Below, piece by piece: positions 1-64,000 of a stretch of DNA of 64,000 nt. The stretch covers positions 25,920-89,919 of the forward strand of contig JBHIAC010000002.1 in NCBI GenBank assembly GCA_046758365.1, read 5' to 3'. The position numbers and the translations under genes were made by a program. Each line of letters starts with the position of its first letter. Within the stretch, counting starts at the first letter, position 1. Origin of the DNA: a bacterium (lineage in GTDB: Bacteria; Zhuqueibacterota; Zhuqueibacteria; Oceanimicrobiales; Oceanimicrobiaceae). A model generated the notes under the pieces. It had not been told where the DNA came from and made no database searches. It saw only the letters and a list, made by a program, of their open reading frames with translations.

Positions 1-398
1 AAAAATTTTAAATAAGCAAGTCAAATTTTGAAGAAAATGAATTAATTTTTCAATTAAATGTCAAAAATACCAGTCAAAAAATTATAAATAATTAAAATTT
101 ATATAGAACGTAAAAATAGATTTCTGTTTTGGTAAATATGTTGAGTTAATTAAACGCCACGATAATTAGTTAAATAGTCACTATCAATCTTCCGGTTGTA
201 TATTTAAGTATAACTTAATAACAATGATTCAATTGTATTAATTTAGAATCCCAAAAAATTTAAAGTGCATAATATAAATAAAGCTATATTGAGATAGATT
301 TTTTAGTTGCATATTTTTTTATTTCTAATTAATTTAAAAGAATCCGGGCAACATTCTATAAAATTATTTTGAAAATTTGAATAATAGGTTAAAATATT

Positions 399-1118
399 AT
401 GAATATTACTAATTCTGAAATCAACATAATTTCTTCTAAAGATCTAGATATAAGATTAAAAGCCTTTGAATTTGAAAAACATTTGAAAAAGTTTTTTACA
501 CTTCCTCAAATAATTCCAATGCCAGATGATTTTCATCCTGAAGCTCCGCGTATCATTTTTTCTACTCCCCATGGTCATTCAACCTTGACGATAAGTCAAG
601 TAAATTTTAGTTTGAAAACAAGATATGATGGGGATTTTACAGAAAATTTAAATAAATGTATCGAATATCTAGATGAAAGAATTAATCTTGTTTTTTCTAT
701 GTTGAAAGAATCTCGCATTACTCTCTATTATATTGGCGTAATTTTTAATTTTGAAATACCTTTTACGCAAAAAAATAATCCTGTTGTTGCCTTATCACAA
801 AAGTTTCTTAATTATAAACTAAACTTCATCAATAGCCTATTTGATGTAAGCTTCAAATTCACAACTTGTTATGATAACACCTTTTATAAGAATTTAATAT
901 TTAAAAACTACAGACGGTATCAAAAGAAATCAATCCCAAAACCAAGCCCGGCATTTTTGGACTTAGAAGAAGAAGGTATTCAAGTTCAAGCAGATATTAA
1001 TGATCGCTTTGCTTTTAATATAAACAAAGATTATGAAACTAATGAAGAGGTTCTTTCAAAAATTTATGATATATTAAAAAATGCATATGAAGAAATACCA
1101 AAAATGATGGAGAATTAA
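399..1118 (+). CDS. Hypothetical protein (239 aa), resembles TIGR04255-like sporadically distributed proteins; gene 1 of an AT-rich three-gene module
   Basis: Long ORF in very AT-rich DNA. PQIIPMPDDFHPEAPRIIF motif. Stop TAA directly abuts the next ATG (TAAATG). Family resemblance is from memory. Confidence 0.7.
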   Translation: MNITNSEINIISSKDLDIRLKAFEFEKHLKKFFTLPQIIPMPDDFHPEAPRIIFSTPHGHSTLTISQVNFSLKTRYDGDFTENLNKCIEYLDERINLVFSMLKESRITLYYIGVIFNFEIPFTQKNNPVVALSQKFLNYKLNFINSLFDVSFKFTTCYDNTFYKNLIFKNYRRYQKKSIPKPSPAFLDLEEEGIQVQADINDRFAFNINKDYETNEEVLSKIYDILKNAYEEIPKMMEN

Positions 1119-1403
1119 ATGTTAGATGTGTTAGGTGAAACAACTTCAACTTCAAACCTGTATGACAAACATTTCATCGTTTCTGCATTATCACAGCCTC
1201 CTTTTCTGTTACTAGATTTGGATTATACTGACAAATCAATTGATTCATCAAAAATTTCTGATTCAGCATCTTTGGAATCAAATTTTGATAGTGAAAGGGA
1301 ATCTAAATTAGAAATTCTCATGTCAATTTTTCCGGGTATAAGAGAAATGACGGAAAAAGAGGCTGAAGAGTATCAGGAATTTTTAGAAGCGTATTTTGAC
1401 TGA
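1119..1403 (+). CDS. Small acidic Ser-rich hypothetical protein (94 aa), candidate antitoxin
   Basis: Translationally coupled to both neighbours, with GGAG upstream of the ATG. Low-complexity acidic middle and a predicted helical C-terminus (REMTEKEAEEYQEFLEAYFD). Confidence 0.6.
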   Translation: MLDVLGETTSTSNLYDKHFIVSALSQPPFLLLDLDYTDKSIDSSKISDSASLESNFDSERESKLEILMSIFPGIREMTEKEAEEYQEFLEAYFD

Positions 1404-1956
1404 GCAAGGTATGTTGAAATCAATAGGGCGAATTATTGAAGAAATGATCCCTTCTGTTTCAGCAGAAACCCTTAAGGAATTCAAAAGAGATTTTCAAAGA
1501 TTTAAATTCGACTCAAGCGCTTTTACTTCTATGCCAAAAGGCAATGTAATTTTTCAAGGTGATATAATTAAAGATATGCCTTTTACTTTTTATAATAAAG
1601 AGGGTGTTCAAAAAAATAGAAATTCCTGTGGTATGATGTTATCACACACATGTGACATGGCAAATCTTAAGAAGAATGTAATATTTGCCTTTTGTATGCC
1701 TGCGTCCCATTATAAATTATCCAATTTCGAAGATGCGAAAAATCAACGTATAACAAATTTGATGTTTTTACCTACTCAACCTATATTAGGTGATGATTTG
1801 TTAGTTGATTTTAATTTAGTCACCACTTATTCGAGTCAATTCGTAAATGGAATTATTAAAAATAATAATCACTTAGCAACATTAAAAGATTTAGGAAATT
1901 TTCTCTTCCTAATGAAACTAACAATTCACTTTTTTCGTGTTGAATTCCCGCATTGA
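1396..1956 (+). CDS. Hypothetical protein with QGDII...LSHTCD motif, possible MazF/PemK-like fold
   Basis: 186 aa ORF (TTG start, alternative ATG at 1411). The order of motifs parallels PemK/MazF strands. Confidence 0.7.
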   Translation: MTEQGMLKSIGRIIEEMIPSVSAETLKEFKRDFQRFKFDSSAFTSMPKGNVIFQGDIIKDMPFTFYNKEGVQKNRNSCGMMLSHTCDMANLKKNVIFAFCMPASHYKLSNFEDAKNQRITNLMFLPTQPILGDDLLVDFNLVTTYSSQFVNGIIKNNNHLATLKDLGNFLFLMKLTIHFFRVEFPH

Positions 1957-1959
1957 GCT

Positions 1960-4900
1960 TTAAACCTCATGCAAATATTTTTCCTTTTCCAGTGCTTTGC
2001 CATCAGGCTCGGGTGCGATCTCAAGTGCACGCCTTTCTCTGGTAATAATTCGACCTTTTTCATCCATGAAGCGTTTACCCATTATGGAGCGCTTGATATC
2101 TCCGAGAATAGCATAGAGACAGGGAACCAAAAAGAGGGTCAAAATCGTTCCCACTGAAAGGCCCCAAACCATAACATTAGCTAAAGGTCCCCAAACATCT
2201 GATTTACCGCCAATACCGATGGCCATGGGAAGCAGGCCGAAAACTGTGGTGATGGTAGTCAAAAGGATAGGACGGAGGCGGAGTTTGCCAGCCATAAGAA
2301 TCGAATGCCAGCGCCGTACCCTGCGTGCTCGAGCTTCGTTGATAAAACTAATGAATACCAACGCATCATTTACCGCCACACCTGCCAGGGCTACCAGACC
2401 GTAAAGATTGTTGATGTTGAACGGACTGCCAATAAAGAGCAGACCCATGGTGGCGCCCCAAAAGGCAAAGATGATAGCCATGAAAATAATGAGCGGCTGG
2501 AAAAAAGATTTGAACTGCCCACCTAAAATGATATACATCAGTATAAGTCCCACCAGAAAAAGCTGGCCGAGGTCGCTGAAGGCTTGTTTGAATTCTTCAA
2601 ATTGGCCTCGGAAGACTAAATCGTAACCGGAGTATCGTTTACTGATATCGAAAAATCTGCGTTGAAGCTCCTTATTAACTTTCAACGCCGTGGTTTTGGA
2701 TTTGTCGATATCCGCTTTGACGGTTATGGCCCGTTTGAGTTCATCGTGTTTGATAGAAGTATAACCCTGTTTTGTATTTAGCCGCGCCACGTCTTTTAAA
2801 GTAACCAGATGACCGAAAGGGGTCGCAATTTTCATGTTTTCCAAATCGGAAATATTTTGACGGCTGTCTTCTTTGTATTTTACTACCACGTCGATTTCCT
2901 CATCGCCATCTCGAAATTCCGTAGCTACGCCGCCATCAAAGGCATAGTGTACGGTGGAGGCGATTTGAGCTACATTCAAACCCACCAGAGCCGCTTTCTC
3001 CTCATCCACAACGATTTGCAGCTCCCTTTTGCCCGGCACAAAATCATCGCGGACATCGAATACACCAATCATGCTTTTCAGCTCATTTTTTATCAACTCA
3101 GCCACCTCTTCCAACTCATCAAGATAGTTGCCGCGGACTTTAACCTCCACAGGTGCCCCGGTGGGTGGGCCGTGATCAAATACTTTAAATTCAAGAGATT
3201 TGATACCAGCGATAGAATTTATTTGTCCCCTTAAATCTGCAATGATGTCATCAATACTACGCTTGCGTTTTTCTTTGTTTGTCAATTCCACTATGAGCTG
3301 CCCGACCGACGGTTTGAAAAACCACTCATCCTCTCTTTGCTGCAATCCAGAATTAGCCACCACATTTACTAATTCTGTCTCGGATAACGCAGAGATTATT
3401 TTTTCAACTTTTTGAATGACTTCATCAGTGATTTCTAATTTAGTTCCTTCAGGTAAATCAACAAATATGAACACTCGCGGAATTTCTTCACTGGCAAACA
3501 TGTCAATGCCCACCACCCAAATCAATGGAATACTGACTAAAATGATGAGGGTTGTAATGCCCAAAACCTGATAGCGGTATCGTAGAAACTTAACTAGATA
3601 TTTTATATAGAGTCTTCTGAGCTTGTTAAATCTAATGAACCCTTCTCTAATATGGTTATGTTTACGGCTCCACTCGGCAATATGGGAAGGTAAGATGAAG
3701 AATGCTTCGAATAGCGAAGCCAACAGAGCTAATGTTACGACAATAGGGACAATTTTTAGAAATTGCCCGATAATTCCGCCCATGAGCATTAGAGGCAGGA
3801 AAGCGGCGATGGTGGTCAAAGAAGAGGAAATCACAGGCATAGCCACCTGCTTTGTCCCAATTATAACCGCCTCCTTGGGTGGGTGGCCTTCTTGCATGTG
3901 GCGGTAACAGTTTTCAATGATGACAATAGCATCATCTACAATCATACCCAGAACCAGCACGAGGCCAAACAGAGCACTCCCACTTAAGCTGGTGCTGGTG
4001 TATTTCATAAACAGAAATGTGAACATGAAGGTAACCGGGATGCCAATGGCCGCAAAAATAGCGTTTCTTAGCCCTAAAAAGAAATAAAGGCAGACCACCA
4101 CTAAAATCATGCCAAGCCAAGCGTTGTTACGAAGGACGTTCAGGATTTCTTTGATGCGGATGGACGTGTCATTGATTACATTGATGGAAACATTCGCTGG
4201 CAAACCCCGAGTTTCCCATTGGGGCAGGCGTTCCCTGCGGTATTTTTCAACTAAATCTTTAATTTCATCAATAATTTTAATAGAATTGCCCTGCTTCTTT
4301 TTTGCCACTGTGAGCGTTACACTTGGTTCGCAATTAAAACGTGAAATGACTTCGGACTCCTCAAAGGTGTCGCGCACTTCGGCAATGTCTTCCACTCGCA
4401 CATGGTGACCCATTGGATTGGCACGTAAGATGATTTTCTTTACTTGTTCGATCTTATCAATTTCGCCAACCGTTCTCACGATATATTCCCAACGTCCCAT
4501 TTTGATGTCGCCAGCCGACAGATCCAGATTTTTGCCGCGAATGGCCTCCATGACTTGCGAAAGAGCTAAGTCGTAGCTTTGCAATTTCTCGGGGTCTACC
4601 TCCACCCAGATTTCTCGATCCCGCACCCCTGCAATTAAACACTTGGAAACATTATTAATTTCTAAAATATCGTCTCGCAGATCCTCGGCAAGTTTTTTCA
4701 TTTCTATTTCGGAGATATTTCCACTCAGCACCACATTCACCATAGGAATATGATCCTGAGTGGTGAACTCGGTTATAATCGGGTCTTCGGCCCCTTCCGG
4801 CAGCTCTACTTTTTCAACTTCTGTGCGCACGTCCTGCAGTCGTTTATCAAGCTCATCATCGGACATAGTCTCAAATTTTATCCACACAAAGGAAGCATTT

Positions 4901-5157
4901 TCCCGTGAAATGGAGGTGATATTGTCAATGCCTTCTACATCCCTTACCTCTTTTTCAACTTCATTGGTAATCAATTTTTCAGTATCTTCTGGCGATAAAC
5001 CCGGGGCAGGTGTCCAGACGAAAATCCACGGGAAAGAAACTTCTGGCATCATCTCCCGCGGCAGGGTAAACAACGAATAGCTGCCGAGTACAATCACAGC
5101 AATCATGATCATGTTCACCAGAACGGGATTTTTAATGGAAAACTTTGCTATGGACAT
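1960..5157 (-). CDS. RND efflux transporter permease (AcrB/AcrD/AcrF family)
   Basis: About 1065 aa, GMIVDDAIVIIEN and RLRPILLT motifs, two large periplasmic loops. Start moved from GTG 5202 (inside a repeat) to ATG 5157 (MSIAKFS). Confidence 0.95.
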   Translation of the reverse strand: MSIAKFSIKNPVLVNMIMIAVIVLGSYSLFTLPREMMPEVSFPWIFVWTPAPGLSPEDTEKLITNEVEKEVRDVEGIDNITSISRENASFVWIKFETMSDDELDKRLQDVRTEVEKVELPEGAEDPIITEFTTQDHIPMVNVVLSGNISEIEMKKLAEDLRDDILEINNVSKCLIAGVRDREIWVEVDPEKLQSYDLALSQVMEAIRGKNLDLSAGDIKMGRWEYIVRTVGEIDKIEQVKKIILRANPMGHHVRVEDIAEVRDTFEESEVISRFNCEPSVTLTVAKKKQGNSIKIIDEIKDLVEKYRRERLPQWETRGLPANVSINVINDTSIRIKEILNVLRNNAWLGMILVVVCLYFFLGLRNAIFAAIGIPVTFMFTFLFMKYTSTSLSGSALFGLVLVLGMIVDDAIVIIENCYRHMQEGHPPKEAVIIGTKQVAMPVISSSLTTIAAFLPLMLMGGIIGQFLKIVPIVVTLALLASLFEAFFILPSHIAEWSRKHNHIREGFIRFNKLRRLYIKYLVKFLRYRYQVLGITTLIILVSIPLIWVVGIDMFASEEIPRVFIFVDLPEGTKLEITDEVIQKVEKIISALSETELVNVVANSGLQQREDEWFFKPSVGQLIVELTNKEKRKRSIDDIIADLRGQINSIAGIKSLEFKVFDHGPPTGAPVEVKVRGNYLDELEEVAELIKNELKSMIGVFDVRDDFVPGKRELQIVVDEEKAALVGLNVAQIASTVHYAFDGGVATEFRDGDEEIDVVVKYKEDSRQNISDLENMKIATPFGHLVTLKDVARLNTKQGYTSIKHDELKRAITVKADIDKSKTTALKVNKELQRRFFDISKRYSGYDLVFRGQFEEFKQAFSDLGQLFLVGLILMYIILGGQFKSFFQPLIIFMAIIFAFWGATMGLLFIGSPFNINNLYGLVALAGVAVNDALVFISFINEARARRVRRWHSILMAGKLRLRPILLTTITTVFGLLPMAIGIGGKSDVWGPLANVMVWGLSVGTILTLFLVPCLYAILGDIKRSIMGKRFMDEKGRIITRERRALEIAPEPDGKALEKEKYLHEV

Positions 5158-5185
5158 CTGTCTTGCTTCTAAAATAATATTTTTT

Positions 5186-5267
5186 GGCACACGGATTTTC
5201 ACGGATTAGTAAATGATTAAAAGTTTAATCCGTGTTCATCCGTTCAATCTGCGTGCATTCGTGTGCT
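5186..5267. repeat. Intergenic imperfect palindromic element built from CACGGAT/ATCCGTG units
   Basis: GCACACGGATTTTCACGGATT at the left end; AATCCGTGTTCATCCGTT...TTCGTGTGC at the right end. Confidence 0.7.
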
Positions 5268-6381
5268 ATAATTTTTTCTTTACAGTTACTTCAACACCAT
5301 CAGTTAGATTTTCTTGTCCCAAAATGACCACATCATCTCCTGCTTCGGCTCCGTCTAAAAGGACGATTTTATTGCTGCTTTCCAGACCTAATTTCGGGAT
5401 TCGCTTTTGAGCTTTGCCATTTTTTATCACAAAAATAATCGTTTGACCGGAACGTTCCAGTAAGGCGCTTTTTGGTAGCAACGGAACATTCTGAAGGATT
5501 TGCGTTGTTACTTCTACTTTTGCAACCATGCCTGCTTTTAAGCGGTAGTCTGGATTTTTAACTAAAATTTCAACTGGAAACGCTCGGCTAGACAGGTCGG
5601 CCTGAGGGCCTACGGCGCTTACTGTTCCTTCAAATATTTCATTAGGAAAAGAATCTACAGTAATAGTTGCGGTCTGTCCTTTTCGAATTTTAACAATATC
5701 TTTTTCGGCAACGCCAAATTTGACTTTTATTTGACTGATATCTACCACTTTAGCAATGGGAGTGCCTGGTGCGACCGTGGTGCCTAATTCCACAATGCGT
5801 GCGGCCACAAAGCCATTTACTGGACTTACGATGCGGGTGTCTTTAAGTTGTCGCTTAGCCATTTTCACGTTGGCTTGAGCTGTCAAATAAGCGGCCTCAG
5901 CGGATTCCTTTTGCAGCCGAGCATTCTCAAAAACGTACTCTGATATATCTCGGGTTTCGTACAACTTTTGGTTTCTTTCAAAGTCTCTCTTGGCTTTTTT
6001 GTAGGCGGCTTTTGCTTCAATTAATCGAGCTTCTGCCTGTTCCAGTGAAAGTTGCTTTAACTCCTGATCAATCTGAACTAAGGGTGTACCTTTTTTCACC
6101 TGTTCTCCCACTTCTACGTAAACTTGGGTTATGGTTCCGGCTGTCTCCGAAGAAACCAGGACGTCGTGTAAAGGAACGATAGTGCCAGTTGCTCTAACTT
6201 TATCCGCCACCTTTCCAGTTTGGATTGCATAAGTTTCCACAGGTACGGCCTGAACGGAATCTACTTCAGTTCCATTATTCCCACCTTTAGATTGTTCGCC
6301 ATCTCCGCAGGCTATCTGAAATAAAGTCAACGTTAAAATGAAATAAATTAAGAATAGAATCTCAAATTTTTGTTTATACAT
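5266..6381 (-). CDS. RND efflux periplasmic adaptor (MFP), probable lipoprotein
   Basis: Lipoyl-like VEVGEQVKKG..L, helical hairpin, SPVNGFV, LKAGM motifs. Lipobox-like FQIAC. Likely start is ATG 6381 rather than TTG 6426. Confidence 0.93.
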   Translation of the reverse strand: MYKQKFEILFLIYFILTLTLFQIACGDGEQSKGGNNGTEVDSVQAVPVETYAIQTGKVADKVRATGTIVPLHDVLVSSETAGTITQVYVEVGEQVKKGTPLVQIDQELKQLSLEQAEARLIEAKAAYKKAKRDFERNQKLYETRDISEYVFENARLQKESAEAAYLTAQANVKMAKRQLKDTRIVSPVNGFVAARIVELGTTVAPGTPIAKVVDISQIKVKFGVAEKDIVKIRKGQTATITVDSFPNEIFEGTVSAVGPQADLSSRAFPVEILVKNPDYRLKAGMVAKVEVTTQILQNVPLLPKSALLERSGQTIIFVIKNGKAQKRIPKLGLESSNKIVLLDGAEAGDDVVILGQENLTDGVEVTVKKKL

Positions 6382-6468
6382 TTCATTCTCCAATTCAATA
6401 TTTTGCTTATGTCCAGGCAGCGCCAATCAGAGAGCCTAAAACTTGGCCGAACAGTTCCATAAAAAACT

Positions 6469-7869
6469 TTATTCCATCAAAATACCCATAGCCCGGTCTA
6501 ACTGAGCCTTAGCAATCCAATAATTATAGCGGGTGTTAATGAGCTCAGCTTGAGCGCGTGTGTGCACCACCTGGGCATCCAGAACATCAATATTGGCTGC
6601 CAATCCGACTTCATAGGTATTATTAATGACACGAAGATTTTCTTCCGCTTGTTCCACAGCTTTCTTGGCAATATGAAATCTTTTTATGGCTGATTCAACG
6701 TTTAATCTTGCACGAATCACTTCCAGAGTCAAGACACGATCAGAATCTTCTTTTAATTCTTCTAAGCGATTCAGTTCCGCTTTTGCTTCCTGCAAATTGG
6801 TAATGTTACTAAAGCTGTGAAATATTGGAATATTAACAGAGAGACTAGCGCTCCAAAAGGAAAAGCTGTCTAAAGCCAAAGTATTATTTTGTTCCCAACC
6901 TATTTGATAAACAAAATTAATTTTTGGCTGAAAGGCCGAGCACGCTAGTCGAACACCTGCTCTTTGCGCATCAACTGAAGCCTCAACTGATTTTAGGCCG
7001 GGGTGCTGAGTTTTGGTTTGCTTTATTTGTTCATTCAAACTTTGAGTTAAAGGGACGGGATCAAAAGGCAACGGACTAATTGCTAAGTCATGTTCATAAG
7101 GAATTCCCATGACCTGCTTAAGAGCTGCAAAAGCAATTTCTAAGTTATTTTCCATTTCCACCAGACGGCCTTCATCATTAGCTTTTTGTACCGCCCAGCG
7201 CAGGACATCAGTTCTGCTGCGTAGCCCGACATCTAGCATTTTTTGGGAACTACTCAAATGTTCTTGCGAGGACTCTAAACTTTTCTGCGCCAATACCACT
7301 AACTCTTGGGCTTGAAGTATCTGTAAGTAGCGAGTTTTAACCTCTAAAATCACTTGTTGTTTGGTGTCTTCTAAGTAGTACTCACTGCCTGATTCCTGTG
7401 CCCGGGCAAGGCTCACCGCCGCCCAGTTGGCCCCCCCATTGTAAATGGGTTGCACTACTTGAAAGGTTGTAGAAAAGTTATTATCATAAGCGCCTGGCCG
7501 AATATCATTTGGATCTCCCGTACCAAAAGTATCTACTAAAGCACGTCCTACATCTACAAATACATTTCCTCTACGTACTGTTCGAGGGTCTAATCTAGCA
7601 TAATTGAATTGAAGATCCGCTTTGGGGAATAAGTCTAATCGTGATTTCTTAACTTTGTAATTGGCGACCCGGAGTCCTTGTTGCGCGGCCTTCAAAGATG
7701 CATTATTTTGCAGAGCAATTTTAATGGCTTCGTTTAAAGAAATAAGCTTGCCATTTTTTTGTTTGGCGAATGATTTCACAGTCAAAGCAGGAACGTTTAA
7801 ACCAGAAATTAATAAACCAATAAATACCCAAATACCAAATACTCTTTTAATCTTGTACGAAACTACCAT
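6469..7869 (-). CDS. TolC-family outer membrane efflux protein
   Basis: Signal peptide, SLNEAIKIALQNN, QPIYNGG, YEVGLAANIDVLDAQ; upstream of MFP and RND genes. Confidence 0.93.
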   Translation of the reverse strand: MVVSYKIKRVFGIWVFIGLLISGLNVPALTVKSFAKQKNGKLISLNEAIKIALQNNASLKAAQQGLRVANYKVKKSRLDLFPKADLQFNYARLDPRTVRRGNVFVDVGRALVDTFGTGDPNDIRPGAYDNNFSTTFQVVQPIYNGGANWAAVSLARAQESGSEYYLEDTKQQVILEVKTRYLQILQAQELVVLAQKSLESSQEHLSSSQKMLDVGLRSRTDVLRWAVQKANDEGRLVEMENNLEIAFAALKQVMGIPYEHDLAISPLPFDPVPLTQSLNEQIKQTKTQHPGLKSVEASVDAQRAGVRLACSAFQPKINFVYQIGWEQNNTLALDSFSFWSASLSVNIPIFHSFSNITNLQEAKAELNRLEELKEDSDRVLTLEVIRARLNVESAIKRFHIAKKAVEQAEENLRVINNTYEVGLAANIDVLDAQVVHTRAQAELINTRYNYWIAKAQLDRAMGILME

Positions 7870-7891
7870 TTATGAAATACCTCCTGAATCA

Positions 7892-8443
7892 TTATTTACT
7901 CACAAATTTATTCCCTTTAATAAAAAAGCGCCACTCCAAGTCTGAGGCTTTGGAAATCCCTATACGAGGGCTGGTGCTAATTTCAAAATTATTTGAATTT
8001 TGATAAAGCTCCAATTGAATGGTTTTACCAATCACTTCTCCATGGATCACAGGATCAAATCCGAATGCTTGAAAGAGTTTTCCCGGACCGTTGGCTAATC
8101 TAACTAAATTGTTTGTCTTGCGTCGCTGTTTCATGATATCGAGTCCAGATATTGGCTCTATTGCTCGGATCAGCACTGCCCCCGCGCCTTCTTTTTCTGT
8201 GGTGAAATTCAGACAGTGGTACATGCCGTAAATGAAAAAAATATAAATATGTCCATAGGTTTCCCGCAGCAAAGCACCTTTTTTAGGTTTGGTTACGGCA
8301 TGGGAAGCGTCATCGTCCCGATACGCTTCAGTTTCCACGATAATACCTTCGCACCCCTGGTACGTCAATTTTGTGCCCAACAGATTCCGAGCAACTGTTA
8401 AGGTGTCTCTTGCGAAAAAGTCTTGGTTAATTTTATTGGACAT
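7892..8443 (-). CDS. mpg: DNA-3-methyladenine glycosylase (MPG/AAG family)
   Basis: IVETEAY, DDASHA, YGMYHCLN, AVLIRAIEP, NGPGKL, RIGIS motifs. Likely start ATG 8443. Confidence 0.95.
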   Translation of the reverse strand: MSNKINQDFFARDTLTVARNLLGTKLTYQGCEGIIVETEAYRDDDASHAVTKPKKGALLRETYGHIYIFFIYGMYHCLNFTTEKEGAGAVLIRAIEPISGLDIMKQRRKTNNLVRLANGPGKLFQAFGFDPVIHGEVIGKTIQLELYQNSNNFEISTSPRIGISKASDLEWRFFIKGNKFVSK

Positions 8444-8611
8444 ACAAGTTATTGGATACAAGTTGTTTTAAAGTATAAATATAAAGAGAAGCATTTCGAA
8501 TTTCAAGATAATTAAATTACTATTAAAGAAAAACTTTGTACTTTATCTAAATTTTTTTAAATTTTAAGTAATAATTTTAGGACTCTTACAATATTAATTT
8601 TTTAATTTCTT

Positions 8612-9598
8612 ATGAATATACAAACTATCCCAATAAAAGAAATCCAACTAGAGGGGCCCAATTTCGATGATTTCATTTTTACCTATCCGTTGAATTCAAG
8701 GGACTTGGTGGATTCCATCAAAAAGGTTGGACTTCTGCATCCTGTCTGTTTGAGAACTTATATGGAGGGCTGGCAAATTGTTTATGGGGCAAAGAGAATT
8801 CTTGCTTGTAAAGAATTGGGATGGCATGAAATTCCGGCTCAAATAGTATCCGTAGAAGAAGTTTCGGACATGCGGGCACTCGAAATGAGTTTGGCAGAAG
8901 ACATCCTGCAGAGAGCGTTGAATCCCATTGAGAAGGCCATGGTGTTTTATAAATATCAGATTTTGGGAAATTGGCAAATCTCAAGATTAGTCAATGAACT
9001 GGCACCCCAATTGGGTCTACCCCAATCCGTTGAAATGGTGCAAAATTATATTTCTCTTTTAAAATTAGAAAAGGAAATCAAAATAGCCGTTGCTCATGGC
9101 AGCCTCACCCCGGCCCACGCCTTTTTATTGCTACCATTAAAGCCAGCCGAAAGAATAACTATTTTTAAAGAAGTGTTTAAAAAGTGCAATCCAAATTTAA
9201 ATGAAGGCCGTGAAGTGATAAATAATTTAATAGATTTAAAAGCCATATTTAAAGAAAGTATTGCTGAAATCTTATCAAATAAAACCATGGAAGATTTTTT
9301 AAATTCTCCAACAAAAAGCCCTCGTGAAAAATGTGGATTGTTAAGAATGGAACTTAAAAAACTACGGTACCCCCGGCTCAGTAATCTTGAAAGTAAATTC
9401 TATCAAGCCCTCAATAATCTATCTCTAAAAAATAACATTCAGGTTCGCCCATCTCCTTATTTTGAAGAAAACCATCTCGATATTGCTTTTCGAATAAAAG
9501 ACCCGGCCGATTTAAAACAGACATTGGACAGTTTAACAGGAGCATCAAAAAATGGGGGAATAGATAAGCTTTTTGAAATTGTTAAAGGAGAGTTATGA
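8612..9598 (+). CDS. ParB/Srx N-terminal domain protein with divergent CTP-binding motif
   Basis: LVDSIKKVGLLHPV, IVYGAKRILAC, RALNPIEKA and a following HTH-like region. Confidence 0.85.
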   Translation: MNIQTIPIKEIQLEGPNFDDFIFTYPLNSRDLVDSIKKVGLLHPVCLRTYMEGWQIVYGAKRILACKELGWHEIPAQIVSVEEVSDMRALEMSLAEDILQRALNPIEKAMVFYKYQILGNWQISRLVNELAPQLGLPQSVEMVQNYISLLKLEKEIKIAVAHGSLTPAHAFLLLPLKPAERITIFKEVFKKCNPNLNEGREVINNLIDLKAIFKESIAEILSNKTMEDFLNSPTKSPREKCGLLRMELKKLRYPRLSNLESKFYQALNNLSLKNNIQVRPSPYFEENHLDIAFRIKDPADLKQTLDSLTGASKNGGIDKLFEIVKGEL

Positions 9599-9711
9599 GG
9601 TTTTTTCAATCACAAATTCTCACCATTGAAAAAGCAATAATGCATCACCCTACCACAAAACTATCTTGGAAGAATTGCATGGTAATGGAATTCAGAGGAG
9701 TTTACTATTAA
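9595..9711 (+). pseudogene. Short ORF coupled to the ParB-like gene; possible N-terminal remnant of a spore-photoproduct-lyase-like radical SAM gene
   Basis: AAGGAG SD and ATGA overlap with the ParB stop. MRFFQSQILTIEKAIMHHPTTK continues as ILEELHG in a shifted frame. Similarity to SplB-like N-termini is from memory. Confidence 0.35.
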
Positions 9712-9730
9712 TACTGTTAAATTATCCTTT

Positions 9731-11209
9731 GTGTTAACAATAGTACTTTTGTACCTGACAATGGTACTCGCTAATCCTGACAGTGGAGAATCTAAATTAC
9801 AAAATGTCTCCCTTGTTAACGCATTTCCTAATTTAACCTTCGTCAAGCCTGTATTTTTGACCCATAGTAACGATGGCACAAATCGTATTTTTGTAGTGGA
9901 ACAACCCGGTAGAATAAAAGTTTTCCCAAATGACGCTGAGGTTACGAGAGCCGAGTTATTTTTAGATTTTCAGAATAGAGTTAACGATCGTTTTACTGAA
10001 ATGGGGCTTTTGGGTCTCGCATTTCATCCAGATTTTGGAAATAATGGGTTCTTTTATGTCAATTATACTACCGGCGACTTTTTGGAACGAAGAACAGTGA
10101 TTTCTCGCTTTTCGATGGATATCAATAATCCCAATCTAGCCGATCCCAATAGCGAATTTATATTGTTAGAGATTCTCCAGCCATTCACAAATCACAATGG
10201 CGGTATGCTTCAATTTGGTCCAGAAGACGGATATTTATACATTGGGTTGGGAGATGGTGGTAGTGGGGGCGATCCTGAAAATCATGGTCAAAATCGAGCA
10301 ACCCTCCTCGGGGCTATATTGCGTATTGACGTTGATAATCCAACAGGAAAGTTGAATTACGGAATCCCTCCCGATAATCCCTTTGTAGGTAATACACAGG
10401 GCCTCAAAGAAGAAATTTGGGCCTATGGTCTTCGTAATCCCTGGAGATTTAGTATTGATCCTGTTACAGGTGAATTGTGGGTGGGTGATGTTGGGCAAAA
10501 TTTATGGGAAGAAGTTGACCTGATTGAAAAAGGTAAAAATTATGGATGGAGAATTATGGAAGGATTTCATTGTTTCAATCCTTCAAATTGCGATCCGACG
10601 GGATTAGCTCTCCCAATTGTAGAGTATGGGCACAATTTGGGATGTTCTATTACAGGCGGATACATTTATCGTGGTAGTTTACAGCCAGAACTGGAAGGCG
10701 CTTATATTTACGGAGATTATTGTAGTGGCAGAATCTGGATGCTAAGACATGAAAATAACCAATTGATGGCAGATTCTTTATTAATCGAACCTGAATTTGA
10801 TCTCGCTATTTCATCCTTTGGCGTGGACGAAGAAAATGAATTATTCATAATTGATCACAATGGGAAAATATATCGTTTTGCTGGCAGTCCGCCAACCGAT
10901 GTCCAGGATGATGACGTGGTTAACATTCCTGATACTTTTTCCTTGGAACAAAACTATCCAAATCCGTTCAATCCTGAAACATTAATCAGCTATCAACTTG
11001 CCGTTGTCAGCGATGTAGAATTAACAATTTATAATTTCTTAGGTCAAAAGATTCGAACACTGGTATACGAGAGACAAAGAACTGGAACTTATAAGGTGTA
11101 TTGGGATGGCAGGAATGATGCCGGGGTTCAAGTTTCAAGCGGTGTTTATCTATATCGGTTGAGAGTTGGGAGATTTGTTCAAACCCGCAAAATGATTTTG
11201 AGAAAGTAA
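9731..11209 (+). CDS. Secreted PQQ-dependent glucose/sorbosone dehydrogenase (GSDH) with C-terminal FlgD-Ig/secretion sorting domain
   Basis: GLLGLAFHPDF, NHNGG, GDGG, AYGLRNPWRFS, DVGQ, NYGW; C-terminal LEQNYPNPFNP...SSGVYLYRL. True start may be ATT at 9707. Confidence 0.93.
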   Translation: MLTIVLLYLTMVLANPDSGESKLQNVSLVNAFPNLTFVKPVFLTHSNDGTNRIFVVEQPGRIKVFPNDAEVTRAELFLDFQNRVNDRFTEMGLLGLAFHPDFGNNGFFYVNYTTGDFLERRTVISRFSMDINNPNLADPNSEFILLEILQPFTNHNGGMLQFGPEDGYLYIGLGDGGSGGDPENHGQNRATLLGAILRIDVDNPTGKLNYGIPPDNPFVGNTQGLKEEIWAYGLRNPWRFSIDPVTGELWVGDVGQNLWEEVDLIEKGKNYGWRIMEGFHCFNPSNCDPTGLALPIVEYGHNLGCSITGGYIYRGSLQPELEGAYIYGDYCSGRIWMLRHENNQLMADSLLIEPEFDLAISSFGVDEENELFIIDHNGKIYRFAGSPPTDVQDDDVVNIPDTFSLEQNYPNPFNPETLISYQLAVVSDVELTIYNFLGQKIRTLVYERQRTGTYKVYWDGRNDAGVQVSSGVYLYRLRVGRFVQTRKMILRK

Positions 11210-11282
11210 AGAAAACTTTATTCAAATTTCAGTTGATTATTTAAAGAACATCTCGGTTTCTCGATAATTTAACAAGCGGTGG

Positions 11283-11516
11283 CTAGTTTTCATCATCTTC
11301 TGGTATGAGACTTTTAAGAATAGATAAAATATCGTCTCTCCACTCTATAGGCGCTTCGATATGCCCCCAACCTTTCTGACTTTGAAAAAGACCGTCATAA
11401 GCTAAATCATGATAACTTCGTATTTGATGAGGAATGCCTTTTTCTTTGAGCAAACCTTCCAACACTTGGGCTTGAAATTCATTGTCAAGAATGGCGATTT
11501 TTTCATATTTCTTCAT
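11283..11516 (-). CDS. DUF2007-type putative signal-transducing protein
   Basis: NEFQAQVLEGLLKEKGIP pattern, 77 aa, AAGGGA upstream of the start. Confidence 0.75.
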   Translation of the reverse strand: MKKYEKIAILDNEFQAQVLEGLLKEKGIPHQIRSYHDLAYDGLFQSQKGWGHIEAPIEWRDDILSILKSLIPEDDEN

Positions 11517-11745
11517 TTTAGTATCCCTTTGATTTCTAACATATTATATTAACCTGCAACCCACCATTTATTTCTATATCTGGCAGACCGCAGTCTAATT
11601 ACTTAGAATGCAATCCGAAGTATAAGAACAGAATATTCGCACGCTTTCTAATGACTATAAATGACAGCGAAGCGTTATGACTTAATGACTTCATTATTTT
11701 TTATCTAAACGTACGAATAAGCAAATCCCTACAATTCTGAAATTT

Positions 11746-11758
11746 GCGGCTTCGCCGC
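11746..11758. repeat. Short GC-rich REP-like hairpin
   Basis: GCGGC-TTC-GCCGC perfect palindrome downstream of the metallophosphoesterase gene. Confidence 0.45.
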
Positions 11759-11787
11759 GCTAAGTTAATTAATGAACATTTGTGTTA

Positions 11788-13002
11788 TTATTCTCCAGTT
11801 CCAACTACTTTAATCAGCGTGACTTCAGCGGGTGCATGATAGCGGAATGGAGCAAAAGTGAAACCTAGTCCATTGTTTATGCTCACCAACATACGATCCA
11901 CAAAGTAAAATCCTTTAAAAAATGGAGATTCAAATTGGGTAGGTGTAAATATGAACCCAAATGGTCTAAAAACAATTTGTCCACCGTGGGTGTGTCCAGC
12001 CAAAAATAAATGATAGCCTCTTTCAGCAGCTAATTCTATTACAGATTCTGACGGTTGGTGGGTTACTAAAATATCAAGAGCCCCTCGAGGCTGAGAACCC
12101 ATTAAAGAATACAACTGATCCATTCTCGGACGATGAGAATAGACATTTGTTATAAAAGTAACCAAAAAACTGTCATATCCAACATGAATAAATTGATTTG
12201 TGTTTTCTAATATTACAATATTATTAGATTTCAAGCTATTGGTTATACTGTGAGGCTCAGCCCAAATATCGTGATCACCCAAACATGCATATACGCCATA
12301 ATGGGCCTCAATAGTTCCTAGAATTTTAGATCCCAAATCAATATATTTTGTACCAGAAGTCACTAGATCTCCAGTAAAGAATACCAGATCGGGTTTAAGT
12401 TTATTGACTTTTTTTACATATCGTTTCATTTTTCTTTGTTTGGTTCGAGAGTCTGCCTGCAGATCACTTATATGGACGATTTTTAATCCTTCTAATGTTG
12501 TGGGTAAATGTGGAACGTAGAGCTCAACTTCAGAAACACGTATTCGATTTGTGTCGATAAGTATGCGAAATAGGATATAAATTGTGAGCAACGCCATGAT
12601 AACGACGATTACTCTTGATTCCACCTCTAACCATGTGGTTTTATATTTTTTATAAAGTGGGAAAAAAGGAAGCTTTATAAAATCAATAGTCAATAGCCAT
12701 GGTAAAATCTCAACTATTAATATGAGTCCCATCCAAAAGGGATATGTAAAAAGTATGTCCCAAAGTTTTTGACCTTCTCGAATCGATTTAGTAAAATTTT
12801 CAAATCCTAATTGATGGAGTCCTAAAAGTAAGAAGGGATGTAAATTCAGATAAGCTATCCCAGCTACAATAAACAATCTAATTTGATCATTGGGCCAAAT
12901 AAATATTTTGCTGAGAGCGTAATATAGTTTCCATCCTGAATAGAGGTAGGCAAGTAATAAAGCAGGCAAGAGCGTGAGAATTGTTCTTAAAATCCAGGGC
13001 AT
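11788..13002 (-). CDS. Membrane-anchored calcineurin-like metallophosphoesterase (YkuE-like)
   Basis: N-terminal TM helices; ISDLQ, TGDLV, LGDHD, LVTHQP, AGHTHGGQ motifs. Confidence 0.92.
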   Translation of the reverse strand: MPWILRTILTLLPALLLAYLYSGWKLYYALSKIFIWPNDQIRLFIVAGIAYLNLHPFLLLGLHQLGFENFTKSIREGQKLWDILFTYPFWMGLILIVEILPWLLTIDFIKLPFFPLYKKYKTTWLEVESRVIVVIMALLTIYILFRILIDTNRIRVSEVELYVPHLPTTLEGLKIVHISDLQADSRTKQRKMKRYVKKVNKLKPDLVFFTGDLVTSGTKYIDLGSKILGTIEAHYGVYACLGDHDIWAEPHSITNSLKSNNIVILENTNQFIHVGYDSFLVTFITNVYSHRPRMDQLYSLMGSQPRGALDILVTHQPSESVIELAAERGYHLFLAGHTHGGQIVFRPFGFIFTPTQFESPFFKGFYFVDRMLVSINNGLGFTFAPFRYHAPAEVTLIKVVGTGE

Positions 13003-13057
13003 TTAATTGAGCTATCCTTTTAAAGTATATAGGGTAGGTTATATTTAAACTTTATTG

Positions 13058-13603
13058 TTACTGAGGCCAATAAGGCTCCAACTCAACCCCCAAACCGTCG
13101 GCCAGCCGATTGACAAAATTATAATAACCTGTGATTTGGTTAATATCCAAAATTGCGGCATCGCTAAAACCCTCCTCCCGTAGTTTTTCCACATCCGCTT
13201 CTTCCATTTTCCATGTTGTGAGGGTTAGTTTAACGGCATAATCCAGCATGGCCAGGTCAGCACTCGAAAGGGGGGCTTGCCGGTAATCGCGCTTGAGATG
13301 CTCTATCAGTGCTTCATTTTTGGTAAGTCTGCGGAGACCCGCTCCGTGGTGAGTTATTCAGTAGTGACATTTATTGGTTACCGAGACTACCACTGCAATC
13401 ATCTCCCTCTGGACTCGGCTTAAGTCGGATTTACCAAACATCAGAGTTCGATACAATTGGTAGTGACCTTTCAAGGACGGGGGATTAAGACTGTGGATTT
13501 TTAAAATATTATCCACCATACCGGAAGGAGTGGCATGATTGTCATAGAACTCTTTCAGGGAATTTTGAGCTTCCTGTTCTTTTATTACTTTTATCCAAGC
13601 CAT
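13058..13603 (-). CDS. AhpD/carboxymuconolactone decarboxylase-like peroxidase-related selenoprotein (181 aa, CxxU)
   Basis: ORFs 13358-13603 and 13058-13249 are in the same frame, separated only by TGA at 13358-13360. Read-through gives NKCHY-U-ITHHGAGLRRLTKNEALIEHLKRDYRQAPLSSADLAMLDYAVKLT. Confidence 0.9.
13332..13346 (-). promoter_or_regulatory. Bacterial SECIS-like hairpin
   Basis: CGGAG-CGGGT-CTCCG stem-loop starting 11 nt 3' of the in-frame UGA, with a G-rich apical loop. Confidence 0.75.
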
Positions 13604-13723
13604 TTTTTATGTACCTAAGATATTGATATAATTAGCATTCATGGAATAGTTAAATTCCTTTAATTAGGACTAAGTTTGTTATTCATTTATCATCAAGTCA
13701 ATTCGCTTCTATGTGAACCAAAA

Positions 13724-15817
13724 TTATTTTTTATGCTGATTTAAATTGTTAATGTTATTTAGACTGGCTTGAGAACCCATTATCAAGATCGAATCACCGT
13801 ATTTGAAACGATAATCCGGTTTGGGTGGAATTACATTCTGTTTTTCTTTTTTTTCAGCATCATAGTTCTGCTTGATCAGTACTACTTCTGTACCAAAACG
13901 ACTGCGTAAATTTAACTCTCGCAGTGTTTTATTTACAAACTCTCCCGGAATCTCAATCTCACATAAGATTTGTCCATCCAGCAATTCAATCCGCTTGAAC
14001 TTACGTAGAGAACCAATGTAACTGGAAACGGAGGTAACCATGTCTCGTTTAAATACTTCTTTGTTATAGACCTCAATCACATCATTTTTAGAAATTGTTC
14101 CAATTAACTGCTTTTCATTCTTTCCACTTACGACCGGTAATTCATCAATATTCATTTCACCAAAAGCTTTCATAACAATGTCAAGCGTATCATTAGGGGT
14201 AAAGTAATGGCGTATTGGCGTCAATAGATCATAGGCAACCAGAACATGTTCAAGTACATCGGATTCATAGATAATTCTTCGCACATCATGGATGGAAATC
14301 ACGCCTAATAAATGATTTTGACTGTCAACCACAAAAAAGTTCGGGTGAGGGCTGCTGACGGTTAAATCCATTAATTTGCGGAATGGGGTATCTGCATGGA
14401 CTCGCTCGTAATCTGATTTCATTACTTTTGCCACTTGCAGCGAATTTAATACATTGATTTCTTGACCTTGGAAAATATTGATACCCCGGCGGGATAGTTT
14501 TAGAGTATAAATAGAATCTTTTTTCAATCGAGTAGTAATTAAAGCGCTGATGATGCAGGTAATCATCAGAGGAAGAATTATTCGATAATCATTGGTTAAT
14601 TCAAAAATAATCAGGATTGATGTAATAGGGGCGTGCATGGCCCCGGCGGCTACGGCCCCCATTCCCACCAATGCATAAGCGCCGGAGGATGCCGTATGCA
14701 TGGGAACAAGCGTATGAACAATGGTCCCCATGAAACCACCGAGGTTTGCACCTAAAAATAAAGAAGGAGCAAAAATCCCTCCCGATCCACCGGAACCAAT
14801 AGTAATTGAGGTAGCAACGACCTTCAGAGCGACTAGGAACAATAAAAAATACCAGACCAATTGACCGTTCAATGCCAGGCTTATGGTATCGTAACCAACT
14901 CCGAATATATGCGGGAAATAAATCGCTATTAGTCCAATGAGTAAGCCTCCAAGTACAGGTTTTAAGAATTCTGGTATGCGAAGGATTTCAAATATATCTT
15001 CGGTTTTATATAACAGATTGATAAAAGCCAGGGCCACGAATGCCGCCAAAACCCCTAAGATTACATAAGGAATCATTTCGAAGATGCTTACCAGTTCATA
15101 ATGGGGAATCACAAAGGCGGAAAAATCACCTAAAAAATGACGTGATACCACAGTAGCAGTAACTGATGAAACCACAATTGGGCTGAATTGAGAAATGCCA
15201 AAATCACTGAGAATAATTTCCATCGCGAAAAGAGCACCGGCTATCGGCGCATTAAAAGTAGCTGCAATCCCGGCAGCCGTTCCACAAGCCACAAAAGTCC
15301 GCAAACGGGAACCGGTCACTTTGAGAACCTGCCCTAACATGGAACCAATAGCAGAACCAATCTGAACGATTGGCCCTTCACGTCCAACCGAGCCACCCGA
15401 CCCAATACATACCGCTGATGCGGTGACTTTGGCAAACATCACACGAGGACGAATAGCGCCTCCACGCAGCACAATCGACTCCATAACCTCAGGTACCCCA
15501 TGACCTTTTGCCTCCCGCGCAAAATAAAACACAATTGGGCCAACAATTAATCCGCCCATTGCTGGTGCAATAAGCTTAACATACCAGGGTAGTTGTAACG
15601 AATACTCCAAGGTATATTGCCAGGAGCCAAAAAAGACTCCTTGAAAAAATCGAATGGCAAAGCGAAAAAAGATTGCTCCAAATCCACCCATAATTCCAAT
15701 TACTACGGCAACCACCACCATAAAGGTATGTTCAGTCATGCGTAATCGTTGTAGTTCATCTACAATAAAATGTTGCCAGAACTTCGTAAACGTGTGAATA
15801 TGAGAAGATATTGACAT
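13724..15817 (-). CDS. CLC-family chloride channel/H+ antiporter with CBS pair and C-terminal TrkA-C (RCK_C) domain
   Basis: GHGVPE, GREGP, FNAPIAG, GIFAP motifs; CBS repeats; FVNKTLRELNLRSRFG...PKPDYRFKYGD tail. Start uncertain (ATG 15817 or TTG 15856). Confidence 0.93.
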   Translation of the reverse strand: MSISSHIHTFTKFWQHFIVDELQRLRMTEHTFMVVVAVVIGIMGGFGAIFFRFAIRFFQGVFFGSWQYTLEYSLQLPWYVKLIAPAMGGLIVGPIVFYFAREAKGHGVPEVMESIVLRGGAIRPRVMFAKVTASAVCIGSGGSVGREGPIVQIGSAIGSMLGQVLKVTGSRLRTFVACGTAAGIAATFNAPIAGALFAMEIILSDFGISQFSPIVVSSVTATVVSRHFLGDFSAFVIPHYELVSIFEMIPYVILGVLAAFVALAFINLLYKTEDIFEILRIPEFLKPVLGGLLIGLIAIYFPHIFGVGYDTISLALNGQLVWYFLLFLVALKVVATSITIGSGGSGGIFAPSLFLGANLGGFMGTIVHTLVPMHTASSGAYALVGMGAVAAGAMHAPITSILIIFELTNDYRIILPLMITCIISALITTRLKKDSIYTLKLSRRGINIFQGQEINVLNSLQVAKVMKSDYERVHADTPFRKLMDLTVSSPHPNFFVVDSQNHLLGVISIHDVRRIIYESDVLEHVLVAYDLLTPIRHYFTPNDTLDIVMKAFGEMNIDELPVVSGKNEKQLIGTISKNDVIEVYNKEVFKRDMVTSVSSYIGSLRKFKRIELLDGQILCEIEIPGEFVNKTLRELNLRSRFGTEVVLIKQNYDAEKKEKQNVIPPKPDYRFKYGDSILIMGSQASLNNINNLNQHKK

Positions 15818-15975
15818 CTCAAATATCTTAATTGAAATAAAATGTTGATAAATCAACTATAAATAAAACTTAACATCCTCTTTTCTATCTTTGTACATGA
15901 TATCGTAAATGACAGCGATTTTATCAAACTCGTTCATTTTAGATTTAGCTAAATTGTTTAGATAAAAAAGTAATT

Positions 15976-16082
15976 AATGACGTAGGTGCAATTAAGGTAA
16001 GACGCTAAATATTTTAATTTGAAAATATTGACTTTACAATTGCTAATAGTTGAAATTATTCCGTTTTTGCACCAACGTCATT
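15976..16082 (-). mobile_element. MITE-like element, copy A
   Basis: Terminal inverted repeats AATGACGTAGGTGCAA / TTGCACCAACGTCATT. Homologous to 26849-26939 in the opposite orientation. No ORF. Confidence 0.75.
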
Positions 16083-16250
16083 AATGAATTATTTTTCTAA
16101 AACATACTAATAAAATTTAAAATATCAAAATAAAATTTACTACTAGATATGAGACTTTCTACCCTATTTTGAAGGATCTCAGGTTTTGTAAGTTTTGGAA
16201 AACAATTATTGTTCTTTAAAAGAGTCCTGCCTGGTTAGCATGGTTTGAAT

Positions 16251-19200
16251 TTACTTCCGCACTACCACGTCATATACCATAGGAATTACTACCAATGTGA
16301 GGAGGGTGCCCACAAGTAAACCGCCGATAACAGTAATAGCCATAGGGGTGCGCAGTTCCGCACCTTCGCCGAAACCCAGAGCCATGGGTAAAAGGCCGAG
16401 TACGGTGGTGAGGGTGGTCATGAGAATGGGCCGCAAACGAACCTGGCCAGCTTGTTTAATGGCCTCGCGTTTGGCCAGGCCCTGCTTTCGCAGCTTGTTG
16501 ATATAGTCAATTAGGACAATGGCATTGTTTACCACAATCCCAGCCAGCATGATGAGTCCAATGAGCACAACGACACTGATGGGTGTCCTGGTTATAAGCA
16601 GTGTGAGGATTACACCGATAAGGGCAAAGGGTATAGTGAACATAATGATGAACGGCTGCACCAGCGACTCAAACTGCGAAGCCATGACTAAATAGACCAG
16701 AAAAATAGCCAGAGCTATGGCCAGTTTCATGCTGTCGAACGAGGTCACCATTTCCCGCTGCTGTCCGCCGATGCGCACACGGAAATCGGGCGGCAGTTCC
16801 AGTTTATCGATGATTTTTTGAATGTCCTCGGAGACACTCCCCAGGTCTCGCCCTTTGAGATTAGCCGTCACCAGCGCTACCCGTTCCTGATCAATGCGTC
16901 GGATTTCACTTGGCCCGCGTTCCAATTTCACATCTGCCACCGTAGATAGAGGAATGGGCACGGAGCCCGTGGAATTGACCACCAGTCGGCGCAGATCTTC
17001 CACGTTGTTGCGGTCCTCTTCGCGGGCGCGCACACGGATATCTACTTTGCGGTCCTGGCGATTTAACTCGGTTGAAACTTCTCCCAGAACTTTATTGCGC
17101 ACAATGTTACCAATGGTTGCGATGTCCAGACCGGCCTGAGCCACCCGACGACGGTTGAAAACGATCTGCACCTCGGGATTGCCGCCTTCGGTGCTGGATT
17201 TGACGTCACGCAAGCCTGGGAGGTTTCGAATCTCCTGCGCCAAGGTCAGACTCAGCCGCTCTAATTCCTGCAAATTATAGCCGCGAACTTCCACTTCAAC
17301 CGGGGTTTTGAAACTGAAAAGGGTGGGACGGGATATTTTATATTCAACACCTGGTAAAGCTATAAATTTGTTTCGCAAATCATCCATGACCCGTTGCTCA
17401 GCTTCACGGTCGTTTCTCCGCAGCAGACGGATATGCAATTGCCCAAGATTTTCACGCAATTCCGTCGCGCTGAACCCCATCTGTGCGGCGGTCCCGGAAA
17501 CCGTATAGACGTTGGAAACGCCCGGCACTTCCTGCGCCCTGGAGGCCATCTGAGCCACTACCTCTTCGGTTTTCTCCAGCGGCGTCCCAATAGGCAAAAG
17601 AATATCCACGAAAAATTCACCCTGACTCATCTCAGGGATAAGCTCACTACCGAGAAATGGCACACTGACCAGAGCAAGAATAAAAAGCAGCAACGTGCTT
17701 CCCAGAAACTTCGCACGTTGCTGGAGTACATTATCAAGAAATCTGGGATAGCGCTTGGTCAAAAGCTGCAAAGCTGCGTCAAAAGCCGCGTAAACGGGTT
17801 TCAGCAGCCGGTTTAGAACTTGTCCCACAGTTGCAAAAATTCCTCGAATCTGGTTGTAAAGGAAGGCCGGGGTATCGAGGGAAATGCGTGCCCAAAATTT
17901 TTTAATTTTACCTTTACTCTCAGATGTGGTTTCAACGTACGCTTGATCCGGAGACAGCATGGGTTGAAATTGCCGGGAGGCTAACATGGGAATAAATGTC
18001 AAGGCCACCAGAAGAGAAGCCGTCAGGGAAAAGGTTACGGTGAGCGCCTGATCATTAAACAATTGTCCAGCGATGCCTTCCACAAAAATAATCGGCACAA
18101 ACACACACACCGTGGTCAGAGTCGAGGCGATGACCGCCTGGCCGACCTCACATGTGCCCTTATCGGCGGCGTCTGCCTGGGCATGCTCGCGCTTGCGATA
18201 TCGGTCGATCGATTCCAGCACCACAATGGCATTATCCACCAGCATCCCCACACCTAAGGCCAATCCCCCTAACGACATGATGTTGAGCGAGACATTGGCC
18301 AGATACATGAAAAAGAAAGTCGCGACAATGGAAATCGGAATGACCAAACTGATGATAAGGGTGCTTTTCAGACTGCGAAGGAAAAGATACAGCACCAGCA
18401 TCGCGAGAATGCCTCCCCAGATAGCCGTGTTTAAAACTTCATCCACCGAGTTCTCAATAAAAAGGGATTGATCGTTCACGATGGTCATGGTTAAAGGTAC
18501 ATTGAATTGCTGGAACTCCTGCATGATTTCCTGCAGTCGCTCTTTCACCCGCTTTGCTACCGTGACCGTATTTTTATCAGCTTCTTTGTAGACCGCGATC
18601 TCCACCGACTCTTTGCCGTTGAGATGGGTGATCACTTTCCGTTCCTTATGGCCTTTACGAATTTCTGCCACATCTTTCAGCAAGATAGGTACCTGACTGC
18701 GCATACCAACGACAATATCTCGCATTTCGTCGACGTTCTGGAATTCGTTCAGGGTGCGGACCAGGAATTCGGCTTCACCCTCCTTGAGTGTGCCGCCTGT
18801 GAGATTGACGTTTTCTTGCGCCATGCGCTGCGTAACCAGGGTAATGGGTATACCGAGAGTTGCGAGCCGGCTTTCATGAACGTTTATTTGAATTTCCTCT
18901 TCTAATCCTCCAGATACCTGAATGGAAGCTACCCCATCCAATGATTCTAATTCTTGTTTGATACGCTCTTCAGCGAACAATCTCAGGGCGATCAGGCTTT
19001 CCTCGCCCGCAAGTCCGATGCGCATAATGGGATCCAACGATGGATCGAAGCGTAACAGGATAGGAGGTTCGGCATCCTTGGGAAGTACGAGCATATCTAA
19101 CTTTTCACGTACATCCAAAGAGGCAAAATCCATGTCGGTTTTCCAGTCGAACTCTATGATAACATCAGACATACCAGGACGGGAGATAGAACTGGTGCGC

Positions 19201-19433
19201 ACCACACCTGAAATAACGCCGACCGCCTCTTCAATCGGTTCAGAAAGGAGATTTTCGACTTCGCCCGGAGCGGTTCCCGGGTATTCTGTGCGAATGGTCA
19301 AGGTTGGGTAGGAAATATCCGGCAGAAGATTTATGGGCAGCCGGTCAAAGGCCACAAAGCCAAATACCCCGGCTGCCACCATAAACATTAATATTGTAAC
19401 CGGACGAGTTATTGAGAAGTTTACTATTTTCAT
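16251..19433 (-). CDS. RND efflux permease (second subunit of a paired RND system)
   Basis: 1060 aa, GMLVDNAIVVLE, GIVVNNAIVL, RLRPILMT. Confidence 0.95.
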   Translation of the reverse strand: MKIVNFSITRPVTILMFMVAAGVFGFVAFDRLPINLLPDISYPTLTIRTEYPGTAPGEVENLLSEPIEEAVGVISGVVRTSSISRPGMSDVIIEFDWKTDMDFASLDVREKLDMLVLPKDAEPPILLRFDPSLDPIMRIGLAGEESLIALRLFAEERIKQELESLDGVASIQVSGGLEEEIQINVHESRLATLGIPITLVTQRMAQENVNLTGGTLKEGEAEFLVRTLNEFQNVDEMRDIVVGMRSQVPILLKDVAEIRKGHKERKVITHLNGKESVEIAVYKEADKNTVTVAKRVKERLQEIMQEFQQFNVPLTMTIVNDQSLFIENSVDEVLNTAIWGGILAMLVLYLFLRSLKSTLIISLVIPISIVATFFFMYLANVSLNIMSLGGLALGVGMLVDNAIVVLESIDRYRKREHAQADAADKGTCEVGQAVIASTLTTVCVFVPIIFVEGIAGQLFNDQALTVTFSLTASLLVALTFIPMLASRQFQPMLSPDQAYVETTSESKGKIKKFWARISLDTPAFLYNQIRGIFATVGQVLNRLLKPVYAAFDAALQLLTKRYPRFLDNVLQQRAKFLGSTLLLFILALVSVPFLGSELIPEMSQGEFFVDILLPIGTPLEKTEEVVAQMASRAQEVPGVSNVYTVSGTAAQMGFSATELRENLGQLHIRLLRRNDREAEQRVMDDLRNKFIALPGVEYKISRPTLFSFKTPVEVEVRGYNLQELERLSLTLAQEIRNLPGLRDVKSSTEGGNPEVQIVFNRRRVAQAGLDIATIGNIVRNKVLGEVSTELNRQDRKVDIRVRAREEDRNNVEDLRRLVVNSTGSVPIPLSTVADVKLERGPSEIRRIDQERVALVTANLKGRDLGSVSEDIQKIIDKLELPPDFRVRIGGQQREMVTSFDSMKLAIALAIFLVYLVMASQFESLVQPFIIMFTIPFALIGVILTLLITRTPISVVVLIGLIMLAGIVVNNAIVLIDYINKLRKQGLAKREAIKQAGQVRLRPILMTTLTTVLGLLPMALGFGEGAELRTPMAITVIGGLLVGTLLTLVVIPMVYDVVVRK

Positions 19434-19652
19434 ATTTGTTAAGCCTTTATTTTATATTTGGTATAACCAATCAAATCTTCGTTTCTTTTGCATAAATATT
19501 TTGTTTTTAATACTCATTGCTCAACTGTTCCATTGCTCTATTGTTAAATTGTTTGTGTAGTAACAATGCAACATTGCAGCTCGCTACTCTATGTTTATTC
19601 AAACCTTTACCCATATACCCTCCATACTATTTGACTTCTTGTATCCTTGATA

Positions 19653-22600
19653 CTATGATTCCGTTACTTTCCCCAAACCAGTGCGCATAGCCAGAGCCTT
19701 TGCCCAAATGCGGGAAATCCAATGAACGAGATCATCTAGCATGACATACACAATTGGCATGAGGAAAAGCGTCAGCGGTGTACTGGTTAACAGTCCGCCG
19801 ACAACTGCTAAACCAACAGGTGAGTACATGGCGGCGCGTCCTTCCTGTGGGCCAAAAATGCCAGGAAACATGGCTGGAATAACCAACGGCATAAGACCAA
19901 TTATAGTGGTTAGGGTAGTCATTAAAATTGGCCGTAGACGATTCCGACCTCCAATTCGGATGGCCTCACTGCGAGGCAGCCCTTTGCGCCGCAATTTGTT
20001 GATGGCATCTATCAGGATGATGCCGTTATTTACCACCAGCCCACATACAACAATAATTCCTAAATAAGCCATATTTGTTAAATTCGTATTCGTCGCCCAG
20101 AACATAAAGAGCACGCCAATGATGGCAAAAGGGACCGTGAATAAAATAGTGAAAGGATGTATCAAGGATTCAAATAGCGAAGCCATAACGATATAAACCA
20201 ATATAAGTGCAATGATAATCGCAAAAGATGATTCAGACTCCATTTGTCGCATCAGCATCCAGTTACGGCCTAAACTCCAGGCGTACCCCGGGGGTAGTTT
20301 AATAGAGGCCATGCGGGCACTAATTTCCTGACTCACGCTCCACATCCCGCTTCGGTCTGTGTTAGCAAATACTGAAATCGTGGTTTGTCGGTCTTCCCGC
20401 TTAATAGACTCTGGGCCTTTGCGTAGATTAAAATTAGCCACTGACCCTAGCTGAACCATTTCATCCCGACTGTTTTGGAAGGCCATATTTTCTAACTGCT
20501 GCAGACTCATCCGATCTTCTTCCGCTAATTGCACAAGAATATCCACCTCTTTGTCCTGGGTTTTAAATCGCGAGTTTGCTCGACTGCTCAAAGCAGAGGC
20601 CACTGATCTGGCCACTTGTTGCGCAGAAAGGCCATACTTTTGTGCTCGTACTCGATCCACGCTGATGCGGACTTCTTCATCACCTCTTTCCATGGATGTG
20701 TCAATGTCTTTGATTCCCGGGACATCCTGGAGAAGAGTTTTAATTTCTTCGGCATAGGTCGCCAGAATTGCGGCGTTTTTACCCTTCAATTCAACGCTCA
20801 CACCCATCTCATTACCCCCATGACCGTGCATACGACCAACTTTGAACTGCACACCAGGAATCTCTGGTAGCACGGCACGAACATCATCGTATAATTCGGT
20901 GGTGTTCTTTTTAGCCTGCTCTTCAGGGGTAAAATAAACGGTCAATCGGCCACGGTTTTTTCTGAAGTTGCTGGCGACTTGATAAATTTCTAAACTGTCT
21001 TTTTTAGCCAGGAGGATAGATTCCACGGTATCATAAAGTGCTTGTACTTCCTCTATTGAAAAACTTCGCGGCATTTCCACATTCAAATCCATTCGGCGTT
21101 CGGGTGTGCGTGGTATCCAATCGCGATCAATACTCCCGTAGAGTTTCCAGGCACCCCAGCCAATTGCAAAGAAAACCAGCAGGGCTGCAAAGCGATATTT
21201 GATTACCTTTTGGATACTGAGGCCATAAGCATCGCCCATACGAACTAAAAAGTGAGCTCGCGGCTTTTCTTTACCAGTAAAGATGTGTGATGCTGCTAAT
21301 GGGATCAAAGTAAGGCTGATTATCAAGCTTGCCAGAGTTGCGGTAACAATAGCAACGCCAAAGTCATTCATAAAACGCCCCATACCTGAATTAGACATAA
21401 AAACGAGCGGTACAAAAACAATAACGGTGGTAAACGTAGCTGAAATTACTGCGACCGAGACTTCCTGCGCTCCAACAATAGCTGCTTTGCGGGCCTCCAA
21501 TCCCTCCTCCTGTTTATGGCGGAAAATGTTTTCCAATACCACAACCGCCGGATCTACCAACATGCCAACGGCAAACATGAGACCGGAGAGAGATACTAGG
21601 TTCAAAGTAATCTGGGAGTTGAATGGGACAAGTCGTAAAATATACATGAGTAAAAACGTGGTAATCACCGAAATCGGGATCGCAACTCCAATGATTACTG
21701 TACTGCGAATCTTACGTAAAAACAGGAATAGCATTAATGTTGCTAATAAAGCTCCAAAAAGTCCCGCCCAGGTCAGATTTTTCAAGCTATCCAAAATGTC
21801 CTCCGATTGATCACGAAATATCTGCATATTGAGACGGCTAAACTCGGGCTCGCTCTGTAATCTCTTTAACAATTTTTTGACACTCTGGGCGACATCTACC
21901 ACGTTGGCCGTAGAAGATTTGTAAACACTGAGCACAACCGCATCATGTCGGTTCAGATGCTGAAAACTCTTTTTTTCCGGGTAATCAAACTTGACCTCGG
22001 CCACATCTCTTAACACGAGATTTGTGTTTTCAATGGGGACTTGCGAAATCTCCTCGATGGTCTGAAACTCACCCATTGTGCGAACTGTGTATTTGCGTCC
22101 GGCATCAATGACGTACCCTCCAGCAATGTTGATGTTATTGGAACGCAGACTTCGGGATAAATTATAGACATCGATATGGTGCGCTCGCATGCGCTCCAAA
22201 TCGAGTTCAACCAGCACCTGACGTTCGTCCATTCCGCCAATTTCTACATTTGCTACGCCATCGACACGCTGAATTCTGGGTACAATGATTTTATTTACCA
22301 GATCGTACAACTCATCGTTTGGACCCCCCCAGGCCAGGCTGAATTGTAAAATCGGTATATCGGTTGTTTGCCAGCGCCGAATTTGAATGCGATCTACATC
22401 ATCAGGTAGTTGCGGACGAACCCGGTCCAGACGATCGCGCACTTCCACCGAAGCTAAACCCATATCTGTACCATCCAAAAATTCCAGACGAATGCTGCTG
22501 TTGTTTGCGGAGGAAGTTGAGCTAATTTCATCAAGATTTGAAACCGTCCCCATGATTTCTTCAATTGGACGAGTGATAAGACTTTCAACTTCCTGAGGAG

Positions 22601-22763
22601 AAGAAGAAACATAAGGAACAGATATTCTCAAATGAGATGAGGAAAAATCTGGTAGAAACGTGAGCGGTAGCCGCTGCAATGCTAAAGCCCCGAGGACGAT
22701 GATGCTCAAGATTGCCATGAGCATGGTAATAGGCTTTTTTACTGAAAATTCAGATATATTCAT
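19653..22763 (-). CDS. RND efflux permease (first subunit of a paired RND system)
   Basis: 1036 aa, GMLVDPAVVVLEN, GLVVNNGIIL, RLRPILMT. Confidence 0.95.
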   Translation of the reverse strand: MNISEFSVKKPITMLMAILSIIVLGALALQRLPLTFLPDFSSSHLRISVPYVSSSPQEVESLITRPIEEIMGTVSNLDEISSTSSANNSSIRLEFLDGTDMGLASVEVRDRLDRVRPQLPDDVDRIQIRRWQTTDIPILQFSLAWGGPNDELYDLVNKIIVPRIQRVDGVANVEIGGMDERQVLVELDLERMRAHHIDVYNLSRSLRSNNINIAGGYVIDAGRKYTVRTMGEFQTIEEISQVPIENTNLVLRDVAEVKFDYPEKKSFQHLNRHDAVVLSVYKSSTANVVDVAQSVKKLLKRLQSEPEFSRLNMQIFRDQSEDILDSLKNLTWAGLFGALLATLMLFLFLRKIRSTVIIGVAIPISVITTFLLMYILRLVPFNSQITLNLVSLSGLMFAVGMLVDPAVVVLENIFRHKQEEGLEARKAAIVGAQEVSVAVISATFTTVIVFVPLVFMSNSGMGRFMNDFGVAIVTATLASLIISLTLIPLAASHIFTGKEKPRAHFLVRMGDAYGLSIQKVIKYRFAALLVFFAIGWGAWKLYGSIDRDWIPRTPERRMDLNVEMPRSFSIEEVQALYDTVESILLAKKDSLEIYQVASNFRKNRGRLTVYFTPEEQAKKNTTELYDDVRAVLPEIPGVQFKVGRMHGHGGNEMGVSVELKGKNAAILATYAEEIKTLLQDVPGIKDIDTSMERGDEEVRISVDRVRAQKYGLSAQQVARSVASALSSRANSRFKTQDKEVDILVQLAEEDRMSLQQLENMAFQNSRDEMVQLGSVANFNLRKGPESIKREDRQTTISVFANTDRSGMWSVSQEISARMASIKLPPGYAWSLGRNWMLMRQMESESSFAIIIALILVYIVMASLFESLIHPFTILFTVPFAIIGVLFMFWATNTNLTNMAYLGIIVVCGLVVNNGIILIDAINKLRRKGLPRSEAIRIGGRNRLRPILMTTLTTIIGLMPLVIPAMFPGIFGPQEGRAAMYSPVGLAVVGGLLTSTPLTLFLMPIVYVMLDDLVHWISRIWAKALAMRTGLGKVTES

Positions 22764-22972
22764 ATTTCTCCATTGGTATTATGATTTTTAAGAAATATTT
22801 TGACTTTCTCATCAATACCTTGATTCTCTTCGAGCTTCTGCGACAATACAGGATTAACTAAAAAACTTATACTTAGAAATAAAGAAATAATCAGGAAATT
22901 AAAGTTAATTTCTTTTTTCATTTTAATCTCCAATCGAACTATCAGTTTTCAACTTGCTTAAGACTAGCATAG

Positions 22973-25285
22973 TTACTTACGCCAGAAGAACGTAGCTTTT
23001 AACATAAACGTTCGATTGCTGATCTCATCGTTCCCTGGTCCTATCAGTCGTCCATCGTTGTAAACTAAATATAGATTACTTGTCGGTGAATAGATCCATC
23101 TCAACAGAAAGTTGGCGATGATTTTCTCTTTACCGTCGTAATTAAGTCTGTCGTCATTCCATTGAACATAAGCCTTAAAATAAAGCTCTGTAGAAAAAAA
23201 GTAAAACATTCGAAGTCCGAGTGTATTGGTCCGGAAACTACCCTCTGGAAGATCTACAAAATTATGATTGTAGTCTATCTCAATCCTCAGCGGGGTGATG
23301 TTAGTCACGCTTCCTCCAAAACCAAAGCGCATGTTACGACCTGTATAGTAATTTCCATAATTTAAGTTGATCCGACCTGCAACGGTACGGCTCTCGTCGC
23401 TGTTTGTGCGAATGTAGGATTCGTAACCAGAGTAAGTCCCTATGGGAATGAGGAATCCTTCGCGTACCTCCCAATCCTCATCGATGAACTCATTTTCTCT
23501 TTTAACCCCGATGGTGAAGCGCGCACTGTTCTGGAAGCGAATTCCGAATGAGGCATTGATCGCACTATCTAACATTCTATTGCTATGATCTGTACGATAA
23601 TTACCTTCTAACTTGTAAGTGAATTGACGGATAACCGGCGATTTTTTAGGTCGCGGAGAAAATTCCACCGAAGCTTTGTTGAGACGATAGTCCGTGCGGC
23701 GGATAAATCCCATTTCCGGATTGAATTGCGCCCCCACGTCTTGGTACGATGCCGAGAATTCCCAGAGATCGCTATCGTATCTCAGACTGAGCTTACCAGC
23801 TAAATTTTGCTTGTTCATATTGATGATTTTTCCATCTTCCTCTTCATTAGGACCGAAGGTACCCGCAAAATAGCCGGAGATAGTGAAATAATCAGTTAAC
23901 GGCAGGTTAATGTCGAGTCCCATTGATCGATTATAGCCCGACGAATGTATTTCTTCCTTATTGAGTAACATCAAACCTATCGTACCGCGCTTGAGAATGT
24001 CTCGACGCATCCTGAGTACCGAAAAATTGGCAGAGCTGACTTTGGTTGTTTCATCATCTTCTTCAATGGTTACTTTATCAGTCAATATATTCATCACACC
24101 GACCTGATACCGCCCTATTTTGCCGACCATTTTGGCTCCGCCAAGTATGGGTGTTTCGAGTCCATTGACAAGGCCAAGCCTACGGCTATAAAAAAGATTC
24201 AAATCAGCGCCTCTGCCGTGCCAGTAACGACGCCCACTACCACCGAATGAGAAGACCTCAGCACCTTCAAGAAAAAACTCACGCTTTTCAGGATAGTAAA
24301 GGGAGAATCGAGTCAGGTTGACCTGTTCTTGGTCGGCTTCTACCTGGGCAAAATCAGTGTTCACGGTGAGATCTAAAGCTAAGTTAGGAGTTAATGCCAC
24401 TCTGGCATCTACACCGGTGTCATTCATTCGATCGGTGGCGAAATCTGTATTCAAGTCGTTTTCCAAACCGCCTAAAAAATAGGGCCTGAGTTCCAGGTTA
24501 CCGCCCATTCGTAGATCGGTCATGCCGTGCAGCGTACCCGCCTCAGAAAGACGAAACAACCCAAAATATCCAAAATCGCGAGGAATGAGTTGCCAAAATA
24601 CGTGTTCATTCTTTCGACGTACCATGCGAGCGAAGTTAATGCCCCAGACTGCTGAGTCTTCCACATTGAATCGTAATGTTTTCCAGGGTATAGCAATCTC
24701 GGCAAACCAGCCATCAGTGGTAATCCGGGCCTTACACCACCAGACACCTTCCCAGGCAGAATTAAAGTCACGTCCCTCATTTGCTATAACCGCATCACGT
24801 TTAGCTCCATTTGGATTGGTGACGAAATAATAACCGCTGCGGTGATCGTGGTAGGTATCAAGAATCAACGCAAAGAAGTCATCATCATTCATGCGAGCGT
24901 CACGCCGCATTTCCCGGGCGATAATCTTGTCCGGTTCGGAATCGTAACACTTGAGGCCAAAGTAAAGATTTTGCTCGTCATAAAGCACTCCCACTTCAGT
25001 CTTTTCGGTCGCTGGTGTCCCTTCTTCGGGTTCGCGTTGTGTAAAGTGCTCTTGAAATTGGGCGGTTTCCCAGGCCGGATCGTTCAAGTAACCGTCGATG
25101 TCTGGCTTATGTTCCGTACGTACAGCGGTGATAAAGCGCTTGCCATCCTTGTCGATAAGCACACCGTTCTTGCTATCACCATTTTTTTCGGAATCGATAC
25201 TCCAGACTCTGCCGGTCAAAACCATCAGAGACATGACAAAGAGTGTCTGACGAAAAACATTTTTATAACACTGAATTCGCATCAT
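22973..25285 (-). CDS. CBM9-like sugar-binding domain + DUF5916 outer-membrane beta-barrel protein
   Basis: Signal peptide, PDIDGYLNDPAW, GWFAEIAIPWKTLRF, TVNTDFAQVEAD, YPEKREFFLEG, FYSRRLG; aromatic C-terminal strand. Confidence 0.85.
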   Translation of the reverse strand: MMRIQCYKNVFRQTLFVMSLMVLTGRVWSIDSEKNGDSKNGVLIDKDGKRFITAVRTEHKPDIDGYLNDPAWETAQFQEHFTQREPEEGTPATEKTEVGVLYDEQNLYFGLKCYDSEPDKIIAREMRRDARMNDDDFFALILDTYHDHRSGYYFVTNPNGAKRDAVIANEGRDFNSAWEGVWWCKARITTDGWFAEIAIPWKTLRFNVEDSAVWGINFARMVRRKNEHVFWQLIPRDFGYFGLFRLSEAGTLHGMTDLRMGGNLELRPYFLGGLENDLNTDFATDRMNDTGVDARVALTPNLALDLTVNTDFAQVEADQEQVNLTRFSLYYPEKREFFLEGAEVFSFGGSGRRYWHGRGADLNLFYSRRLGLVNGLETPILGGAKMVGKIGRYQVGVMNILTDKVTIEEDDETTKVSSANFSVLRMRRDILKRGTIGLMLLNKEEIHSSGYNRSMGLDINLPLTDYFTISGYFAGTFGPNEEEDGKIINMNKQNLAGKLSLRYDSDLWEFSASYQDVGAQFNPEMGFIRRTDYRLNKASVEFSPRPKKSPVIRQFTYKLEGNYRTDHSNRMLDSAINASFGIRFQNSARFTIGVKRENEFIDEDWEVREGFLIPIGTYSGYESYIRTNSDESRTVAGRINLNYGNYYTGRNMRFGFGGSVTNITPLRIEIDYNHNFVDLPEGSFRTNTLGLRMFYFFSTELYFKAYVQWNDDRLNYDGKEKIIANFLLRWIYSPTSNLYLVYNDGRLIGPGNDEISNRTFMLKATFFWRK

Positions 25286-25393
25286 ACGTTTGTGGATAAC
25301 CCTTTCTCTAATCTGTTCAAATAATGTAATTTAAGCTTTGCAATACCTTCTTTTTACAATTTACTCATTATTCTTGTTTTCTATATAGGAACC

Positions 25394-26764
25394 CTATTGC
25401 ATCTCCCGCATCTTCTGAAACATCTCCCGAAAGAAAGCCATCTTTTTCTGGGGGTTGTTTTTCATATCTGGGTCTTCTTTAAGACGCTTTTCGTACTCTT
25501 TCCGCACAGCGGGGATTTGTAGTAAGCGATCTTCCATCCGTTTCAAGCGTTCGAGATCAGGCGTGCCGTGAGCGCCCATGCGCCTGGATTGTCTTCTCTG
25601 ACCAGACCTATTGGCCGCCAGTTCTGTAGCTGCGGTAGTATCCTTGGTGCTGCGAGTCAAGGTCTGATCCTGATCAGGAATTCTGATGGGTAAACCTTCT
25701 CTTAAGCCTTCCTGACCTACCGTCACCACTAGATCGCCTTCTTTTAATCCAGAGAGGACTTCTACGTTATCGCCGGAGGTAAAGCCAAGTTTCAAGTTGG
25801 CCTTATGGGCGTTGCCATTTTCGTACACATAAACCTGATCCGCTTCGCTTTCCAAGACCAGGGCTTTTTTGGGTATTATTAAAGTATTTTTATGGGTTTC
25901 AGTAGAAATGAACACGGAGGCAAACATGCCAGGTTTGAGTTTACCTTGATCATCCTTTATATCGATCGTTACCTTGGCCGTGCCACTGGTAGGATCCACA
26001 ACCGGGCTAATCATTTTTACTACTCCTGAAAACTCTAAGCCAGGTTCGGATTCGATAGTAATCTTAGCCTGCTGGCCTTCAAAAATCCGCCCCATATCTT
26101 TTTCCGGTACATAGATCTTGGCTCGCAGCGGATTAAAATCCGCGACTTGAAACAGGGCATCATTAACATTTACTCGCTGTCCAAGTTCAATATTGCGGGC
26201 CGTAACCACGCCGTCAATAGGAGAACGTACGCTGGTGTATTCCAACTTAAGGCGGGCAGCTTCATAGGATGCCTTGGAACTCTCATACTGCAGCCGGGTT
26301 GTTTCATAATTCTCTTCAGCGATAAGGTTTTTTTCCAGCATCTTTTTTGCCCGTTCAAAAGTCGCTTTGTCGGTTTCCATGCCAACTTTGGCCTGCAAAA
26401 ATTCGATTTGTAATTCAGCTTCATCCAACTGGGCCAGCAAATCACCCTTTTTGACCTTAACGCCTTCTTCGGCAGGTAATTTTACTACCTGGCCTGCTAC
26501 TTTTGTTATTATGTCCACCTGCCTTTCTGCCTCAATGGTAGTGGTCTGTAAAAGAAACATTGAAATATCACCCCTTTTTACCGACGCCACCTGCACGGGG
26601 ATAGCGGCAGACATCTGAGAGGTTCTATTATCTGACATCCCCCGAGCCCCTTGTCCGAAGTTATGGCTGTTGGCGTCATCTTTTCCACATCCAAGAAGTG
26701 CTAAACTCATTGTCAAAAATAAACCAGTAAGTTTTATGCAATATTTATTAAAAAAATTACGCAT
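25394..26764 (-). CDS. RND periplasmic adaptor (MFP) lipoprotein with C-terminal helical extension
   Basis: Lipobox LLGC, EEGVKVKKGDLLAQLD, SPIDGVV, LKPGMF, then about 95 extra residues. Confidence 0.92.
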   Translation of the reverse strand: MRNFFNKYCIKLTGLFLTMSLALLGCGKDDANSHNFGQGARGMSDNRTSQMSAAIPVQVASVKRGDISMFLLQTTTIEAERQVDIITKVAGQVVKLPAEEGVKVKKGDLLAQLDEAELQIEFLQAKVGMETDKATFERAKKMLEKNLIAEENYETTRLQYESSKASYEAARLKLEYTSVRSPIDGVVTARNIELGQRVNVNDALFQVADFNPLRAKIYVPEKDMGRIFEGQQAKITIESEPGLEFSGVVKMISPVVDPTSGTAKVTIDIKDDQGKLKPGMFASVFISTETHKNTLIIPKKALVLESEADQVYVYENGNAHKANLKLGFTSGDNVEVLSGLKEGDLVVTVGQEGLREGLPIRIPDQDQTLTRSTKDTTAATELAANRSGQRRQSRRMGAHGTPDLERLKRMEDRLLQIPAVRKEYEKRLKEDPDMKNNPQKKMAFFREMFQKMREMQ

Positions 26765-26848
26765 ACGTTTTCTCCCTTCTTCTTAGAACATAAAATATAA
26801 TAAATAAAATAAAGATAAATGCCATGTAAAGCCGTTGGGTTATTCATT

Positions 26849-26939
26849 TATGACGTTGGTGCAAAAACAGAAAAATTTTAACTTTTATCCCGAACCAGTT
26901 AAGGTTTTTAGCAACCTACCTTTTTGTACCCACGTCATT
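26849..26939 (+). mobile_element. MITE-like element, copy B
   Basis: TATGACGTTGGTGCAAAAAC...TTTTTGTACCCACGTCATT. 38 nt from 26850 match the reverse complement of copy A's right end with 4 mismatches. Confidence 0.75.
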
Positions 26940-26950
26940 TATTGTTTTAC

Positions 26951-28075
26951 CTAATGCATCGTTTCCAGACTCTCTGCCATCTCAGCTAATTCTGCCCGTG
27001 GTATTTCACCAAGGATGTTATAGGCGATGTTATCCTGTTTTCCGCGGATAATGACAAATGGACCATGATGCTCAGCCTTTTTTAGGTACCCTTTCTCGTG
27101 TGATGGTTCACGTTCTTTTTCCCTCTTTTTTCTTTTACGCTTGTCCCCTTTCTTGTGTAATGGCTCACCATCCTCTTTACTTTGAAATAAGGAGATAAAG
27201 GTAAGGCCATCTCCATATAAAAAGTGTAAAAATGATTTTTCCTTCCTTTGAATGGATTTGATTTGGAGTAGGGTGAATCCATCAGGGACTTTTTTCGGGA
27301 TAAGTACTTCACCTTTATATGAAGTCATCAATTTAGTAAGGTCTGAATAAATTTTCGCTTTCCGTGTCTTTTTGATGAGTTTAGTTTCAGACCAGGCACG
27401 TGTAAATATTGTCGTATCAGGTTCTTCATAAGAAATTTCTAAAAATTGACTTATTTCCGCAAGGCTGTCACTGGCAAATCCATCTTGTAAACGTTTGGTC
27501 TGTAGTAACAGACCACTTTGTGTATCTACCAACGCTTGCAAAGCTGGTCGGCCCGGGTGTCGGGGTGTCACGTTGAGTGAAATCGTTGTTTGGTCTACAA
27601 ATATTGGCCCGGGTGAGACAGTTACATGGTAATTCCGTCGTAATAAAGCGATTTCCTTAAAGATTTGACCATTTTTTAGCAAATCCTTAGGGGCACCATA
27701 ACGAAACTTTTTTCTAACGTGTCGGTTGCGGCGATATTTAACTTGATCGCCTTTGAGGACAAGCGTAGAATTGCGCAAGTCTTCTGGTGCAAGAAAAATG
27801 ACCACGGTACGTTCTGGATGCCAGTGATATTCCTGCCAGCGTAATTCTAAGGCTTTACCCCTATGTCTAACAATGCGTATTTGCACTCCAGAATAGCTAA
27901 CTCTTTCAGATACGCGGCTGATGCGCACTAGCAGACTATCGATAGCCACGGAATCCGCAGGAACCGTGAACGAGTGTAAAGCACTCTGTCCTACAACCGG
28001 TCTCCAAAGCGAGGTTCCAAGGAGAACCACAACAAAAATAGTTTGGTAAATGAATTGTAGTATGTGAAATAACAT
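26951..28075 (-). CDS. MucB/RseB-like periplasmic regulator
   Basis: Signal peptide, SYSG, VDTQSGLLL, PKKVPDGF, HFLYGDGLTFISLFQ, GEIPRAELAEMAESL; follows the anti-sigma gene. Confidence 0.8.
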   Translation of the reverse strand: MLFHILQFIYQTIFVVVLLGTSLWRPVVGQSALHSFTVPADSVAIDSLLVRISRVSERVSYSGVQIRIVRHRGKALELRWQEYHWHPERTVVIFLAPEDLRNSTLVLKGDQVKYRRNRHVRKKFRYGAPKDLLKNGQIFKEIALLRRNYHVTVSPGPIFVDQTTISLNVTPRHPGRPALQALVDTQSGLLLQTKRLQDGFASDSLAEISQFLEISYEEPDTTIFTRAWSETKLIKKTRKAKIYSDLTKLMTSYKGEVLIPKKVPDGFTLLQIKSIQRKEKSFLHFLYGDGLTFISLFQSKEDGEPLHKKGDKRKRKKREKEREPSHEKGYLKKAEHHGPFVIIRGKQDNIAYNILGEIPRAELAEMAESLETMH

Positions 28076-28575
28076 TATTCTTGTTCTGTCGTAGTTACAA
28101 GGTTCGCGTACTGGGTATTGCTTTGAAAAATTCCACTATCCATAGCCATGGTATGTTCTTCCAGTAAAATTTCAATATCGTTTCTGGTTTGTACGTTGGT
28201 GGCTTCTGGTGTATTCGGCTTGGTTAGTCGAAGAACAATGACCAGACTTGCAGTGATCAAAGCGCCTGTGATAAATACCCGCTCCCAACGTAACGCCTTG
28301 ATAATATCTGATAAAATATACCAAAAAGATGGTTGGGCAGATTTATTTCGCGGAGCAATTTTCTCAACAATGCGATGTGTAAGTAAAGTTTCTGCCCGGG
28401 ACGAAAGTTTGGGTATTGGGGCTTTTCGAGCAGCATTTTGCAAATTCAACATGTGTGTGTGAATCAGACGACAGCTTTCACAGCTTTGTCTATGCCTTTC
28501 GGCAGCAGCAGGCAATGTCTCTACGCTGTTATCTAACATGGTTTGCAAGTTCTCAATAAATTGTTGACACTTCAT
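28075..28575 (-). CDS. Zinc-binding (ZAS) anti-sigma factor with one TM helix
   Basis: MKC...HRQSCESC (HxxxCxxC), single TM segment, directly after the ECF sigma gene. Confidence 0.85.
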   Translation of the reverse strand: MKCQQFIENLQTMLDNSVETLPAAAERHRQSCESCRLIHTHMLNLQNAARKAPIPKLSSRAETLLTHRIVEKIAPRNKSAQPSFWYILSDIIKALRWERVFITGALITASLVIVLRLTKPNTPEATNVQTRNDIEILLEEHTMAMDSGIFQSNTQYANLVTTTEQE

Positions 28576-28589
28576 GGCACACTCCTAAT

Positions 28590-29171
28590 TTAAAGATAAT
28601 CAAGCAATTGTTTACGCAATGAAAGGCGTGCATGGTGCAAGCGCGAGGTAACCGTGCCCTCTGGTATGTCTAGCATGGCCGCGATTTCCTTGGTTTTGTA
28701 CTCTTCCATTTCAAATAAAATAAATACGAGGCGTTGTCGCTTTGGAAGTTTAGCTATTGCACGTAAAAGCATCGTTTGTAATTCCAATTTTTGTAACTCA
28801 TCTTCCGGTGTTGTGCTATCCAGGTCTTCAAAAAATTCTGATCTTATTGGTTTATCCTGAGAGCGCCAAAAATAATTTTTTGCCCGTCTTAGACCTCGAC
28901 GAAAATTCGAAAGTCGATTCAAAAGAATACGTGTCAGCCAGGTGGAAAACTGATACGCAAAATTAAATGTTGGCAGTCCTTGATAAGCGGCCATAAAAGT
29001 ATCTTGAACTATATCTGCGGCGTCTTCTGGTGAAAGGCCGTAGCGTCTGGCAATGCGATAGCAGTGTGGCATATGTCGTGTGATAAGTGAATCAAAAGCC
29101 TTCCTTTCGCCTGCTAAGGCCTGCTCTACCAAAGCCGTATCGTCCAAGGATAGTGCATTATCCTTTTTCAT
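28590..29171 (-). CDS. ECF RNA polymerase sigma factor (RpoE-like)
   Basis: DAADIVQDTF, FSTWLTRILLN, EIAAMLDIPEGTVTSRLHHAR. Confidence 0.95.
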   Translation of the reverse strand: MKKDNALSLDDTALVEQALAGERKAFDSLITRHMPHCYRIARRYGLSPEDAADIVQDTFMAAYQGLPTFNFAYQFSTWLTRILLNRLSNFRRGLRRAKNYFWRSQDKPIRSEFFEDLDSTTPEDELQKLELQTMLLRAIAKLPKRQRLVFILFEMEEYKTKEIAAMLDIPEGTVTSRLHHARLSLRKQLLDYL

Positions 29172-29176
29172 ATAGT

Positions 29177-29206
29177 ATTATACACCGAAAATGGGTTTTT
29201 CATCAA
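29177..29206 (-). promoter_or_regulatory. Sigma-70-type promoter of the ECF gene, likely leaderless transcript
   Basis: TTGATG-N18-TATAAT ending 5 nt before the ATG; no SD sequence. Confidence 0.5.
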
Positions 29207-29347
29207 TAATTTTTTTTAAAAAAATCAATAAGGTTCTTTCTTGATTGATTTTTGAGAAAATTACTATAAATTTCTCTTGCTTTTTTGCAGTATTATTATT
29301 AACCAAGTTTATGTAATAAATGATTCAATTAATGAGGGAGGAAATTT

Positions 29348-30520
29348 ATGCCGAAATTTCCCAATTTTTCCCAGCGAGTTCTCCAAATCACTGGCTCTGT
29401 TTTTGAAAAATTCCATGCGAAGATGGTAGCGCAAGGAGATAATTTAATCAAGCTGCACATCGGGGATACCTACCTGTCGCCGAAATATCCTCTGCCCGTG
29501 GATTCTGCTGTTATTGAAAAACACTGTGATTTCAATCGTTACTGCAATACCTTTGGTGTGGACCTTTTACGGGATGTTCTAGTGGCAAAACTGCAAACAG
29601 ATAATAATCTGCGAGTGGGAAAAGACCATGTTTTAATTACCAACGGCGCTACTAATGCGCTCAGTATTAGTGTCAAGAGTTTAGTAGACCCAGGTGAAGA
29701 CGTTTTGATTCTTACCCCCGCTTGGCCATTTTTCTTCGGCATGGTAAAAGTGGCTGGTGGCAAGAACCTCGAAGTGCCACTTTATGTACGGCTTTATGAA
29801 GCACCACAATTGGATATACAGGATTATCTTAGCCAATTTCTTACACCCAAAACCGTAGCATTGTATCTTAATACCCCCAACAATCCAAGTGGTAAGGTAC
29901 TCAATCAGGAACAGTTGCAGCAAATTGCCGAATTTGCTAGAAAGCACCAACTGTGGATCATTTCCGATGAAGCGTATGATGGTCTAACATTCGATAATCG
30001 TCCTCATATTTCTATTGCCAGTTTGCCCGTGATGTTTGAGCAAACGCTCAGCGTTTTCACCTTCTCCAAAAGTTTTATGTTTGCAGGATTGCGGTTAGGT
30101 TATATCGTTGCAAACAAAATGACTGTGAAGAATCTCAACAAAATCATGGTGCATCAGCTCTACAGTCCTTCTACTCTTGCCCAGTACATGATGGTTGAAC
30201 CTGTCAAGACCCGCCAGCAATGGATACATTCGGTGCAAAAACATTATCAAGACCTGCGTGATTTATTCGTAGAGAATTTAAAAATTGATGTTTGGAAACC
30301 AGAGGGCGCCTACTTTGTGTTTTTTTCTGCAACAAAATATTTGAAAGGTCGAGATTATTGGGAGCTCATCGAGACTTGTCTTGATGAAGGAGTTTCCGTA
30401 GCCCCCGGTGATAGTTTTGGTAAGGACTTTATCCAATATATCCGACTTTGTTTTACTGGGGAATCTCCAGAAAGACTCATTCAGGGGATTGAGCGGTTGA
30501 ATAAGATATTTTTATCTTGA
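29348..30520 (+). CDS. PLP-dependent aminotransferase class I/II
   Basis: NTPNNPSG, ISDEAY, FSKSFMFAGLRLG, PEGAYF, YIRLCF. Confidence 0.95.
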   Translation: MPKFPNFSQRVLQITGSVFEKFHAKMVAQGDNLIKLHIGDTYLSPKYPLPVDSAVIEKHCDFNRYCNTFGVDLLRDVLVAKLQTDNNLRVGKDHVLITNGATNALSISVKSLVDPGEDVLILTPAWPFFFGMVKVAGGKNLEVPLYVRLYEAPQLDIQDYLSQFLTPKTVALYLNTPNNPSGKVLNQEQLQQIAEFARKHQLWIISDEAYDGLTFDNRPHISIASLPVMFEQTLSVFTFSKSFMFAGLRLGYIVANKMTVKNLNKIMVHQLYSPSTLAQYMMVEPVKTRQQWIHSVQKHYQDLRDLFVENLKIDVWKPEGAYFVFFSATKYLKGRDYWELIETCLDEGVSVAPGDSFGKDFIQYIRLCFTGESPERLIQGIERLNKIFLS

Positions 30521-30549
30521 GATTTGCCGATTGAGATGTATAGCCGCCT

Positions 30550-30635
30550 ACCCCGCCTGCAAAGAAGAAATTTTTGAATAGAAATGGACTTTCAATAAAT
30601 AAGCAAAACGATATTCACGACCTTACAGGCGGGGT
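30550..30635. repeat. 86 bp element with 13 bp imperfect terminal inverted repeats between convergent genes
   Basis: ACCCCGCCTGCAA ... TTACAGGCGGGGT (12/13 complementary) around an AT-rich core. Confidence 0.5.
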
Positions 30636-30644
30636 TAAGCATTC

Positions 30645-31340
30645 TTATTCACTACCAGAAAGTGTAGACTCACTAATCTCAGCGCCAGTATTCACCAAGT
30701 TCATATCCTTACCATGGTCGCTGAAGTTGCCAGTGGTTGAGCCGATAGTTATCTCCTTAGCTGGGAAGGGATAAACAGGATTCAAAACTTTCTGTGGTGT
30801 AGCTGGGTCATTACCATAGACTAATGCTACTGAAAATTCTCCAAGGTCTCCTAGAGCAAGAGTATAATTTTTATTCTCATCCGTTGGTTTCTCGATCTTG
30901 ATCGATGTTTCTTTTATTCCCAATTGTTCACCCATGGTTGAGAAAGGAGCCGCAGAGAGGATTTCACGCAGGGCACTTTTCTGAGCTTCGGTAGCATTGC
31001 TGTCTATGTAGTAAGCTGAGTATTCAAATTGTGGTGCCGTGGATTTTCCAGTGAATTCACTAAAGAAAGCCCAGTTTACTCCGTCAAGTGATGTACCTTT
31101 ATGATTGCCCTCTACGATATGGACCGCACCAATAAACCGACAGTATCCATGATTTGGCTCTTGACCGAAGAGGCAGGGACAGGAAACAGAACAGTTATCG
31201 ACCACCACCATTTCAGTTTTCATGTTCCAGGCAGCTTCTTCACTAACAACTTCAGGCTTTTCTTCAGATGGCTGTTTTGCGCAGGTTATAAATAGCATCA
31301 ACAACAGAGACAGCATGAGACCCACTCCTTTTCTAATCAT
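30645..31340 (-). CDS. DUF1326-family putative metal-binding lipoprotein
   Basis: Lipobox-like FITC, NCSVSCPC...HGYC, LDGV, YIDSNATEAQKSAL; strong AAGGAGGT SD. Confidence 0.8.
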   Translation of the reverse strand: MIRKGVGLMLSLLLMLFITCAKQPSEEKPEVVSEEAAWNMKTEMVVVDNCSVSCPCLFGQEPNHGYCRFIGAVHIVEGNHKGTSLDGVNWAFFSEFTGKSTAPQFEYSAYYIDSNATEAQKSALREILSAAPFSTMGEQLGIKETSIKIEKPTDENKNYTLALGDLGEFSVALVYGNDPATPQKVLNPVYPFPAKEITIGSTTGNFSDHGKDMNLVNTGAEISESTLSGSE

Positions 31341-31499
31341 TTAAAACACCTCCTTTAAAGTATAGATTGGTTATTTATCGAAAGTGCTATGATGTATATT
31401 CTAGTAGAATAAAGTTGTAGCTTCATAAAATCTTCATACAATCAAAGATCATCACCTCCTTTCTCTATTCTTAAATATTGAATTTAAGATTGCTTCAGG

Positions 31500-31535
31500 C
31501 CGTTGGATACTTCCCGTAAGATATTTATCCAACGG
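31500..31535. terminator. Hairpin downstream of the nitrilase gene (terminator or REP-like)
   Basis: Perfect 10 bp inverted repeat CCGTTGGATA / TATCCAACGG. Confidence 0.45.
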
Positions 31536-31590
31536 GATAGAAATCCTACGTCCTAGAAGTTGAAATTATCTTGTTTTTGCACAACATCAT

Positions 31591-32553
31591 TCATTTTGTT
31601 TCAGAATCCCTGATTTGTATAACCGCATTGGGTTCACGGTTAACAGTAAATTTGAAGACATCGGGTCTAGCATAGTGTCCCGCCACATCGAATATCCATT
31701 TTGAGGCCGGGATGAGTTTATAGTCGATTTCTGCATACAGAATTTCTTCTTTCATTTTTACGGGACCGGCAATGAATTCACCTTTGGGATTGATAATGCA
31801 GCTATTTCCGGGATTAATCCATTCCTTGCCTTCAGGATATAGTGTTTTAAATTTGTAACGATTGGGGATGTCTTTCATATGAATAGCCATGCAGCATCCG
31901 ATAACGAACATACCACCTTCTCTTGCTATATGCCGTAGGCTCATTAGCCAGCTTTCACTTGAATCCCAGGTTGGAGCGACATAGATTTGCGTACCCCAGG
32001 CATACATGGCATTGCGGGCCAGTGGCATGTAATTTTCCCAACAAATTAATCCACCGAGTTTGCCGAAAGGAGTATCAAAAGCATTCAGTGTACTGCCGTC
32101 ACCTTGTGCCCACATCAAACGTTCACCTCCTGTTGGTACCAGTTTGCGATGCTTGCCCAAGATATTTCCTCGTGCATCGATATAGAGAAGTGTATTAAAA
32201 AGACTCGCATTGCTGGCTTCTGTGTTGCGTTCGTTTATCCCAATCACTACATGAATCTTGGAGTTCTTTGCAGCCCGGCAAAGCTGATTCGTTGCTTCAT
32301 CCGGGATGGTCACAGCGTTTTCAATTAACTCAGCATATAGCTCATTAAAAATGGCTTTCTTGCTGCCAGGCACGACCCAAACCCAGTCAGGATAAGTCGG
32401 GATAAAAACCTCTGGAAAAACAATTAATTTAGCATCTTTGCGTCCTGCTTCATTAATAAATTCGCATGCTTTTTCAACCGTAGCTTTTTGATCTAGAAAC
32501 ACAGGTGCGGCCTGTGCAGCAGCGACTATGAATGTTTTTTGGTTCTTTTTCAC
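31591..32553 (-). CDS. Nitrilase (carbon-nitrogen hydrolase family)
   Basis: Glu-Lys-Cys triad in FPEVF, HRKLVPT, ICWENYMP; C-terminal DVAGHYARPDVF. Confidence 0.95.
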   Translation of the reverse strand: MKKNQKTFIVAAAQAAPVFLDQKATVEKACEFINEAGRKDAKLIVFPEVFIPTYPDWVWVVPGSKKAIFNELYAELIENAVTIPDEATNQLCRAAKNSKIHVVIGINERNTEASNASLFNTLLYIDARGNILGKHRKLVPTGGERLMWAQGDGSTLNAFDTPFGKLGGLICWENYMPLARNAMYAWGTQIYVAPTWDSSESWLMSLRHIAREGGMFVIGCCMAIHMKDIPNRYKFKTLYPEGKEWINPGNSCIINPKGEFIAGPVKMKEEILYAEIDYKLIPASKWIFDVAGHYARPDVFKFTVNREPNAVIQIRDSETK

Positions 32554-32705
32554 TTCCTTCCCTCATTCTTTATTGTTGCGACAAAGTTTTTATTTACCAT
32601 TTGATACATACATTTTATAATTTTCCTCTATATAAATTAAGAAAAATGAAAGGGAAAATTTTGAATAATTTCTCATTTTTCTTCTCCTTTTCTATTTTAA
32701 GAGAA

Positions 32706-32790
32706 ACCTAAAGACCAAGCTCAGTCGCCGCTAACAATGCTGGCCACGGTGACTCGAATTACACCGAGTTTTTTACCGAGTACTGCTTGA
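32706..32790 (-). other. Decayed attC-like site (right half recognisable)
   Basis: Minus strand GCGGCGACTGAGC-TTGGTC-TTTAGGT resembles L'-spacer-R' with GTT changed to TTT. No clear left RYYYAAC box. Confidence 0.3.
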
Positions 32791-32826
32791 CAACTATTTA
32801 CTCATCTACGTAGTGTACAAAATCAC

Positions 32827-33530
32827 TTAATCAAGATTATAAATACGAACTGCATTATCATGACCAACTTTCTTTGCCAGCTCGGGCGGTAGCTGATCCA
32901 AAACAGACCATGTCTCCTTGAACGATTGGGGCATGCGTCGCGTAACTCCTGGAATCCCAACGAATTGGTCGCTGCCAATCATGAAGCGAGCAGGAAAATC
33001 ACTGATAAATTTCTTCCACTCCGGAAGGATCTTCCAGTCATTATCGACTATTCGGTTCGGCATCGGGTTTCCAGCCATATCGAACAAACGTTCTTCAAAC
33101 CTGAGGGCTAGATAGAGATTAGGGTGGGCCTCGAGCAGCGACTGCAAGAGGTCAATTGTCATATATCCGGTATTATCCCACCCAATGTATTGCCAAACAA
33201 TATTGGCTTTCCGGTTATGCAATAGTAAACGCTTTGGTTCCATGGATAAGTGGATTCAGGGTTGCGCCGCCTGCAACAAGATAGAGTCGGTTTGAATATT
33301 TCTCCACCGGCTCTAGATTATGCTGGTAATTGTAATTTACTTTTTCCATTTGTATTGAAACTTGGGGCGGGGGCATGATAAGTGCTTTGCCAACGCCATA
33401 CTGGTCCATCAAATCTATCAGATTCTTCGCAGCTTCACCGTAGTCCTTCATCTGGTCAAACCCAGATTGACGGCCGCCTTGCTCTCCTATTCGCTGAAAC
33501 TCTGGACTGTCCATCATCAAATGCAATCCA
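32827..33530 (-). pseudogene. Amidohydrolase-family pseudogene (frameshift, probable internal deletion, 5' end disrupted)
   Basis: Two overlapping ORFs in different frames: LMDQYGVGKALIMPPP...GGATLNP and RLLLHNRKANIVWQYIGWD...RFMIGSDQF...NAVRIYNL. The 5' end runs into a repeat. Confidence 0.75.
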
Positions 33531-33540
33531 GTAAATTTTA

Positions 33541-33833
33541 TTAGACGGGACATACAAGATATTACAGGATTATTTCTTATCAGATAATACACGTACTTTA
33601 CGTTTTATCTCTACCCCATTCTGACCAAAATTTAGAATTCTGCAAAATAGGGTGTACAACCTTTAGGTTGAGATTGTCATAGGCAGGCTGAAGTCTGTAC
33701 ACCCAATGAATAAGCAGATGAAGTCTCAAATTTTGAAGACAAAATAATTCAATGTCTTTTGAACCAATCATTTTGCCATTAATTATTTTGCCTTGATTAA
33801 TCAAATCATGAAAATCCTGTCCATCTTGTCTAA
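33541..33833. repeat. Inverted-repeat-bounded segment made of ACAGGAT/ATCCTGT units
   Basis: TTAGAC...ACAAGATATTACAGGATT (33541-33571) versus AATCCTGTCCATCTTGTCTAA (33813-33833). Confidence 0.5.
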
Positions 33834-34633
33834 ATTTTTAGCCGAGAGTCTTCTCTTCATTATTATGATCTGGATGAAAGCAACTTCTCATTTGTTTGAA
33901 CATTTGATTACCGATGGTGTATACAAAATTGTAGGGGCGTATAAAAAAAACATAATCGGAGGGTGAATGAACAACTCCTTTGTACTTTTCAATATAAAAA
34001 TTGGATATAATAATTATTTGTCTGGTAATTATTCTATATTGGAAATACCTAAGCAGATAGAAAAGTATTAATCGAGTCAGCAGGAGAGATTTCCTGATTT
34101 AGTATCCGTACTCTTTATGTTAATATGTCAAATTATAACAAAAATGTCAAGTGAAAATTTCAAATCACACGAAAGCCAACAACAAAAGACTGAAAGGTTT
34201 TTCTAAGGGCCTGCGCCAGAAATGCAGCGTTGCTATCTGGAGAAAATGCGAGAACTGTATGCCTTGAGGCGTGGCTGAAAACTTCAGTTTTGGAAATCCA
34301 CAAATTCTAATATATTGTTTTTTAGTTCATTTTTTTCCAAATATCGACTTTTCGGCTACGCCTCTAAGATCTGTCGTTTGTTACAGTGATATTAATGGTT
34401 TTATTAGGTGTCGCTGCCTATATAAGATGTCCAGAGTTTTTTCGACCGCTTCATAGGATCGCGACTCACCTTGACACAACAATCCAATCCTTGATTTATT
34501 TTTAAATGTTTGTTACATTCTTCTTTTGGGGGTATTAATAATATTAGTCAGCTTTGTAGATATGGGTAGAATTAATTTTAAAATTAAAAAAGTCGAATCA
34601 AGAGTTCCATTGAAAACTGTTTACAAATAATTC

Positions 34634-35383
34634 ATGCCAGAACTATTCAAACTGATATTGCTTGCTCTGCTTGGGATTTTCGCTGGTTTCTTAAATATCA
34701 CAGCGGGCGGGGGCTCTTTGTTAACTCTACCTTTTCTAATTTTCCTTGGGCTGCCGGTGTCTGTAGCTAATGGTACCAACCGAATTGCCATACTCATCCA
34801 AAACATTTTCGCCACCGCACGATTTTATCAGTTTAAAGTCATTCCCCAAGGCACGACTCTCGTTGCGGTTGTTCCAGCTTTAGCCGGCTCGATAATAGGG
34901 GCGCATCTTGCGGTGGATATCAACGAACTTCTTTTTAAGCGCATTCTTGCTGGCATCATGATTTTAGTGTTAGCTATTATGCTCTTTAATCCGGGTAGAA
35001 AAGTTCCCAATATCACCGTGTCTTTAAATACAAGTAGAAAGTTCTTTATGGCGCTCTCATTTTTTGGAATTGGCATTTATGGCGGGTTCATTCAAGCGGG
35101 CATTGGCTTTCTAATTATTATGATTTTAACAGCGGTTGGATACGATTTAGTAAGAACCAATGCTTTAAAAGTTTTGGTGGTTCTTATTTTCACACCTGTC
35201 GTATTATTTATTTTTATTTTAGAAGGTCAGGTTGATTTTGTTAAAGGCTTAGTCCTGGCAGCAGGCAGCACTTTAGGCGGCTGGATTGCTACTCGTTTTG
35301 TGGTCGAAAAAGGCCATCGGTTTATTCGGTGGATTGTGATGGTGGCGGGGGTAGGGTTTGCTGTGAAGTTGTTTTTAGGGTGA
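34634..35383 (+). CDS. TauE/SafE-family (TSUP) sulfite/organosulfur exporter
   Basis: AGFLNITAGGGSLL, ANGTNR, GIYGGFIQAGIG; multiple TM helices. Confidence 0.92.
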   Translation: MPELFKLILLALLGIFAGFLNITAGGGSLLTLPFLIFLGLPVSVANGTNRIAILIQNIFATARFYQFKVIPQGTTLVAVVPALAGSIIGAHLAVDINELLFKRILAGIMILVLAIMLFNPGRKVPNITVSLNTSRKFFMALSFFGIGIYGGFIQAGIGFLIIMILTAVGYDLVRTNALKVLVVLIFTPVVLFIFILEGQVDFVKGLVLAAGSTLGGWIATRFVVEKGHRFIRWIVMVAGVGFAVKLFLG

Positions 35384-35438
35384 AACATAAATTTATTACA
35401 AATTTTCACTGATCTAATTCCATGAAGTAAAAATGATG

Positions 35439-36425
35439 CTAATGATTGGAAGACGTATGTCCATGTAATGTGAGCAAATAAGCCATGAGATCATCCAACT
35501 GTTTCTCCGTTAATAATTCCGGGTAATTGCTAGGCATGAATGAAATGGTTTGAGTTTTATAGGTAACAATGTCATTTGTTCTAATTACAAAACGTTCATT
35601 GCTTTTGTTCTCCAAAATTAATTCATCCCCAGTTTCCTCTTTTATTATCCCAATGAAAATCCGGCCAGTTTTTGTTTTTACTAACGATTCTTCATAGCCG
35701 CTAATGATGTTAGAATTCGGTTGTACGATTTTATTGAAAATGTGCTGTGGGGTTCGAAAGCTGGCAATGGCAGTTAAATCCGGTCCAAGGTCGCTGCCTT
35801 GCGGCTGTCCTTCTGCATTTATTCCGATATGACAAGCCGAACAGGCCGCCGATCCTTCCGGATCGAAAAATAATTTGCGACCAGCTTCGACATCCCCCTC
35901 TATCTTGAATTTAAATGATTCAACAGGCTTTTCATAAGTGGTTAGTATTTTTTTTGGCAATTGGATTTCGTCAGGATTGGCTTCCCCTCCTAAATTTTCA
36001 AGGTAACAAATCACGGCTTTAATTTCAGACGGAGTTAAAGCAATAGGTGCCTTAAAAACTTCAGGCATTTCATCTTTGTACCCTGGTACAACAAATGCCC
36101 CCGGTTCAGCAATGCTTTGAACTAAATATTCGGTTCCGTTGTCAAGTGCCAATTTGGTAGCTCTTTGCTGGGCTCTAATGGCCATCATTGCGCCTTCTTT
36201 TCCTTCGCCTAAATTGGGGCCGCGCAAGGCATAGCCACGCTCCCCAACCCGATGGCACACATGGCAGCGCCCTTTTCCCCAAAAGATAGATTCACCTGTT
36301 TCTACACTAATCTCTGGAGTAGTTAGAGAAATATCTGCTACTTCAGGTAACGTCTTTATCCATTTATAAATAAAAAATGTGAGAATTAAAACTACCAGAA
36401 AAAGGGTGGCAATCTTTTTGAACAC
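35439..36425 (-). CDS. Membrane-anchored di-heme c-type cytochrome
   Basis: CHVCH and CSACH heme motifs, GPNL/GPDL, distal MP ligands. Confidence 0.9.
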   Translation of the reverse strand: MFKKIATLFLVVLILTFFIYKWIKTLPEVADISLTTPEISVETGESIFWGKGRCHVCHRVGERGYALRGPNLGEGKEGAMMAIRAQQRATKLALDNGTEYLVQSIAEPGAFVVPGYKDEMPEVFKAPIALTPSEIKAVICYLENLGGEANPDEIQLPKKILTTYEKPVESFKFKIEGDVEAGRKLFFDPEGSAACSACHIGINAEGQPQGSDLGPDLTAIASFRTPQHIFNKIVQPNSNIISGYEESLVKTKTGRIFIGIIKEETGDELILENKSNERFVIRTNDIVTYKTQTISFMPSNYPELLTEKQLDDLMAYLLTLHGHTSSNH

Positions 36426-36428
36426 GGC

Positions 36429-36512
36429 TTAATAGCAATTAAAACCAATTTTTCTTAAAGTGGCGCCGAGTTCGCTGTGTATATCTTTGTCGATGAAGAG
36501 TTTGATTTTCAT
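36429..36512 (-). pseudogene. Truncated DUF5615/PIN-like toxin (27 aa remnant)
   Basis: ATGA overlap with the DUF433 stop. MKIKLFIDKDIHSELGATLRKIGFNCY* resembles a PIN-like N-terminus; not in the ORF track. Confidence 0.65.
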
Positions 36513-36817
36513 TTCGTTATTTCATATTTACCATAAGGATAATTTTTTTCCCAATATTCTTCATCGTTGTTAAGCTTGAGTTGTTCGTCGATCTCATCTT
36601 TATGATCATAATAATAAGATAGCGCATCATAAACTTGAGCGTGCGTAATGTGAGGAATGATCTCAATAATTTGATCAATGGAATATTTGAGATTAAAATG
36701 GTATCCGACAATCGCCCAAACGGGAACTCGAGTGCCAATAATGATGGGTTTTCCACCACAAACACCCTTGACTTGAGTGATGTAAGGATGTTTAATTTTT
36801 CTTGCAGCTTGTCCCAT
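36509..36817 (-). CDS. DUF433-domain protein (putative antitoxin)
   Basis: VCGGKPIIIGTRVPVWAIV...PHITHAQVYDALSYY. Confidence 0.93.
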   Translation of the reverse strand: MGQAARKIKHPYITQVKGVCGGKPIIIGTRVPVWAIVGYHFNLKYSIDQIIEIIPHITHAQVYDALSYYYDHKDEIDEQLKLNNDEEYWEKNYPYGKYEITK

Positions 36818-36869
36818 GTAATCTAACTCCTTTTACAAGTACAATTCACTTATTTTCAAATAGGTTTTC

Positions 36870-36898
36870 AATATAAACTATTTTGCAAAAACAGTCAA
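36870..36898 (-). promoter_or_regulatory. Sigma-70-type promoter for the DUF433 gene
   Basis: TTGACT-N17-TATATT. Confidence 0.6.
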
Positions 36899-37130
36899 GA
36901 AAATCATAAAGCTAGAAATCCGGTCGGAAAATAGATCTTTGGCGTATTGTATCTCACCACTTTGTCACGCTTCTTAACTCAGCGGTCTGTCAGGAGGAAT
37001 CTTTTTAATTGAAAAGATTACCACTAAAATAAAGATTAAACCTACATTTGGTAAACTGACTGTAGAGCTGTGGTGTTATTGGCAGCTTTTCCCATTGATT
37101 TGGGAAGATTCTTGCAGAATGACACCCATA

Positions 37131-37172
37131 AAAAGAGTAAAGGGTGTGTTCCTTATTAATGGAAACACACCC
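37131..37172 (-). terminator. Rho-independent terminator of the cytochrome operon
   Basis: GGGTGTGTTTCC-ATTAATAA-GGAACACACCC followed by TTTACTCTTTT. Confidence 0.75.
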
Positions 37173-37208
37173 ATTCTTGATAACTTTTAATCTAATGTGG
37201 CAAGATGA

Positions 37209-38018
37209 TTAGAGTGAAGCACTAGCGGTTCCGGCAGCAAATTCAAAGTTAGCTTCAACAACAGCCCCTTCTGTTACTGTGACTTCTGCCGTTCGGGTGC
37301 CTAATGTCTCTTGCCAATACTCTAAAGTATAGGTACCAGCAGGTACATCGGTCAGTTCGAAATTACCATTCTCATTGGTGACGGCATAATATGGATGCTC
37401 TACTACAATAATGTAACTATCCATCCAGTTATGAACGTCGCAGGCTACACGGATGACTTCAGGTTCATTAAAAGTTTGAGTCATCTTCTTTTTAAAGCCC
37501 GGCTGAGCTACGTTTATAGGGGTATTTTTTTCACTGAAGGTATGAATATTATGCAATATACCATCACTGTTTAATATAGTAAGATCGGTTCCTGTCGGAA
37601 CTATAACAACATGAGGTTTAAAAGTACAGCCATTTTGATCTAACTCAAATTTATTTCCCAAAACATCCATCGATTTTCCTTTGTTAAGAGTCGTAATGCT
37701 GACTACTACATTTGCGACACCTTTGTTGCGGGAGACTACCAAATCTTCTTTATAATGTGGCATTTTTCCACAAACGTTTACATCTTTGGTTATTTCAAGC
37801 TTTTGTTTGGGTGGAATGGTGCCAGCAAACGTAACAGTGCCTTTAATAGTGCCTCCATTCGTTACAGTCATGGCTTGATAACCACCGGCTTCAGCCATTG
37901 TCTCAACTTCTTCAGTCACTTCTTCACTTGGTTTTTCAGCTTTCTTCTCACCTCCCCCGCAACCAATGAGAAAAGAGATGAAAGCAAGTACAATCAACAG
38001 GGATAAAATTTTTTTCAT
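37209..38018 (-). CDS. Lipoprotein with cupredoxin-like and carboxypeptidase-regulatory-like domains
   Basis: Lipobox LIGC; DQNGCTFKPH, ILHNIH, CDVHNWM (type-1 Cu-like His/Cys/His/Met), VPAGTYTL. Confidence 0.85.
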   Translation of the reverse strand: MKKILSLLIVLAFISFLIGCGGGEKKAEKPSEEVTEEVETMAEAGGYQAMTVTNGGTIKGTVTFAGTIPPKQKLEITKDVNVCGKMPHYKEDLVVSRNKGVANVVVSITTLNKGKSMDVLGNKFELDQNGCTFKPHVVIVPTGTDLTILNSDGILHNIHTFSEKNTPINVAQPGFKKKMTQTFNEPEVIRVACDVHNWMDSYIIVVEHPYYAVTNENGNFELTDVPAGTYTLEYWQETLGTRTAEVTVTEGAVVEANFEFAAGTASASL

Positions 38019-38055
38019 AATGTTCCTCCTCTTACCTATAAATGTATTGTATTAT

Positions 38056-40704
38056 TTATCGTTTGCTTACAAATTTTCGAATATTCATAAGATAATCTCG
38101 TGAGGCTTCGACTTGTTTCTCCGGATCACCATCTAATATGTCTGGTGGGGCTGCGTCTGGATAAAAACTTGGCATTCTTGTACCAGGCTGTAATGCTTGA
38201 GGGTCTGATATCCAGTCATAAACCCAATCTGGGTTTAGCCGATCAGGTGCTAATAAAAAGTCCGGCGCCCAACCGGATGGAGGACCTTCTGGTTTTTTTC
38301 TTCCAACTTGGTGACAACTAAAGCAGCTTAAATAATCCTCTGAAAAAAGCTTTTCTGCCGCTTTAATTTCCTTTTTAGTCAATTCAATGTCTATGTCTAT
38401 AAATGGCTCACTCATACCTTCTAAGGCTTGAAAATACTCGATAAGCTGGTTGACTTCTTCATCGCTAAATCCAAAAGTAGGCATCCGTACATTCAACCAG
38501 GATCTTATTTTAATAATTGGATTTTTTAGAAATTCAAAAAGCCATGTTGGTTGAACTTTTCTACCTTCCCCGATTAAGTCAGGAGGGACAAACGAAAGGG
38601 CTTCATCAACAGACCGTCCTTCTTCTTTAAAAGCTTCAATCAAAGTTGGACGAATGAAGCCACCCTCACCTTCAATAATATGACATCCAATGCAGTTGTA
38701 TTGGCGCACCAATCTTCGCCCTTTTTCAATAGAATCCCCGATCCGGCCCATATCATGTATATAATCTGTGCTAATCATCCGACCATCCCAGCTTTTCAGA
38801 GGGATTGCCAAAGTTTTAGCATCTTCTTCGGCAAATGCAAAATTGGGCATGCGCTGAATGACAGCTTCGGTCGCATACTGTCGGGAATTCTTCAATTTAC
38901 CCAAAGTCCAGGCCTCCCATGTTTCTTCTGGCACAGCACCATCGGCTAAAGCATCTCCAAAAAATAGTTCTTCGGGAGTTTTTGCTCCAAATTCGTTTAG
39001 AGATACACTAACCTTTCCTTCACCTTCCATACCCTTAATGTCATGGCAGCCATGACATCCAAAATTTCGTATAATCGCTTTCCCTTCCGCTAAAAACTCT
39101 TCCGACTCTAAATCTGCAGAATCAAAGTTGTATTCGCTTTTATCGGTTTCTTTCAGACTCATCAGGTAAGCCACGATGTCTTTTGCTTCAGAATTCGTTA
39201 AACGTAAATTGGGCATGGTTGTATTGGAATTGTATTGTTTTGGATTTTTAATCCAAGCGAGGAGCCAGTCTGGATTGACTTTACTTCCAATTTTGGTTAA
39301 TTCAGGCGCAACGTCATAAGGCACATCTGTTTTGCGGACCTCTCTATCCTTCAATGTCACTACGTGGCACCCCTTGCATCCAATCGACTTAACTAATTTC
39401 CGACCTCGTTTTACCGAACCATCAAGTGAAGCCTTGGGTAATTTATAATCGCTCTCTTTACTAATACGAGTAAGATAGGCTGTAACTGCTAATGCCTCCT
39501 TATGGGTAAATTGAGGATTCGGCATTCGGGTATGTTTTCTAAAAGATTTGGTATCTCGAACCCATCGATATAAGAAATTCGGGTTGGTTTTTGAAGTAAT
39601 GGCATTTAAAGGGGGACCAATTTTACGCGCATTCTCGTATCCGGTAATTTCATGGCAACCGTAACAGCCTAAATCAAATATCATACGCTTTGCCTTGGAA
39701 AGCTTAGGTGCATGGTCAACAGATAATTCCTTGCTATGGCATTTATTACAACCCGCCTCTACAAAATTTTCTAATAGTAAAGGATGTTCCCAGAATTGTA
39801 CAAATCCGTGAGCCGGCTCTTTCTGTAAAGCTGGCCCCTGACCTTCATGACAGGGGGTACAGGCAAACTGGTTATAAGGGTGTATTTTTAAATAAAAATC
39901 ACGATTAGGATGAGATTGATAGGGCGGAACGTAATCCTCATACCCATCTTTATCAGCATTTACATGACAACTTGTACAACGGTCAACCCGGTCTAAAAAG
40001 TTCTCAAAATTGCCTCGCACAAATTTCGGTAGTACTATCTGTTCAATTTTAATCTTTCGATTTTCAATAAGGCTCAATTTAGTTTTTAAATTTTTAATAG
40101 GAACCTCTAACTTATCGATTTCCATTTTAAGGCTATCAGCCGTAGCACGATAACGAGCTAACCGCGTTTCAACCTTATCCTTTTCTGCTTCTGCTTTGTC
40201 CCACTCTAATTTGAGTTTTGCAACTTCTTTTTTTCTTTCATCAACGATTGGACGTAATTTATTTATTTTTTTTTCATCTCGATGATGTTCTGCTTCTTTA
40301 TATTCGTACCAAAGCGCATCATATTCACTTTTGGCAAAGCGGTAATTTTGCATCGTCTTTTGGATGTTAAATTGAGCACTATCTAACTCTTTTTTAATTT
40401 CTTGATAGGCTGGACCTTGCAAATTTGCTTCAGCTTGCTTTAATTCTTCTTTTAATTTATTAAACTGGTCTTGGTGGTCTGAATCAAATTCTTCCTTCGC
40501 CGCTTCGTATTGCGTCTTGACATTTTCGTACTCTAATTTATTCAACCGCATCTGATACCTTTGCCATGGGGCTCGAAAACTGATCATGTCTAAGATCGCC
40601 CAAAATGTTGTAAGGGCAAGAAGACCTGCCAAGATAAAGTAAAAATGGCCGTATTTTCTTTCTTCTAGTGGAATTTCAGAACGCTTAGGCATTAAACGCT
40701 CCAT
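38056..40704 (-). CDS. Membrane-anchored octaheme c-type cytochrome with long coiled coil
   Basis: Eight CxxCH motifs (CTSCH, CTPCH, CNKCH, CYGCH, CKGCH, CHGCH, CIGCH, CFSCH), one N-terminal TM, about 170 aa of charged helical region. Confidence 0.93.
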   Translation of the reverse strand: MERLMPKRSEIPLEERKYGHFYFILAGLLALTTFWAILDMISFRAPWQRYQMRLNKLEYENVKTQYEAAKEEFDSDHQDQFNKLKEELKQAEANLQGPAYQEIKKELDSAQFNIQKTMQNYRFAKSEYDALWYEYKEAEHHRDEKKINKLRPIVDERKKEVAKLKLEWDKAEAEKDKVETRLARYRATADSLKMEIDKLEVPIKNLKTKLSLIENRKIKIEQIVLPKFVRGNFENFLDRVDRCTSCHVNADKDGYEDYVPPYQSHPNRDFYLKIHPYNQFACTPCHEGQGPALQKEPAHGFVQFWEHPLLLENFVEAGCNKCHSKELSVDHAPKLSKAKRMIFDLGCYGCHEITGYENARKIGPPLNAITSKTNPNFLYRWVRDTKSFRKHTRMPNPQFTHKEALAVTAYLTRISKESDYKLPKASLDGSVKRGRKLVKSIGCKGCHVVTLKDREVRKTDVPYDVAPELTKIGSKVNPDWLLAWIKNPKQYNSNTTMPNLRLTNSEAKDIVAYLMSLKETDKSEYNFDSADLESEEFLAEGKAIIRNFGCHGCHDIKGMEGEGKVSVSLNEFGAKTPEELFFGDALADGAVPEETWEAWTLGKLKNSRQYATEAVIQRMPNFAFAEEDAKTLAIPLKSWDGRMISTDYIHDMGRIGDSIEKGRRLVRQYNCIGCHIIEGEGGFIRPTLIEAFKEEGRSVDEALSFVPPDLIGEGRKVQPTWLFEFLKNPIIKIRSWLNVRMPTFGFSDEEVNQLIEYFQALEGMSEPFIDIDIELTKKEIKAAEKLFSEDYLSCFSCHQVGRKKPEGPPSGWAPDFLLAPDRLNPDWVYDWISDPQALQPGTRMPSFYPDAAPPDILDGDPEKQVEASRDYLMNIRKFVSKR

Positions 40705-40755
40705 TACTTAAAGGCTAATATTAAATTTAACGCTGAAATAAGACTAGCATTTTGC

Positions 40756-41634
40756 TTAAACATTAAACCAAGGGGTAACCCAGATATATTTAATATTTAA
40801 CGTCCATCGAAGAATCATTTTAATGGGTAATCCTATCATAGTTAAAAATAAGAATGCTATGATGGAATATCGGACTACCCCCAACTTTTTTATGGTTTCT
40901 GAATTTTTTTTCCAAAAATAAAAAATTACCCCTATTGAATAATAAGCCGTTAATATAAACCCTCCAAAAAAGAAGGCTATCAATGGACTGTGAATTCCAA
41001 ATTCTTCATGGAGATCCACATTGGTCATCGCTACTACTTTATGGGCATCCCATTTTTCCCAAGGCATAAAAAAGTTCCAGCCGGGTCCGCGTAAAAATGT
41101 TCCTACAAAGATTAATGAAATCCATAAAATAATAAATCCAAATAGAAAGATAGTTATTGCAAATTTTCTCTCTTGCCAGGTGTAATATCCATTGCCTTTG
41201 GGATTTTTGTCAATATAGGGAATCGCCATAAGCCCCACAATAATCAGAGTCGGAAAAACGACCCCAGCAATCCATGGGTCAAAATAAACTAACATCTCTT
41301 GAAGGCCGAGGAAATACCAAGGTGCTTTGGATGGATTCGGAGTCTTCGTAGGGTTGGCAGGTTCTTCAAGGGGTGCATTGACTACAATGGACCAGACCGT
41401 TAAAATTGCCATAACTAAAATCGCCGATAGAAACTCATTTCGCGTAAGATAAGGCCATACAAAGATTCGGTCCTTACCTTCTTCTCGCATGTTATCAAAT
41501 TCACCTGCAGAAATCCTGTGATCATTTACAAAAGCTTGTCGAAAAGCAAGCCAGGTAAAAAAAGCTATAAAGAATAGCAGTCCCACAATAGGTATATTAT
41601 CAGGTTTACTTAATATAGCTAGTAGACTTTCCAT
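40756..41634 (-). CDS. Cytochrome b C-terminal subunit (subunit IV/PetD-like), extended
   Basis: APLEEPANPTKTPNPSKAPWYFLGLQE (PEWY-equivalent), PYIDKNP, extra TM helices. Confidence 0.88.
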   Translation of the reverse strand: MESLLAILSKPDNIPIVGLLFFIAFFTWLAFRQAFVNDHRISAGEFDNMREEGKDRIFVWPYLTRNEFLSAILVMAILTVWSIVVNAPLEEPANPTKTPNPSKAPWYFLGLQEMLVYFDPWIAGVVFPTLIIVGLMAIPYIDKNPKGNGYYTWQERKFAITIFLFGFIILWISLIFVGTFLRGPGWNFFMPWEKWDAHKVVAMTNVDLHEEFGIHSPLIAFFFGGFILTAYYSIGVIFYFWKKNSETIKKLGVVRYSIIAFLFLTMIGLPIKMILRWTLNIKYIWVTPWFNV

Positions 41635-41835
41635 ATAATTTCCATCCTTTATTTAATCTCTTGATTCTCCAATAATTTCAAAATGGGAATCTAATAAGTA
41701 TTAAGTCCTTGTTTTTAAGTATAGGCATTGAGATATAAAAGGCTCTGAATGACAGAAGGACTAAGTATCATTCAAAGAGAAATGCTCAATGGATCGATAA
41801 ATCTAATTAACAAGAAGCATTTATTTTAAAATAAA

Positions 41836-42609
41836 TTATAGAGGTCCTGATATGCCACCGTCTTTTCTAATTCGCCAAAAATGTACAGCAGTAAAGATAG
41901 CTAAAAATAAAGGTAAAAAAACACAGTGTAATACATAAAACCTTAAAAGAGTAGGTGGGCCGACTTGCGTGCCCCCTAGTAATAAAAATCGGACATCATT
42001 ATCAGGTCGCATGCCGAGTTCCGGCCCAAATGGACCTTCATGGCCTAATAAAGGAGTTGCTCTTGCCATATTGGTTCCCACTGTAACCGCCCAAATAGAA
42101 AGTTGATCCCATGGCAGCAAATAACCAGTAAAACTTAAGAGTAGTGTTGTGGTGAGTAAAATTACCCCTACAACCCAATTAAATTCACGGGGCGGTTTAT
42201 AAGAGCCAGTTAAGAACACTCTAAACATGTGAAGCCAAACTGTTATCACCATGCCATGAGCAGCCCATCGGTGCATATTTCTGATAAACATGCCGAAGGG
42301 CACATCAAATTCTAAATATTTCATATCATTAAAAGCATATTCAGCGGTGGGACGGTAATAGAACATAAGAAGCACGCCAGTTACCGCTGTAACCAGAAAC
42401 AAGAGAAAGGTAATACCTCCCATGCACCAAGTAAAACGAATATATGCACCATGCCGCGGAATACGTGTTGGATGAAGATGCAACCAGACGTTATCCAGCA
42501 CTTGAAGCAATCGGTTCCTTGGAGTATCCTCATATCCATGACGAAACATAGATTTCCAAAGCTGTGACTTAAGAAGACCATCTTTCATTTTATTAAATAA
42601 TGCCTGCAT
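41836..42609 (-). CDS. Cytochrome b N-terminal subunit (cytochrome b6/PetB-like)
   Basis: WCMGG (heme ci-type Cys), [25 protein letters not shown], helix D His pair separated by 14 residues. Confidence 0.95.
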
Positions 42610-42666
42610 CCTATCTCCTTATATTGTATTTAGATACAACCTATTAAGTCAAATTAAAACAGAGGG

Positions 42667-42695
42667 AATATAAGTACATTTTTAAAAAATGTCAA
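42667..42695 (-). promoter_or_regulatory. Sigma-70-type promoter immediately upstream of cytochrome b
   Basis: TTGACA-N17-TATATT; AAGGAG SD before the ATG. Confidence 0.65.
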
Positions 42696-42770
42696 GGTAA
42701 AATAGTCTAAAAAATTTAATAATTCATCGTCATGCTTAATTATTAAAGCCTTAACAGTTTTGTTATTTTA

Positions 42771-44261
42771 TTAACGATCTTGCTTTTGCAGCAAATGTTT
42801 CGGTAGAATGAGCCTTTCCAATCCTTCGAAACCTAATTCAACGAATATTGCCAAAATGGCTGCGGGAATAGCACCCCACATAATTATGTAGGGATCATTC
42901 AGCGTAACTCCGGTAAAAATGTATTCACCAAGGCCCCCTGCACCGATAAAAGCGGCGAGCGTGGCTGTTCCTATGAGGATTACCGCGGCAGTTCTAATAC
43001 CAGCCAGCATATTTGGTGTCGCCAGCGGTATTTCAATATATCGTAATCTCTGCCACACCGTTAATCCCATTCCTACGGAAACCTTCTTTAAGATTGGATC
43101 AATGGAGTTTAAAGCTGCAAAAGTATTTCTCAATATTGGGAGAAGCGCATAAAGAAATAGAGCGATTAAGGCGGGCTTTGTGCCAATACCAAATAGAGGA
43201 ATCATAAAAGCTAAAAGCGCTAGGGATGGGATGGTTTGGAGAAGTCCTGTGAAATAAATGATAGGTCTTGATACCTTTGGTAATCGATAAATTATTACGC
43301 CAAAAGGGATGGCAAGGCTCATTGCTGCTAAGAGCGAGATGACAGTAAGTTTTAAATGTGTCAGGGTCCGATGTGCCAGGGTTAGCCATTTTTTTTCAGA
43401 GACGATAGCTTTTGTATTTTTTAATAATCCTTTCTTTAGTAAAAAATCATGAGCTGTTTCAGTAAAGTTTTTTTTATGGATGGCAACGAATGCATTTAAC
43501 TTCTGCATTTCTATTTCATTTATCGTTCCTGCCAGCTCTTTTAGGATTGATTTAACTTCTTGTGCAACATCACTGCGAATGAGTGGGGCTGCTAAATAAG
43601 TCGGAAAGAAATTTCTATCATCTTTTAGCAAAACTAAGTCATATTTTTGAGTCTCCGCATCTGTTGAATACACATCCATCACATCTATTTTATTTTGATC
43701 TAAAGCTTGATAGGATAGGGTATGTTCCATTCCGAGCGGTATGACTCTCAGACCATAGGCTTTTGACAGTGCTCCCCAACCATCGCCTCGCTCTAAAAAT
43801 TCATAGCTCAGGCCAAAACGTAATTCAGCATGAGTGCGAAGGTCAGATATAGTTTTTAAATTATGCAGTTTCGCCAGTTCTGCGCGCACGGTCAATGCGT
43901 AGGTATTATTAAATCCGAAGGAGTCTAAAAGCTCCAGCCCATGATTTTCTTTCAGTAAATTTTGTAATTGTTTATAAGTAATCGGTTTTTGAAGTTTAAG
44001 AATGGCCTGTTCAATGGTGCCCGAATATTCAGGATAAACGTCTATTTCATTATTGACCAACCCTTGATAACAAATTATAGTACCCCCTAAACCAAATTTT
44101 CTTTCAACGTCAAAACTTCGGTCTTCCAAAAGCTGAGCCAAAATTTCAGCTAAAATATAGCTTTCGTTAAAATGTTTGGAGCCGATGCGGATAGATTGAC
44201 TATTAACAGGATTTGCGCTTAATATTAAGATAATTATAGTGAAAAAATTAAATCGTTTCAT
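42771..44261 (-). CDS. Osmoprotectant (glycine betaine/choline) ABC transporter, fused substrate-binding protein + permease
   Basis: IGSKHFNESYIL, YPEYSGT, GFNNTY, QTIPSLALL, FIGAGGLG. Confidence 0.93.
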   Translation of the reverse strand: MKRFNFFTIIILILSANPVNSQSIRIGSKHFNESYILAEILAQLLEDRSFDVERKFGLGGTIICYQGLVNNEIDVYPEYSGTIEQAILKLQKPITYKQLQNLLKENHGLELLDSFGFNNTYALTVRAELAKLHNLKTISDLRTHAELRFGLSYEFLERGDGWGALSKAYGLRVIPLGMEHTLSYQALDQNKIDVMDVYSTDAETQKYDLVLLKDDRNFFPTYLAAPLIRSDVAQEVKSILKELAGTINEIEMQKLNAFVAIHKKNFTETAHDFLLKKGLLKNTKAIVSEKKWLTLAHRTLTHLKLTVISLLAAMSLAIPFGVIIYRLPKVSRPIIYFTGLLQTIPSLALLAFMIPLFGIGTKPALIALFLYALLPILRNTFAALNSIDPILKKVSVGMGLTVWQRLRYIEIPLATPNMLAGIRTAAVILIGTATLAAFIGAGGLGEYIFTGVTLNDPYIIMWGAIPAAILAIFVELGFEGLERLILPKHLLQKQDR

Positions 44262-44315
44262 TTTATAATGACTATTGAAAACACCAAATTAGATTGAATC
44301 AACCAAAAAAACTTT

Positions 44316-45050
44316 TTATACTTTTTCTAGCTGTGAATGTACAAAACTTTCCACAAATTCAGTGGCTGGATGTTCTAAAATTTCATTGCGTGTGGCTTTT
44401 TGCTCGATTTTTCCCTTATTTAAAATGACTATATAATCGGCCAATTTCAATGCTTCTCTCAAATCATGGGTGACCAAAATGATGGTTCTGGCTTCAAATT
44501 TTTGTAGTTTGATAAATTCTTCATGAATTTCACTTCGAGTGATGGGATCCAGCGCGCCAAAAGGTTCATCCAGAAGAAATATTTTAGGATTAAGCATCAT
44601 GGCGCGACAGAGTCCCACGCGCTGTTGCTCACCACCACTCAATTCATGCGGATATCGCTTTGAGAAGGTTAAAGGGAGATTCACCAACTTCATTAAATTT
44701 TTTGCGCGATTCTTGATACGTTCTTTATCCCATTTTTCCAAGATAGCCAATAATATGATATTCTTTTCAACGGTTAAATGGGGAAAAAGCCCTGTACCTT
44801 GCACAGCATAACCAATCTGCCTCCGAAGTTTAGGTAGTTTATTGTAATCAATTCCCTTTCCGAAAACATAGACCTTGCCCTGCTCAGGCCGAATGAGCCC
44901 GTTTATGAGCTGAATCAAGGTTGATTTGCCACTGCCACTTGGCCCAATCACTACGGTGGTAGCATTTGGAGCAATCGAATGGTTGATATTTTGCAAGGCT
45001 ACTTTCTGGTCATAATATTTTTGGACATTTTGAAAGACAATTGGCTCCAT
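44316..45050 (-). CDS. Osmoprotectant ABC transporter ATP-binding subunit
   Basis: GPSGSGKST, LSGGEQQRVG, LLDEPFGALDPITR, VTHD. Confidence 0.95.
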   Translation of the reverse strand: MEPIVFQNVQKYYDQKVALQNINHSIAPNATTVVIGPSGSGKSTLIQLINGLIRPEQGKVYVFGKGIDYNKLPKLRRQIGYAVQGTGLFPHLTVEKNIILLAILEKWDKERIKNRAKNLMKLVNLPLTFSKRYPHELSGGEQQRVGLCRAMMLNPKIFLLDEPFGALDPITRSEIHEEFIKLQKFEARTIILVTHDLREALKLADYIVILNKGKIEQKATRNEILEHPATEFVESFVHSQLEKV

Positions 45051-45138
45051 GATTAAATTATACAGATGAGATAAGGTAGAAAAACCATGAGCAAATTAAT
45101 AAATTTCAAAGCTTTAAGAAGTTAAATTTTGAATCGCA

Positions 45139-45268
45139 TCCACAACTGCGTCATCGTTGGGGTGCTCTGCAATTTAAATACCGCTCGACTAAGCAAACGG
45201 AGCTCTTGAACCCATGTTCCATAAGCCTCACCAAAGCTAAAGTCTCTATGATCCAACAATGTTGTGAA
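45139..45268 (-). ncRNA. Candidate structured RNA (five helices, three-way junction), family not recognised
   Basis: Nested helices found by hand. Seven positions form G-U pairs on the minus strand and would be A-C mismatches on the plus strand. Confidence 0.55.
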
Positions 45269-45287
45269 ATTTCCATGCAAGTTAAAA

Positions 45288-45755
45288 TTATTTTTCATCT
45301 ATTATTCTTACTTCACAAGGAGCCTCTTTTTCTAATGCTTTTACAGCAGAACCAAAAATCAAGCGAGAAAGACTGGAACGTTTTCTTCGGGTAATTACAA
45401 TAAGGTCGGGATCTTCTAAATTAGCTAAACGCAAAGTTTCTTTGAGAACCGTTCCGCTTTTTATTATGGATCGTGCCGAAATATTTTGAGCTTTTGCACG
45501 TTTCTCAATTTCTGCTATTAATTCCTCAGCTTGCATTTGATATTCTTTGAGCAGAGAGATATAAAGTTGTTCTGAAGGTTTTTCACCGAGCCAACCTTCA
45601 TCCGTTAATTTGTGAGCAATTTTGTTGGCATATTCAATATCCAATACAAAAAAAATGATCAGTTTGGCGTTTTTTTCTTTAGCTAATTTAATAGCTTCTT
45701 CAATGGTTTTTGGGGATCTTCGAAGAAATGACAGGATCAGTAGAATTTTTTTCAT
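45288..45755 (-). CDS. Universal stress protein (USP)
   Basis: MKKILL..., [24 protein letters not shown]. Confidence 0.9.
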
Positions 45756-45763
45756 ATTATAAC

Positions 45764-47191
45764 TTAAAATTTAAATCCAATGAATGGCCATAAAATATAT
45801 ATAGATAGACTAAAAATTATCCAAGCACAAATTTTCAAAATTAACCCAGTAATGATAGTATCTTTAAGACCAACAAAACCAGAGGAAAATGCAATGGCTG
45901 TTGCTGGTGTACCCATAGGTAGTTGAAAGGCCAGACCTGATGGAATAGTCAGGGCTAATGTTACAATTCTGGGATCTAGCTTCAAATCCGTAGCAAATCC
46001 AAGGGCCAAAGGCATCATCATTGCCACGACGGCTGTGTTGCTTATTGCCTCGGTTAAAAACAAAGAAATAAAAGAAATGGTTAAAATAAGGCCCCAGGCC
46101 GAATGCACAAAATATCCCAGAGTTTTATCCGCAATCCAATGCGCGGCACCCGTCATTTCCATGGCGAATCCTAAACAGATAGCTCCACCGTACATGAGAA
46201 AAATGCCCCAATTCACATCTTCTTCCACCTCTTTCCAATCCAATAGTCGGAACACAAAAGCAATAACCACCGCTGCAATGGCAATATTAGCCAAACCAAG
46301 TTTTTCTCCGTAAAAAATCCACAAAAAAATTGTAATAAGCATCAATACACCAATGGCCTGCTCTTTAGGAGAAATGTGACCCATCCTAAGTTGTTTCCTT
46401 TTAAGAATTACTAACGCCTTATTGATGTCCTGAATTTCCGGAGAAAACACTTTAATTAAAACGAAATAAACAATCACAATCATAAAAATTACAGTTGGCA
46501 AAGCAGCCAAAGCCCAATGAACAAAATCAATGGATAAACTCGTGGTTTGTTGTAAGATTCCAATAGCTAGAGGCGCTCGAGCACCGCCTAAAAAAGTCGC
46601 AATGCCGCCAACAATACATCCCCAAGTCATAGCAAGAAATAGACCCCTTCCATAGCGGCTGTGGGGAGGCATCAATTTTAAAGAATCAACCACTTCAAAA
46701 ACGATTGGGAACATCATGGCAGCTACCGCATGTTCCGACATCCAAAATGATAAAAATGCGGAGAAACTTAAAAATCCCAGCATCAAAGATTTAGGGGATT
46801 TTCCAAAATTTCTTAAAGCTAAGAGAGCTAGTCGGGTACTTAATCCAGAACGCATAATTGCTGAGGCCAAAATGAAAGCGCCTAAAATAAAAAATATAGC
46901 TCGGTTTCCAAAAAGGGAATAGGATTCCACGGTTGATAAAACTCCCGTCAGTGGAAACAAAATAACCGCAAGAAGACTCGTAATCATTAGGGGCAGGGCG
47001 TGAGTTACCCAGAGGAGAATACAAACGACAAAAATAGCCAATGATTTTTGACCTTCAGGCGAAAGGTCCTGAGGAGTAGGAAGACAAATTATTACAAAAA
47101 ATAATATAACCGAAATTAAGATTATGGATGGACGAATTCCTCTTCTAATTATTATACTCAACTCTGAATAATTGAACCGATAATTGCCCAT
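45764..47191 (-). CDS. SLC13/DASS family sodium:anion symporter
   Basis: MSEHAVAAMMFP, VNWGIFLMYGGA, ISNTAVV, FQLPMGTPATAI. Confidence 0.93.
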   Translation of the reverse strand: MGNYRFNYSELSIIIRRGIRPSIILISVILFFVIICLPTPQDLSPEGQKSLAIFVVCILLWVTHALPLMITSLLAVILFPLTGVLSTVESYSLFGNRAIFFILGAFILASAIMRSGLSTRLALLALRNFGKSPKSLMLGFLSFSAFLSFWMSEHAVAAMMFPIVFEVVDSLKLMPPHSRYGRGLFLAMTWGCIVGGIATFLGGARAPLAIGILQQTTSLSIDFVHWALAALPTVIFMIVIVYFVLIKVFSPEIQDINKALVILKRKQLRMGHISPKEQAIGVLMLITIFLWIFYGEKLGLANIAIAAVVIAFVFRLLDWKEVEEDVNWGIFLMYGGAICLGFAMEMTGAAHWIADKTLGYFVHSAWGLILTISFISLFLTEAISNTAVVAMMMPLALGFATDLKLDPRIVTLALTIPSGLAFQLPMGTPATAIAFSSGFVGLKDTIITGLILKICAWIIFSLSIYILWPFIGFKF

Positions 47192-47350
47192 CCTTATGAC
47201 TTTTCCCTTACTCTGTAATTTTTTATTAATGATTAGTGATTTAATGTCCTAATGACGCCGACGGCAAATGACTCAATGACTTAGTGACACTAATATTGTA
47301 TCACCTCTATACCTGACTTCCCCCTTTTCCTTAAAATGCGATTTCTTTAA

Positions 47351-48271
47351 TTAATCCAGAAACAAAAGTCGTGCAATATTTCCACCGAAAATTAACCATT
47401 TTTCCTGGTTAGGAATTTGAAGGCGATTAAGTATTTGGTCCTGTTGTTCGAAAATTTCTTTACGCCAACCCCGGGGGAAATAGGATGAGTCGGTTCCAAA
47501 TAACAGACGTTCAGGGCCTAATACTTCCAGAGAATTCTTGAATACTTGTTTTAAATCTAAAGGCGGTTCAATCCAGGCATTGGAACTTGAAGTGTCAAAA
47601 TAAACATTATTAAATTCACCAGCCACCTCCAGTGCTTGCTCAAACCGACCGCATCCAAAATGGGGAATAATAAAATTCACATCCGGAAAATCTTGAGCCG
47701 ACTTCTTTAAGTCTAGAGGATTGGAAAAGCTGAGGTTAATGTTATCCGGGAGTCCTAACTTTTGAAAGACGGGCATTTTAAGAATTCCAAAATGAATAAA
47801 CACGGGCACCTCAGCGGAAGCTGCTTCTTCGTATATAGGATATACTATTTCATCCGAGGCATAAAAATGGTGCATGGCTGGAAACAGAGTTACACCTTTC
47901 ATCCCCAATATATGTAAAGAATAACGGATTTGGTCTCGGGCATCAGATTGGTTGGGATCAATCATAACATAGCCAATAAGCCGATTAGGAAATTCTTGAA
48001 CCGCCGCGGCTAAATATTCAGCATCGTTCAACTTACTGGCAAAAAGCACTTGCCTTTTTACTCCGTGTCTATCTAATTCCTCAGCCCACATTTTTCCTAA
48101 TTCGTGGGGTTCTTTTGGTGGTATTTCCCAGCCCAAAATCCTACCCAAAGCCGCAATCCCCTCGTCAGATTTAATCTGATTTTTTACTAATGAGTAAAAA
48201 TGGTTGAACCAAGTATAGGAAAAGAAATGGGTATGGGCATCGATTATTTCATATTTATGAGATTTCATCAA
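47351..48271 (-). CDS. Amidohydrolase_2 family metal-dependent hydrolase
   Basis: IDAHTH, PVFIHFG, IIPHFG, NVYFDTSS, LLFGTDS, GGNIARL. Confidence 0.92.
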   Translation of the reverse strand: MMKSHKYEIIDAHTHFFSYTWFNHFYSLVKNQIKSDEGIAALGRILGWEIPPKEPHELGKMWAEELDRHGVKRQVLFASKLNDAEYLAAAVQEFPNRLIGYVMIDPNQSDARDQIRYSLHILGMKGVTLFPAMHHFYASDEIVYPIYEEAASAEVPVFIHFGILKMPVFQKLGLPDNINLSFSNPLDLKKSAQDFPDVNFIIPHFGCGRFEQALEVAGEFNNVYFDTSSSNAWIEPPLDLKQVFKNSLEVLGPERLLFGTDSSYFPRGWRKEIFEQQDQILNRLQIPNQEKWLIFGGNIARLLFLD

Positions 48272-48382
48272 GAATGGTCTTTTTTATTAATTATCAATGT
48301 TTGTAAAATACAAAAAAAAGTTTTGGGTTTCAAGGAGAATTATTTTTGAATAAAATTTACATTAGTTTGAACAAAACGAACA

Positions 48383-48613
48383 ATTAAAAGAATAATAAAA
48401 CAGTATGTGGAAAGACTTGAAAAGGCTGGCATTGAGGTCGACAAGATTCTATTATATGGTTATTACGCCCGAAAAGGCGCTGACGAGCACAGCGATCTTG
48501 ATCTGGCGATAATTTCCTCGTAGTTCAAAGATAGAGATATTCTTAATAGAAAAATATTACTCTCCAAAGCAAATACATGGGGGTTGAACACAGCCATTGA
48601 GCCTCTGGGTTAA
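48383..48613 (+). pseudogene. Minimal nucleotidyltransferase (MNT) pseudogene
   Basis: Own translation: IKQYVERLEKAGIEVDKILLYGYYARKGADEHSDLDLAIISS*FKDRDILNRKILLSKANTWGLNTAIEPLG*. No in-frame start, TAG at 48521, GS motif changed to GY. Confidence 0.8.
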
Positions 48614-48627
48614 AATAGAAAATAAAT

Positions 48628-48656
48628 AGCCGCCGGACATTGAGCGTTCAGCGGCT
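48628..48656. terminator. Likely bidirectional terminator hairpin downstream of pspA
   Basis: AGCCGC...GCGGCT stem flanked by an A-rich run on the left and a T-rich run on the right. Confidence 0.55.
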
Positions 48657-48774
48657 TATCTTTTGATGAGATATCAGCCCGGGACACCTTGAAATCATGT
48701 TTATACGCAGAATGAAACCTTGTTTACGCTGTTGCTTCTTTAAGGTTCATTCGCTGGTAAGCAGTCTTAACCGG

Positions 48775-49485
48775 TTATTTATCTATTCCCATCTTCTTTT
48801 TCATGGCTGCAAGAGAATCGGCTGTCTTGGCTGAGGAGGGGGCTTCCAGGGCTTTGTCGATTTCCTCGTCCACGCCTAAACTAACCTCTGATAATTCACC
48901 ATAGGCTTCAGCCAAAGATTCCTCTTCCATGACTTTATTCTTCATTTTTTCAAGCGTGGCTATAGTTCCGGACGAATCTACATTGGCCAGTTGCTGATTT
49001 ATTTTACGCATGGAAGCAGCGGTCCTCGCTCTTGCCCGTAACGTAATCAGCTCATTCTCGTACCGTGAGACGGTTTGTTTAAGCTTTTCAACTTTAGCTT
49101 GAAGCTGATCCGCCATCTGCTGCTGTTGTTTATGATCAGTCTGTAAGGTGGAAGCCCTGGTCATGGCCTCTTCTTTTTTATTTAACGCCTGTGTCGCTAA
49201 GCGGTCTGCCTCGGCTTGCTCAAGTTCACCATTTTGCAATTTCTGAAGTAGTAACATAGCCTTTCTTTCGTAGTCTTGGGCCAATTTCTTTTGGTCATCA
49301 GCATCCTTTTTTAACCGAATAGAGGCCGCTTTAACCTGCGCTAGGGAAGTCATAGAATTCTGCAAATCTTTCTTTAAATCACGAATTCCTTGTTCAGTCA
49401 TTTTAATGGGATCCTCAAGTTTATCCACAACTGAATGGGCCTGGGCTTGCCCAACTTTAAAAATTCTCTGAAACACACTCGCCAT
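48775..49485 (-). CDS. pspA: PspA/IM30 family protein (YjfJ-like paralogue, bacterial ESCRT-III)
   Basis: MASVFQRIF, KLEDPIKMTEQGIRDL, long coiled coil, LEKMKNKV..EESLAEAY, LAAMKKKMG. Confidence 0.93.
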   Translation of the reverse strand: MASVFQRIFKVGQAQAHSVVDKLEDPIKMTEQGIRDLKKDLQNSMTSLAQVKAASIRLKKDADDQKKLAQDYERKAMLLLQKLQNGELEQAEADRLATQALNKKEEAMTRASTLQTDHKQQQQMADQLQAKVEKLKQTVSRYENELITLRARARTAASMRKINQQLANVDSSGTIATLEKMKNKVMEEESLAEAYGELSEVSLGVDEEIDKALEAPSSAKTADSLAAMKKKMGIDK

Positions 49486-49516
49486 TTTTATGCCTCCTGT
49501 ATTTATTTAATTCATT

Positions 49517-49912
49517 CTAATGTTTTGAATATTCTAATAATTCTCCGCCATACTCTGCCAATCCCAGAGAAAGCGCTCGAATGGAACCTTCTAACTCATT
49601 CCGATCAATATTTTCCAATTGTAGTGTATCCCGGAAGAAAACATATTTGCCTTCTTCGTCAAGCACAAAAGCACCGTGGACTAAAGAACGGTTCATCTGA
49701 AGTAGGCGTTTGAAAAAATCCCTTGGCTCTTTTGGAACCTTCATGATGAGTTGCTCAAGTACCACGATCGGAGGTTCACAATCAATTATAAGATTTCTGA
49801 TACCGCTATCCTCGTCCTCCACAATCACCAACTCCTCAGATTCGTCTTCGTCGACTACCTTTAAATCAAAATCAAGAAGGTAGTTTTTGATTAAATTTAG
49901 GTTTTCTGACAT
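49517..49912 (-). CDS. YbjN/CesT-like (type III secretion chaperone fold) protein
   Basis: FFKRLLQMNRSLVHGAFVLD, FRDTLQLENID; small and acidic; adjacent to pspA. Confidence 0.8.
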   Translation of the reverse strand: MSENLNLIKNYLLDFDLKVVDEDESEELVIVEDEDSGIRNLIIDCEPPIVVLEQLIMKVPKEPRDFFKRLLQMNRSLVHGAFVLDEEGKYVFFRDTLQLENIDRNELEGSIRALSLGLAEYGGELLEYSKH

Positions 49913-49993
49913 ATTTATTCCTCCTATCTTTTTTATAGCAATTTCAAAATGATTATTTTTTGTCTAATATCAATTTGTAAAGCATCGTTCATT

Positions 49994-50365
49994 TCACTTT
50001 TTTAGCTGCTTTTCCAATTCTTCGTAGGCATGGTTTAGTCCTTGTGTTAACTCATTGGCAATTTGTCGCTTTTCTGCATCTTGGGAGTGGACATCTGGAT
50101 GATACTTCTTGACTAATTGCTTCCAAGCCTGCCGCACGGTCTTAAGGTCCGATCCGTAAGGTACTTCTAGATTTTCATAGTAGCCAGCAAGCACAGGATC
50201 GTCGTTGTGGCGATGATGCCGGGCCTGAGATTTACCAAATGTTTTATTTCCTTCAGTATATTTAAAATATTCATGATGGTCAGGATTAGCCCCAAAATTA
50301 TCATCATCATCAGAAAAAGAGAGATGAGCACGTAGAATATTGATCAGACGGGAAAATATACTCAT
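49994..50365 (-). CDS. J-domain (DnaJ-type) co-chaperone with N-terminal amphipathic helix
   Basis: YYENLEV...KKYHPD...LNHAYEEL at the C-terminus; N-terminus MSIFSRLINILRAHLS. Confidence 0.9.
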   Translation of the reverse strand: MSIFSRLINILRAHLSFSDDDDNFGANPDHHEYFKYTEGNKTFGKSQARHHRHNDDPVLAGYYENLEVPYGSDLKTVRQAWKQLVKKYHPDVHSQDAEKRQIANELTQGLNHAYEELEKQLKK

Positions 50366-50403
50366 TGTTTAACAACCCCAAATTAGATAATGATTATGTT
50401 TTG

Positions 50404-51429
50404 TCATAAAAGAGATTGTGGTTTTCCTTCTGAGATAACAATTAAATAATCACCAGCCGCAACTTTGTAATCCACAGGCGGATTTGATATAACCTCGCCT
50501 TCATTTCCTTTTTGGACAGCTAAGATAATGCTTTGGTTTGACTGTTTCATTTCAGTAAAAATTTCAATAAAACTTTTTCCCTGCATGGACTGGGGTACTG
50601 GAATTTTAAACAGATCATTTCCAAAGCGAGAACTTAACAGTTCAGACAAAACTTTCGAAATACCGTGATCGAGCGTTGCTCTGGAAATCAGTTTGCTACT
50701 GAACTCGCTGCCCACGATAATTTCATCGGCGTTAGCGCGTTCGCAGTGTTGTACGTTGGTGCCGTCTACCAGTTCCACAATCGTGTAAACATTAGGATTC
50801 AAACTCTCGACCGTCAATGTGATCAGAACTGCCTTGGCATCCCGTGCGTTAGCCTCAAGTTGGTCATCGCCTAATATTACTACCGTTTTGGCTTTTTCAA
50901 GGTTTGCACGCTTCAGATTTTCCTCAGTAATGCTGCCCTGAATGAAGAATAGGTTTTTGTCGTCAACAGGTTTCACGTCAATTTCGGCAATCAAAATGAT
51001 AGGAGCTGTCTCAATTCTGTGATCCATTCGAAGTTCATGGAGAATTTCCCGCGCTCGATAATTCCATTCACAAAGAATGATATGGTTTTCAAAATCGTAG
51101 GAGCGCATACCCCGCTCTTCCTTCATTTTTTTTTCTACAAATATGCTGGCAATCGTTGCCGTAAACAACCCTAAAATGCCAATGCCAAAAAACATAATGA
51201 GTGCACCAATAATACGGCCACCTAAAGATTGTGGTGTAATGTCACCGTAACCAACCGTAGTAATAGTTACAACGCTCCACCATACAGCCTCGATTAAAGA
51301 TTTGCGTTCGAATAATGCAAGACCCAAAGTACTTAAAAAAATTAAAACCACCAGAATCAATAGTAATCGGTGCAAATTCTCCCGCTGTAAAAATAATAAA
51401 ATACGCTTAATTTTTGTTTTCATTCTCAT
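50404..51429 (-). CDS. Two-TM potassium channel with RCK (TrkA-N/C) domains
   Basis: TTVGYGD selectivity filter, NHIILC, RANLEKA, SNPP...GD. Confidence 0.95.
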   Translation of the reverse strand: MRMKTKIKRILLFLQRENLHRLLLILVVLIFLSTLGLALFERKSLIEAVWWSVVTITTVGYGDITPQSLGGRIIGALIMFFGIGILGLFTATIASIFVEKKMKEERGMRSYDFENHIILCEWNYRAREILHELRMDHRIETAPIILIAEIDVKPVDDKNLFFIQGSITEENLKRANLEKAKTVVILGDDQLEANARDAKAVLITLTVESLNPNVYTIVELVDGTNVQHCERANADEIIVGSEFSSKLISRATLDHGISKVLSELLSSRFGNDLFKIPVPQSMQGKSFIEIFTEMKQSNQSIILAVQKGNEGEVISNPPVDYKVAAGDYLIVISEGKPQSLL

Positions 51430-51453
51430 TTTGCTGTTATATTCCTACTGATT

Positions 51454-53061
51454 TTAGTAGAAGTCCCACGCACCGTTTCTATAATAATGGTACACAGCCA
51501 AATCCAGTTCATCGTTTACTGCAACTTCTTCGAGCCTTTCAACCATCCCTTTGCCAAAATTAAGCATGCTGATCATTGCTTCCTGATTCAAAAATTTAGT
51601 TTCAATATGTGAATAGTTTAATTCAGACAGACGAGCTTTTAATGAAGGGGGTTCAATACTCTTTGCATTGAAGCCTAAAACCCAACCCCATTCACCCAGC
51701 GTTGGAATGTGATTGTGGTAGGCAACAGCAGGTATTCCGGCAGCGCGCATGGTCTTTAAAATTGACAAAAAGGCGTTTTTTGAAAATAAAGGGCTGGTGG
51801 CTTGAGTGACGATCGTTCCACCCTTAGATAAATGGCGTAAAGCCAACTGGTAAAATTGTCGGGTATAGAGTCGGGCTAGCCCAACTGTTTTTGGGTCTGG
51901 AAGATCTATGATAATCACATCATACAGAGTGTCATCCTCCTTTAGATAAGCGAAAGCATCTCGGTTTACTACACGTACACATGGATTATTCAACGACCCA
52001 TCATTGAGCTGAAGAAAAATAGGATGCTTCTGACCAAGTTCCGTCATAGCGGGATCGATATCCACTAAAATCACACTCTTCACCTCGGGATATTTTAGGA
52101 CTTCCCGAGCCGCTAAACCATCGCCTCCTCCCAATATCAAAATACGTTCCCGCGATGCACTCAGATTCAAAGCAGGATGGACTAGAGGTTCATGGTATCT
52201 TTCTTCATCGTAGCTGCTAAACTGTTCGTTGCCGTTCAAGTAAAGCCAGTAATCATCTTTCCACTGGGTTATCACAATGCGTTGATATGGAGTTTGCTGC
52301 TGGTAAATAACCCGATCTTTATATTTTTTCTGCTCACCATATAGCACAATCGGCTCAGAAATAAAAACCAGTATGCTAAGAAAAATGGGTACGAGCAAAA
52401 ATCCAATGGTTAGAAGCTTCTGGTACTTTAGAAGACTCCGGTAACGTAAAAACAAGGCTGAAGCTACTAAAAAATTAATGGTGCCCAAAACGATTGGCGT
52501 GTAAGTTAAACCCAATCGGGGAAGTGCTACAAAAGCAAACAGCAGTCCGCCCAGAAGCGCACCGTAATAATCATTTTCCATGACAGAGCTGATGTTTACA
52601 CGGAGCTCCTCGAAAAAATCATTGAGACGCGTTGCCAGTGGAATTTCTAACCCAATTAAAATACCAATGGTAATAGAGGTAAAATAGATTATTGGAGCAA
52701 TATTTTGGATATAAGCCGAAAGAAAATATGTCAACGCAGCACTTATGGCACAAAGCACAGAAAGAACAAATTCAACCAGCACAAAGGTGTCAAGTAGCGG
52801 ACCCCGGAAATATTTGCTTAAGCGACTCCCAATCCCCATGGCAAAAAGCATCATAGAGACGGTGAGTGTCCATTGCAGTACGGCGTTTCCAAGCAGATAG
52901 CTGGCTAAAGTGGACAAAACGTACTCGGCAACAATTCCAGATAGACCCGTTGCGAAAATGCATGCTTTAAGCACAAAGCTACGATTAAATCGACGATTCT
53001 CACCTCGAGAATTTCCCCTGATCGGAGCTTCAGGTGTCTTTATGTCTAAGGATGCACGCAT
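51454..53061 (-). CDS. speE: Membrane-fused polyamine aminopropyltransferase (spermidine synthase-like)
   Basis: About 7 N-terminal TMs; TPYQRI, DEERYHEPLVHP, LGGGDG, VDID, DLPDP. Confidence 0.88.
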   Translation of the reverse strand: MRASLDIKTPEAPIRGNSRGENRRFNRSFVLKACIFATGLSGIVAEYVLSTLASYLLGNAVLQWTLTVSMMLFAMGIGSRLSKYFRGPLLDTFVLVEFVLSVLCAISAALTYFLSAYIQNIAPIIYFTSITIGILIGLEIPLATRLNDFFEELRVNISSVMENDYYGALLGGLLFAFVALPRLGLTYTPIVLGTINFLVASALFLRYRSLLKYQKLLTIGFLLVPIFLSILVFISEPIVLYGEQKKYKDRVIYQQQTPYQRIVITQWKDDYWLYLNGNEQFSSYDEERYHEPLVHPALNLSASRERILILGGGDGLAAREVLKYPEVKSVILVDIDPAMTELGQKHPIFLQLNDGSLNNPCVRVVNRDAFAYLKEDDTLYDVIIIDLPDPKTVGLARLYTRQFYQLALRHLSKGGTIVTQATSPLFSKNAFLSILKTMRAAGIPAVAYHNHIPTLGEWGWVLGFNAKSIEPPSLKARLSELNYSHIETKFLNQEAMISMLNFGKGMVERLEEVAVNDELDLAVYHYYRNGAWDFY

Positions 53062-53267
53062 CTAAATTAATCGTTCTATTTTTTTATGTTAAATGAGTTG
53101 AGCCTACCTAAAAAATCTCCTTAAATCTCCTATTCATTAGAAGCAACCAAAGAGAAGTTTTTTTCTCACTGATGGTACTCATAACACACTCAAAGAATTA
53201 TTATTTTCATAGAGTTGTTCAATATCAATATTTTCATGTGGCCTTTATTAAAATCCAGCATTTGACT

Positions 53268-54113
53268 CTATAAAACCCATCCAATCAGAAAAGAAGCCGC
53301 AATATACGAAAATGCCTCGATTGCACCAGCGCCCACATTTGGGACATCTTGCCCTACAAGCTCTTTGGTTAAGCGTTCCCCAGGAAGAAGTACTTTATCT
53401 GTAACCAGACGTATTACAGGAAGCATGATTAGACCAAAGGCAACGAAACCCACGAAATTCATCATGTTCACTTGCCAGGAGATAAAATCACCACCTACAC
53501 CTATGCGGATAACATTACCCAACGCAATAAGCATTCCAGCGAAAGCAACCCCAACTGCAACATTGTCTTTTTCAATTTCCTCGTGTACATCGAAAGGGGT
53601 GATAAAATTATATATTAGTCCAGCTCCTATTAATACGATTTGTCCTAGAATCCAAAATGCTGCGGCCGTAACCAAATCTCCTCCCTCACCTGAAATAGCG
53701 CCATAGATTATGAGACCAACTGCAATGTGGTTGGCAGCTTCGATTACTCCAGTGCCAACATTGCGATCTTGGATAATCTCCTTAACGTTGTCAAATTTAT
53801 ACATAATGATTTTGTCATTGATGAAGGAAGAAAGATTTAACAGTATAATCGAGATGGCACCGTAGATAAGAATATCAATCATGTCATCCACCCAGCCAGA
53901 GGAAGGACCTATGAGAATACCGCCAATGGCAAACACTAATCCAAGATAATATCCAATCACAGCCAAAGCAAGGGCAAAATTATCCTTTTGTAGTAGCTCT
54001 TCTCGCAAAACAAATTTCCGATTAACTTTGTCATAGACAAATTTTCCGACAAAAAAAATAAAAAATACAGCAATAAGATAAACTAATGCGGTTACCACTT
54101 CATCAATGGTCAT
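53268..54113 (-). CDS. Double DUF350 (YjfL-like) membrane protein
   Basis: Repeated units ELLQKDNFALA, EIIQDRNVGTG, EIEKDNVAVG, PNVGAG between TM pairs. Confidence 0.88.
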   Translation of the reverse strand: MTIDEVVTALVYLIAVFFIFFVGKFVYDKVNRKFVLREELLQKDNFALALAVIGYYLGLVFAIGGILIGPSSGWVDDMIDILIYGAISIILLNLSSFINDKIIMYKFDNVKEIIQDRNVGTGVIEAANHIAVGLIIYGAISGEGGDLVTAAAFWILGQIVLIGAGLIYNFITPFDVHEEIEKDNVAVGVAFAGMLIALGNVIRIGVGGDFISWQVNMMNFVGFVAFGLIMLPVIRLVTDKVLLPGERLTKELVGQDVPNVGAGAIEAFSYIAASFLIGWVL

Positions 54114-54177
54114 GGTTACCTCCGTTTCCTCTAATTATTATTAGCTGTTAGCAATTAGTTCAAGCATTGATTTATAA

Positions 54178-54897
54178 CTATTTACCAAATCCTCCGCTAC
54201 GTCTCCGAAGCCCACTCATTCTACTTCGGCGTGCTCTATTTTTAACCCTCTGGGAGAAGCGAGCTTTCTTGGCCAACTCCTTTTGTTTGCGTCGTTCAAA
54301 AAATGATTTGTTAGTATGCTTCGTATACGATCCATTTGTGCCATACTCACGATTAGGGCCGTAATAGGGTGTACCTCGGGAGCGGTAATCCCGATAAGTA
54401 TTCCAGTCAGAACGGTAAATGGGTCGGCCAAACATGCCGAACATATGACTAAAAAATGCATATTTACCATAAAATTCCCAAAACGAATTGCCACGTTCAT
54501 CACGCCGCCAGTTACCATATCTGGGATCCCCAACGTATTGATACCCGGGCGGATACTGTGCGTTAGTTACCTCACTATCACGCGATTTTGAAGCAAGTAC
54601 CATACCCAAATAGTTTCTGTACTTTTCATACTCTCGCTTATTCACCTTATCCCAATCGGAGATTTGACTTTGGTATATCAAGCTATCGGGATTTCCAATC
54701 TTCTCCGCATACACGATTTTGTAGCGATGAAAATAATCCTTGAAAAAATTACCCTCTTCTTTCATATCTTCCAAAATGATTGAATACTCAGGGTACTTAT
54801 CCAATTGCCGTCTAAGGCGTTCAATAGGGGTAGATGAAGCACAGGATATGGTCAATAAGGCTAAGAGCAACCATAAAATATTAGATTTTTTTTTCAC
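54178..54897 (-). CDS. Lipoprotein with Arg/Gly-rich C-terminal tail ending SGGFGK
   Basis: Lipobox TISC; PPGYQYVGDPRYGNW, SFWEFYGKYAF; basic tail. Confidence 0.85.
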   Translation of the reverse strand: MKKKSNILWLLLALLTISCASSTPIERLRRQLDKYPEYSIILEDMKEEGNFFKDYFHRYKIVYAEKIGNPDSLIYQSQISDWDKVNKREYEKYRNYLGMVLASKSRDSEVTNAQYPPGYQYVGDPRYGNWRRDERGNSFWEFYGKYAFFSHMFGMFGRPIYRSDWNTYRDYRSRGTPYYGPNREYGTNGSYTKHTNKSFFERRKQKELAKKARFSQRVKNRARRSRMSGLRRRSGGFGK

Positions 54898-54970
54898 GTC
54901 TGAACCCTCCTTTTAGATTTTAATACCTAAGTCCCTATAAAATAAATTTCTATTGCGAGGCGAGGTCCTC

Positions 54971-55516
54971 TCATACAATTTCCCCCGGCAAAATATTTGA
55001 AAACTGATACTCTTCAACATAATAGCCTTCTGCGGCCTCAAAATCGGTTTCACCCCATTGTTCGATGGTCAGAAAATGCTCGTCCTCCTCATCAATAAAG
55101 TCCCAATAAACAAACTCCTTCGCTGCCCCTTGACCCCCTTCATACAAATAACCCGTCCCTGATTCATCCAGATAATATTTCTTTCCTTTGCAAACCACCT
55201 GTGAGGGCGGGTCGTCGTGTTCTATAATATATTTACGAATATCCCCTTCAATTGCTCCAATGGGAATCTTTTTAGCTAAATTCCATTCAACTTCGTCGTC
55301 TTCGGAACGCTCTAAATACCATTTTTCTCGACCAGTTGTGAGTTCCCACTCGTCAGTAATATAACCTTCCCCATAGTCGTACTTATTGTAGTCTGTCACT
55401 TCCCAAGTTGTCATATCGTAATCGACAAAAAACCCAACGCGGAGCTTGGAGAGCTCAAGATCTTTGAGAGGATCAAATTCATCTTCCTTTTTCTTAAATA
55501 AATCTTTTAATCCCAT
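54971..55516 (-). CDS. DUF4178-domain protein
   Basis: MGLKDLFKK, LRVG, EWEL, WYLE, YYLDESG, YWDF, LTIEQW; highly acidic. Confidence 0.85.
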   Translation of the reverse strand: MGLKDLFKKKEDEFDPLKDLELSKLRVGFFVDYDMTTWEVTDYNKYDYGEGYITDEWELTTGREKWYLERSEDDEVEWNLAKKIPIGAIEGDIRKYIIEHDDPPSQVVCKGKKYYLDESGTGYLYEGGQGAAKEFVYWDFIDEEDEHFLTIEQWGETDFEAAEGYYVEEYQFSNILPGEIV

Positions 55517-55581
55517 AGAGTAAATACTCCTTTTGAATTCTAATATTCTTTCTTCTACCCGCTGTTAACTTTAAATATACA

Positions 55582-55610
55582 AATATAGTCTAAAATACGA
55601 TCATAATCAA
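55582..55610 (-). promoter_or_regulatory. Sigma-70-type promoter of the DUF4178-to-pspA operon
   Basis: TTGATT-N17-TATATT. Confidence 0.55.
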
Positions 55611-55660
55611 GAATTGTTAAAAATTTCTTTTTTCTACTTACCTAACTTAAATCACACCAA

Positions 55661-55799
55661 ACATAACATGATGTGATATGTACAGACCTGTCGCTTTAAC
55701 CTGTCGATTGCACTGTTTTTTATAAACGGCATGACAAACGATCATAAGTCTAAAGAGCCAGATGAGCTCCGTGACTGTAGTGCCTATACGCTGTTATAT
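55661..55799 (-). other. attC-like imperfect palindrome downstream of the GPP34 gene
   Basis: Minus strand ATATAAC-AGCGT-ATAGGCACTACAG ... CTGTACATAT-CACATCAT-GTTATGT, 139 bp. Confidence 0.35.
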
Positions 55800-55844
55800 G
55801 CCTTTCCCAAGTGGATTTTTATTTACCCAGCAATCACTCTCAAA

Positions 55845-56522
55845 TTAACACGATGATGATGAGGAAGATGCCACAACTGTTGCTGCAATTGCTGCGCTAA
55901 TGGCAACTTGAATTCCTGCAACTGTATCAGAGACCGCCATACCAATAAGATTACTTTTTGCAATTTCTTTTACTCGTTTTCGAGCAACCTTGCGTTCTTC
56001 CCGCGAAAAGATCTCACCAACAAGATTGCATGCGTTAACTAAGCTAATCAGCACTGCCATCCTAGGTTCGGGAGTTTTTCCATCAAGAATTATGGCACGG
56101 ATACCATCTCTCACCTCCTGCTCCACTTTAGCATCCTCAGTCGGGTAGCGTTGGGATGGGAAAACCCACAAAATGCGATGTTCTTCTTTTTTCAGAATGC
56201 CTTTATGAATAAGTCGGTTTAACAAGCGTTCCTTGAGATTCTTGATTTCTCTACTTAGTTTACTAACCCAATATTGGGCATTCCTCTTTCGTTTGGAGTG
56301 CTTTATTATGGTTAATGCTTCGTCAAGAATATCATCACCTGTTGGTGTCGCATCAACTACCACTAGATTCTTCTTATCAATGTGAAGCCTACCCATGAGC
56401 GAGAGTTCCATGAGGACTGCACCAGACAGCCCATACTGTAATGACATAGAAGCGGATGAAAGGACTGTGCCTTTTTCGTCATGCCATGATAGTAGTAATA
56501 ATTCTTCTGCTAAGCTAATCAT
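55845..56522 (-). CDS. GPP34 (GOLPH3/Vps74-like) family protein
   Basis: SLAEELLLL, LSGAVLMELSLMGR, PTGDDILDEAL, RLIHKGIL, RILWVFPSQRYP hairpin. Confidence 0.9.
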   Translation of the reverse strand: MISLAEELLLLSWHDEKGTVLSSASMSLQYGLSGAVLMELSLMGRLHIDKKNLVVVDATPTGDDILDEALTIIKHSKRKRNAQYWVSKLSREIKNLKERLLNRLIHKGILKKEEHRILWVFPSQRYPTEDAKVEQEVRDGIRAIILDGKTPEPRMAVLISLVNACNLVGEIFSREERKVARKRVKEIAKSNLIGMAVSDTVAGIQVAISAAIAATVVASSSSSSC

Positions 56523-56574
56523 AATCTACGCAAATTTATTTATAATCCATATTACGAATATTTATATATCTAAA

Positions 56575-56603
56575 AATATACATAAATCCCTTTGAAAAGT
56601 CAA
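56575..56603 (-). promoter_or_regulatory. Sigma-70-type promoter of the GPP34 gene
   Basis: TTGACT-N17-TATATT. Confidence 0.6.
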
Positions 56604-56649
56604 TATAAAGGTAATGATGAAATAATTATGTTCAAAATTCAAATTTTCT

Positions 56650-57354
56650 TTATGGTTTCTTTTGTGCTTTTTTTAACCTTTCAAGTTCTTTTTCAACGGT
56701 CTTAGCTTTTTCATGTTTCTCAAGTTCACGCTCATTTTGTAAATCCATGTTGAGTAACTCATTTGCTGCTTCAGCTTCTGATTCCAATTTTAAGATGGCT
56801 TCTTCATAGGATTCAAGATTTTTTTGGGATTCATTAAAGTTTAATATTGATTTAGCCGTTGTGCCTAAAGCTTCGGTAGCAATACTTATCGATTTTTGAG
56901 TGCTTAATTTTGCTTTAGCCGCTCGTTTTCGACGAATCAATTCTTCTTTCTTACGTCGGGCTTCTTGCACTTGGTCTTCTAATTTCGCCAAATCAGATTT
57001 TAGTTGTTCAACTGTTTCAGCAGCGCTTTGCAATTCTGGTTTTAGATTTACTCGCCTTTCTTCATTATCAAGTTTTTTGGTAATAATTTTTCTGGCCAAT
57101 TCTTCTTCATTTTTATTTAATGCAAGTTTCGCTTTCTCTTCCAAATCTTTCGCCAGGTCTGTTGCCGCCTGAATTTGCTTCTCAACTTGTTTTTGGTGAG
57201 CTAAAGCCCGAACCGTTTCCTTACGTAGTTCAATGATGCTTTCTTCCATGTCACGAATAATTTGTTTAACCATCACTTCAGGCTCTTCAGCCTGATCTAG
57301 TAGGTGATTTATATTAGCTGTGATAAGTTCAGAGATTCGTTTTAGTAAATTCAT
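56650..57354 (-). CDS. pspA: Phage shock protein A (PspA/IM30, canonical type)
   Basis: MNLLKRISELITANINHLLDQAEEPEVMVKQIIRDME, KAKLALNKNEEELAR; GAGGTG SD. Confidence 0.95.
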   Translation of the reverse strand: MNLLKRISELITANINHLLDQAEEPEVMVKQIIRDMEESIIELRKETVRALAHQKQVEKQIQAATDLAKDLEEKAKLALNKNEEELARKIITKKLDNEERRVNLKPELQSAAETVEQLKSDLAKLEDQVQEARRKKEELIRRKRAAKAKLSTQKSISIATEALGTTAKSILNFNESQKNLESYEEAILKLESEAEAANELLNMDLQNERELEKHEKAKTVEKELERLKKAQKKP

Positions 57355-57600
57355 CTTGTCACCTCTTTTTTGAATAATAAATAAATATAAGGCCCTTGAC
57401 TAAAAATTTGATCGATTTTCCAATTAATTTTTTTTCGACTCATTATTCTTTTTCTTATTTCAATTTTTAAATCTCCTGATGAATTAAAAGCATGAATAGA
57501 GATCTTTTCTTCATAGCTATTCAAAATTTTCTCCTGATTTTTATTTTCTAAAAAATAACTATGCAAATTCTAACAGGGTTATTCTTACAATCGCGAGAAT

Positions 57601-57616
57601 TGCAAGAGATGTGCCA
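57601..57616 (-). promoter_or_regulatory. Sigma-54 (-24/-12) promoter for pspA
   Basis: TGGCAC-ATCTC-TTGCA, exact match to the TGGCAC-N5-TTGCW consensus. Confidence 0.9.
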
Positions 57617-57654
57617 GTAGTAAGTATTTGATTTTAATGGAGTGGGAATAGGCA

Positions 57655-57694
57655 GGAATGGTGAAATACGCCAAGGAATGGTGATTTACGCCAA
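57655..57694. promoter_or_regulatory. Tandem enhancer-binding-protein sites (PspF UAS-like)
   Basis: Two 20 bp direct repeats GGAATGGTGAAATACGCCAA / GGAATGGTGATTTACGCCAA, each an imperfect TGG...CCA palindrome, upstream of the sigma-54 promoter. Confidence 0.8.
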
Positions 57695-58651
57695 AAGATC
57701 TCCCAAATCATATTTTTTATAATAATGACGAAATTGATCATACGTCATTCCAAGACTTTTTGCAGCCTCACGTTGGTTACCGGAAGCATCTTTAAGCGCG
57801 TTGAGCAATAAGGTTTTCTCATAAGCCATAATTTTCTCATAAAACGTGCCTCCTAAAGGTTCAAGCGAGGTAATTTCTAAAGGAAGTTCGGACGCTTGGA
57901 TAATCCCATCTTCGTCTGAAATATAAAGCCGTTCAACAATGTTTTTGAGCTCGCGAATATTGCCAGGCCAATGGTAGGCTTGAAGATCTTTAATGGCAGC
58001 CAGCGTGAAAGTTTTCTCCTCAAGATTGGGTATTTCTTGGTGCAATTGAGCTACAATATAATCAATTAAAACCGGGATATCCTCTCTTCTTTTTCTGAGT
58101 GGAGGCAAAATCAGTTCAGCAAAACTTAAGCGGTCATAGAGATCACGTAGGAATTCCCCACTTTCCATCATCTCTTCCAAAAGGGCATTGGAGGCGGCGA
58201 TAATGCGTACATCCACTTCAATAGATTTGTTTCCACCAACCCTTTCGAATTTTTGATATTCGAGCACCCGCAGGAGTCTTTCCTGTGCTGTCCGGCTCAT
58301 ATTTGCAACTTCGTCCAGAAAGAGTGTTCCAAGGTTCGCAACTTCTAATTTTCCTGGTTTAGCTTCCATGGCGCCTGTGAAGGCACCTTTCTCGTGACCA
58401 AACATTTCAGAAACAAATAATTCTTCCTGAAAAGCAGCACAGTTCACCACAATGTATGGTTTGTCAGCTCGACCACTTTCCTTATGAATGAAACGAGCCA
58501 GTAACTCCTTTCCAGTACCACGCTCACCGCGAACTAAGATAGGTCGAGGTATCTTGGCCAATTTTCTGGCCTCTTGAACTACTGCGGTGAATAGGGCGCT
58601 TTTTCCGACGCCTGCATAAACAGGTTCATAAAAATTTGTTATTTGACCCAT
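57686..58651 (-). CDS. pspF: PspF-like sigma-54 enhancer-binding protein (AAA+ and HTH, no N-terminal sensor)
   Basis: GERGTGKE, GAFTGA, TLFLDE, WPGNIRELKN, LGMTYDQFRHY. Start ATG 58651 or TTG 58660. Confidence 0.9.
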   Translation of the reverse strand: MGQITNFYEPVYAGVGKSALFTAVVQEARKLAKIPRPILVRGERGTGKELLARFIHKESGRADKPYIVVNCAAFQEELFVSEMFGHEKGAFTGAMEAKPGKLEVANLGTLFLDEVANMSRTAQERLLRVLEYQKFERVGGNKSIEVDVRIIAASNALLEEMMESGEFLRDLYDRLSFAELILPPLRKRREDIPVLIDYIVAQLHQEIPNLEEKTFTLAAIKDLQAYHWPGNIRELKNIVERLYISDEDGIIQASELPLEITSLEPLGGTFYEKIMAYEKTLLLNALKDASGNQREAAKSLGMTYDQFRHYYKKYDLGDLLA

Positions 58652-58787
58652 AGAATTCAATAATTTTAAAAAGTTACATAATTCTCTTTATTAAGTCAAG
58701 TTTGTGTTGAAACTCAATGCATTAATGAATTAATGTTGTATCAGGTTATATGAATAGTGGTTAATAGCTAATAAATTTAACTCGATA

Positions 58788-59831
58788 TTAATAATTTTTC
58801 TCGCTCAAAATATTGAGTAAATTTTCAAGACTTCGAGAGTTCAAAGTCTGCCAGAATAAAATATTTTTGTTTTTCAATGAATTTTCTTTAGCCAAATCTA
58901 ATATTGCCGAAAAAGTTTTTCCGGTGTACGTGGAATCTAAAATTTGATTCTCTTCAGATTTGAATAGTTGAATACTTTTTTCTCCTAAAGGAGTAGGCAC
59001 ACTGTATCCTTTTCCAAAATAGCTGTGGACAATACGGAAGTTGTTATGCCATTTCTTCAATGAAGACGAGGGGACACCATGGGTCTGCAAGAGTTCCAGT
59101 GTGCGTCGAATCAAATGGTTTAGGGTTAGTTTATTGGCAACTATGAAGTCTACGACTCTGACGGCCATAACTTGTGTTGGCCATCCAATCAGATTAAGAC
59201 CGATAGATAATCCAGCGGCTGTGCCACCACTGCCTAGAGAACAAAAGATAACATCTGGGATAGGCGCTTCACCCTTTTCACATTGCTCTTTCAATTCAAA
59301 AACAGCATTCACATAGCCCAAAGTCGTTAAGGGTGAAGTACCCCCTGGCGGAGTCAAATAAACTCGGGCATCTCTATTGGCTTTGTGCATTTGAATATAG
59401 AATACAAATGGAAAAGTTAAAAGTGATTTCGTGCAAATAACCCGTCGAGCTAACTGATGGGTTAGTTCTAAGTTCTTTACTTTATTTGAATCCAGAGGCT
59501 TGGGGAAAAAAATTATGTCTGTTGGCCATCCATTTAATTTTGCATAAATCACACAAGCTAATGGCCAGTTAGAACCTAAAGCGCTGTAAGTAAAAATTAA
59601 ATCAGCCTGTTTATTTGTTGCCTCCGCCAAACTAAATTCCAACGTGCGGACTTTATTGCCACCGTAAATTTCGCCACTTAAATCATCCCGCTTAATCCAA
59701 AGATTATTAAGCCCTAACTTCTTTCCCAAATTTTCTAATCGTTCCACTGGAGTAGGGAATTTACCCAAGGGCATCCAAGGAATATTTTTACTGAGGTCTT
59801 TATATTGCTTAAAGATTAAAGGTTGATCCAT
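58788..59831 (-). CDS. PLP-dependent ACC deaminase/D-cysteine desulfhydrase family enzyme
   Basis: FPTPV, WIKRDDL, GGNKVR, GSGGTAAGL, LDSTYTGK. Confidence 0.9.
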   Translation of the reverse strand: MDQPLIFKQYKDLSKNIPWMPLGKFPTPVERLENLGKKLGLNNLWIKRDDLSGEIYGGNKVRTLEFSLAEATNKQADLIFTYSALGSNWPLACVIYAKLNGWPTDIIFFPKPLDSNKVKNLELTHQLARRVICTKSLLTFPFVFYIQMHKANRDARVYLTPPGGTSPLTTLGYVNAVFELKEQCEKGEAPIPDVIFCSLGSGGTAAGLSIGLNLIGWPTQVMAVRVVDFIVANKLTLNHLIRRTLELLQTHGVPSSSLKKWHNNFRIVHSYFGKGYSVPTPLGEKSIQLFKSEENQILDSTYTGKTFSAILDLAKENSLKNKNILFWQTLNSRSLENLLNILSEKNY

Positions 59832-59841
59832 TTAACTGTGG

Positions 59842-61269
59842 TTAAATTGGCCATTTTCCCGGATTCATCATCCCATTCGGATCTAACAGCTTTCTAACTC
59901 TTCCCATAAGCTTCATAAAATTTGCATCAATTTTATCTCGATGTCTGTGAATGACCCATGGAGGGGTTTTGTAAGGGAAGAAGCCTAAGTCAATAACCAG
60001 GTCGCTCAATGCTTCGTTAAGTTTTCGTACGCGTTCTACTCGTTCAGTATTTGATTTGTCAAAGATGGCAATAAATCTTAGTACACCGAAATGACCTCCT
60101 TGCATGGGACGAGTTACTACAACAGGTGGGAATCCATACTCTTGCATCAGTTTCATGCCCTGTTTGACCCCTTCTTTCCATTGGGAAGTCGGACCATAGG
60201 TACCAATCCAGGTGAGACCGCCTAAATCCAAAAGAAAATCAAGCTCCGTTGGGAAGTCAGCAAATTTTTCAAATCGGGGGACGACTTTTACTAATTTCTT
60301 TATATCTAAAGGCGATTCTAATCGTACGCCCTTCTTCTGCTGTTCTTGGATTAATCGTTCTATTAGGATTAGTTTGACCTGGAATAATTCCTCATACTCA
60401 GCCGAAACATCAATATACAGATATTGTTCTGGTTCAGACGGATCTTTGTAAAGAGGATTTTTTTCACCAAATAGCATTTTCCCAACCGGCCATGACAGTC
60501 CGCCAATATCATCACAGACTTCGGCGCGAACGAGTTCTTTGATAAAATCATACATTTGCTCGGTGTCGTAAGCCAAAACAAAAAATCGTTTGCGATAAGG
60601 GTGGTTAGGCCAAAGTTGCACCGACAGCTTCGTGATGATTCCGGTTGTGCCCTGGAAATTAATAAATAAGCCAGTGAGATCTGGTATTGGAGCTTTGGTG
60701 CACCAAAATTTGCTGGACACTCCAATACCCGTTCGGACAATATCACCATTAGGCAAAACTACCTCAAGGCCATTTATCCATTGACCCGTAGTTCCATACT
60801 TTAAAGATAAATTGGTCAGGCCATCCAGCAAGCAATTAGCCAACACCGAAGTGTGTGGTGGCGACAAAGAGTAACCAAATCTCAATGAAGGGTGATTTTC
60901 GGCTAGATGCTTTTTCATATCATCCCAGGTTACGCCAGGTTCTATAATGGTGTACATATCTGTTTCGTTGGTCTCTAAAATTTGATTCATCTCGGTTAAA
61001 TCAACCACGATTCCCCCTTGTTCGGGTATGGCTAGGCCGCCGATATTACTATTCGCCACCCGCGGCACCACGGCTACTTGGTTGTCATTGGCAATCTTTA
61101 AAACATGCTGAACTTCCTCTATGGATTTTACTTTCACCACAACATCGGGGGGATGCCCTGGAATTTCGGTCCAATCGTCAGCATATTTTTCTAGAGTTTC
61201 TGATTGGTCAAAGACTCTTTCTAAACCGAGTTTGTCCTTTAGTTTTGATATGTAATTTTTTCTGAGCAT
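59842..61269 (-). CDS. FAD-binding oxidoreductase (VAO/PCMH/GlcD superfamily)
   Basis: PDVVV, VVDLTEMNQI, IEPGVT, GLEVVLPNGDI, GTTGIITK, LDPNGMMNPGK. Confidence 0.92.
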   Translation of the reverse strand: MLRKNYISKLKDKLGLERVFDQSETLEKYADDWTEIPGHPPDVVVKVKSIEEVQHVLKIANDNQVAVVPRVANSNIGGLAIPEQGGIVVDLTEMNQILETNETDMYTIIEPGVTWDDMKKHLAENHPSLRFGYSLSPPHTSVLANCLLDGLTNLSLKYGTTGQWINGLEVVLPNGDIVRTGIGVSSKFWCTKAPIPDLTGLFINFQGTTGIITKLSVQLWPNHPYRKRFFVLAYDTEQMYDFIKELVRAEVCDDIGGLSWPVGKMLFGEKNPLYKDPSEPEQYLYIDVSAEYEELFQVKLILIERLIQEQQKKGVRLESPLDIKKLVKVVPRFEKFADFPTELDFLLDLGGLTWIGTYGPTSQWKEGVKQGMKLMQEYGFPPVVVTRPMQGGHFGVLRFIAIFDKSNTERVERVRKLNEALSDLVIDLGFFPYKTPPWVIHRHRDKIDANFMKLMGRVRKLLDPNGMMNPGKWPI

Positions 61270-61298
61270 GATCTGATTTTTGAATTTTTACAAATTAC

Positions 61299-61339
61299 CC
61301 CAACGGATAGATGAACCCAACGGATAGATGAACCCAACG
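61299..61339. repeat. 17 bp tandem repeat, about 2.4 copies
   Basis: CCCAACGGATAGATGAA x2 plus CCCAACG. Confidence 0.85.
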
Positions 61340-61401
61340 AATAAATTTCTTGCATTTTAAGTTGAATTAGATGAAATCACACCTTTAAAATATTCTTAAA
61401 T

Positions 61402-61761
61402 TTATGAATCGATCCGCAAAAACTTCATCACTTTTAAAAGCTTAAATAAATTCCCTCCAACCTTTATTTTGCCCCTGAATAGAAATATTAAATAGTTCGT
61501 GCCTAATACTATATCAAGGAGTGCGTTTAGATCCCCTTTTACGCGTGAATTTATTTTGCCAAAGGAACCTCGATAAATCACAATGGACTCTCCGTTAAAT
61601 GACAAGGTCACATCCATACTGCTGGCACTAATCAAAAAGGTACCTTTTAACTTGCGAGCGGCTTTTTGGCTTTCTTCTGAGGATAAATTTGTCTGCAAAA
61701 TGTCCCGAAGGAAATATCCTATTAAATTCATTCTCTCAGGATCTGGAAATTTTACCTCCAT
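61402..61761 (-). CDS. SCP2 sterol/lipid-binding domain protein
   Basis: FLFRGKIKVGGNLFKLLK C-terminal pattern; 119 aa. Confidence 0.7.
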   Translation of the reverse strand: MEVKFPDPERMNLIGYFLRDILQTNLSSEESQKAARKLKGTFLISASSMDVTLSFNGESIVIYRGSFGKINSRVKGDLNALLDIVLGTNYLIFLFRGKIKVGGNLFKLLKVMKFLRIDS

Positions 61762-61789
61762 AATATGGCATCCATATGATTTTTAACCA

Positions 61790-62680
61790 TTAATTTCTTT
61801 CCTTTAAAACGGCCTTGGCAATTTTCTGGATCATTTCATTGAGACCAATCTTTGGCTGACCGAGTAGTTTTGTTTGAATTGGCGTATAGGCTGCTAAAGA
61901 CATACGATCTCTTTCTAGGTTTTCTTGATATTTTACATTTTCTACACTAAGGACTTTGGCCAGGCTAATGACCAAATCTTTCACTTCGAAAGGTTGCGGT
62001 GAAGTGATGTTCATAATAAGTGGCGGGATGCTACAGTGCTCGGTTGCGCGTGCCGTAAATTCTACCAAGTCTGAGTGCGCAATACAATTAATCCGCGAGC
62101 CGAAAAAGGTTGGGATTTCCTTTTCATCTAAAATTAAATTAGCCAATTTATACAGCACCCCATAACGCTCGTCATTACCAAAAAAATAGCGCAGGATAAC
62201 AGCCGGGGTTTTATTCTTGACCGAAAAATACCTTACCATGTGTTCACCTATGAATCGCGAGAGTCCGTAAATACCCAATGGCGCCTCTGGGGATTCTTCT
62301 GTAACGGGCTCGCTTGGCAATCCATAGACATTTCCTGTAGAGGCATGAATGATCCCTTTTGCGTTTTTAAATTGCTCCATAATGCGAATCAACAAATACG
62401 CGTTGGTTCGGTAGGCACGCTTTGGATCTTCTTCGGCACCGTGCATAAATGCAATCTCGTTAAAAATATAATCGAAATCTGAAGAAATCTTATTTAAGTC
62501 TTGCTTAGCTACATCCATTTGAAAAGTATTTATGCCCAAAGCTTCAAGTTGTTGGCGGGTCTCTAGGTTGGTAAAACGAGCAACTCCCAGGACTTTGTTA
62601 TTATTAACTAAAGACTTCGCAAGGTCAAATCCTACTCGACCTGAAACGCCGAATATCAATATTTTTTTATTTTTTACCAT
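61790..62680 (-). CDS. NAD-dependent epimerase/dehydratase (extended SDR, YxxxR variant)
   Basis: IFGVSGRVG, ASTGNVYG, YGLSR. Confidence 0.88.
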   Translation of the reverse strand: MVKNKKILIFGVSGRVGFDLAKSLVNNNKVLGVARFTNLETRQQLEALGINTFQMDVAKQDLNKISSDFDYIFNEIAFMHGAEEDPKRAYRTNAYLLIRIMEQFKNAKGIIHASTGNVYGLPSEPVTEESPEAPLGIYGLSRFIGEHMVRYFSVKNKTPAVILRYFFGNDERYGVLYKLANLILDEKEIPTFFGSRINCIAHSDLVEFTARATEHCSIPPLIMNITSPQPFEVKDLVISLAKVLSVENVKYQENLERDRMSLAAYTPIQTKLLGQPKIGLNEMIQKIAKAVLKERN

Positions 62681-63668
62681 CGAGGATGTGGTACTTTTTC
62701 AGCCAATCAAATGTTTTTTTGAATGATTCCGCCAAGGGCGTATTGGTAAATCCCAATTCCCTCCTTGCTTTTCCCGAACTAACATAATGGTTTATTTTTG
62801 TAAAACGAGCAATACGTGAAGAAATTTGCGGATTAAACCGAAATAGCTTACCGAGGCCATCGCCAAAATATCCTAATATTAGTAGGAGGAGATAAGGTAT
62901 CTTAAATTTCGGCGGTTTTTTCCCAAGAAATTCATTAACCAATGACAGAAATTCTTTGTAGGTCATATTTTGATTGGAAAGAATATATCTTTCACCAATT
63001 CGCCCTTTTTCCATGGCTAAGAGGTGTCCTTGTACTACATCATCTACATCCACAATGCTCAAACCTCCTCCGACATAAAACCACAATCTTCCTCGTTCTG
63101 CTATTTCAAAAAACTTATTTAACCCTGGGCGTTTATCCCAGGGGCCAAAGACATATCCTGGATTAACCACTACCACGGGCAGACCTTTTTTACAATACTC
63201 CAAAATAATATCCTCGCCTTCTCTTTTGGTGTCAATATATGGCAGTTTGAAATGTCCCAAATTAAATTCAGTCTCCTCGGTAGCAGGATTTTCTTTTGTA
63301 CCATAGCCGACTGACCCAATGGTAGAAGTGTAAACCATTTTTTCCACACCTTCTTGCAAGGCGGCCCGAGCCATGTTTTCACTGCCTAAAACATTGGTCT
63401 TCTGGAACCGTTCTCTTTCAAAAGGCGCTATTTTTAACAAGGCCGCCAAATGATACACCCTGTTACATCCTTGAACCGCCTTGCGCAAGGAATCATAATC
63501 CCGAAGGTTACCTATATGTTCTTCTATGGGCAGACCCGCTAATCCCAGCATATTACTCCACGCCCGACGCAGTATCCGTACGGATTCCCCCTGAGCTACC
63601 AGTTTTCTAACCAGATTTGTACCAATGAAACCCGTGGCGCCAGTGACTAGAATTTTAGTGTTTTTCAT
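62667..63668 (-). CDS. NAD-dependent epimerase/dehydratase (HpnA/dihydroflavonol-reductase-like SDR)
   Basis: VTGATGFIG, VYHLAA, YTST, YIDTK, VVVNPGYVFGP, VDVDDV, GERYIL. Confidence 0.93.
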   Translation of the reverse strand: MKNTKILVTGATGFIGTNLVRKLVAQGESVRILRRAWSNMLGLAGLPIEEHIGNLRDYDSLRKAVQGCNRVYHLAALLKIAPFERERFQKTNVLGSENMARAALQEGVEKMVYTSTIGSVGYGTKENPATEETEFNLGHFKLPYIDTKREGEDIILEYCKKGLPVVVVNPGYVFGPWDKRPGLNKFFEIAERGRLWFYVGGGLSIVDVDDVVQGHLLAMEKGRIGERYILSNQNMTYKEFLSLVNEFLGKKPPKFKIPYLLLLILGYFGDGLGKLFRFNPQISSRIARFTKINHYVSSGKARRELGFTNTPLAESFKKTFDWLKKYHILDGKK

Positions 63669-64000
63669 TTCAATACTAGGTCTTCAACTTAAATGTTAAA
63701 TTAACTACCTCCGTTGCGATTGTCAAGTATTTTTTAGGAACTAATAAAGGTGCTAAGATAATTTAAGCGACTTTTTATGTACAATGGAGTTAAAACATTT
63801 TGTTTTAAAATTTTCTCTTGACAAAAACTTAAATATTTAACATATTTTTGTAGATTTGTAGTCGAATGAATACAAAAACGTCTAATATATAGGATGCGAG
63901 TCAAAAAGATTCTAATAATATACATCTAATAGACAATGTCTATATTAAGACATTTGTTTCTCTTATTAGAAATAAAAATAGCTGTATGTTTCGTCTAAAC

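Follow-up and report, generated by a model that had tools for sequence, protein, structure and literature searches.

To our knowledge, the link between Hsp70 and the PspA family has so far come mainly from Vipp1 of chloroplasts and cyanobacteria. Hsp70 and the J-protein CDJ2 are described as interacting with Vipp1 and are implicated in the disassembly of its polymers (PMC13051332), so the VIPP1, HSP70B and CDJ2 precedent cited in the initial annotation of this locus is a real one. Further, DnaK2 of Synechocystis is described as binding Vipp1 (PMC4297356), and plant Hsp70 is reported to act via the C-terminal tail of VIPP1 (PMC12798727). The membrane anchor of PspA is described as its helix α0 (PMC12358876). 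According to a 2025 review, bacteria appear to lack a Vps4-like ATPase, which suggests that PspA polymerisation is regulated in other ways (PMC7619361).

The operon that combines genes for a CesT/Tir-like protein, PspA and a spermine synthase was described by Ravi et al. 2024 (PMC11237479) as their second group. This type of operon is found in the window (the whole stretch of 64,000 nucleotides that was analysed), where genes for a CesT/Tir-like protein and PspA, a membrane-anchored spermine/spermidine synthase-like protein, a DUF350 protein, a predicted lipoprotein and a DUF4178 protein lie on one strand (Table 1). Five of these six components were assigned by Pfam matches, and the lipoprotein by its N-terminal signal and conserved position alone. 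The window also has a K+ channel gene, and PMC11237479 lists such a gene for a related operon type. Unlike the published operon, that of the window has a J-domain gene between the channel gene and the CesT gene. DnaJ, J domain, Hsp70 and DnaK are not mentioned in the main text of PMC11237479, nor are the first three in one text supplement of that paper, nor J-domains or Hsp70 in the 2022 Psp survey PMC9239133. The J-domain gene is thus an added component, absent from the operon descriptions published in these sources.

The HSP70B-CDJ2-CGE1 system of Chlamydomonas (PMC13051332) and the DnaK2-Vipp1 pair (PMC4297356) are similar to the system predicted here in linking a J-protein and Hsp70 to a polymer of the PspA family, with both assembly and disassembly of the polymer as implicated steps. 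Unlike in the CDJ2 system, compared by its description, the tie here is genomic (an operon), the protein is tiny, and the putative targeting element is PspA-α0-like.

The operon and its neighbours

PspA1, encoded by the last gene of the cluster, is divergent and scores only 49.8 bits against TIGR02977 (cut-off 242.95). The predicted lipoprotein belongs to no Pfam or NCBIfam family; a counterpart adjoins DUF4178 or DUF350 genes also in loci L001, L003, L004, L006, L008, L012 and L015. No credible sigma-54 site was found upstream of the run containing the J gene in a scan of the window, which gave 36 matches, the sole perfect one serving PspA2.

Table 1. Features of the J-domain gene, its operon and the neighbouring pspA unit (positions in the window)
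Feature	Position	Strand	Evidence
PspA1, divergent PspA/IM30, last gene of cluster	48775..49485	-	PF04012 1.4e-41
CesT_Tir_1 / YbjN-like chaperone gene, 81 nt downstream of J gene	49517..49912	-	PF22550 1.3e-50, PF10722 4.9e-7
J-domain protein gene with PspA-α0-like N-terminus	49994..50365	-	ORF list; stop codon 49994-49996
J-domain, residues 56-123	49997..50200	-	Pfam PF00226, AF2, solved-structure matches
HPD tripeptide, H89 P90 D91	50093..50101	-	read from sequence
Linker, residues 19-55, acidic/His-rich, disordered	50201..50311	-	AF2 pLDDT, family alignment
Predicted amphipathic helix of PspA α0 type, residues 1-18, MSIFSRLINILRAHLSFS	50312..50365	-	AF2 helix 3-18
K+ channel with RCK/TrkA-N domain, 38 nt upstream of J gene	50404..51429	-	Pfam Ion_trans_2, Slo-like_RCK, TrkA_N
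Membrane-anchored spermine/spermidine synthase-like protein	51454..53061	-	PF01564 5.3e-38, residues 286-467
DUF350 (YjfL-type) membrane protein, two repeats	53268..54113	-	PF03994 1.7e-52, two stretches
Predicted lipoprotein	54178..54897	-	N-terminus MKKKSNILWLLLALLTISC read as signal peptide and lipobox cysteine
DUF4178 protein, first gene of same-strand run	54971..55516	-	PF13785 4.9e-25
PspA2, canonical-type PspA, separate unit	56650..57354	-	PF04012; TIGR02977 119.7 bits
Sigma-54 promoter consensus TGGCACATCTCTTGCA upstream of PspA2	57601..57616	-	sole match with 0 mismatches among 36 in the window
PspF-like sigma-54 activator, context	57686..58660	-	TIGR02974 3.1e-99, under cut-off

Structure and class of the J-domain protein

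The product of the J gene (123 aa) starts with MSIFSRLINILRAHLS in the ORF list, and its start codon is unambiguous, since the frame is open for 124 codons only. Pfam and AF2 divide the protein into three parts: it begins with an amphipathic helix, continues with a disordered linker and ends in a J-domain. The linker has pLDDT below 50 across residues 16-53, shows no conserved columns in an alignment of 53 full-length homologues (E <= 1.1e-12) and varies in length within the family, relatives of 168-297 aa having a far longer one. A second homologue set comprised 86 representative clusters at E <= 1e-30. The 13 longest representatives (168-297 aa) were read, and all consist of the helix, a long linker and the J-domain, without a PspA core; a search for fused or longer forms at E <= 0.001 found none among 110 candidates, which is weak evidence.

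The claim of the initial annotation that the J-domain has an intact HPD motif was borne out. The Pfam DnaJ model (PF00226) matches residues 62-122 with 38.5 bits (cut-off 27.8). Across the 53 homologues H89 and D91 do not vary, while conservation of P90 is 90% or higher; all eight invariant columns of this alignment fall within residues 56-91. Helices are predicted by AF2 at 57-65, 74-87 and 97-122 (block-mean pLDDT 75-84 from residue 61), and HPD is flanked by the last two, as expected for the loop between helices II and III. Among solved structures, the J-domains of DNAJA3 (8.1e-7) and E. coli DnaJ (5nro_B, 7.4e-4) were matched; 5nro is a DnaK-DnaJ structure entry.

Neither NCBIfam nor the ESM Atlas gave a specific family name. 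The class I/II DnaJ model (TIGR02349) scores 34.1 bits against a cut-off of 377.2 and matches the J-domain alone; the protein ends at this domain and lacks a G/F region, a zinc finger and C-terminal client-binding domains. The best non-DnaJ NCBIfam match is DjlA (NF006948; E 1.2e-7), which aligns residues 30-120 with positions 168-263 of 267, and since its score is 31.7 bits against a cut-off of 162, the J protein is not a DjlA. As in DjlA, a membrane-anchored class III protein of Proteobacteria, its J-domain lies at the C-terminus and is joined by a linker to a predicted membrane element at the N-terminus, and its structural neighbours include a DjlA_TM-containing cluster. However, DjlA has a transmembrane segment, whereas the N-terminus of the J protein is a predicted amphipathic surface helix with a charge of +2 and no hydrophobic span. 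One full-length DnaK gene was found in the genome. We suggest that the 123-aa protein may serve a PspA system specifically, as an Hsp70 co-chaperone of the J-domain-only (class III) type, a prediction that could equally well hold or fail.

Similarity of the N-terminal helix to PspA α0

The initial annotation had likened the N-terminus of the J protein to helix 0 of PspA and had quoted correctly the two local PspA N-termini, MASVFQRIF and MNLLKRISELITANI. The helix, on whose conservation it had staked this reading, is kept in 182 of the 197 family members examined. Of 138 unique N-termini, 134 carry R at position 6 and the remaining four K. The mean hydrophobic moment is 0.51, compared with 0.54 for α0 of the PspA2 type and 0.24 for N-termini of the genome, and the mean charge in the family is +2.2. 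The J helix thus agrees with α0 of PspA/IM30/Vipp1 (H0 of ESCRT-III) in its place at the extreme N-terminus, its register, hydrophobic moment and charge, and in the consensus positions M1, F/L4, R6, I/L7, K/R9, A13, N14 and N16. Unlike in PspA/IM30, it leads to the linker and the J-domain and not to an ESCRT-III hairpin core; PF04012 has no match on the whole J protein at E <= 0.01, and the ESCRT-III core is absent after the helix.

A position matrix that covers positions 2-19 of 138 N-termini of the family, with offsets 0-3, was applied to the genome of the window, in which 3,396 ORFs reach 90 aa or more. The J protein is first with 28.7 bits, followed by PspA2 (15.8) and PspA1 (15.1), and the next-best ORF scores 11.6 bits. 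With a matrix from 14 unlinked, mostly Myxococcota members, PspA2 is first and the J protein of the window second of 3,396. When all 990,661 positions of the same ORFs were scanned, the two PspA N-termini ranked 4th and 6th, ranks 2, 3 and 5 being occupied by unrelated segments scoring as high as the PspAs. In the Myxococcota-type helices the likeness continues into LLDxA (9.9 bits vs. a null 99th percentile of 2.8). The profile-profile comparison proposed in the initial annotation gave a single match by hhalign between the J family and 32 PspAs, in register at the N-terminus, with J residues 1-26 on PspA residues 1-27 (78.8%, E 1.6e-5). From the rank tests and this match, the proposed likeness was confirmed as a conserved α0-like element.

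Other searches gave less. A reciprocal, narrow PspA2 matrix placed the J protein 4th of 3,396, with only 4.3 bits. When 30 N-terminal 40-mers were run through Pfam hmmscan at E <= 10, one gave PspA_IM30 (E 0.21), the HMMER filters weakening this test either way. In six-frame searches of the genome, a local HMM of the PspA2 α0 (19 or 25 positions) matched PspA2 alone and is too narrow, since even PspA1 was missed; a local J-helix HMM matched the J protein alone (E 2.7e-5). Further, the J helix is not a close copy of the PspA1 α0, its second half being of the RANLN type as opposed to the GQAEAHS type of PspA1. In 36 pairs of the J helix and the PspA1 α0, the latter is nearly invariant, and at least four pairs (L015-L017, L106) are out of register.

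As far as sequence can tell, the J helix is specifically PspA-α0-like, beyond generic amphipathicity. That a short, basic and amphipathic N-terminus resembles α0 by chance alone, and has nothing to do with PspA in function, was already disfavoured, and we find such a coincidence barely credible. It would agree with the small extent of the likeness (only 16-24 residues), with the one PspA_IM30 hit among 30 N-termini and with the few unrelated segments that score as high as the PspAs. It does not fit the placement of both PspAs within the top three of 3,396 N-termini, repeated with an independent matrix, nor the in-register hhalign match and the synteny conserved across phyla.

Genomic linkage to CesT_Tir_1 and pspA

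Among 167 genomes of the window's phylum, CesT_Tir_1 occurs in 19, the J family in 20 and PspA in 25. The J gene lies directly upstream of CesT_Tir_1-PspA at 18 of the 19 loci, the 19th being cut by a contig end, and the CesT_Tir_1-PspA pair is present in 19 of the 20 genomes with a J gene, the 20th J gene lying at a contig end. Upstream of J lies the K channel gene at ten loci, the spermine synthase gene at five and neither of them at three. One clade shows a conserved J / CesT_Tir_1 / PspA module within the polyamine-linked PSP operon, with the J gene at its head. The CesT/Tir-like gene, always found between J and pspA in this clade, had been overlooked in the initial annotation. The chaperone it encodes is an equally plausible candidate binding partner for the helix.

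In species-representative genomes, 39 helix-bearing loci were surveyed, and in 16 of them pspA follows in the same orientation, within 2.5 kb downstream. These 16 loci are labelled Calditrichota, Bacteroidota, Latescibacterota, Nitrospinota, Bdellovibrionales and Gastranaerophilales; in a 17th pspA-linked locus, L010 of Acidobacteriota, the helix scores just 7.4 bits. In 14 of the 16, CesT_Tir_1 separates J from pspA, and in L030 and L053 pspA directly follows J, without CesT. In L002, L005 and L009, the J-CesT-PspA triad occurs with no K channel, synthase or DUF350 gene within 10 kb. The other side of the survey, likewise overlooked in the initial annotation, consists of 22 helix-bearing relatives, about half of those found, that lie away from pspA, among unrelated genes. 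Co-occurrence with pspA had been suggested as a check in the initial annotation; at the level of gene neighbourhood it is seen at the loci of the phylum and at linked loci in several phyla, and the 22 relatives have no pspA beside them.

The Myxococcota-type J relatives are unlinked to pspA; CesT-PspA pairs are still present in four of five Myxococcota genomes with unlinked J genes. No recurring partner was found by Pfam among 70 neighbour ORFs at 17 unlinked or doubtful loci, where PspA occurs only at L030 and DUF4178 at L019. Conversely, in the Acidobacteriota sample the J gene is present at three of nine CesT_Tir_1-PspA loci and absent at six, and at six of the nine the operon membrane proteins accompany CesT-PspA without J. 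In the window's phylum, PspA occurs without a J gene in five genomes, all of one family. Since such loci and genomes exist, the J protein is dispensable for PspA as such. In Gammaproteobacteria, CesT_Tir_1 was over the cut-off in none of the 400 scored, and therefore this class provides no comparison set.

Predicted function and alternatives

The best reading of the J protein, for which we hold the case to be evenly balanced, is that of an Hsp70 recruiter dedicated to PspA; the interpretation given in the initial annotation thus has partial support. The α0-like helix would take the protein where α0 of PspA goes, the candidate destinations being the anionic or stressed surface of the inner membrane, the α0 layer of PspA assemblies, or a shared α0-binding partner. 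At that site the J-domain would trigger ATP hydrolysis by the single DnaK of the cell, which would then clamp PspA1 and remodel the polymer, either by disassembly and recycling or by controlled assembly. Functional parallels, by analogy, would be CDJ2-HSP70B on VIPP1 and auxilin-Hsc70 on clathrin. In the latter, a lattice-targeted J-protein recruits Hsp70 to uncoat clathrin, the same mechanistic picture as proposed here; the likeness is an analogy only, auxilin being eukaryotic and unrelated outside the J-domain. Several observations speak against the dedicated recruiter: the 22 relatives not beside pspA, the absence of J at six of nine Acidobacteriota loci and in five PspA genomes of the phylum, the differing second half of the PspA1 α0, and the shortness of the likeness, which standard HMM searches miss.

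The same 22 unlinked relatives would be expected if the protein were a general membrane-tethered J-protein, an analogue of DjlA whose helix parks the J-domain at the inner membrane, so that DnaK serves general membrane or membrane-proximal clients. Example clients would be the K+ channel, the 7TM synthase and the DUF350 proteins of the operon; the α0 likeness would be a shared solution for membrane binding, and the linkage to pspA would reflect co-expression under envelope stress. The parallel architecture, the standing of DjlA as best non-DnaJ NCBIfam match, the DjlA_TM cluster among the structural neighbours and the membrane protein gene usually found upstream of J agree with this explanation. 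Yet the constant neighbour of J is CesT-PspA and not the membrane proteins, as seen from L002, L005 and L009 and from six of nine Acidobacteriota loci. Further, a generic anchor does not account for the specific positions common to the helix and PspA, for LLDxA in the Myxococcota forms, or for the strong preference for R over K at position 6. We therefore consider the general tether unlikely. Also rather improbable, in our view, is that the helix serves less to anchor the protein in the membrane than as a handle for a dimeric CesT/Tir-like chaperone, which would hold PspA1 (via α0) together with the J protein and so bring the J-domain and DnaK to PspA1. In line with such a bridge, chaperones of the CesT/Tir fold from type III secretion bind N-terminal segments of their clients. 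The bridge would also fit the placing of CesT_Tir_1 between J and pspA at 14 of 16 linked loci and at each of the 18 evaluable loci in the phylum, its perfect co-occurrence with J in the 167 genomes (bar one contig-end case) and the CesT-PspA pairs in four of five Myxococcota genomes with unlinked J. Against the bridge stand L030 and L053, where J and PspA occur without CesT, and the six of nine Acidobacteriota CesT-PspA loci that work without J.

The helix could also be a decoy or regulator, tuning PspA assembly through competition with α0 for a partner or for sites on the membrane, the role of the J-domain being secondary or nil. The in-register alignment with α0 by hhalign and the position of the gene in the same run as PspA1 would fit. 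However, conservation in the family is highest at HPD and the J-domain core, with the eight invariant columns at residues 56-91, which argues that the J-domain is the business end; we regard a decoy as highly improbable.

If the dedicated recruiter is accepted, a wider proposal can be made, although we advance it tentatively and expect that it may well not hold. Hsp70 with a dedicated J-protein would be the missing energy-consuming remodeller of a PspA (bacterial ESCRT-III) clade in several phyla, doing the job of Vps4 in archaea and eukaryotes. The helix would have been taken from the 5' end of pspA, so that the client is found via its own anchor, possibly after being handed over by the CesT/Tir-like chaperone whose gene separates the two.

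Implications

With the J gene, the polyamine-linked PSP operon gains a component, and α0, to judge from the sequences, may be a portable targeting module. The J protein, the CesT-like protein, PspA1 and DnaK/GrpE form a concrete, easily purified set for probing Hsp70-driven turnover of PspA. The combination of a PspA-type anchor and an Hsp70 switch in one small protein, linked to pspA across phyla, suggests that in some bacteria Hsp70 may remodel the ESCRT-III-like polymers of membrane repair.

The J protein and its family

The start of the J gene (Table) is not in doubt, since its open frame is just 124 codons long. DnaJ is the single Pfam domain of the product; it spans residues 62-122 and scores 38.5 bits, above the cut-off of 27.8. 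Among solved J-domains it matches DNAJA3 (8.1e-7) and, in entry 5nro, E. coli DnaJ (7.4e-4). The J-domain is intact, as the initial annotation had stated; H89 and D91 of the HPD motif are invariant in an alignment of 53 homologues. The AlphaFold2 model based on these homologues has a mean pLDDT of 64.7 (block means of 75-84 from residue 61 on) and predicts a helix at residues 3-18, a low-confidence segment at 16-53 (pLDDT <50), and J-domain helices at 57-65, 74-87, and 97-122. A J-domain with all hallmarks is joined through a flexible linker to a helix of the type of alpha0, the N-terminal amphipathic membrane-binding helix of PspA. The genome contains three J-domain genes, two of them of DnaJ size, one full-length DnaK, and two PspA genes, both in the window.

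Features of the window and of related loci
Feature	Location	Strand	Remarks
PspA1, divergent PspA	48775..49485	-	
CesT_Tir_1, CesT/Tir-like, YbjN-like chaperone	49517-49912	-	
J gene	49994..50365	-	123 residues, N-terminus MSIFSRLINILRAHLS
HPD of the J protein	50093..50101	-	residues 89-91, read from sequence
GPP34/GOLPH3-family protein	55845-56522	-	Pfam 4.6e-62; Ser-rich C-terminal tail, final Cys
PspA2, canonical-type	56650-57354	-	
sigma-54 promoter consensus	57601-57616	-	TGGCACATCTCTTGCA; perfect, only 0-mismatch match in the window
PspF-like activator	57686-58660		N-terminal receiver domain absent
212-aa ORF, outside the window	contig C35, from 12625	+	
212-aa ORF, outside the window	contig C42, from 12120	+	
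J-like ORF and CesT-like fragment	L120:1899-3312		
DUF4178 gene	L019:10994-11437	-	
Weak spermine-synthase-like match	L019:14023-17448	-	

A word-indexed search yielded a family of 53 proteins of 98-162 aa (E <= 1.1e-12). Screening 1.84 billion cluster representatives with a profile returned 86 at E <= 1e-30; at E <= 1e-10 there were 989, a number that certainly includes other J-domain proteins. In the 53-sequence alignment, D56, A60, Y63, L66, E67, G71, H89, and D91 are invariant and R6 reaches at least 90% conservation; no column of the linker is conserved. A 19-position model of the N-terminus recognizes the helix in 182 of 197 members, several of the other 15 being truncated or starting elsewhere; the conservation in homologues that the initial reading presupposed is thus borne out. 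R occupies position 6 in 134 of 138 unique N-termini, and A or S position 13 in 124; hydrophobic residues take positions 3, 4, 7, 8, 10, 11, and 15, and mostly basic ones positions 9 and 12. Their hydrophobic moment averages 0.51, compared with 0.54 for PspA2-type alpha0 and 0.24 for genome N-termini, and the respective mean charges are +2.2, +2.0, and +0.9. The 13 longest representatives examined (168-297 aa) all combine the helix and the J-domain through a charged linker of greater length, and none has a PspA core; longer relatives were sought and none were found, which is weak evidence.

Relation of the helix to PspA alpha0

Standard searches say little about this relation. With 30 N-terminal 40-mers of the family, Pfam hmmscan matched PspA_IM30 only once (locus L060, E 0.21, residues 1-23 aligned to profile positions 1-23), and short local HMMs run against the six-frame genome each matched nothing beyond their own protein. 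Tests fitted to the short N-terminal element are clear. In the first, a matrix built on positions 2-19 of the 138 N-termini, with offsets 0-3, was applied to the start of every ORF of 90 aa or more (3,396 ORFs; the null set consists of first-ATG starts of this single genome). The highest score, 28.7 bits, goes to the J protein, followed by PspA2 with 15.8 and PspA1 with 15.1; the best remaining ORF reaches 11.6. When all 990,661 positions of these ORFs are scanned, the PspA N-termini are 4th and 6th. A second matrix, for which 14 members from other phyla were used (most of them Myxococcota, none adjoining pspA), gives PspA2 the top score (17.1), ahead of the window's J protein (13.4) and an ORF at 5.6; the PspA2 match runs on through positions 17-24, the LLDxA stretch after alpha0 (9.9 bits versus a null 99th percentile of 2.8). 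The reciprocal narrow PspA2-type matrix is weak, with the J protein 4th of 3,396 at 4.3 bits and PspA1 7th. Finally, when the family and 32 PspAs were compared profile to profile, as the initial annotation had proposed for the first 20 aa, there was a sole match, N-terminus to N-terminus and in register (J 1-26 on PspA 1-27, probability 78.8%, E 1.6e-5). The two consensus lines have M1, F/L4, R6, I/L7, K/R9, A13, N14, and N16 in common. On these sequence comparisons we conclude that the likeness pointed out initially is right and not due to chance. Common descent and convergence would both account for it, although extension of the match into LLDxA in the Myxococcota forms leans towards descent of the helix from the 5' end of pspA.

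Similar segments occur elsewhere in the genome. Two paralogous 212-aa ORFs have an alpha0-like segment at residue 26 (AISLERLWTLSRAS.NTRK) that outscores the PspAs in the scan of all positions, with 16.5-16.7 bits. A segment inside the CesT_Tir_1 protein (RDFFKRLLQMNRSLVHGAF, about residues 64-82) reaches 13.6 bits under the J-helix matrix and rank 13 among the 990,661 genome positions; a conserved chaperone helix may look alike by coincidence, or the score may hint that such helices pack together.

Gene neighborhood and linkage to CesT-PspA

The J gene lies in a minus-strand run of eight genes with gaps of 24-206 nt, in the order DUF4178, lipoprotein, DUF350, membrane-anchored spermine-synthase-like protein, K+ channel with an RCK domain, J gene, CesT_Tir_1, and PspA1. 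This is the CesT/Tir-PspA-spermine-synthase operon reported by Ravi et al. 2024 (PMC11237479). Farther upstream are a GPP34 homolog, PspA2, and the PspF-like activator. Because a perfect sigma-54 site sits between the activator and PspA2, a classical PspF/PspA unit is present in the window next to the polyamine-linked PspA1 operon. The GPP34 gene, located between PspA2 and the DUF4178 operon, has no match in 80 related loci and is therefore not a conserved part of the module.

Among the best 80 loci of species-representative genomes, 39 encode a helix of at least 12 bits, and in 16 of these 39 pspA follows on the same strand within 2.5 kb. Here and in the synteny counts below, neighbors were identified by phmmer with query proteins taken from the window, a search that very divergent PspA or CesT genes could escape. 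A CesT gene intervenes in 14 of the 16, and the J gene is directly followed by pspA in two (L030 and L053); another 22 loci are unlinked and one (L003) is cut by a contig end. The linked loci are labeled Calditrichota, Bacteroidota, Latescibacterota, Nitrospinota, Bdellovibrionales, and Gastranaerophilales. An Acidobacteriota locus (L010) has a like linkage and a helix of just 7.4 bits, hence is outside the 16. On the same chromosome (L120), the stretch from the intact J gene to CesT-PspA also contains a truncated second J-like ORF and a fragment resembling CesT, apparently left over from a tandem duplication.

Among named genomes, those of Calditrichia/Calditrichota contain the closest relatives of the window's proteins. 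In the 167 genomes of the window's phylum, CesT_Tir_1 exceeds the cut-off in 19, the J family (E <= 1e-12) is found in 20, and PspA exceeds the cut-off in 25; these genomes are kin and not independent, so the counts describe a pattern and are no test. The J gene is present in all 19 CesT genomes and directly upstream of CesT in 18 of the 19 loci; at the 19th, 94 nt separate the start of CesT from a contig end, and the J gene is found at the end of another contig. The lone J-only genome is 83% complete, with the J gene 288 nt from a contig end. Upstream of the J gene are the K channel (10 loci), the synthase (five), or neither (three). Within this clade, the J gene is locked to CesT_Tir_1-PspA. 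PspA without a J gene occurs in five genomes of one family. In family f7, where PspA is found in 5 of 19 genomes, two loci (L115 and L116) lack a J gene and combine PspA with a K+ channel and a weak CesT-like match that stays below the cut-off.

Elsewhere, a strong CesT_Tir_1-PspA locus was found in nine of 301 sampled Acidobacteriota genomes, with a J gene at three of the nine, and CesT_Tir_1 exceeded the cut-off in none of 400 scored Gammaproteobacteria genomes. Myxococcota genomes with unlinked J genes have PspA in all five cases checked and an adjacent CesT-PspA pair elsewhere in four. Pfam analysis of 70 neighboring ORFs from 17 loci (15 unlinked, L011, and L030) revealed no recurring partner of the J gene. 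At one otherwise unlinked Myxococcota locus (L019), which has no pspA, a DUF4178 gene is about 0.8 kb and a weak spermine-synthase-like match <4 kb from the J gene, both on the opposite strand.

Possible function

PspA is anchored to the membrane by alpha0, which is unfolded off the membrane (PMC12358876), and most ESCRT-IIIs have an N-terminal lipid-binding H0; a Vps4-like ATPase appears absent in bacteria (PMC7619361). Vipp1 interacts with Hsp70/DnaK and the J-protein CDJ2, which appear involved in polymer homeostasis and disassembly (PMC13051332), and Synechocystis Vipp1 is bound by DnaK2 (PMC4297356). DnaJ, J domain, Hsp70, and DnaK do not occur in the main text of Ravi et al. 2024 (PMC11237479), nor do the first three in one of its text supplements; J-domain, Hsp70, DnaK, and PF00226 do not occur in Popp et al. 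2022 (PMC9239133). Literature searches, with subscription journals largely outside their reach, found no title or abstract on a PspA-linked bacterial J-protein. NCBIfam has no model of the family, and its ESM Atlas clusters are named just "DnaJ domain-containing protein". The J protein appears to add an undescribed component to a PSP operon type that is already known.

We suggest, at about an even chance, that the helix would carry the J-domain to the place or partner used by PspA alpha0, where the J-domain would fire the housekeeping DnaK on PspA1 as the probable client. The helix could be targeted to the membrane surface, the default for alpha0, to the alpha0 layer of a PspA assembly, or to the CesT/Tir-like chaperone. 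The last route, in which the chaperone would bridge the J protein and PspA1, seems to us quite improbable when taken as a reading of its own. The main rival, that the J protein is a general DjlA-like membrane J-protein, agrees with the relatives unlinked to pspA; we consider it rather unlikely, as the only constant neighbor of the J gene is CesT-PspA and the likeness of the helix to alpha0 exceeds amphipathicity.

For the PspA-directed reading, disassembly of the polymer, rather than assembly or quality control, is our guess, drawn from the CDJ2 and auxilin analogies. The finding itself is real, and its reading as a PspA-directed recruiter of DnaK is reasonable, if unproven. The J protein represents a new architectural variant of the J-domain co-chaperone.
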